Below, in pieces: positions 1 through 31,405 of a stretch of 31,405 nucleotides of DNA. Source of the DNA: a virus. Lineage: Duplodnaviria > Caudoviricetes. The position numbers and the translations under genes are program-made. The stretch spans positions 1-31,405 of IMG/VR virus record IMGVR_UViG_3300033485_000059. The stretch is one strand, 5' to 3'. Under the pieces are notes generated by a model. That model saw only the letters and a list, made by a program, of their open reading frames with translations. It had not been told where the DNA came from and ran no database searches. Position 1 is the first letter of the stretch; every line of letters starts with the position of its first letter.

Positions 1-56
1 GCCATCTCGCGGTGTGTACGGATCTGCCGGGCCGATAGCACCCTCAGGAGGCACCA

Positions 57-155
57 ATGCGCCGAGAAATCCCGGGAATCATCGCCGCCGTCCTTATCGG
101 GGCCCTGCTGGCGGTGATTCTCGCGGTCCTCATCGTGGAAGGAATGCGTCCCTGA
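57..155 (+). CDS. small single-TM membrane peptide (32 aa, MRREIPGIIAAVLIGALLAVILAVLIVEGMRP)
   Basis: Not in the ORF track; read by hand. AGGAGG RBS at 46-51, ATG at 57, hydrophobic stretch, and its TGA overlaps the ATG of the next gene (TGATG, 153-157). Confidence 0.6.
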   Translation: MRREIPGIIAAVLIGALLAVILAVLIVEGMRP

Positions 156-625
156 TGGGAATTGCTGGGAGGGTCCCGAATCCTGACCGGGTGCGCCGAA
201 ACAAGGATGTGCGCGCCGACGTCGCCGCCGAGACGGTCGACTCGCGGCCGTCGTCACGGCGAATGCACGGGCCGCCTTTGCGCGCCGCGTGGGCGAATGA
301 CGAGGACCGTGAATGGTGGAATGCGTGGCGGCGTTCCCCGATGTCGGAGAAGTGGGGGGAGGTCGACTGGGCCTACCTTCAGGACTGCGCGCATCTGCGG
401 CACCAGTACTACGAGGACCCGTCGCCGTCGTGGATGGCCGAGCTCCGGCTGAGGCTGACGAAGATGGGCGCGACGGCCGAGGACAGGCTGAAGCTGCGGA
501 TGGCGGTGCAGGGTGAGGCCGCTCAGCAGAAGGTGCGGCCGAGGGCGATCCAGCCGGACTCCGAGGAGGCCGCCAAGCCGGTGGCTGACATGGAGGAGCG
601 GCGTCGTCGTCTCCTCGGTGGCTGA
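155..625 (+). CDS. terS: terminase small subunit (actinophage type)
   Basis: Likely start is ATG 155 inside ORF 14..625 (GAAGGAA upstream). Contains R-R-R-N-K N-terminus, WWxxWRRSP, DWxxLxD and ELRLR...GAT.EDRL.LR motifs; lies immediately upstream of the large terminase. Confidence 0.8.
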   Translation: MGIAGRVPNPDRVRRNKDVRADVAAETVDSRPSSRRMHGPPLRAAWANDEDREWWNAWRRSPMSEKWGEVDWAYLQDCAHLRHQYYEDPSPSWMAELRLRLTKMGATAEDRLKLRMAVQGEAAQQKVRPRAIQPDSEEAAKPVADMEERRRRLLGG

Positions 626-627
626 CC

Positions 628-2241
628 GTGCGGGAGCGGCTGGAGGGTAAGGGCCACGACAGGTCTCGGGGGCTGGGGTGGCTGGCGGTGGCGTGGCTGG
701 AGGCGCTGACGGTCCACGGGCCGGGTGATGTGCAGGGCCGGGCGGTGCGGCTGGACGATGAGCTGGCGGGTCTGACGATGGACGCCTACGCGCTCGACCC
801 GCTGGGGCGGCGCATGTATGACAGCGTCTTCTACTCCGCGCCGAAGGGCACCGACAAGTCTGGGCATGCGGCCAGGCTGGCCCTGCTGGAGGCTCTGGGG
901 CCGTGCCGGTTCGGCGGGTGGGCCGAGGGCGGGGAGCAGTACAGGCTGCTGGACTTCGTCTACACCTACCGGCCGGGTGAGGCGATGGGCCGGGCGGTGA
1001 CGCACCCGTTCGTCCGTTGCATGGCAACGGAGGAGGGGCAGACGGGCAATGTCTTCGACGCGGTCTACCTGAACCTGGCCGAGGGGCCCTTGTCGGAGGT
1101 GCCGGGCCTGGACGTGGGCCTGACCCGGGTGGTGCTGCCGGACCGTGGGCGCATCGTGCCGAGCACGGCGTCGGCTGCCGGGAAGGACGGGGGGCGCGAG
1201 TCCTTTGTGACGTTCGATGAGACGCACTTGTACACCAGCAACGAGCTGCGCCGGATGTACGCGACGGTGAGGAGGAACCTGGCGAAGCGCAAGGCGGCCG
1301 AGCCGTGGGCTCTGGAGATCACCACGATGTACGCCCCTGATGAGGGGTCGGTCGCCGAGGACACCTACCGGACGGTGCAGGCGGTCCGCGAGGGCCGGGC
1401 CCGGGCGAGGCTGTTCGCCGACCATCGGCAGGCCGATCCTCGGGGGCTGGACCGGCCGCTGCGGGAGACGTCGGAGAGGCGTCTGAGGCAGGCGATCTCG
1501 GAGTCCTACGGGTCGGCGGCCGAGTGGATGGATGTCGACGCCATCGTGTCGCAGCTTCGGGATCCGCGAACCCTGGAGAGCGACGGCCGCAGATATTTCT
1601 TGAACATGCCCTACCGCTCGACGTCGTCGTGGCTGCGTCACGGGGCGTGGGAGAAGTGTGAGCGGCCGGGGCCGCCGCCGCCGGACGACTCCCGGGTGGT
1701 CCTGGCCCTGGACGGGTCCTTCTCCAACGACTCGACGGCCGTCATCGGATGCACCGCACCGGAGGACGAGGACGAGGTTCCGCACCTGTGGGTGGTGGGG
1801 TTGTGGGAGAGGCCGCCGAACGACCCGCATTGGAGGGTGTCGCAGTCGGAGGTCGAGGAGGCGATCATCGAGGCGGCCCGGCGGTGGGATGTGGTGGAGC
1901 TGGCCGCCGACCCGTTCCGGTGGCAGCGGACCCTGGAGGCGATCAACGAGACGGGCATCGAGGTGGTCGAGTTCCCTCAGACTCCGGCTCGGATGACTCC
2001 GGCGCTGGCGTCGTGGAACGAGGCAATCCTTGAGCGGAAGGTCACCCACGACGGCCACCCGGGGCTGACCCGGCACGTCTACAACGCGGTGCTGCGGGAG
2101 GATTCGCGGGGCCGTCGGCTGATGAAGGATTCGCCGAACAGCGTCCGCAAGATCGACGCGGCGGTGGCGGCGTTGATGGCGTTCGCGAGAGCGAGCTACT
2201 ACAGCGGGTCGAGCATGACTCCGACGGTTGCGTTCGTGTGA
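628..2241 (+). CDS. terL: terminase large subunit
   Basis: Walker A-like APKGTDKSG, Walker B FVTFDETH, RNase H-like nuclease motif LALDGS, C-terminal KIDAAVA; 537 aa. Confidence 0.95.
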   Translation: MRERLEGKGHDRSRGLGWLAVAWLEALTVHGPGDVQGRAVRLDDELAGLTMDAYALDPLGRRMYDSVFYSAPKGTDKSGHAARLALLEALGPCRFGGWAEGGEQYRLLDFVYTYRPGEAMGRAVTHPFVRCMATEEGQTGNVFDAVYLNLAEGPLSEVPGLDVGLTRVVLPDRGRIVPSTASAAGKDGGRESFVTFDETHLYTSNELRRMYATVRRNLAKRKAAEPWALEITTMYAPDEGSVAEDTYRTVQAVREGRARARLFADHRQADPRGLDRPLRETSERRLRQAISESYGSAAEWMDVDAIVSQLRDPRTLESDGRRYFLNMPYRSTSSWLRHGAWEKCERPGPPPPDDSRVVLALDGSFSNDSTAVIGCTAPEDEDEVPHLWVVGLWERPPNDPHWRVSQSEVEEAIIEAARRWDVVELAADPFRWQRTLEAINETGIEVVEFPQTPARMTPALASWNEAILERKVTHDGHPGLTRHVYNAVLREDSRGRRLMKDSPNSVRKIDAAVAALMAFARASYYSGSSMTPTVAFV

Positions 2242-3470
2242 GGGAGGCCGGGGTGCTGCTGGAGATCGACCGTCTTCGGGCGGCCCGGCTCGAGTTTGAT
2301 CTTGCTCGGCGGCATCTGCCCGGGCAGCACGACCAGTCGACCCACGCCGGGAAGGGCGGCCCGGCCGGGCAGGTTCTGCCCCTCGGGGCAGGCAGCCTCG
2401 CGTTGCAGCGCGCCTACAAGGAGGAGCTGGGGGACGCCCCGTCGACCGACGGCATGACCATGCTGGTCATGGACGACGACGGTGTCCGCATCGACGCCAA
2501 GATGCTGGTCGCGGAGCGCATCGAGGCGCGCATGGCCGAGGTGCCGACCCAGACCCTGGTCGAGGAGATGGCCGACCCCCGGCTCGGTGCCATCGCCATG
2601 AACGAGGTTGACGCCCGGGCGATGCTGCTCCGCGACGGCGACGACGTCGAGGTCCCCGAGCTCGGGTACGTCAAGCTCGGCCCGAGGTTCATCGACAAGG
2701 CCACCGCCGGGGACCTTGTAGACGAGGCGTGGCAGCCGGGCGCGGACCGGGCCGCCATCGACAAGATGCTGCGCGAACAGGGCTGGGCCCCGGTCGGATC
2801 GCCGGAGGCTGAGACGGCGCTGCGCCGGATGATGGTCGGCGAGCTAGTCCACCAGTGGGCGATCACCAGCAACGACTCCGACCCGCGCTCCCTGGCGATG
2901 CAGGAGACCGCCGCCAGGGTGTTCGACGTCAAGGGCCACGCCGACTGGCCTGCCAGCTCCTACCGCGACAGTGAGCGCCGGGGGCTGCTCGCCGACTACG
3001 GGTCGAGCGTCTACGAGCCGTTCCTGCGCGCCCAGTACGCCGAGACGCAGGACTTCCTCGCCCGGCACAACATCGCCGGGATGACCCTGGTCAGAGGCAT
3101 GCAGGACGTGCCCACGCTGCGGGGTGCCGACGACCGGGCGGTCAGCTACCCCCGGGTCCACGTCGGGACGGTGACGGCGGCGGCCCGACCCCTGTCGGCG
3201 TGGTCGGCGTCCCCGTCGGTCGGCGTCCGGTTCGCCCACGGCGAGAGCCTCCCCGGGGACGGGACAGGGGAGGGGGCCGGATCTGCCGTACTGGCCGCCC
3301 GGGTCCCGGCGTCGAGGATCTTCTCCACGCCGCTGAGCGGGAGCGGCTGTCTGGCCGAGGACGAGGTCGTCGTCCTCGGCGGGTCGTTCCCCGTCCGGTA
3401 TGTGTTCGCCGACTCCCAGGTGCTCAACCCTGACCTGGAGAGCCTCATCGTTGACGAGGCACCGCGATGA
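2238..3470 (+). CDS. His-tag-led protein with C-terminal R-S-E clade ADP-ribosyltransferase-like domain
   Basis: GTGA overlap with terL. RHLPGQHDQSTHAGKG at 2310-2357. Catalytic-like motifs LVRG (3087-3098), PLSAWS (~3189-3206) and CLAEDEVVVLG (E-x-E at 3357-3365). Confidence 0.75.
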   Translation: MREAGVLLEIDRLRAARLEFDLARRHLPGQHDQSTHAGKGGPAGQVLPLGAGSLALQRAYKEELGDAPSTDGMTMLVMDDDGVRIDAKMLVAERIEARMAEVPTQTLVEEMADPRLGAIAMNEVDARAMLLRDGDDVEVPELGYVKLGPRFIDKATAGDLVDEAWQPGADRAAIDKMLREQGWAPVGSPEAETALRRMMVGELVHQWAITSNDSDPRSLAMQETAARVFDVKGHADWPASSYRDSERRGLLADYGSSVYEPFLRAQYAETQDFLARHNIAGMTLVRGMQDVPTLRGADDRAVSYPRVHVGTVTAAARPLSAWSASPSVGVRFAHGESLPGDGTGEGAGSAVLAARVPASRIFSTPLSGSGCLAEDEVVVLGGSFPVRYVFADSQVLNPDLESLIVDEAPR

Positions 3471-5092
3471 CTCTGAACGTGGACGCCGATGACCTGCACG
3501 CCGACTGGATCGCGGAGGCGGCCCGGCTGGCCGGGCACGTCCCAGACGCCGACCTGTTCCCCGAGCAGTCACGGCACGGCGGCCCCGGGAAGCACCCCAA
3601 CGGCACCCCCCAGGCCATCCACGGCGGCCCCGGGTGGGCGCACAACGCGCTGCTGGAGAAGGTCGCCGAACACGGCGGCGGCTCCCTGAAGCTCGACGGG
3701 TCCGAACCTGTCGACGGGTACATGGTCGCCGACCTGCAAGGCGGCCGGGTCATTCCGGCGGCCGACTTCTTCGACCCGGCCACCGGGCCCAGCCTGGTCG
3801 CCGAGTTCGTCCGCGAGCACCGCGCCGAATTCGACTCCCCCGACACCTTCGTCGGGTTGTGGTGGGACAAGCCCCACCGCGAGGTCGACCTCGACGTATC
3901 CCATCGGATCACCGACCGGGAGAAGGCCATCGCCAAGGGCCAGGCCGAGAACCAGCAGGGGATCTGGGACGTGGTCGCGGGGCGCGATACTGGAGACGGG
4001 TTCGTTCCGACTGGAGGTGCTGGCGTTGGCCGAGCGCGTGTTCGTCAAGCCCCCGAAGCCGGTGAGCGAGATGACCGAGGAGGAGATCGACGCCTGGTCC
4101 CGTTCCCTGTGGGAGCAGGCGGTGACGTCGATGCTCGACTCCGAGCCGCCCTCGTCGGATTCCTGAGCACCCGGCACCTCCCCGGGCAGCACAACCAGCA
4201 GGACCACGCCGGGAAGGGCGCGGCCGGAGGAATGGCCGCGCTCACCGCCGCCGAGCAGGCCGAGGTGCTCGCCAACGCCGCCCGGTACGGGGTGACCCCC
4301 GAGTCGTTCAAAGAGGCCGCCCGGGCCAGGATCGAGGCCGCCAAGTCGATGCCCGACCCGTACCAGCCCGGCCTGACCGCCTACGAGGGCGGCATCGGCT
4401 GGTACGAGATGGCGAAGGGGGAGGCCGAGAGGGTCGGCGAGGGCGACCCGGTGAAGGGGGCGGCGCTCATCGCCGTCCTGTCGTCGCAGTGCCCGTGGGA
4501 CGCCAACGTGAGATGTGCCGACGCGATGGCCCACCTCGGGCGGCACCCCGAGGAGCTGGAGAAGTACGGCGGCGACCCCTTTGAGTGGTGGCAGGGCGAG
4601 CACAAGAGGTGGGGCGACTGCGGACCCCAGACCCGGGACAAGATCGGCGGGGCGTGGCGCATCGTCCAGGGCGAGAGCCCCGGCACGGTGATCACCGGCC
4701 GGAAGCGGCAGAATTTCTTTGAGAACATCCTCGACCCGTCGAACGGGGACTTCGTCACCGTCAACGGGCACATGACCAAGGTGTTCGCCTGGGTCGCCGA
4801 CCCGTCGACCCTGAAGGTCCCGATCCCCAAGGACCCCGAGAAGACTCCCACCAAGCTGAGCAACTACCTCGCCGGGGGCGGGTTCCTCGGCCGGTCGGTC
4901 GACCGGAAGGGCAAGACCCAGAAGAACGGCAAGGTGGTCACAGAGGCGCACGTCGAAGACCTCGGCTACCGATTCGTCGGGCAGCAGATCCTCGACCTGG
5001 CGCAGGAGACAGGCCTACGGCCGAACCAGATCCAGGCGATCCTCTGGAACACGGCCGTCACCCAACCGTGGCCGAAGGCGGCGAACCTATGA
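3467..5092 (+). CDS. polyprotein-like cargo protein: acidic leader, His-tag, unknown domain, linker, His-tag, HhH DNA glycosylase-like helical domain
   Basis: ATGA overlap with the upstream gene. Tags at 3572-3628 (RHGGPGKHPNGTPQAIHGG) and 4172-4219 (RHLPGQHNQQDHAGKG). Domain 1: GYMVA...VGLWWD...VDLDVS...NQQGIWD. Domain 2: WY...IAVLSSQ.PW..N...K..NF..NI...VTVNGH...QIQAILW. Confidence 0.7.
   Translation: MTLNVDADDLHADWIAEAARLAGHVPDADLFPEQSRHGGPGKHPNGTPQAIHGGPGWAHNALLEKVAEHGGGSLKLDGSEPVDGYMVADLQGGRVIPAADFFDPATGPSLVAEFVREHRAEFDSPDTFVGLWWDKPHREVDLDVSHRITDREKAIAKGQAENQQGIWDVVAGRDTGDGFVPTGGAGVGRARVRQAPEAGERDDRGGDRRLVPFPVGAGGDVDARLRAALVGFLSTRHLPGQHNQQDHAGKGAAGGMAALTAAEQAEVLANAARYGVTPESFKEAARARIEAAKSMPDPYQPGLTAYEGGIGWYEMAKGEAERVGEGDPVKGAALIAVLSSQCPWDANVRCADAMAHLGRHPEELEKYGGDPFEWWQGEHKRWGDCGPQTRDKIGGAWRIVQGESPGTVITGRKRQNFFENILDPSNGDFVTVNGHMTKVFAWVADPSTLKVPIPKDPEKTPTKLSNYLAGGGFLGRSVDRKGKTQKNGKVVTEAHVEDLGYRFVGQQILDLAQETGLRPNQIQAILWNTAVTQPWPKAANL
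4026..4166 (+). CDS. nested out-of-frame small acidic protein (46 aa, MAERVFVKPPKPVSEMTEEEIDAWSRSLWEQAVTSMLDSEPPSSDS)
   Basis: Not in the ORF track. GGAGGT RBS at 4013-4018, TTG at 4026, TGA at 4164-4166. Third codon positions are almost all G/C in this frame, while the host frame over the same stretch reads like shifted-frame R/G-rich filler. Confidence 0.65.
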   Translation: MAERVFVKPPKPVSEMTEEEIDAWSRSLWEQAVTSMLDSEPPSSDS

Positions 5093-5238
5093 CCGTGTTC
5101 GCGAAGGCGATGGACTTCCACGCCGACCTGGGGTCTGAAGACAACCCCGACGAGGAGACGATCCGGCAGTGGCTGCTGACAGACGTTCCACCCGAGGACC
5201 GGGCAAGGATCGCCGAGAGCCTCGGCGTGGACCTGTGA
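5089..5238 (+). CDS. small acidic protein (49 aa, MTVFAKAMDFHADLGSEDNPDEETIRQWLLTDVPPEDRARIAESLGVDL)
   Basis: Not in the ORF track. ATGA overlap with 3467..5092 and GTGA overlap with the next gene, so it fills the gap exactly. Confidence 0.7.
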   Translation: MTVFAKAMDFHADLGSEDNPDEETIRQWLLTDVPPEDRARIAESLGVDL

Positions 5239-5417
5239 ATGCGAAGCGGCACCGCGTGCCGAACCAGAGCGTGATGACCACGCTCATGGAGGTGGCCGGG
5301 GCGGCGCTCACCGTCGCCGGGGCCTTCGTCGCCGTCGGGACCGGGCTCGCCCTCGTCGCCGCCGGGGCGTGGCTGCTGCTGTTCGGCTGGCTGATCGGTG
5401 ACGGGAGCGATAGGTGA
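5235..5417 (+). CDS. small membrane protein preceding the portal
   Basis: Likely GTG start at 5235 in ORF 5169..5417. Two hydrophobic helices (EVAGAALTVAGAFVAV / LALVAAGAWLLLFGWLIG). Such genes are common upstream of HK97-type portals. Confidence 0.7.
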   Translation: MNAKRHRVPNQSVMTTLMEVAGAALTVAGAFVAVGTGLALVAAGAWLLLFGWLIGDGSDR

Positions 5418-7621
5418 GCATCCTGCGGCGCGGAGCCAGCCAGCGCGGACGCCCCACCGGACCGGACGACATCGGGGAGGCCTACGTCCTCACCACGTCC
5501 TACGGGGTCGGGGAGACCAAGGACCGGGTCAACCCGGCGCAGTACCAGTCGTGGGCCGAGAACGGGTACAAGGGCAACAGCATCGTCGCCGCCGTCCTCA
5601 ACGTGCGGATCATGCTGTTCAGCGAGGCGTCGTTCGTCCTCCGCGACATCGACACCAAGGAGACCCGCTGGGACGACGCCCTGTCGATCCTTGAGACCCC
5701 CTGGCCGGGCGGCACCACCGGGGACCTCCTGTCCATCATGGAGTCCGACGTCAGCCTCGCCGGGAACAACTACCTGACCGTCCTCGACGGCGAGATCGTC
5801 CGCATCCCCCCGCACCTCCTCGACATCGTCACCGCCCCCATCATCGACTCCCGAGGCCAGGAGTCACCCCGCCGCGACCTCGTCGGCTACCTGTACAGCC
5901 CCGACGGCGTCCCGTCGGAGCGCTCGATGTTCTTCGCCCCCGGGGAGATCGCGCACTACCGGCCCCTGCCCGACCCGATGAAGCCGTGGCTCGGCATGAG
6001 CTGGCTGACCCCCGTCGTGCGGGAGATCAACAACGACATCGCGATGGGCCAGTACAGCGAGCAGTTCTTCGCGAACGCGGCCGTCCCCAACCTCCTGATC
6101 ACCTACCGGGAGAAGCTCAACGACAAGGTGCTGGAACGCACCCGGGACGCGGTCCGCGCCAAGCACGGCGGCATAGACCAGGCATTCCAGACGATGGTCC
6201 TCGACAACGGCGCGGACGTCACCGTCATCGGCAACAGCTTTGAGCAGATCTCGTTCGCGTCCGTTCGGGCCGCCGGGGAGACCCGCATCGCCGCCGCCGC
6301 CGGGGTCCCCCCGATGATCGTCGGCCTGAAGGAAGGCCTCCAGGCCAGCACGCTCGCCAACTACCGGGAGGCGCTCGACAGGTTCGCGAACCTCACCCTG
6401 CGCCCACTGTGGCGCAACGCGTGCGGGTCCCTGTCGTCTCTCGTCTCCGTGCCCGACGGGGCCCGGCTCTGGTACGACACGACCGACATCGCGGCGCTGC
6501 GCGAGGCCGAGACCGAGAGGGCGGCCATCTTCCAGACCAAGGCAGCGACCGCGTCGACCCTCATCCAGTCCGGCTACAAGTCCGAGTCCATCCCGGCCGC
6601 CGTCGAGGCCGCCGACCTGAAGCTGTTGCAGCACACCGGCCTCGTCCCGGTGCAGCTCTACGAACCCAAGGCCAAGGGCGAGGGGGCCGCCCCGCCGGGT
6701 GGGCCGCCGGGTGAGCCGGAAGACGAGACCGAAGAGTCCGACGAGCCTGCCCCGGTCGAGGAGCCGGGCGGCCGGTCGAGGAAGCCCTGCGAAGGATGCG
6801 GGGACTCCGACCTGTTCGACGCCGACCGGCTCGCCGACTCCCACCGGCACCTGGCCGGGAAGCACGACCAGCGGACCCACGCCGGGGGGAAGGCCCTCGG
6901 AGCCGCGACCCCCTACGCGGGTTCCGGCACCAAGGACGACCCCTACCGGACACCCGACCCCCTGCTGGCCGCCAAGTTCCTCGGCGAGGACAAGTACGTC
7001 CAGCTGGAGGACACCCACCAGGCCTCGACCATGCTGGACGAGGTAGCCCGAATGGTCGAGGACGCGGAGGCCAAGGGAGAGAAGGCCCCCGTCTACGACC
7101 TGTGCAAGGCGAGCGTCCCCGGCACCAACCTGTTCTGCGCCGAGTCGAAGGGCATCAAGCGCATCGAGATGCCGCAGCTCTCCGGCAAGCCCGTCCCAGG
7201 GTCGAAGGCCGACCTCCTCCCGAAGAACGCCAAGGGCGAGGTCGACATCAAGGCAGCGTTCGTCCAGAACCTCCACGACAAGGGCATGATGTCGCGGCCG
7301 ATGAAGGTCGACGCGGCCTACCTCCGCGCATCGCAGAATGAGCTGGTCGGCCGCCAGGTCGTCGGCATGCGCGATGCCCTGGAACGCGGCACCCTCCCCG
7401 CCGGTTCGATCATCGTCACGAAGGACAGGTATGTGGTCGACGGCCACCACAGGTGGGCGGCGAACATCGCCTACGAGCTGAAGCGGGGCGGCAGCCGGGT
7501 CGAGATGGACGTCGAGATGGTCGACGCCGACATCATCACCGTGCTCCGCGAGGCCTGGACCTTCGCCGAGGAGATGGGCATCCCACCCAAGTCAGGGAGC
7601 AGGAGCAGGACATGGAGCTGA
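5414..7621 (+). CDS. HK97-family portal protein with C-terminal His-tag and ParB/Sulfiredoxin-like extension
   Basis: Portal motifs LAGNNY, EIAHYR..DP....GMSWL, FFANAAVP, IAAAAGVPP.IVG up to about 6670. Then an acidic/Pro linker, RHLAGKHDQRTHAGGK (6845-6892), and a domain with LRASQNEL and VVDGHHRWAA (DGHHR at 7439-7453). Confidence 0.9.
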   Translation: MSILRRGASQRGRPTGPDDIGEAYVLTTSYGVGETKDRVNPAQYQSWAENGYKGNSIVAAVLNVRIMLFSEASFVLRDIDTKETRWDDALSILETPWPGGTTGDLLSIMESDVSLAGNNYLTVLDGEIVRIPPHLLDIVTAPIIDSRGQESPRRDLVGYLYSPDGVPSERSMFFAPGEIAHYRPLPDPMKPWLGMSWLTPVVREINNDIAMGQYSEQFFANAAVPNLLITYREKLNDKVLERTRDAVRAKHGGIDQAFQTMVLDNGADVTVIGNSFEQISFASVRAAGETRIAAAAGVPPMIVGLKEGLQASTLANYREALDRFANLTLRPLWRNACGSLSSLVSVPDGARLWYDTTDIAALREAETERAAIFQTKAATASTLIQSGYKSESIPAAVEAADLKLLQHTGLVPVQLYEPKAKGEGAAPPGGPPGEPEDETEESDEPAPVEEPGGRSRKPCEGCGDSDLFDADRLADSHRHLAGKHDQRTHAGGKALGAATPYAGSGTKDDPYRTPDPLLAAKFLGEDKYVQLEDTHQASTMLDEVARMVEDAEAKGEKAPVYDLCKASVPGTNLFCAESKGIKRIEMPQLSGKPVPGSKADLLPKNAKGEVDIKAAFVQNLHDKGMMSRPMKVDAAYLRASQNELVGRQVVGMRDALERGTLPAGSIIVTKDRYVVDGHHRWAANIAYELKRGGSRVEMDVEMVDADIITVLREAWTFAEEMGIPPKSGSRSRTWS

Positions 7622-8472
7622 CGTCGATGGACTGGCTGACGTTCGGACCCGAGTGGCTGCGCGCCATCCCGTCCTCGACCCGGGCCGCCGCGCTGGAGGA
7701 GGCGACCGTCGTCAAGGACGGCACCGGGCGCACCGTCGAAGCGTTCGCGGCAGCGTTCGACGTGGAGGCCGTCGTGCGCGACTACGAGGGCGTCTACCGC
7801 GAGAGGCACAACCCCACCTCGTTCAACAGGTCCCTCGACGCCCGGCGGCCGAACAACAAGCGGCCCGGGTGGAACGTCGGCGTGTTCTACAACCATGCGC
7901 TGACGTTGCACGGGACTCCCTCGGAGCGCGGGTCGGTCCCCATCGGTGTCCCCTTGGAGATCCGGCCCGAACGTGTCGGCGACGTCCACGGCCTGCTCAC
8001 CGTCACCCGGTACGGCAACACCCCCCTCGCCGAGGAGGTTCTCGACGGGGTGCGGATCGGGGCCCTTCGTGGGCAGTCGTTCACCGGCCGGTTCGTGGAC
8101 TCGTCGCCCCGGCGGCCCCGGGGCGGCAAGTACTCCCCCGACCGGGACGGCAACCTCACCGTCGTCACCCGCCGGGTCACCGACCTCATCGAGTACGGGC
8201 TCACCCCGAGCCCCGTGTTTGAGGACGCGGCCGTCGTCGGGATGAGAACCGCGCAGATCATGGCGCAGATCGAAGGCCTGAGCGCCGATGCTGCCGAGGA
8301 GTTGATTGAGCTGCTCACCACCCGCTCCGGCGGCCAGGTAGCAGATGGCACCCCCACCGACGTGGGGCCAGCCGCCGAGGCCCAGCCCGAAGGGCACGCC
8401 CACCGGCAGTCGTCCACCGTCATGGAGTTCCTGCGCCTGCGGGGCTCCGCGAGACTCAAGGGAGTCATCTGA
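7612..8472 (+). CDS. HK97-type prohead (maturation) protease
   Basis: Likely start is ATG 7612 after AGGAGCAGGA. Motifs GRTVEAFAAAFD, VFYNH (His), LRGQSFTG (Ser) and LIEYGLTPSPVF; located between portal and capsid. Confidence 0.9.
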   Translation: MELTSMDWLTFGPEWLRAIPSSTRAAALEEATVVKDGTGRTVEAFAAAFDVEAVVRDYEGVYRERHNPTSFNRSLDARRPNNKRPGWNVGVFYNHALTLHGTPSERGSVPIGVPLEIRPERVGDVHGLLTVTRYGNTPLAEEVLDGVRIGALRGQSFTGRFVDSSPRRPRGGKYSPDRDGNLTVVTRRVTDLIEYGLTPSPVFEDAAVVGMRTAQIMAQIEGLSADAAEELIELLTTRSGGQVADGTPTDVGPAAEAQPEGHAHRQSSTVMEFLRLRGSARLKGVI

Positions 8473-9872
8473 TGAACCCTCGACTCACCACGCTGCTGGA
8501 GCAGGTCGAGTCCCACCGTGCGGTCGTCAAGGAGATCGACGCCGTGCCTGCCGAGGACGTCACCGACGAGCAGGTCGCCTCGTACCGGGCCGCGCTCGAC
8601 GCCCTCGACGTCCTCATCCCCGAGGTCGAGGCCGAGCAGGCCTACGAGGCGAAGCGCGCCAAGGCCCTCGCGTTCGTCGCGCCGCAGTCCCGGGCGTTCG
8701 GCTCGCCGGACCTCGTCGTGAACAACGACCTCGACCCGTTCGCCGACATGCAGTCGATCCGCGCCGGGCTGCTCTCCCCGACCGACCTCCGGTCCCGGGC
8801 CCTGAAGGCCATCGAGGCCTCGCCGGAGGAGCACTTCACCGACGCGCAGCGTGAGCGCGTCACCCGGCTCACCGAGGTCGGCGACCCGGGCGGCCGGTCC
8901 CCGGCCAAGATGGGCCGCCACATCCTGATGACCGGGTCCCGCTCCTACCATGAGGAGTTTGAGGACTACGTCCGCACCGGCTACGTCGGGGAGTCCCTGC
9001 GTGCCGCGATGAGCCTCACCGACGGGAACGGTGGCTACCTCGTCCCGTTCACCCTGGACCCGACCGTCATCCTGACCAACGCCGGGACGATCAACCCCTA
9101 CCGGCAGGTCTGCGACGTCAAGACGATCACCACCGACGTCTGGCACGGCGTGAGCTCGGCCGGTGTCACCGCCGCGTTCGCAGCGGAGGCCGCTGAGGCT
9201 GGCGACAACAGCCCCACCTTCTCCGGCCCGTCGATCACCCCGCTCCGCGCCCACGCCTGGGTGCAGGGCAGCTTTGAGGTGATCAACGACGCGAACATGG
9301 GGCCCGAGATCGCCCGGCTGTTCGCGGACGCCAAGGACCGCCTGGAGGCGGCCAAGTTCACGACCGGCGCGACCGGGTCGACCGAGCCCAACGGTGTCAT
9401 CACCGCGCTGGTCGCCGGGTCGAAGATCACCACGTCGATCACGACCGACACGTTCGCCATCGCCGACGTCTTCGCCCTCAAGAACGCCGTCACCGCCCGG
9501 CACCGCACCCGCCTGGTGTGGCTCGGGAACCCGGCGATCTTGGACAAGGTGCGCCAGTTCGACACTGGTGGGGGAGGGGGCTTCTGGACGGACCTCGGTG
9601 CCTCCCTGCCGAGCCAGCTCATCGGCCGCCCGGTGTACGAGGTCGAGGACATGGACGGGGTCATCGGAGCCGGTGCGGACAACTACGTCCTCGTCGCCTT
9701 CAACCCCGCGACGTACTCCATCGTGGACCGGGTCGGCATGTCGGTGCTCTACGACCCGCTGGTCAAGGGCAGCAACCGTCGGCCCACTGGTGAGGCCGGT
9801 TGGTACTGCTTCTGGCGCGTGGGTGCGGACTTCACCGACGTGACCGGCGGCCGGGTCCTCAACGTGACCTGA
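8472..9872 (+). CDS. HK97-fold major capsid protein with N-terminal delta/scaffold domain
   Basis: Coiled-coil N-terminus, then RAAMSLTDGNGGYLVP, AFAAE, TG...EPNGVI, LIGRPVYE, Y.IVDRVGM and WRVGAD. Confidence 0.95.
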   Translation: MNPRLTTLLEQVESHRAVVKEIDAVPAEDVTDEQVASYRAALDALDVLIPEVEAEQAYEAKRAKALAFVAPQSRAFGSPDLVVNNDLDPFADMQSIRAGLLSPTDLRSRALKAIEASPEEHFTDAQRERVTRLTEVGDPGGRSPAKMGRHILMTGSRSYHEEFEDYVRTGYVGESLRAAMSLTDGNGGYLVPFTLDPTVILTNAGTINPYRQVCDVKTITTDVWHGVSSAGVTAAFAAEAAEAGDNSPTFSGPSITPLRAHAWVQGSFEVINDANMGPEIARLFADAKDRLEAAKFTTGATGSTEPNGVITALVAGSKITTSITTDTFAIADVFALKNAVTARHRTRLVWLGNPAILDKVRQFDTGGGGGFWTDLGASLPSQLIGRPVYEVEDMDGVIGAGADNYVLVAFNPATYSIVDRVGMSVLYDPLVKGSNRRPTGEAGWYCFWRVGADFTDVTGGRVLNVT

Positions 9873-9880
9873 GCCTCCTA

Positions 9881-9917
9881 GGTGGTCCCCGCCCCTCCCC
9901 CCGGGGCGGGGACCACC
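9881..9917 (+). terminator. perfect 15-bp stem-loop after the capsid gene (putative terminator or RNA stabiliser)
   Basis: GGTGGTCCCCGCCCC (9881-9895) pairs with GGGGCGGGGACCACC (9903-9917); 7-nt loop; no U-tract. Confidence 0.7.
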
Positions 9918-9949
9918 GCGAGGCCGATGCGACCACTGTGAGGAGCACC

Positions 9950-10183
9950 ATGCCGAAGCTGAAGGCTCGGGAGACCGTCTTTCTCCCCAACGAGAGGGTC
10001 ATCCCGGCCGGTGCGCTGGTCGACCCGAAGGACCCGGTCGTGGCCGGGCGAGAGCACCTGTTCTGCCCCGAGGACACCGTCGTCGGGTTCAAGTCGTTCG
10101 GCCCCGAGCCGACGCCCCCGCCCCCCCCGGCTGCGTCCCACCGTCGAGCCGCAGCGAAGACCCCTGGAGGTCTGAATGGCTGA
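9950..10183 (+). CDS. small head-associated hypothetical protein (77 aa)
   Basis: AGGAG RBS, ATG 9950 within ORF 9800..10183. G.LVD..DPVV.GREHLF motif is typical of the small gene following actinophage capsid genes. Confidence 0.7.
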   Translation: MPKLKARETVFLPNERVIPAGALVDPKDPVVAGREHLFCPEDTVVGFKSFGPEPTPPPPPAASHRRAAAKTPGGLNG

Positions 10184-10658
10184 CATCGTCTTCAACATCG
10201 CGAAGGGGAGGGTGGCTGAGCTGGTCGGCCGGGTCGACGCGAACGACCCCGCCAACGCGGTGCTCGTCATCGTCCCGGTGGACGTCGGTGCGACCACCGA
10301 CGCGACCATCAAGGACTTCGACACCCTCGCCGCGTGCCTGGCTGGTGGATGCACCGAGAGGTCGACCGGCGGCTGGGGTCGCAAGACCCTCACCGACTCC
10401 GACATCGCGATCACCTGGGGGTCGACCCCAACGCCGGACGACACCAACGACCGGATGGACATCGACATCCCCGACCAGACCTGGACGACGGTCACGGCGG
10501 GTGCGGTCACCGACCTCATCATCTGCTACGACAGCGACTCCACGGGCGGCACCGATTCCAACATCATTCCCCTGACCCTGCACGACTTTGCGATCACACC
10601 GGACGGGTCCGACGTCGTCGCCGTCATCAACGCCAGCGGGTTCTTCCGAGCCTCCTAG
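10176..10658 (+). CDS. virion structural protein, putative head-spike or fibre base
   Basis: GGAGGT RBS; 160-aa beta-rich D/T-rich protein; pattern similarity to 20558..21007; precedes the large fibre gene. Confidence 0.65.
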   Translation: MADIVFNIAKGRVAELVGRVDANDPANAVLVIVPVDVGATTDATIKDFDTLAACLAGGCTERSTGGWGRKTLTDSDIAITWGSTPTPDDTNDRMDIDIPDQTWTTVTAGAVTDLIICYDSDSTGGTDSNIIPLTLHDFAITPDGSDVVAVINASGFFRAS

Positions 10659-10660
10659 AC

Positions 10661-10695
10661 GTGACGGGGGGCCGGACCGATCCGGCCCCCCGCAC
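10661..10695 (+). terminator. GC-rich stem-loop (putative terminator or attenuator)
   Basis: CGGGGGGCCGGA (10665-10676) pairs with TCCGGCCCCCCG (10681-10692); CCGA loop; extends through GTG/CAC. Confidence 0.65.
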
Positions 10696-10717
10696 TGACG
10701 CCGTGAGGAGGTGAGCC

Positions 10718-13700
10718 GTGGTCCTGCCGATCTCCTACGTCGGGACCTCGACTCAGGCCACCTCGACCGGGTCCCCGCTGACCTGCAACCTGCCCAGCGG
10801 GTACACCACCGACGACCTGCTTATCGCGGTCATCACGACCCGCGAGGACTCACCGACCCCAGTCCACGGGATCACCACCTCCAGCGTGTCGTGGACCCAG
10901 ATCGGGTCGACCCAGTTCCTCGACCTCGGGACCACCGGCATCGCCCAGTCGGTGTGGTATCGCTGGGCCGCGAGCGGGTCCGAGACCGCGCCGTCCGCGT
11001 CCTGCCCCACCCCCAACGTCCTCGCCGTCACCATCTCCGCGTTCCGCAACGTCGACAAGACCACCCCCCTCGACGGCGTCACGGTCCAGGGTGGGACCGC
11101 AGCAGCAGCCGCGACTCTCCAGCCCAACGGCGGGACCGGGATCACCACCACGACCAACGGTGCCTGGGTCGTCTCGGTCGTCTCCACCTCCGACGACAAC
11201 GCTCTGAACCTGAGCACTGCCAACGGGTTCACCCTCCAGTACGGCGGGACGTCCTACGACACGACCGACGGCGGTGACTGCGCCCAGGCCCTGGCGACGA
11301 TCCTCAAGAGCACCGCCGGGAACCAGACCGCCCCGACCTTCAACCAGAGCACCAACGGGGACGACTCCTGGGCCTGGAGCAACTTCGTCCTCAAGCCGAG
11401 GCCCGGCCTGTCTGGGGACATCGGCCAGGTCACCGAGACCGACACGGTCCAGGCCGTCGGCCGGGTCAAGCGGAAGCCGGTCGGGGTCGCCGGGCCCCAG
11501 GATGTCCCCTTCACCTCGACGTTCGCCAGTGGGATCGAGGGCTGGAAGTCCTACGTCGTCGGCTCGGGCGGGTCCTTCGCCTGGACTGACAGCGACGGGC
11601 ACGACTCCACCGGGTGCCTCACCGTCACCACCGGGTCCGACGGCTGGGGGGTCCACTACGAGTACCTGTACAGCATCACTCCCGGTGAGGCCCTGGTCGC
11701 GACAGCCTGGGTCAAGGGCACGACCGGGAAGACTCACCGGCTCTACCTCCAGTTTGAGGACTCCACTGGCACTATCGTCGGCGGGGACTTTTACGACACC
11801 CGGGCCGCATCGACTGGGGTGTGGCAGTCGCTCACGGCCTACTGCTCGTCGGTCCCTGCGACGGCGGTCAAGTGCAGGCTGATCGTCCAAAACTCCGCCC
11901 CATCCGCGAACACCTTCCTGGTGGACGACGTCCGGCTGCGCCGCAACGGGGCGAGCAACCCAACCTTCGACTCCAACATCACCGGGTGGGACGCCAAGGG
12001 GGGCGCGACCCTCGCCCAGGAGACGACCACGGTCCGCACCGGGGGCGGTGCCATCAAGGTGACCGCCCCGGCGTCGGCCAACCAAGTGGGCTTCGGCCAG
12101 GACTGCGGTGCGTTCACCGAGGGAGTCAAGTACCAGGGTTCGGCCTGGGTCAGGAGCGGCACCTACACCGGCACCGTCGACGCCAGCCTTGAGGCCTACA
12201 CCTCGGGGTGGGGCCTCATCTCGTCCGCGAGGTCGGGCGCGGTCCAGCCGAACGGGACCGGGTGGACCGAGGTCGCCACGCCCGTCTTCACCATCCCGGC
12301 CAACTGTGCTCACCTCGTCTTCCAGATCGACTCCCGGGAGGTGGTCCCCGGGTCTGGGACCACCTACTTCGCAGACGACGTCTGGCGCACCATCGTCTCC
12401 GACGCGCAGGGCGACGTGGCGCTGGCCGCGACCCGGCAGAAGCGGAAGACCCTAGGCGTAGCAACAGAAACCGACACCGCGCAGGCCATCACCAGCCCCT
12501 CCAGCGGGACCCCGGTCGCGCAGGCATCCGAGTCGGACACGGCGCAGGCCGTCGGCCGGGTCAAGCGGAAGACCCTCGGGATCGCGACGTCGGGATCGCA
12601 GCAGGCCGAGCAGTGGGTGGTGACCGGGCGCTTCCAGGGTGTTTCGTCCGCCAGGTCGGCCCCCTGGGTGTCGAACACGTTCACCCCCGCCGCCAACTCT
12701 CTCCTCGTCGTGGTCACCGGGTGCGAGACGGACGGCAACGACGTCGACCCCGCGCTCGACACCTCGATCATCACTGACTCTGCCGGGCTGACCTGGACCC
12801 GCCGCGCCACGACCGGGGTCCTCGACAACGGTGACAACTGGCAGGGCGGCGGTTCGGTGTTCACCGCCCCGGTCGGTGCCAACCCGACCTCGATGACGGT
12901 CACCATCGACTTCCACCCGTCGTCGGGCTCCCTCTCGTTCTACCCGGGCATGGCGGTCTTCGACATCACCGGGCACGACTCCACCACCCCGTTCCCCCAG
13001 GTGGTCGCCGTCGCGGCAGACAAGTGGCCCGGTGGCAACAGTTCCGCCTCGCTGTCCCCGACCCTCGGGAGCACCCCCACCTCGGGGAACCTGCTGTTGC
13101 TGATCGGATGGGCCGAGAACGACGCCTTCGGCACCTTCACCGGGCCGGGCGCTGGTTGGACCGAGTTGTACAACAACGGGTCCTCGTTCTCCCACACCGG
13201 GGTCTGGTATCGCAGTGACTCCACCGCGACCAGCGCGACGGTCAGCGACCTCGGGCAGAGCGTGTTCTACGGCGGGGTGTTCCTGGCCGAGATCACCAAC
13301 GCTGTCACGGGCGGGGCCGGGGACCAGGCCCAGCCGGTCACCCGACGCCACAGTCGGACCCTAGGCCAGGCAACCGAGACCGACCTCGCGCAGACCATCC
13401 TCAAGGGTGGTGGCACCGCCGTCGGCCTGGTCACCGAGACCGACACGGCGCAGGCCATCGGCAAGCGCAAGAGCAAGGCCGTCGGGCTGGTCACAGAGAC
13501 CGACGAGGCCCAGCGGGTCGGCAAGGGCAAGCGGACCGGACTCTCGACCGAAACCGACACCGCGCAGACCCTCACCCACACCAAGCGCCGGGCCGTCGGC
13601 CAAGCAGCCGAGACCGACGCTGCTCAGACCTTCGCCCACACCAAGCGCAAGGCCGTCGGCCAGGCGACCGAGACTGACCTCGCGCAGACCACCGGCAAGC

Positions 13701-14725
13701 GCCGGGCCTACGCCGTCGGTCTCGCGACCGAGACCGACGACGCCCTATCGGTCACCCGCCCGTCCGGTCTGGGACTCGTCACCGAGACCGACCTCGCGCA
13801 GACCATTGGACGGCGCAAGTCCAAGGCCGTGGGCCAGGCCGCTGAGACCGACACCGCCCAGACCACCAGCAAGGGCAGGGCCAAGGCCGTCGGGCCCGTG
13901 GCCGAGACCGACCTCGCGCAGGCGGTCGGCCGCCGCAAGTCCAAGGCCGTGGGCCAGGTCTCCGAGACCGACGCGGCGCTGGCGCTCGCCAAGCGCAAGG
14001 CCGTCGGCCTGGTCGCCGAGACCGATGCCGCTCAGACCGCTGGGCGGCGCAAGCGCAAGGCCGTCGGCCTGGTCGCCGAGACCGATGCCGCTCAGACGCT
14101 CACGCACACCAAGCGCAAGACGGTCGGCCAGGCCGCCGAGACCGATGCCGCGCTCACGGTCCTCAAGGGTGCCGGGCAGTACCCGGTCGGCCAGACCACC
14201 GAGACCGACACCGCGCAGCCGGTCGGGCGGCGCAAGCGCAAGGCCGTCGGCCTGGTCACCGAGACCGACGCGAGCCTCACGGCCACCCGGTCCAGTCGGC
14301 GCACCCTCGGCCTGCCCTCCGAGACCGACACCGCGCAGACCATCGGACGGCGCAAGCGGCAGCCGGTCGGCCTCGCGACCGAGACCGACCTCGCCCAGAC
14401 GGTCGGGAAGGCGGCCCGGCAGATCGCGGTCGGCCAGGCCTCGGAGACCGGGACAGCTCTGGCGGTGGCGAAGGTCAAGCGCCACGCGGTCGAGGTCACC
14501 ACCGAGTCCGACGTCGTGCTCGCGGTCGGCCGGGTCAAGCGGATGGCCGTCGGTCTGGCGGTCGAAACGGACTCCGCGCTCGACATCACCGCCAAGCCGA
14601 CCTTCGGCAACCTGCACGGGGTCGAGAGATCGCTGGCCGGTGTGCGGGGCAAGGCCCGGGCGGGGTCGAGTCTCGCGCCGAGGATCAAGGCAGGGCCGAC
14701 CCTGACCGGCCGGTCCATCATCTAG
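10718..14725 (+). CDS. large fibre/spike protein with carbohydrate-binding-like beta-sandwich domains and ~20-aa ETD repeats
   Basis: AGGAGGT RBS; 1335 aa, rich in T/S/G. Two CBM4/9-like modules (F...IEGW...VDDVRL; NPTFDSNITGW...YFADDV) and a long VGxxxETDxAQxxGRRKxK repeat tract. Confidence 0.7.
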   Translation: MVLPISYVGTSTQATSTGSPLTCNLPSGYTTDDLLIAVITTREDSPTPVHGITTSSVSWTQIGSTQFLDLGTTGIAQSVWYRWAASGSETAPSASCPTPNVLAVTISAFRNVDKTTPLDGVTVQGGTAAAAATLQPNGGTGITTTTNGAWVVSVVSTSDDNALNLSTANGFTLQYGGTSYDTTDGGDCAQALATILKSTAGNQTAPTFNQSTNGDDSWAWSNFVLKPRPGLSGDIGQVTETDTVQAVGRVKRKPVGVAGPQDVPFTSTFASGIEGWKSYVVGSGGSFAWTDSDGHDSTGCLTVTTGSDGWGVHYEYLYSITPGEALVATAWVKGTTGKTHRLYLQFEDSTGTIVGGDFYDTRAASTGVWQSLTAYCSSVPATAVKCRLIVQNSAPSANTFLVDDVRLRRNGASNPTFDSNITGWDAKGGATLAQETTTVRTGGGAIKVTAPASANQVGFGQDCGAFTEGVKYQGSAWVRSGTYTGTVDASLEAYTSGWGLISSARSGAVQPNGTGWTEVATPVFTIPANCAHLVFQIDSREVVPGSGTTYFADDVWRTIVSDAQGDVALAATRQKRKTLGVATETDTAQAITSPSSGTPVAQASESDTAQAVGRVKRKTLGIATSGSQQAEQWVVTGRFQGVSSARSAPWVSNTFTPAANSLLVVVTGCETDGNDVDPALDTSIITDSAGLTWTRRATTGVLDNGDNWQGGGSVFTAPVGANPTSMTVTIDFHPSSGSLSFYPGMAVFDITGHDSTTPFPQVVAVAADKWPGGNSSASLSPTLGSTPTSGNLLLLIGWAENDAFGTFTGPGAGWTELYNNGSSFSHTGVWYRSDSTATSATVSDLGQSVFYGGVFLAEITNAVTGGAGDQAQPVTRRHSRTLGQATETDLAQTILKGGGTAVGLVTETDTAQAIGKRKSKAVGLVTETDEAQRVGKGKRTGLSTETDTAQTLTHTKRRAVGQAAETDAAQTFAHTKRKAVGQATETDLAQTTGKRRAYAVGLATETDDALSVTRPSGLGLVTETDLAQTIGRRKSKAVGQAAETDTAQTTSKGRAKAVGPVAETDLAQAVGRRKSKAVGQVSETDAALALAKRKAVGLVAETDAAQTAGRRKRKAVGLVAETDAAQTLTHTKRKTVGQAAETDAALTVLKGAGQYPVGQTTETDTAQPVGRRKRKAVGLVTETDASLTATRSSRRTLGLPSETDTAQTIGRRKRQPVGLATETDLAQTVGKAARQIAVGQASETGTALAVAKVKRHAVEVTTESDVVLAVGRVKRMAVGLAVETDSALDITAKPTFGNLHGVERSLAGVRGKARAGSSLAPRIKAGPTLTGRSII
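13361..14598 (+). repeat. coding tandem repeat, about 21 copies of ~60 nt (VG-x-x-x-ETD-x-AQ-x-x-G-[RK]-[RK]-K-x-K-A)
   Basis: Counted from the translation. Includes a 48-nt exact duplicate at 13990-14037 and 14050-14097. Further copies occur at about 11420-11491 and 12410-12589. Confidence 0.9.
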
Positions 14726-14735
14726 GGAGGCGCGT

Positions 14736-15563
14736 GTGTGGGACCTCGGGGATGTCGTCCCCCTCGGGTTGACGATCCGAGACTCTGTCGGCGCGCTCGC
14801 CAACGGCGGCACGGTGAAGATCACCATCACCGCGCCGGACGGCTCGGTCGCCGTCAACGCCGTCACCGTCACCCCGACGACGACCGGCACCTACGGCTAC
14901 GACTTCACCCCGACCCTGCCCGGGCGGCACCAGGCCCGGTGGGTGAGCACCGGGGCGAACGCCGGGGCGTGGGCCGAGGCGTTCGTCGTCGCACCGGCAG
15001 ATGATCTCGCGTTCGTGTCCCTGTGGGACGCCAAGGCCAGGCTCGGCATCGAGCAGACCGACACCACCCACGACGAGGAGCTGCGCCCGTTCATCGCCAC
15101 GATGTGCGCCGTCGTGGAGGGCATCGTCGGGCCGGTGTCCCGCCGGTCGGTCACCGAGACCCACGACGGGACGGCGATGATCCTGCTCCGGTCGTGGCCG
15201 GTCGTGTCGGTCACCCAGGTCGCCGAGAACGGCACCGTCCTCACCTCCGACGCCTACGCCGTCACCGACACCGGGCTGCTGCGCCGCAAGCGGTCCGCGT
15301 ACAAGGCCGGGCAGTGGACCGAAGGCGACGACAACATCACCGTGACCTACGTCGCCGGTCGGACACAGGTGCCGGTCGAGGCGCATGAGGCGGCGCTGGA
15401 GCTCCTCCGGCTCCACTACCGGCCGCAGGTCGCCGGGGCGCTCCACCCCTTCGCTGAGGCCGAGTCCTACGGGCAGGGCCAGTCGGTCCTCGGCTACCTC
15501 GTCCCCTACAAGGTCATGGATCAGCTACGGGCCCTCGGCCGGGCCGACACCGGGGTCGCCTGA
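14736..15563 (+). CDS. head-tail connector/adaptor with an extra N-terminal beta-sandwich domain
   Basis: GGAGG RBS. N-terminal GDVV.L...ITAPDG...TGTY.YDFTPT..GRH..RW domain, then an adaptor-like FVSL.DAKARLGI...DEELR.FI...VTYVAGR...P region. Confidence 0.75.
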   Translation: MWDLGDVVPLGLTIRDSVGALANGGTVKITITAPDGSVAVNAVTVTPTTTGTYGYDFTPTLPGRHQARWVSTGANAGAWAEAFVVAPADDLAFVSLWDAKARLGIEQTDTTHDEELRPFIATMCAVVEGIVGPVSRRSVTETHDGTAMILLRSWPVVSVTQVAENGTVLTSDAYAVTDTGLLRRKRSAYKAGQWTEGDDNITVTYVAGRTQVPVEAHEAALELLRLHYRPQVAGALHPFAEAESYGQGQSVLGYLVPYKVMDQLRALGRADTGVA

Positions 15564-16048
15564 TGATGCCCTCGATCCCGGCCGCCATCGACTGGCTGGT
15601 CACCAACATCGGGGCGCTCACCGTCAGCGAGGTCGGGGACTTCGCGGTCGCCGACGGCATCCCCACCCAGGCCGACACCTTGGTATGCATCGGGATCACC
15701 CCCGACACCGAGTCGACCGACGCGACGACCGAGTGGATGTTCATCGGGCTCCAGGGCATGTCCGAGACGTACAGCATCCCCTGCACCCTGTGGGCGACCA
15801 CGGGGGGCACCGGGCAGAAGACCGTCAGAGATCGCGCCTTCGCCCTGTTCTCGGCGATCTTCGACCTCGTCAACGCCCACCCCGGGCTCGACACCGCCGG
15901 GGTCGACCTGCTGCCGTCCGGCTCGGCCAGGGTCACCGACATCCGGCTCCTCCAGACCACCGTCACCGAGGCCGGGGAGGGCCGGGTCGCCGAGATCCGG
16001 TTCAACGTCAACGTCACCAACCGGATCACCTCACTCCAGGGAGATTGA
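15563..16048 (+). CDS. putative tail terminator or head-tail joining protein
   Basis: Position between adaptor and tail tube; 161 aa; ETYSIPC.LW...G......RDRAF.LF pattern. Confidence 0.6.
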   Translation: MMPSIPAAIDWLVTNIGALTVSEVGDFAVADGIPTQADTLVCIGITPDTESTDATTEWMFIGLQGMSETYSIPCTLWATTGGTGQKTVRDRAFALFSAIFDLVNAHPGLDTAGVDLLPSGSARVTDIRLLQTTVTEAGEGRVAEIRFNVNVTNRITSLQGD

Positions 16049-16050
16049 CC

Positions 16051-16221
16051 GTGCGAGTCCGCAACATCACCGACCAGCCACTGATGGTCCCGGCCCTCGG
16101 CGGCCGGGTCGTCCAGCCCGACGAGGTTGTGGAGGTCCCCAAGGACGGCGAGGCGCTTGTTTGGCCCGATGTCACATGGGAGACCCTCGGCGGCCCCGCC
16201 GACGGCGACGAGGAGGAGTAG
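16051..16221 (+). CDS. small hypothetical protein preceding the tail tube (56 aa)
   Basis: GGGAG RBS, GTG 16051 in the frame of ORF 15385..16221; MRVRNIT...GRVVQPDEVVEVP. Confidence 0.65.
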   Translation: MRVRNITDQPLMVPALGGRVVQPDEVVEVPKDGEALVWPDVTWETLGGPADGDEEE

Positions 16222-16224
16222 GAC

Positions 16225-17253
16225 ATGGGAGCGACCGGCCTGTTCGGCCAGTGGGGTTGGGGTGTCGAGTCGACCCCGGGGACCGCCGTCACCGTCAACA
16301 AGTTCTGCGAGATCGAGTCGGCCAACTACGACGTCGAGAAGCAGGTCGTCCAGGGCAAGGGCATCAAGGCGGGGCAGACCGTCCCACTGTCCGGCCGCCG
16401 GTACTCCGGCGGCACCGCCTACACCGGCAAGGTCAAGGTGCCGGTGACGACCCTCGGTCTCGGCCAGCTCTTCAGGTGGGCGATGGGGTCGTCCGCGACG
16501 GCCGTCGTCCTCGGCGGCACCGCCTACGAACAGGTGCATCAGCCCGGCGACCTTGAGGGCACCGGGCACGCGACGACCCAGCAGGTCGTGGTGCCAAGCC
16601 CGGCCGGGGACAAGACCTACACCTACGCCGGGTGCAAGTCGGCCGGGTTCACCCTGGCGTGCGAGACGACCGGGTTCGCGACCATCGAGGTCGACGTGGA
16701 CGCGATGTCCGAGTCCACCATCACCGCCAAGGCGTCGGCGTCCTACACGCAGGGCGACCTGTTCCTCGGCCGTCAGCTCGGCTGCAAGCTCGGCGGCACC
16801 GTCACGACCGGCAGCGGCAAGATGGCGGTCTCGGGTAACGCCAACTTCGACGGCGTGACCGGGTTCTCGCTGGAGTGCCCCAACCCGCTGAACACCGAGC
16901 GGTACTACGCCAACGCCTCGGGGACCCGCGCCGCCGCGCTGCTCAACGACTTCCGCGAGTGGTCGATCACCCTTGAGCGCGACTTCGTGGACGACACGCA
17001 GTACAGCAACTTCACGGGCGACACCGCCGTCCCGGTCTACCTGCTGTTCACGGGAGCGGCGATCAGCGGCGGCACCGGGGATGGCACCAACTTCAAGCTG
17101 GAGATCATCCTCCCGGCCGTCAAGTGGGACCAGGCACCGCACCCCCTCGACGGGCCGGACCTCCAGAAGCAGTCCCTGAAGGGCACGATCCTCCACGACA
17201 GCACCAACGGGTTCCTGCAGCTCCGCTACGTCAACACCGAGACCACGATCTGA
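16225..17253 (+). CDS. major tail (tube) protein
   Basis: GQWGWGVESTPGTAV N-terminus, YTYAGCK and KLEIILPAVK motifs; upstream of the chaperone and tape measure genes. Confidence 0.85.
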   Translation: MGATGLFGQWGWGVESTPGTAVTVNKFCEIESANYDVEKQVVQGKGIKAGQTVPLSGRRYSGGTAYTGKVKVPVTTLGLGQLFRWAMGSSATAVVLGGTAYEQVHQPGDLEGTGHATTQQVVVPSPAGDKTYTYAGCKSAGFTLACETTGFATIEVDVDAMSESTITAKASASYTQGDLFLGRQLGCKLGGTVTTGSGKMAVSGNANFDGVTGFSLECPNPLNTERYYANASGTRAAALLNDFREWSITLERDFVDDTQYSNFTGDTAVPVYLLFTGAAISGGTGDGTNFKLEIILPAVKWDQAPHPLDGPDLQKQSLKGTILHDSTNGFLQLRYVNTETTI

Positions 17254-17850
17254 GTGGCCGGAGAGGTAGGGATCAGGCTGGACCCCGACCCTCTGCGGGG
17301 TCTAGCCCGATCCCTCCGCAAGCTGAACACCGACCTGTCGAAGGGGTTCAGCAAGGAGATGCGGCACGCGATCCAGCCGGTCGTGGACGCGGAGAAGAAG
17401 GCCGCCCTGTCGGCCGGGGCCCGGCGGGGCGCTTCCCCGTCACGCCGGAAGATGTCGAGGGTCAACCGGGCCACCGGGTGGCGTCCCCAGCAGAACCCTC
17501 GGGGGTCACTGCGGCACGCCCTGGCCGCGTCGATCCGGCAGGACACCGCCTTGTCCGGCGGGAAGATGACCAGGGTCGGGGTGAAGATGTCCGGCACCTC
17601 GTTCGCGAGGAGCCTGCGGTCCCAGCGCGGCCGGTCACGGTCGGCTGAGAAGCTCCCCCGCTACATCGAGGGCGACGTCCCCCGGTGGCGGCACCCGATG
17701 ATGGGGCAGCGGCAGGAGTGGCATGCCTCCCAGCCGATGCCGTTCTTCCGCGACACCGGGAAGGCGATGACCCCGCAAGTCGTGGCGGCGATGGGCCGCG
17801 TCATGGAGTCTTACGCTCGGCGCATCCCGAAGGGATGGCAGGTCAAGTGA
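17254..17850 (+). CDS. basic hypothetical tail-completion-like protein (HK97 gp10-like)
   Basis: 198 aa, R/K-rich; L...LRK...L...M, WRHP..G...W..Q..PFF pattern; lies in the tail module. Confidence 0.55.
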   Translation: MAGEVGIRLDPDPLRGLARSLRKLNTDLSKGFSKEMRHAIQPVVDAEKKAALSAGARRGASPSRRKMSRVNRATGWRPQQNPRGSLRHALAASIRQDTALSGGKMTRVGVKMSGTSFARSLRSQRGRSRSAEKLPRYIEGDVPRWRHPMMGQRQEWHASQPMPFFRDTGKAMTPQVVAAMGRVMESYARRIPKGWQVK

Positions 17851-17860
17851 CGGAGGCAGG

Positions 17861-18157
17861 GTGAAGATCGAGCTGGACTACCAGGGAGAGACCTACGAGG
17901 TCGAGACTGACCGGGTCCTCGACTGGGACGAGGGCGTGCTGATCGAGCAGATCTGGGGCGGCCCGATCCCCAAGTGGGAGAAGGCCGTGCAGGACGGCTA
18001 CCTCTCCGCGATCAAGCCGTTCCTGTTCGTCTACGTCAAGAGGCGTCTCCCCGAGATCCGGTACAAGGACTTCAACTTCCCCCTCGACGCGGTGCGGTTC
18101 ATCGAGGAGGAGGGCGACGACGATGGGCCGGGGGAATCGGAGGGCGAGGACTCGTAA
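17861..18157 (+). CDS. tail assembly chaperone (G)
   Basis: GGAGG RBS; acidic 98-aa protein before the tape measure gene, with a slippery site near its 3' end. Confidence 0.8.
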   Translation: MKIELDYQGETYEVETDRVLDWDEGVLIEQIWGGPIPKWEKAVQDGYLSAIKPFLFVYVKRRLPEIRYKDFNFPLDAVRFIEEEGDDDGPGESEGEDS

Positions 18158-18297
18158 GGCAGCGCATCGAGTACCTCGCCGTCTTCGCGCACCTGTTCGG
18201 CATCCGGCCGTGGGAGACGAGGCTGCTGACGGTCGGCGAGTTCCGTGCGCTGGCACAGGCTGCCGATGACTGGCATGAGCGGTCCAAGGAGGTCTGA
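18130..18297 (+). CDS. -1 frameshift extension of the tail assembly chaperone (GT)
   Basis: G GGG GAA at 18130-18136. The -1 frame is open to TGA 18297 and reads GIGGRGLVRQRIEYLAVFAHLFGIRPWETRLLTVGEF. Confidence 0.75.
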   Translation, partial: GGIGGRGLVRQRIEYLAVFAHLFGIRPWETRLLTVGEFRALAQAADDWHERSKEV

Positions 18298-18300
18298 ACG

Positions 18301-20544
18301 ATGGGCGTGAACACCGACGTCGTCCTGAGGTTCGTCGGGAAGGACGACACGCAGGGGGCGTTCCGCTCTGTCGACAAGAGCCTCACGGCGACGATCACCA
18401 AGGGCTCGGCCATCGGGTCGATGCTCGGCGGCCTGGCGACCCGGGGGGTCTCGGCGGCGGCCAGCGGGATCGCCGGGATGGTCAAGACGGGCCTGGCCGG
18501 GGCGAGCGCCTACGAGCAGAGTAACCAGGCGTTCACGAAGATGCTCGGCTCGGCCGCCGCCGCCAAGACGTTCCTCGATGACCTGCGGGTCGCCGCCGCC
18601 GCCACGCCCTTTGAGCTGCCCGACCTCATCGAGGGGTCGAAGCGCCTGATGGCGTTCGGGTGGAACGCGAAGGAGGCCAAGGACATCCTCCTCGTCGCCG
18701 GGGACGCGGCGGCCGGGATGGGCTCCGGCGCGGAGGGAATCGACCGGATCACCCGGGCCCTCGGCCAGATGCGAGCCAAGGGCAAGGTGAGCGGCGAGGA
18801 GATGATGCAGCTCGCCGAGATGGGCATCCCCGCCTGGCAGTACCTCGCCGACGCGATGGGGAAGAGCATCCCCGAGGTCCAGAAGATGAGCGAGAAGGGG
18901 CTCATCCCGGCGACCAAGGCCGTCAAGGCGATCACCGACGGGCTACGGGACGGCACCAAGAACGCCCAGGGCTTCGGCGGCATGATGGACAAGCAGAGCC
19001 AGACCCTTGAGGGCCGCATGTCGACCCTCAAGGACACCATCGGCAACGCCCTGACCGACCTGTTCCTGCCGATGCTCCCGGCCATCAACACGGTGATCAT
19101 CAGCCTCACCGAGAAGCTGGGCACCATCGGCCCGAAGATCAACGAGTTCATGGCGAAGGCCGCCCCCACCATCGCGGCCGTGTCGAAGTTCTTCGCCGAG
19201 TCCCTGCTCCCCGCCGTCCAGCGTGTCGCCGAGGTCGTCGTCACCCAGCTCGTCCCGGCATTCGTCAAGATGCTCCCCGTCCTCGCCGGAGTGGTGACCT
19301 GGGTGAAGAACAACGCGACCTGGCTGGTGAAGGTCGCCGCAGGTCTCGCTCTGGTAACGGTCGCGGTGAAGGGCGGGACCGCCGCCTACCGGGCGGGGAC
19401 CGCTGTCCTCCACGCCTACCGGGCCGCGAAGCAGACGATGGTCCTGTGGACCTACTCGTCCCGCCTGGCGCACCTGAAGAGCACGGCCGCCATCGTCGCG
19501 CACAAGATGGCGACCATCGCCCACACCGCCGTCGAGAAGTCGGCGGCCGTCGCGACCCGGCTCTGGGCCGGTGCCCAGGCCCTCGCCCACGGTGCCCTCA
19601 ACGTGGGGAAGCTCATCGCCCACAAGGCCGCCCTGGCCGCGCACACTGCGGCGGCGGCGCTGGCCCGGGGCGCTGCCCTCGCGTGGGCCGGTGCCCAGGC
19701 CCTCGCCCACGGCGCGATGAACCTGGCGAAGCTGGCCGCGCATACCGCCGCCGTCGTCGCCTCGACCGTCGCGCAGAAGGCCATCGCCGTCGCCACGAAG
19801 GCATGGGCCGCAGCGCAGTGGCTGATCAACGTGGCGATGAGCATGAACCCCATCGGGCTGGTGATCGCGGCCATCGCCGCGCTGGTCGCCGCCATCGTCA
19901 TCGTCTGGCGCAAGTCGGAGGGATTCCGCGAGGTCGTCCGCGCAGTGTGGGAGGGGATCAAGGTCGCGTTCAGCGCGGGGGTCGCCTGGGTGAAACGCGT
20001 CCTTCAGGCCGGGTGGGACATCCTCAAGAAGATCTTCTCCTGGTCGCCGATGGGCATCATCGTCACCAACTTCGACAAGATCATCGGATGGTTCAAGGGC
20101 TTGCCCGGCAAGATCGGGGCGGCGCTCACCACGATCAAGGACGTCTTCCTCGGACCGTTCAAGGCCGCGTTCAACGCGGTCGCCAGGGCGTGGAACAACG
20201 GGCCGGGCAAGCTCAGCTTCAAGACCCCCGGGTGGATGGGACCGTTCGGCGGCAAGGGATTCGACATGCCGGACATGCCGATCCTCGACTCCGGTGGAAT
20301 CGTGCGCGGACCCACCCTCGCCATGCTCGCCATGAACAACCGGCCCGAGCTGATCGTCCCCCTCGATGACGTGCGGACCATGCCGAAGCCCCGGCCCATC
20401 CCATCGGCGGCACGCCCCCAGCCCGAGCTGCACATCCATCTCCCCGAGGGCCCCTACCTCGGCGACAAGCGCGCCGTGAGCGCCTGGGTCGTGGACGCGC
20501 TGAACACCGCAGCGGCCAGGGGATACAGGCCGAAGATCGCATAG
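18301..20544 (+). CDS. tape measure protein
   Basis: 747 aa, Ala-rich and helical. AAATPFELPDL, ALGQM..KGKV.GEEMMQLAE.GIP and NPIGLVIAAIAALVAA...SEGFR motifs. A 29-nt exact repeat at 19564-19592 and 19684-19712 (120-nt period). Confidence 0.95.
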   Translation: MGVNTDVVLRFVGKDDTQGAFRSVDKSLTATITKGSAIGSMLGGLATRGVSAAASGIAGMVKTGLAGASAYEQSNQAFTKMLGSAAAAKTFLDDLRVAAAATPFELPDLIEGSKRLMAFGWNAKEAKDILLVAGDAAAGMGSGAEGIDRITRALGQMRAKGKVSGEEMMQLAEMGIPAWQYLADAMGKSIPEVQKMSEKGLIPATKAVKAITDGLRDGTKNAQGFGGMMDKQSQTLEGRMSTLKDTIGNALTDLFLPMLPAINTVIISLTEKLGTIGPKINEFMAKAAPTIAAVSKFFAESLLPAVQRVAEVVVTQLVPAFVKMLPVLAGVVTWVKNNATWLVKVAAGLALVTVAVKGGTAAYRAGTAVLHAYRAAKQTMVLWTYSSRLAHLKSTAAIVAHKMATIAHTAVEKSAAVATRLWAGAQALAHGALNVGKLIAHKAALAAHTAAAALARGAALAWAGAQALAHGAMNLAKLAAHTAAVVASTVAQKAIAVATKAWAAAQWLINVAMSMNPIGLVIAAIAALVAAIVIVWRKSEGFREVVRAVWEGIKVAFSAGVAWVKRVLQAGWDILKKIFSWSPMGIIVTNFDKIIGWFKGLPGKIGAALTTIKDVFLGPFKAAFNAVARAWNNGPGKLSFKTPGWMGPFGGKGFDMPDMPILDSGGIVRGPTLAMLAMNNRPELIVPLDDVRTMPKPRPIPSAARPQPELHIHLPEGPYLGDKRAVSAWVVDALNTAAARGYRPKIA

Positions 20545-20557
20545 GAGGACAACGAAC

Positions 20558-21007
20558 ATGGCGGTCTACCAGTACGGGCACGCGGCCGAGTACCTGCTGC
20601 GCGGCTACTTCGGCGACCTGGCCTCGGCCGGGGTGACCGTCAAGTTCGCCCTCGTCACCTCCAGCTACACCTTCGACGCCGACGGGCACGACGCCTGGGC
20701 CGACATCAGCGGGGAGGTCGCCGCAGGCAACGGTTACAGCTCCGGCGGCTACACCCTGACGTCGAAGGCGGTGAGCTACAACACCTCGGTCAACCGTGGG
20801 ATCTTCACCGCCGCGAACGCGCAGTGGACGGTGGGCTCGGGCCAGACCCTGACCGCCCGAGGCGGGATCTGCTACCTCTACAACGCGACCCCCGCCAACG
20901 CGTACCTGCTGACCTACTTCGATTTCGAGAGCGACAAGGTCACCAGTAACGACACGTTCGTGGTCGCACCCGATTCCTCCTACGGCTACTTCTACATCCA
21001 GGCCTGA
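20558..21007 (+). CDS. virion structural protein (fibre/spike base-like), probable paralog of 10176..10658
   Basis: AGGAGG RBS; VKFALVTSSYTFD, EV..GNGYSSGG.TL, WT, LLTYFDF motifs. Confidence 0.65.
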   Translation: MAVYQYGHAAEYLLRGYFGDLASAGVTVKFALVTSSYTFDADGHDAWADISGEVAAGNGYSSGGYTLTSKAVSYNTSVNRGIFTAANAQWTVGSGQTLTARGGICYLYNATPANAYLLTYFDFESDKVTSNDTFVVAPDSSYGYFYIQA

Positions 21008-21010
21008 GCC

Positions 21011-21991
21011 GTGGCGATCCACGTCTCGGCGAGGAAGGGCTACCCCGGCGCGGTCGATGACCCGCGCCCACCGCCCCCCGAGGGGCTGCCCGGGCAGCCC
21101 CCGAGCGGCTACTTCTACTGGGGGAGCTCGGTCGGGGACAACGCCCTCGGGGCCGGTAGCGACCCGACCATCGCCGAATTTGAGGCCTGGCTAGGGGTTC
21201 CTCTCACCGCCTACCGGGGCTACGTCTCCAAGGCGACCGTCGACTCCGGTCTGACCCAGGCGCAGAACGCTCTGCGGACCCGAATCAGCAACGCCCTCGC
21301 GACCCGGGCGCTGCCGTTCGTCTCGACCAAGACGCCGTCCAACGACTGGGCGGGGATCGCTGCCGGGGAGCGGAATGCGTGGCTCGACGGCATGCTCGAC
21401 GTCGCGTGCTCTTTCACCGATGCGGTGTGGCTGGTCTTCCACCATGAGCCGAAGGGCGACGGGACGCCGACCGACTTCAAGGCGATGCAGCGGTACATCA
21501 GGGCGCGGCTGGAGGCTCGCAGCGACGGCGGCAACGTCTACCTGTGGGCGATCCTCAACGGCTACCAGTTCGTGGAGGACTTGGCCGGGTTCAGGGCGTG
21601 GCGGCACGACGACGGCGTCCATGCCTTCGGTTACGACCGCTACTACCCCGGGAATTTCTCGTCCCCGGCGTCGGCCGAGGGGGCGCTCGACCCGGCCTAC
21701 GAGATCAGCGACTGGGGCTACAAGACGGCCATCTGCGAGACCGGGTGCCTCACCGACACCAGCAACCGGGGCCGGGCCGAGGACTGGGTGGAGGATCTCT
21801 ACTCCCGGGCCCACACGCACGGGGGGGTCGAGGCCGTCTGCTGGTGGAACCAGGCCCAGTACCGGATGCGCTACCTCGGGGCGACTGAGAACCTCGACAG
21901 TCCCGACTACGAGCGCAGGCGGGGGTGGCGCACCTGCTACGCCGGGTCGTGGACCTACGCGATGCCCACCGTGCCGGTCAACTACGGGTGA
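21011..21991 (+). CDS. GH26-like (clan GH-A) glycoside hydrolase in the tail module
   Basis: Pro-rich N-terminal linker; WLVFHHEP (acid/base), FGYDRY and AICETG (nucleophile) motifs. Confidence 0.65.
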   Translation: MAIHVSARKGYPGAVDDPRPPPPEGLPGQPPSGYFYWGSSVGDNALGAGSDPTIAEFEAWLGVPLTAYRGYVSKATVDSGLTQAQNALRTRISNALATRALPFVSTKTPSNDWAGIAAGERNAWLDGMLDVACSFTDAVWLVFHHEPKGDGTPTDFKAMQRYIRARLEARSDGGNVYLWAILNGYQFVEDLAGFRAWRHDDGVHAFGYDRYYPGNFSSPASAEGALDPAYEISDWGYKTAICETGCLTDTSNRGRAEDWVEDLYSRAHTHGGVEAVCWWNQAQYRMRYLGATENLDSPDYERRRGWRTCYAGSWTYAMPTVPVNYG

Positions 21992-21999
21992 GGTGAGGC

Positions 22000-24900
22000 A
22001 TGGCGACGTCAGTCATCGGCACCTCGGGCAACGACGCCGGGACGGGATCGAGCACGACCCCCCGGCTCACCATGCCCAGCGGGATCAACGCGGGGGACGT
22101 CGCCGTCTACGCGGTCCACTGGAACACCTCGGACACGGTCTCGTCCTTCACCGGCTGGACCCAGGTGTCCGGCTCCCCGCTGACCGGCAACGGCACGCTC
22201 TACAGCGCCTGCTACTACCGGGTCTGCGACGGGACCGAGGGCGGTGACAGTGTCGGCCCGACGATGAGCGGCGGCTGCCGGTGGGTGGTGCAGTGCGTCG
22301 TCGTCCGAGGGGCGACCCCCGGGCTGGACAACGTCGCCACCCTCCAGCGGACCCTCACCTCCGACACGACGACCCTCACCCTCGCCGGGATCACCCCGGT
22401 CGCCAACAACTGCCTGATGATCGGGCTCGGCGGTGCCCTGACCTCGGCGAACGGCGCGATCCTCGACTACACCCCCGGCTCGGGATGGACCGAGCGCGCC
22501 GACGACTGCTGCGCCTACGCCTCCGCCCCGAACCGCCCGGCCATCATCCAGACCAAGCAATTGACGGGGCAGGCCGGGTCGGCGCAGGGAACCTCCACCG
22601 CGACCGCCTCGGGGAACATCACCCGGCAGAACACCTTCATGGTGACTGTCGCCCCGTCCGGCGGCGGCGTCACCGTGACCCCCGGCGCGTTCACCCTCGC
22701 CTCGCCCACCCTGGAGACCGGCGACGGGGTGACCATGACGGCCATCCCGGCCGTCGGCGGTCTCCCGTCGCACTTCGCCCTCGTCGGGGCCCCGGGCGTT
22801 CGGACCTACACCACGGGCGTGCCCACCGGGTCCCGGGTCGACCTGGCCCCGGCCGGGTTCGTCTTCACCGCCGTCGACCCCTACTACGTCGGCCCCGTCG
22901 GATACTCAGGCGACGGTGTCAGCGTTCACTTCCTCGTCAACGACAACTGGGTGGACCTCGGGGACCGGGTCGCGCTCGACGGGCCCGGGATCGTCTACAG
23001 CTACGGCAAGCCGACACGGTGGGACGACCTCGCCCCCGGGACGGCGAACCTCACCCTCCGCAACAACGACGGGGCCGTCACGCCGGACTCCCCCGCCGCG
23101 ACCTACCCGATCACCCGGGGCACGAAGCTGCGGATCACCCACCGCTCCGGCGGGGTCAACACCGTCGTGTTCCAGGGCAGGGTGGACGCCGCGACCCTCG
23201 ACGCGTCCAACGGCCTACCCGGCTCGACCGTCACCATCTCCGCATCCGACCAGCTCGCCGTCCTCGGCCGGGTCAAGGGCGTGCCCATCCCCGAGCAGCG
23301 CGCCAAAGCCCACCCGGGCCTGTGCGTCTGGCTGCCGATGGACGACCCCGAGGGGTCGAGGGCGCTCCGCAACGTCGGCCACGGCCGGTCCGCGATGAAC
23401 CTCACCGGCCCCGCCGACGTGCGAGCGGCAAGCATCGTGCCGAGCCGCTACGGTTTCGGATCGGTCACGGTCGGCGGGGACCCCGAGGGGCTCACCCTCG
23501 ACGGCATGGTGGAGATCACCCGGTCCGACACCGTCCCGTCCTACGGCCCGGTCGTGCGTGCCACCTACGGGCAGCGGAGTCTCCTCCTGCGCCGGATCGA
23601 GTTCTGGTTCCGCACCACCGACGAGCCTGCGACCGGGCAGACGTTCGTCCTGTTCAGCGCGACCCACCCCTACTCCCCGGTCCTGCCGAGCATCATGGTC
23701 GGCTACAGCGCCGCAGACCCTGAGCGTCGGTGCCGGGTCTGGTACGACGACGGGTCCGGCGTCGAGGGCAACACCTCGCCCCCGGCCGTGCAGTTCACCA
23801 CCGGCGGCCGGATGAACAGCGGAGTGTGGCGGCACGTCCGGCTGGACATCGACACCGTCGGCTGGACGACCACCGGGGTGTTCCTCGACGGCGAGCCGCT
23901 CGGCACGGTCCCCGCCTACAACTGGGTGGAGAGCGAGGAGCTCTTCCTCGGCGGCCAGGTCAAGCCCCGGGTCGCCGGGGGCCAGTGGCAGGTCCCGAAT
24001 GCGGCCTACGCCGGGCTCGGCGTCTGGTCCTACTCGACCGACACCGCCTGGACGGTCTACCCCGACACCTGGACCCCGGCGCTGCTCACCTCGACCGACG
24101 GCGCGGCCACGCGGATCTCCGACCTCCTCAGCATGGCCGGGCTGCCGGTCGAGGTGTCGGAGACCGAGGAGACCACCGTCGGGGCGCAGAAGACCGGCGG
24201 GGACACCAGCCTCGTCGCATCCCTGTCCGACGTCCTCCGCACCACCGGGGGAAGACTCGACCTCGACCCGGCCCTCGGGGCCGACGGTGTCATCGTCGTG
24301 TCGTCCGCAGACGACATCGGGCCGACACCGGCCGTGACCCTCGACCTGGCCCTCGACATCGACGTCGGGGTCGGGGGTCTCGTCTGGCAGCAGGACGGCG
24401 ACCAGATCGCGACGAGAGTCACCGCGTCGGCCCCCCTCGGGTCGGTCACCCTCGCCGACCCCGACCTGGAGCCGACGACCGAGTACAGCGTCGACGCCCA
24501 GGTCCAGACCGTCGCCGCAACCCCGACACGGCTGGTTGAGCTGGCCGGGGCGCGGCTCACGATGGCGACCGGCCGCCGACGGCTCGCCGCCGTCACCGTC
24601 GACACCGGCTCCTCCCAGACCTCGGGGCTGGCCCAGGCCATGCTGCGCCCGGTCCCCGGGTCGAGAGTCAGGGTGACGTCGCTCCCCGGCAGCTACTTCG
24701 GCCGGACCTGGGAAGACGGCATCATCGAGCAGGTCACCGTCACGCTCCGGCGGCACGGCCCGGTCACCACGCTGGTCCTGTCCCCGGCCGACGTGCCGAG
24801 CGCCGAGGGCCTGTTCGATGACACCGAGCGGGGCCGGTTCGCCGCCGACGGGCAGACCCTCTACAACCCCATCGCCGCCGCCGACACGACCCTGACCGTC

Positions 24901-25551
24901 GCCACCCCAGCCGGGAAGCCGACGATCACCGTCGCCTCCGACGACTTCCCCATCGACCTCGACGTCGGCGGGGAGCGGATCAGGGTCGTCTCAACCCTGG
25001 TCCCGAACGGCACATTTGAGACCGACGTGTCCGGCTGGACCGCGTGGTTCGGCTCCCCGGTCACCATCGCCCGGTCGACCGCGCAGCACCACACCGGGGC
25101 CGCGTCGGCGCTGCTCACCCTCACCTCGACCACCTCGGTGTCGATGGGCTGCTCGGTCGCGACGATCCCCGGCGAGACGTACACGCTCAGCGCGTGGATC
25201 TACATCCCCGCCAGCGGTGGCGTCACGTCGGCCAGGATCGAGCCCCTGTTTGAGGCCTCTGGGCCGAACGTCACCACCAAAGGGTCCTGGCAGAAGAGCA
25301 CGGTCACCTGGGTCGCCGACGACACCTACTGCTGGGTGTCGATGAGCCTCGACGGGTCGAGCGGCCAGACCGCCTACTACGACGACGTCCGGCTCCTGTA
25401 CGGGTCGAACAGCCTCGATGACGCGGTCCTGCCGGGCAGCACGTCGCCGCAGACCTTCTACGTCGCCCGGGGGATCGCGCCGACGATTGCAGTGGCGCAT
25501 CCTGATGAGACGCCCGTCCGGGTCTGGCAGGAGTCGGTGTTCGGGATCTAG
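22000..25551 (+). CDS. large multidomain tail-tip / minor tail protein
   Basis: GAGGTGAGG RBS; 1183 aa. N-terminal domain resembles the N-terminus of 10718..14725. Then PGTANLTLRNNDG tail-hub-like region, LamG/concanavalin-like region (WLPMDD...IEFWFRT...WRHV) and a CBM-like module (VPNGTFETDVSGW...YYDDVRL). Confidence 0.75.
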   Translation: MATSVIGTSGNDAGTGSSTTPRLTMPSGINAGDVAVYAVHWNTSDTVSSFTGWTQVSGSPLTGNGTLYSACYYRVCDGTEGGDSVGPTMSGGCRWVVQCVVVRGATPGLDNVATLQRTLTSDTTTLTLAGITPVANNCLMIGLGGALTSANGAILDYTPGSGWTERADDCCAYASAPNRPAIIQTKQLTGQAGSAQGTSTATASGNITRQNTFMVTVAPSGGGVTVTPGAFTLASPTLETGDGVTMTAIPAVGGLPSHFALVGAPGVRTYTTGVPTGSRVDLAPAGFVFTAVDPYYVGPVGYSGDGVSVHFLVNDNWVDLGDRVALDGPGIVYSYGKPTRWDDLAPGTANLTLRNNDGAVTPDSPAATYPITRGTKLRITHRSGGVNTVVFQGRVDAATLDASNGLPGSTVTISASDQLAVLGRVKGVPIPEQRAKAHPGLCVWLPMDDPEGSRALRNVGHGRSAMNLTGPADVRAASIVPSRYGFGSVTVGGDPEGLTLDGMVEITRSDTVPSYGPVVRATYGQRSLLLRRIEFWFRTTDEPATGQTFVLFSATHPYSPVLPSIMVGYSAADPERRCRVWYDDGSGVEGNTSPPAVQFTTGGRMNSGVWRHVRLDIDTVGWTTTGVFLDGEPLGTVPAYNWVESEELFLGGQVKPRVAGGQWQVPNAAYAGLGVWSYSTDTAWTVYPDTWTPALLTSTDGAATRISDLLSMAGLPVEVSETEETTVGAQKTGGDTSLVASLSDVLRTTGGRLDLDPALGADGVIVVSSADDIGPTPAVTLDLALDIDVGVGGLVWQQDGDQIATRVTASAPLGSVTLADPDLEPTTEYSVDAQVQTVAATPTRLVELAGARLTMATGRRRLAAVTVDTGSSQTSGLAQAMLRPVPGSRVRVTSLPGSYFGRTWEDGIIEQVTVTLRRHGPVTTLVLSPADVPSAEGLFDDTERGRFAADGQTLYNPIAAADTTLTVATPAGKPTITVASDDFPIDLDVGGERIRVVSTLVPNGTFETDVSGWTAWFGSPVTIARSTAQHHTGAASALLTLTSTTSVSMGCSVATIPGETYTLSAWIYIPASGGVTSARIEPLFEASGPNVTTKGSWQKSTVTWVADDTYCWVSMSLDGSSGQTAYYDDVRLLYGSNSLDDAVLPGSTSPQTFYVARGIAPTIAVAHPDETPVRVWQESVFGI

Positions 25552-25563
25552 CGGAGGAGAAGC

Positions 25564-26106
25564 ATGACGGCGATCCCCAGCCAGCAGACCGTGTCGGTCG
25601 GGCAGAAGGTCAAGGCGTCCCTGTGGAACGACGACGTCCGAGACCTCGCCAACTTCCTGCTCAACCCGCCGAGCGTGCGGTCCTACCAGGCGTTCGTCAC
25701 CACGACGATGGGCACCTCGGGCACGACCTATGTCATCGGGCTGGACTGGGAGGAGTGGGATACCTGCTCGATGCACGCCGGGGGAACCGTTTCCAAGCAC
25801 TACGCCGTCTACCCAGGCAAGTACCACGTCCTGGCGCAGACCAGCTTCGCGGCCGACGCCGACGGGCAGCGGTACGTCTACATCCGCAAGAACGCCAACG
25901 GAAGCGCAACCGGCGGCACCCTCATCCAGGCCGTGTCCTGCGACGCGGTCGGCTCGGGCAGCACCAGCCTGATGGCCCAGGTCGAGGTGTCGCTCGCCGA
26001 GAACGACTACCTGGAGATGTTCGCCATGCACACCGCCGGGAATTCACTCGCGACCAACGCGGGGATCTCCGCGACCTTCTTCTCGATGACGTGGCGGGGG
26101 GCATGA
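25564..26106 (+). CDS. minor tail protein with C1q/TNF-like beta-sandwich
   Basis: GGAGGAG RBS; ASLWNDDVRD...FL.NPP N-terminus; PGKYHV.AQ..F and V.LAENDYLEM motifs. Confidence 0.65.
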   Translation: MTAIPSQQTVSVGQKVKASLWNDDVRDLANFLLNPPSVRSYQAFVTTTMGTSGTTYVIGLDWEEWDTCSMHAGGTVSKHYAVYPGKYHVLAQTSFAADADGQRYVYIRKNANGSATGGTLIQAVSCDAVGSGSTSLMAQVEVSLAENDYLEMFAMHTAGNSLATNAGISATFFSMTWRGA

Positions 26107-26450
26107 ACGGAGTTGAAGACGGCGGGATACATGTAGAGCGCAGACTCGACGCCATCCTCGACGCCGTCAGCTCGCTGCGGTCCGAGGTCTCCGAGATGAC
26201 CGCGTGGGTCAAGGCCGAACGCGAACGGATGGACCGGGTCCAGACCGACCTCATGCACCTCCGCGACCGCCATGAGACCGACCTCCGCGCAGTGCTGGCC
26301 CGGGAAGACCTCTACGCCACCAAGAGTGAGCTGGCCGCGCTGGAGTCGGAGATGGTCACCAGGCAGCGGTGGATCGTCGGCCTACTCGTCACCATCCTGC
26401 TCGCGGTGGCCGGAGCGGCCATCACCCTGTTCCCACACCTAGGAGGATGA
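26103..26450 (+). CDS. coiled-coil protein with C-terminal TM helix (lysis-cassette membrane protein)
   Basis: ATGA overlap at 26103 in the frame of ORF 25623..26450; heptad pattern followed by RWIVGLLVTILLAVAGAAITLF. Confidence 0.7.
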   Translation: MNGVEDGGIHVERRLDAILDAVSSLRSEVSEMTAWVKAERERMDRVQTDLMHLRDRHETDLRAVLAREDLYATKSELAALESEMVTRQRWIVGLLVTILLAVAGAAITLFPHLGG

Positions 26451-26457
26451 ACCCCCC

Positions 26458-26658
26458 ATGAGCCCCTTCGCACGCGACTGGTTGGAGCGGGTCCTTTGGA
26501 CCCTGGCGCAGGTCATCATCGGCGTGCTCATCGTGGAGACCGCCGACCTGCCCTACTGGTGGGTCGCCCCCCTCGCCGCCGTCCTGTCGGCCCTCAAGGG
26601 CCTGATCGCCCGTAAGGTCGGCGACCCGAACAGTGCCTCGCTCGGCGGTGACGTGTGA
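26458..26658 (+). CDS. holin (r1t-like, 2 TM)
   Basis: AGGAGG RBS; F.RD.LER..WT.AQ N-terminus and AAVLS.LK.L.A..VGDP.SASL C-terminus; adjacent to the endolysin. Confidence 0.8.
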   Translation: MSPFARDWLERVLWTLAQVIIGVLIVETADLPYWWVAPLAAVLSALKGLIARKVGDPNSASLGGDV

Positions 26659-27308
26659 GCACACTCGTCTACCTCGGGGCCGGTCACGGCAAGGCCTACC
26701 CATCCGGCGGGTACGACCCCGGTGCCGTCAGCGGCTCGATGGTCGAGGAGGTCAACGCCGAGAAGGTCGTGGCCCACGCGGCGACCGCGCTGCGGCGCTG
26801 CGGGTTCGCCGTCGAGGCCGACGTCAACGCCGAACAGCGGTCCTACGTCGAGGCCGCCGCCCGGGCCAACGCCGTCCACGCCGCCTACGCGATGGAGATC
26901 CACTACAACGCCGGGGGAGGGTTCGGCTCGGAGGCGTACATCCTCACCGGGGCGACGACCCGCACCCGGTCCATCGCCGAGCGGATCAGCCGGGCGGTGG
27001 CCCTCGCCTGCAACCATCCCGACCGTGGGGTCAAGGAACAGGCGGACCACTACTTCAACCGGGTCACGTCGATGCCGAGCTGCATCCTTGAGGTCGCGTT
27101 CCTCGACAACGCGGCAGACCGTGGCATGGTCCTGGCGACCGGGCACCACCAGAGGGTCGGCGAGGCCATCGCGTCGGCCCTGTGCGCCTCGTTCGCGATC
27201 CCCTACCGGCCGCCCGTCCCCGTGGCCCCGCCGACGCCCCCCGCGCTGAGCGTCGACCAGCGGCTGGCTGCCCTAGAGTCCAGGGTGACGAAGCTGGAGG
27301 CACGATGA
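26655..27308 (+). CDS. endolysin, N-acetylmuramoyl-L-alanine amidase (Amidase_3 type)
   Basis: Zn-ligand and catalytic motifs GAGHG, DPGAV....EE..N, EIHYNA and ILEVAFLDN; Pro linker and short C-terminal coiled coil. Confidence 0.9.
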   Translation: MSTLVYLGAGHGKAYPSGGYDPGAVSGSMVEEVNAEKVVAHAATALRRCGFAVEADVNAEQRSYVEAAARANAVHAAYAMEIHYNAGGGFGSEAYILTGATTRTRSIAERISRAVALACNHPDRGVKEQADHYFNRVTSMPSCILEVAFLDNAADRGMVLATGHHQRVGEAIASALCASFAIPYRPPVPVAPPTPPALSVDQRLAALESRVTKLEAR

Positions 27309-28240
27309 CCGACTACGCGACCCGTCTGAACCTGATCGGGGCCGAGGCCGACACCCAGGTCGGTGAGCTCGCCGCCGAGAACACCGGGCTCCGGTCGGAG
27401 ATCGTCCTGCTGGAGGCCGAGGTCGCCAGGCTCCAGGCCATCATCGACTCCCAGCCCCCGCCGCCCCCGCCGCCGCCGCCCCCGCCGCCCCTCCGCACCC
27501 TGTTCGGCTGCTCGGCCCCGTCGGGCATCGACCCGCTGGAGCAGGCCCTCGGGGTGCGGCTCGCGGCCAGACGGTCCTACGACCGCTCCATCCCTGCCGC
27601 GTTCAGCGCCCATGAGGCATGGGTCGACGTCGGCCGCCGGGCATCGGTCCTCAGCGTCAAGGCCACCGACTGGACGGCGAGCGGCCGAGCTCGGGCCGCC
27701 GACGCCATCCGAGCGTTCGGCTCGACCTGGCCCGAGGGCCATGTCGGCTACCTGATCGTCAACCATGAGCCGGAGAACGACGGCCGGGCCGCCGCAGACT
27801 TCAGGGCGCTCCAGGCCGCCGTCGTCGCCGCGTGGAAAGAGGTCGCGCCGGGCATCCCCATCGGCGGGAACCTGATGAGCTACAGCACCGTCCCGGCCTC
27901 CGGCCGCAACCCCGACGAGTGGGTCTACGACGGGTGGGACTTCCTGAGCTGGGACGGCTACAACAAGGCCACGAAGACCATCGAGCAGGTCTTCACCCCC
28001 TGCATGGCCGTCAACATCAGGCACGGCGGTCTGCCGTTCGCCATCGCCGAGTACGGGGACGTCAACGACTCGACCCGCCTGACCTGGACCCGGCAGGGGG
28101 TCGAGCTGGTCGCCTCCCACGGCGGCCCGTTCTGCACCTACTGGAACAGCACCCAGACCGGCCTGCCCTACGTCTGGAAGAACGCCCAGTATCCGGCGGT
28201 ACGGGACATCGCCCTCGCCTACGGGGGGACCGCGCTCTGA
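27305..28240 (+). CDS. coiled-coil + poly-Pro linker + GH26-like glycoside hydrolase
   Basis: GGAGG RBS and ATGA overlap at 27305; 12 consecutive Pro; LIVNHEPEND, FLSWDGYN and FAIAEYG motifs. Confidence 0.7.
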   Translation: MTDYATRLNLIGAEADTQVGELAAENTGLRSEIVLLEAEVARLQAIIDSQPPPPPPPPPPPPLRTLFGCSAPSGIDPLEQALGVRLAARRSYDRSIPAAFSAHEAWVDVGRRASVLSVKATDWTASGRARAADAIRAFGSTWPEGHVGYLIVNHEPENDGRAAADFRALQAAVVAAWKEVAPGIPIGGNLMSYSTVPASGRNPDEWVYDGWDFLSWDGYNKATKTIEQVFTPCMAVNIRHGGLPFAIAEYGDVNDSTRLTWTRQGVELVASHGGPFCTYWNSTQTGLPYVWKNAQYPAVRDIALAYGGTAL

Positions 28241-28241
28241 C

Positions 28242-28631
28242 ATGGGACGACGGCCCGGCGTGGGCGGGGGAGGCCGCCCACGGCCGGTGACCGTCCCCTG
28301 CGAGCGGTGCGGTGCCGACGTCGCCGTCCACGCCACCGGCCGACTCCCACGGTTCTGTGAGCCGTGCGCCTACGACCGGGAGCGGGAGGCGGTCGCTCGG
28401 AAGCGCGACCGGGAGTCCGGCACCCAAGCTCGCCGCCGGACCCCGGCCGAGCGTGAGGCGGTCGCCGGGCGGTCGCCGGGGGAGGTCGTCGCCGAGAGGC
28501 TGGTCGACCGGCGGCTCAGGATCGAGCAGGCCCGTCCGCTGATCGCGATGGCGCTGCTGACCCTGTCCTCGGAGCACCCGGCCACCCCGATCCTGCGGGA
28601 GGCCTACTCCGTTCTGGACTGCTCCCCGTAG
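28242..28631 (+). CDS. hypothetical zinc-ribbon protein
   Basis: CERC...GRLPRFCEPC motif followed by a charged helix. Confidence 0.6.
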   Translation: MGRRPGVGGGGRPRPVTVPCERCGADVAVHATGRLPRFCEPCAYDREREAVARKRDRESGTQARRRTPAEREAVAGRSPGEVVAERLVDRRLRIEQARPLIAMALLTLSSEHPATPILREAYSVLDCSP

Positions 28632-28714
28632 CCGTATCAGGCCGTATCAGGGAAACCCGATACTCGAGGTCGGGGTCGAATGGGGCAGAATGACGGCCCA
28701 ATGGGGCAGAATGA
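28631..28714. promoter_or_regulatory. intergenic direct repeats, putative operator/promoter region
   Basis: GCCGTATCAG twice (28631-28650) and AATGGGGCAGAATGA twice (28679-28693, 28700-28714; 21-nt period), at the late/early module boundary. Confidence 0.45.
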
Positions 28715-28766
28715 GAGGCGTCCCGGGGGGAGGCCCCGGGGCCAGGCGAGCTTGGAGGAAGACCCC

Positions 28767-29246
28767 GTGACCATGACCCGAGCAGCGAGGCTGCGCCACC
28801 AGGAGGCCGAGCGCCTCCGCGAGCAGGAGGGGGACGGTGTGAACACCTACCGGCCGGTCGAGGCCCGAGACCTGCGCCCGGGCGACCTCGTCCTCGTCAA
28901 GTACTACGACCACACCGGCACCTGGACCGAGGTGGACGTCCCCGTCGAGACGGTGACGACCCGCCGCTACGGCCGGGGGTCCCGCATCATCGTGACCTGG
29001 GGGAAGGGGTGGGGCGAGGGGTCCTACCCACCCGGGAAGATCTTCGGCGTGACGACCCGGCCCGTTGCCCTGACCCGGTGGGAGGGCTACGTCCTCCGGC
29101 GGGGGCTCCTGAAGCTCATCGATGACGGGCACACCCCCGAGGACATCTACCGGGAGGCCCTCGCCCTGTACGGGAAGCTCCCGACCAGCCCAGAGGACAT
29201 CCCCTACCGGGAGAAGCCCATCCGGCTCGGGGAGGACGCCCGATGA
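28767..29246 (+). CDS. hypothetical protein (start uncertain)
   Basis: In the frame of ORF 28680..29246. GGAGGA precedes GTG 28767 / ATG 28773; a later GTG near 28839 also has an RBS. Contains ARDLRPGDLVLV (SH3-like start). Confidence 0.6.
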   Translation: MTMTRAARLRHQEAERLREQEGDGVNTYRPVEARDLRPGDLVLVKYYDHTGTWTEVDVPVETVTTRRYGRGSRIIVTWGKGWGEGSYPPGKIFGVTTRPVALTRWEGYVLRRGLLKLIDDGHTPEDIYREALALYGKLPTSPEDIPYREKPIRLGEDAR

Positions 29247-29377
29247 CGACCCTCGGAGTCTGGCCCCTGTGCCGAGACGGCCAGCACCAGCGATGCATCG
29301 GCCGCCCCCACTGGCGGGGCCAGCCGATGTGTACCTGCCCCTGCCACACCACACCACCGGAGGAGAGCGATGAGTAA
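29243..29377 (+). CDS. small Cys/His-rich putative Zn-binding protein (44 aa)
   Basis: Not in the ORF track. GGAGGA RBS, ATGA overlap; C-x4-H-x2-C...C-x-C-x-C-H pattern (CRDGQHQRC...CTCPCH). Confidence 0.65.
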   Translation: MTTLGVWPLCRDGQHQRCIGRPHWRGQPMCTCPCHTTPPEESDE

Positions 29378-29564
29378 CCGCAGCATCGACCTGGAGGCGT
29401 TCATCGCCGAGCTGGTCGCGTTCAGTGGGGCCCCGAACCGGGAGGCCGCGATGGACTACCTCATCCCGTTCGCGGCGGTCGTCCGTATCGCCGAGGCGTC
29501 CCCCTTCGGTCCGATCCGCGCCGGGCTGGTGGCGGCGGCCGACCCTCGGCAGGATCTGCCGTGA
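29370..29564 (+). CDS. hypothetical protein (64 aa)
   Basis: GGAGGAG RBS; overlaps neighbouring genes in operon fashion. Confidence 0.6.
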   Translation: MSNRSIDLEAFIAELVAFSGAPNREAAMDYLIPFAAVVRIAEASPFGPIRAGLVAAADPRQDLP

Positions 29565-29884
29565 ACGCCAACGAGATGCACGCGGCCGACGTCGGCCTGG
29601 CGACCGACCTGATGCGCCTGTTCTACGTCTCGGCGACCGCCCGGGGACCGGAGTCCCGCGACATCGGCCTGGTCGTCTTCGACGCCGCCGTGACAGAGAT
29701 CTCCCAGAGGCCGGAGGCCGCCGCGAGGATGCTCTGGACCCTCGTCGTCACGAACGTCGGCCTGGCCTGCGCCCAAGCCCCCCTGCGGGGGGTCAGCGTC
29801 GAGACGATCCTCAAGCAGATGGTCGAGGCCGCCGAGGAAGCCGACGAGGACGCCGCCCGGGAGGAGACGTCCCAGTGGAATTGA
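29561..29884 (+). CDS. hypothetical protein (107 aa)
   Basis: GTGA overlap; GC-rich third codon positions; acidic C-terminus. Confidence 0.6.
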   Translation: MNANEMHAADVGLATDLMRLFYVSATARGPESRDIGLVVFDAAVTEISQRPEAAARMLWTLVVTNVGLACAQAPLRGVSVETILKQMVEAAEEADEDAAREETSQWN

Positions 29885-30339
29885 CCGAGGTCGTTCTGGA
29901 ATTCGACGTCTTCGGGACCCCCGTGCCACAGGGATCCATGCGGTCCTACGGCCGGTCGGTCGTCCCGACGAACGCGTCGAGGCTTCGGCCCTGGCGTTAC
30001 GCCGTCGCCGCAGAAGCCGAGGCCGAGATGGCCCGGGCCGGGATCCCCGGCTGGCAGCACGGGCCGGTCAGCGTCGAGGTCGTGTTCCGAATGCCCCGAC
30101 CGAAGAGCCACTACCGGGCGGATGGCCGCCTGAAGGAGACCGCACCGTTGTGGACATGGAAGCGCCCAGACATCGACAAGCTGCTCCGCGCCGTCCTCGA
30201 CGGCATGACCGATGCAGGGGTGTGGACCGACGACTCGCAGGTCGTTGGCGTCCAGGCCGCCAAGTACTACTCCGACGGCCCACCGGGGGCGGCGGTGTCG
30301 GCATGGGGGACTAGGCGGCCCGAGTGGTGGGCCCAGTGA
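29875..30339 (+). CDS. rusA: RusA-like Holliday junction resolvase
   Basis: GGAGGAG RBS, GTG 29875. G.PVPQGS, F.MPRPKSH and PDIDKLLRAVLDGMT..GVW.DDSQVV (three catalytic Asp) motifs. Confidence 0.9.
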   Translation: MELTEVVLEFDVFGTPVPQGSMRSYGRSVVPTNASRLRPWRYAVAAEAEAEMARAGIPGWQHGPVSVEVVFRMPRPKSHYRADGRLKETAPLWTWKRPDIDKLLRAVLDGMTDAGVWTDDSQVVGVQAAKYYSDGPPGAAVSAWGTRRPEWWAQ

Positions 30340-30476
30340 GCCCCCTCGTCGGCACCCTGCTGTTCATGGCGGCGACCTTCCTCGGCGTGCTGCTCCTGCT
30401 GGCCGCGCCCGGGGCCCTCCTGATGATCGCCGTCGTCGTGTTCGTCGTCGCGCTGCTGAGGGAGGAGAGCACATGA
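30336..30476 (+). CDS. small hydrophobic membrane protein (46 aa)
   Basis: Not in the ORF track. GTGA and ATGA overlaps at both ends; MSPLVGTLLFMAATFLGVLLLLAAPGALLMIAVVVFVVALLREEST. Confidence 0.6.
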   Translation: MSPLVGTLLFMAATFLGVLLLLAAPGALLMIAVVVFVVALLREEST

Positions 30477-30658
30477 CCGATGACCGGATGATGCCGCCGG
30501 AGGAGGTCGCCGAGCTCCTCGGCGTGTCCGAGGCTGCGCTGCGGAAGTGGAGAGCGGAAGGAGCCGGGCCGCCCTACGTCCGGCTCGGCTACCGCACGGT
30601 GCGCTACCGGCACCGTGACGTCATGCGATTCCTACGGGTCAGAACGGAGGCGAAGTGA
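30473..30658 (+). CDS. AlpA/excisionase-family HTH DNA-binding protein
   Basis: GGAGGAG RBS, ATG 30473; EEVAELLGVSEAALRKWR..G.GP.YVRLG.RTVRYR. Confidence 0.9.
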   Translation: MTDDRMMPPEEVAELLGVSEAALRKWRAEGAGPPYVRLGYRTVRYRHRDVMRFLRVRTEAK

Positions 30659-30915
30659 ACGGGAACGGCCAGGCCCCGCAGGTCCAGCCGGGCAGCAACG
30701 CCCTGGCGCAGCCGGGCCCGGTGCAGGTCACGCTGCAACAGAGGACCGCGCACGGGCAGACGTGGGTGGTGCTGCTGTTCGACCTGCCGACGGGGACGGC
30801 CGTCATCCATCTGCCGCCGGACATGGCCGAGGGTCTCGGTCGTGGCCTGACGCAGCTCGGGCAGCAGGCCAAGTCCGGCCTGATCGTCCCGACCCCGAAG
30901 ATCCCACCCATCTAG
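30655..30915 (+). CDS. hypothetical protein (86 aa)
   Basis: GGAGG RBS, GTGA overlap; ends SGLIVP... Confidence 0.65.
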   Translation: MNGNGQAPQVQPGSNALAQPGPVQVTLQQRTAHGQTWVVLLFDLPTGTAVIHLPPDMAEGLGRGLTQLGQQAKSGLIVPTPKIPPI

Positions 30916-31047
30916 GGCAGGCATGGCAGGCGAGGCACGGCTCGGCGCGGCTCGGCACGGCAGGGCTCGGCGTGGCAAGGCATGGCAGGCGGGGCAGGGC
31001 GTGGGCGGGGCCCGGCTGGGCATGGCGAGGCATGGCAGGGCAGGCAA
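30916..31047 (+). repeat. intergenic GGC-NN pentamer array (27 units), candidate guide-like ncRNA
   Basis: Parsed by hand: GGCA GGCAT GGCA | GGCGA GGCAC GGCTC GGCGC GGCTC GGCAC GGCAG GGCTC GGCGT GGCAA GGCAT GGCA | GGCGG GGCAG GGCGTG GGCGG GGCCC GGCTG GGCAT GGCGA GGCAT GGCAG GGCA GGCAA. Confidence 0.9.
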
Positions 31048-31085
31048 GGACCCCCAATCGGAACCGGAGAGAAGAAGGAACGGCG

Positions 31086-31405
31086 ATGGCTATTAGCAAG
31101 GCACCGCAAGGCCCCATCCGCCTGATCCCCATCGAGCAGGACACCCTGATCGTTGAGGTGAAGGGGACCAGTCCGCTGATCGTCCACGCGTGGTCGCAGA
31201 AGGCCAAGCAGATGATCCTCGACAAGCAGAGCGGGAAGAAGCCCCAGCGCGAGCCGAAGGACCCGGTGCAGGACTACCTCGACTCCATGTACCGCCTGAC
31301 CGACGGGCGCACCGGCATGCCAGCCACGGCCTTCAAGAAGGCGACGGTCGCCGGGGGCCGGTTCTTCAAGGGCTCGGTCACGATGGCCGAACTCCGGCCG
31401 ATGCT
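31086..31405 (+). CDS. RAMP/Cas7-like protein, truncated by the window end
   Basis: Not in the ORF track (no stop codon). GAAGGAA RBS, ATG 31086. MAISKAPQGPIRLIPIEQDTLIVEVKGTSPLIVHAWSQKAK...YRLTDGRTGMPATAFKKATVAGGRF. V.V.G.SPLI.H and GMPATAFKKA resemble the RAMP beta-1 'tPlhiG' and 'IPGSSLKG' motifs of Csm3/Cas7-group proteins. Confidence 0.65.
   Translation, partial: MAISKAPQGPIRLIPIEQDTLIVEVKGTSPLIVHAWSQKAKQMILDKQSGKKPQREPKDPVQDYLDSMYRLTDGRTGMPATAFKKATVAGGRFFKGSVTMAELRPM

Follow-up and report, generated by a model that had tools for sequence, protein, structure and literature searches.

A conserved small gene nested out of frame in the linker of a phage polyprotein, and its putative role as an inhibitor of the preceding domain

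The window analyzed here is the whole of a 31.4-kb contig (31,405 nucleotides; IMG/VR record IMGVR_UViG_3300033485_000059) from a tailed phage, with a G+C content of 70%. Its phage genes encode the small and large terminase subunits, portal, prohead protease, capsid, tail tube, tape measure and amidase, and its sequence is present in wetland and freshwater metagenomes. A cargo module, whose neighboring genes are linked by ATGA or GTGA overlaps, lies between the terminase large subunit and portal genes. One long open reading frame of this module encloses a much smaller gene in another frame, and the features concerned are these:

628-2241: terminase large subunit gene
2238-5417, plus strand: cargo module between terminase large subunit and portal, its genes chained via stop/start overlaps
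3467-5092, plus strand: polyprotein ORF of 541 aa with two domains, enclosing the partner gene; same architecture in the database relative P0011
3575-3622, plus strand: first His-rich tag, ahead of domain 1
3632-4021, plus strand: domain 1, of an unnamed phage domain family with 563 relatives; ferredoxin-like model
4013-4019, plus strand: Shine-Dalgarno site GGAGGTG, within the Gly-Gly codons of the conserved C-terminal TGG motif of domain 1
4016-4162, plus strand: read-through linker of the enclosing frame, overlapping the partner gene; rich in Arg, Gly and Asp, sequence-neutral, kept open in the family
4026-4166, plus strand: 46-aa partner gene in the +1 frame of ORF 3467-5092, TTG start at 4026, TGA at 4164-4166
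4163-4166, plus strand: CTGA, in which the partner stop overlaps a CTG that shares the frame of the downstream half; may allow a coupled restart
4175-4207, plus strand: second His-rich tag, of the H..G.H.Q..H type, ahead of domain 2
4388-4786, plus strand: core of domain 2, DUF7178 (Pfam E 4e-16)
5414-7621: portal gene

The long ORF thus reads, in order, His-rich tag, domain 1, linker, second His tag and DUF7178. The H..G.H.Q..H type of tag also occurs at 2313, in ORF 2238, and at 6842, in the portal gene, and is likely to be a capsid-targeting or processing signal. The portal gene runs on beyond the portal domain (6842-7621) with this same tag and an extra domain matching phrog_2859. In all 31 tags seen among relatives, the enclosing frame encodes, just past the partner stop, a conserved stretch that ends in Lys or Arg directly before the tag's first His (loci L060, L248, L254, L275 and others); it is possibly a cut site of the prohead protease. 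Other tag types are found at the same place after the partner stop in some loci. Two features of polyvalent proteins are present, namely at least two disparate domains per polypeptide that vary among relatives, and a position among virion assembly genes, in the terminase-portal interval; ORF 3467-5092 fits that kind of protein. From the gene context and the His tag common to the portal gene, we infer that the polyprotein is packaged and injected.

The rest of the cargo module contains comparable units. Upstream, 2238-3470 encodes a His-tagged cargo protein of 410 aa, for which Pfam, PHROGs and NCBIfam gave no family and viral contigs no relative. Its stop is overlapped by the start of the polyprotein, of which residues 1-35 (3467-3571) form an acidic segment before the first His tag; this segment may be a partner of the 2238 domain that became fused to the next unit. 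Domain 2 has no close relatives in the viral contigs searched. Coupled to the stop of the DUF7178 half is an acidic ORF of 49 aa (5089-5238) with coding-like composition (GC3 0.88) and no Pfam or PHROGs family, a candidate partner of DUF7178. Neither small acidic segment (3467-3571 or 5089-5238) matches the profile of the domain-1 partner.

The small gene has its own ribosome site, start and stop wholly inside ORF 3467-5092. An earlier note, made from the letters of this stretch, had described GGAGGT, a TTG at 4026 and a stop at 4166, and these are present: GGAGGTG is followed by 46 codons and a TGA. The start indeed falls just after the conserved TGG at the end of domain 1, where that note had put it, and the stop lies 5 nucleotides ahead of an Arg codon, after which comes the second His motif (His at 4175). 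GTG 4017 was rejected as the start since it falls within the ribosome site, and TTG 4026 is preferred. GGAGG stands before many genes of this phage, and GGAGGTG occurs five times on the plus strand of the window. The RNA fold at the partner start site is ordinary (z -0.37). Sequencing or assembly error was ruled out as the source of the double-open stretch, because contigs from other samples match it: one from a second sample of the same study, taken in another year, covers 3345-4181 with zero differences, and one from another study matches 4147-4539. A further run, X1, was left out of this comparison, since the window may derive from it.

Codon usage separates the two frames sharply. Across a stretch of 49 codons, the small frame has a GC3 of 0.96 and the enclosing frame one of 0.47; seven long phage genes have 0.91-0.96. 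The codon score places the small frame ahead by 68.6 bits. Such a difference is reached in none of 4077 overlapping 49-codon windows of the seven long genes, where the maximum is -12.0. A peptide profile built without the window sequence finds the 46-aa ORF as its sole match in the six window frames (46.4 bits, iE 1.2e-15). One might still regard the small ORF as an untranslated chance open frame: it has no family in Pfam, PHROGs or NCBIfam, a single-sequence search yields only chance matches in phage records and no usable Atlas match, and its exact sequence is absent from a collection of 15 billion proteins. This explanation is extremely improbable in the face of the codon signature, 120 homologs in one frame and position among the matches listed, a dN/dS ratio of 0.19 (see below), and stand-alone homologs annotated in Nonomuraea. 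The 46-aa ORF is a conserved gene under purifying selection and does not owe its existence to chance.

The family had to be assembled with alignments and motif scans, since single-sequence searches with domain 1 came back empty in viral contigs and in a word-indexed protein search. A full profile-free scan found 563 domain-1 relatives at E<=0.001. Motif scans for the domain C-terminus provided at least 120 viral, 60 genome and at least 120 metagenome loci; 346 loci were pooled, 307 of these had the domain, and 215 distinct loci with at least 200 bases downstream were kept, the rest being dropped. The earlier note had predicted peptide homologs downstream of domain-1 homologs, and one directly follows domain 1 in 120 of the 215 distinct loci among the matches listed, which is not a blind count, as the profile was iterated on the same loci. 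All 120 are in the +1 frame, even though the search was free to choose any of the three. Conservation downstream of domain-1 homologs thus extends to frame, ribosome site and position, the opposite of the lack of conservation that the earlier note had named as part of what would refute it. The first 94 distinct viral loci have 93 candidate ORFs behind them, and the window peptide alone recovers 22 of these at E<0.01 (again among the matches listed), with a best value of 1.2e-8. A reverse scan with an alignment of six peptides gave 19 loci, of which 12, some already known, have domain 1 directly upstream; the other seven were not counted, being a near-identical family with a partial match of 22 residues and no domain 1. 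These seven (L159-L161 and L163-L166) form one family of small acidic ORFs that have the 22 residues in common with the peptide.

The peptide has a median length of 46 residues (range 25-72, among the matches listed) and conserves a short hydrophobic strand ending in Pro, followed by an acidic amphipathic helix. GGAGG is found at the Gly-Gly codons of the domain in 64 of 120 partner loci versus 18 of 95 loci without a partner (among the matches listed; p 2.6e-7, for loci that are not independent), and the partner loci lacking it there mostly have an upstream site and a GTG inside the Gly-Gly codons. In 95 of the 215 loci among the matches listed, the domain has its conserved Gly and acidic residue and the partner is not detected, so that the peptide is either not obligatory or replaced by unrelated ones. 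A domain-1 clade scored as having no partner (L113, L114, L138, L043 and L118) has a different small overlapping gene of similar build, below the profile threshold, and given this clade the count of 120 may be too low.

Among the matches listed, the partner gene lies within a read-through linker in 93 of the 120 loci and is an ordinary overlapping gene in 25, where the domain ends shortly past TGG; in the other two it is fused to the next gene. The cassette of domain and partner that the earlier note had proposed to be captured inside a polyprotein therefore also exists as two ordinary genes, and apparently as a fusion in P0133, where the peptide seems to be in frame with the domain. That in-frame fusion is probable, at a weak score of 9.1 bits. 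In another relative, the 2565-aa protein P0042, a peptide-like segment (residues 2444-2468) is in frame and far from domain 1. Of 106 database relatives whose sequence extends beyond the domain, 53 show an out-of-frame shadow of the peptide, versus 1 of 602 control windows, by a pattern picked by eye after the data were seen. The relatives carry zeta toxin, ADP-ribosyltransferase, papain-fold, GNAT, topoisomerase, DUF7178 and XkdF domains (any Pfam match in 16 of 50 scanned). Stand-alone domain-1 homologs in Rhodococcus phage Jflix2 (L001:903-2355) and in Madraxi (L003) lie two genes from a DUF7178-like gene annotated 'glycosyltransferase', and so the two domains co-occur unfused too.

Domain and partner also occur as two ordinary chromosomal genes in 13 Streptosporangiaceae genomes, behind PE-like and WXG100-like genes, with the domain ORF separate from the WXG100 gene (L173:286-3044 and 12 other loci). 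The stand-alone Nonomuraea members are annotated 'hypothetical'; one Nonomuraea pair is WP_189139751/WP_189139752. Neither of two nested peptides looked up was present in the 15-billion-protein collection, and the stand-alone Nonomuraea peptide was. The Nonomuraea glycinis pair follows a WXG100-like gene and faces mtnB and mtnC, and a motif of one or the other of these lies within the fetched flank in 8 of the 13 genomes. These are methionine-salvage genes that recycle MTA, the product of SAM lyases; the neighborhood is that of one lineage and may be a coincidence.

The earlier note had called for a comparison of dN/dS in the two frames. In 18 disjoint pairs of close nested relatives, the ratio is 0.19 for the partner frame, 1.10 for the enclosing frame and 0.185 for the domain. 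The note had also taken the enclosing frame to be passive read-through. This is borne out at the level of amino acids and fails for the openness of the frame, which is itself selected across the family. Loci were clustered at 70% and 80% identity, replacing a 60% single-linkage clustering that had chained most loci into 7 clusters. Of 30 cluster representatives (70% identity, among the matches listed), 24 have an open enclosing frame versus 3.4 expected from synonymous shuffles of the peptide, and in clusters with G+C below 0.55 it is open in 16 of 17 (among the matches listed) versus 0.5 expected. The nominal p of 1e-25 overstates the independence of the clusters, because they are related: a quick tree needs only 7 changes between the nested and separate states, two of them forced by well-supported branches, and leaves the older state unfixed. 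Because the enclosing frame drifts in sequence and yet stays open, both frames are selected, that of the peptide for its sequence and the enclosing one for staying open.

Several properties of the loci bear on what is translated from the enclosing frame. Of the 93 nested loci, 86 end the partner gene with TAA or TAG, and 89 offer the downstream part no start that is served by a ribosome site; this part continues for at least 100 codons in 53 of 57 judgeable loci (all among the matches listed). Together with the open frame, this suggests that the polyprotein is likely translated through the partner gene across the family. For this particular phage, the 541-aa ORF might instead be incidental, the locus consisting of three coupled genes (domain 1, the peptide, and DUF7178 restarted at CTG 4163) whose first stop was lost via one change silent in the peptide frame. 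In the window alone, chance would leave the enclosing frame open with a probability of 0.21. A single base change would turn its CGA codon at 4031 into a stop, and overlaps similar to the CTGA at 4163 connect the genes of this module. We nevertheless judge a three-gene arrangement improbable: family-wide, chance falls far short of accounting for the open frame, the downstream part of nested loci nearly always lacks a start of its own, P0011 shares the build of domain, linker, tag and DUF7178, and no ribosome site precedes CTG 4163, CTG being a weak start codon. The peptide gene would be real under that arrangement too.

A further possibility is that +1 ribosomal frameshifting near 3990-4025 joins most of the peptide made to domain 1, as a self-inhibited form. 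The +1 frame is open well upstream of 4017, its codon score begins to climb near 3980, TGG is preceded in the window by a 5-residue insertion, and P0133 resembles a hard-wired version of such a fusion. Against this, most partner loci conserve a ribosome site and a start codon, the separate-gene loci end the domain a few codons past TGG, and no conserved shift site was noticed in a search that was not systematic, making frameshifting a quite unlikely main route.

Domain 1 has no Pfam or NCBIfam family and only a marginal, unnamed match in PHROGs, and its sequence profiles match nothing in PDB or Pfam. Modeled with an alignment of 81 sequences, it reaches a pLDDT of 93.5 (a single-sequence model, at 39, was unusable), with the order strand-helix-strand-strand-helix-strand, which is ferredoxin-like. 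Conservation is strongest at G75 (199/199), W77 (191/199) and D/E88 (195/199), none of them required by the search patterns; the invariance of Q108 comes partly from patterns that required it. The idea that domain 1 is a SAM lyase started from a resemblance. The spacing of G75, W77, D88 and S90 is that of Svi3-3 and of T3 SAMase (G55, Y57, E68, T70 and Q94), matched by spacing and not by superposition. In Svi3-3 the SAM-binding residues are G56, Y58, E69, S71 and Q104 (PMC7877911). Structure searches gave no clear PDB fold match: Foldseek found none at E<=0.001, VIA-align ranked Svi3-3 (6zm9) sixteenth, tied with generic folds (Z 2.7, rmsd 4.0 over 75 residues), and 22 BFVD matches at E<=0.001 are all phage proteins without an informative name for the domain. 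The hhalign comparison with T3 SAMase was not significant (probability 0.2); known SAM-lyase members, according to PMC7877911, barely resemble each other in sequence. The structure searches do not confirm the activity. We lean slightly towards domain 1 being a lyase of SAM or a SAM derivative.

The reading that we favor, and consider rather probable as a whole, is that of a conserved 46-aa gene nested in a linker that is kept open, whose product likely binds and inhibits domain 1, a possibly SAM-cleaving and likely packaged enzyme. A single late mRNA would serve for two products, the tagged polyprotein and the free peptide, the latter initiated at the internal ribosome site. Bound to domain 1, the peptide would hold it off in the producing cell while virion cargo is made. 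Having no His tag, it would stay behind as the tagged polyprotein is packaged, and the enzyme would in this way be delivered active into the next host. There, loss of SAM would blunt restriction or BREX defense, as is reported to happen in a study of T3 (bioRxiv 10.1101/2023.02.27.530186). Phage SAM lyase Svi3-3 is described as highly toxic to its producer when expressed (PMC7877911). The arrangement could have arisen simply. As the partner starts in the +1 frame within the last codons of the domain, ribosomes would, once the domain stop was lost, read on across the partner and enter the next tagged unit, and the polyprotein could therefore grow without losing the inhibitor gene.

Binding and inhibition are putative, as is the inhibitor or immunity role that the earlier note had read from the layout. 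The peptide could be a real partner of domain 1 that acts as a chaperone, activating subunit or packaging adaptor, since linkage, selection and fusion demonstrate partnership and not its sign, and since fusion to the next tagged unit in two loci (among the matches listed) would carry the peptide into the virion. The same two loci speak against an inhibitor that is excluded from the capsid. In the window, moreover, domain 1 and the peptide are both acidic (charges -11 and -6), which like the 95 of 215 listed loci without a detectable partner tells against the favored scheme. Those 95 loci also tell against a helper, as does the confident model of domain 1 alone, and a small, fast-diverging downstream gene matches the toxin-then-immunity order established for MuF toxins (PMC12226406). 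A partner other than an inhibitor is unlikely, though it is the most probable of the alternatives.

The literature searched, consisting of openly available papers, describes neither this family nor a partner gene nested in a polyvalent protein. Out-of-frame genes within phage genes, effector-immunity pairs and polyvalent proteins are each known already; their combination in a selected linker across many phages was not found in that search. The effector-partner family is undescribed in it, and its likely inhibitor gene is nested inside the polyprotein. Gene callers report the long ORF only, and as a result nested members of the family are unannotated. For one domain, the locus indicates a way in which a polyprotein with several effectors could retain an inhibitor devoted to a domain in its interior, and it suggests a route by which such polyproteins accrete. 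A much broader view is possible, and we offer it tentatively: that polyvalent proteins of phages grow when the inhibitor genes belonging to their effector domains are read through, that their 'disordered linkers' are a hidden translated layer of inhibitors, and that the present family inhibits a virion-delivered SAM lyase. Linkers of polyvalent proteins could be screened for out-of-frame coding signatures, which might reveal effector-inhibitor pairs and toxic unknown domains. Should domain 1 be a SAM lyase, an anti-restriction enzyme would have in this peptide a small, genetically encoded inhibitor.

Comparison with known systems places the locus between several of them. Polyvalent proteins, as described by Iyer et al. 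(2017, PMC5512222), have several effector-like domains per polypeptide and are predicted to be packaged and injected. ORF 3467-5092 resembles them in joining unrelated effector-like domains in one polypeptide encoded among virion genes. It differs in its internal gene; the word 'overlap' is absent from the main text of that paper, whose supplementary domain list may include domain 1. MuF pairs such as Apk2-IapK (PMC12226406) consist of a phage-encoded toxic domain and then a cognate small gene whose product neutralizes it by binding, and a cognate small gene directly downstream of the domain is what the 120 of 215 listed loci have. Unlike those pairs, the ORF contains no MuF family (Pfam, E<=0.01), the partner lies inside the effector ORF in another frame, and the domain is not C-terminal. 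With the SAM lyases Svi3-3 and T3 gp0.3 (PMC7877911), domain 1 has in common a ferredoxin-like topology, as modeled, and a Gly, an aromatic residue at +2, an acid at +13, Ser/Thr at +15 and a later Gln; in contrast to them it has Asp for Glu, Trp for Tyr and no acid after the Gln, and gives no significant sequence or structure match. The literature searched held no protein inhibitor of phage SAM lyases. In phage ShiLan, an HNH endonuclease is hidden out of frame inside a methylase gene (PMC11855218), and there too a whole gene with its own start and stop is accommodated out of frame while the outer phage gene stays open. The ShiLan gene is presented as a selfish homing insertion, whereas the partner gene here is fixed beside its flanking domain and bears no sign of mobility. 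Finally, synthetic alternate-frame insertion (bioRxiv 10.1101/2024.11.07.622342) also places an inner gene with its own ribosome site in another frame. That design is engineered, whereas the arrangement described here is natural and widespread, and can be regarded as its natural counterpart.
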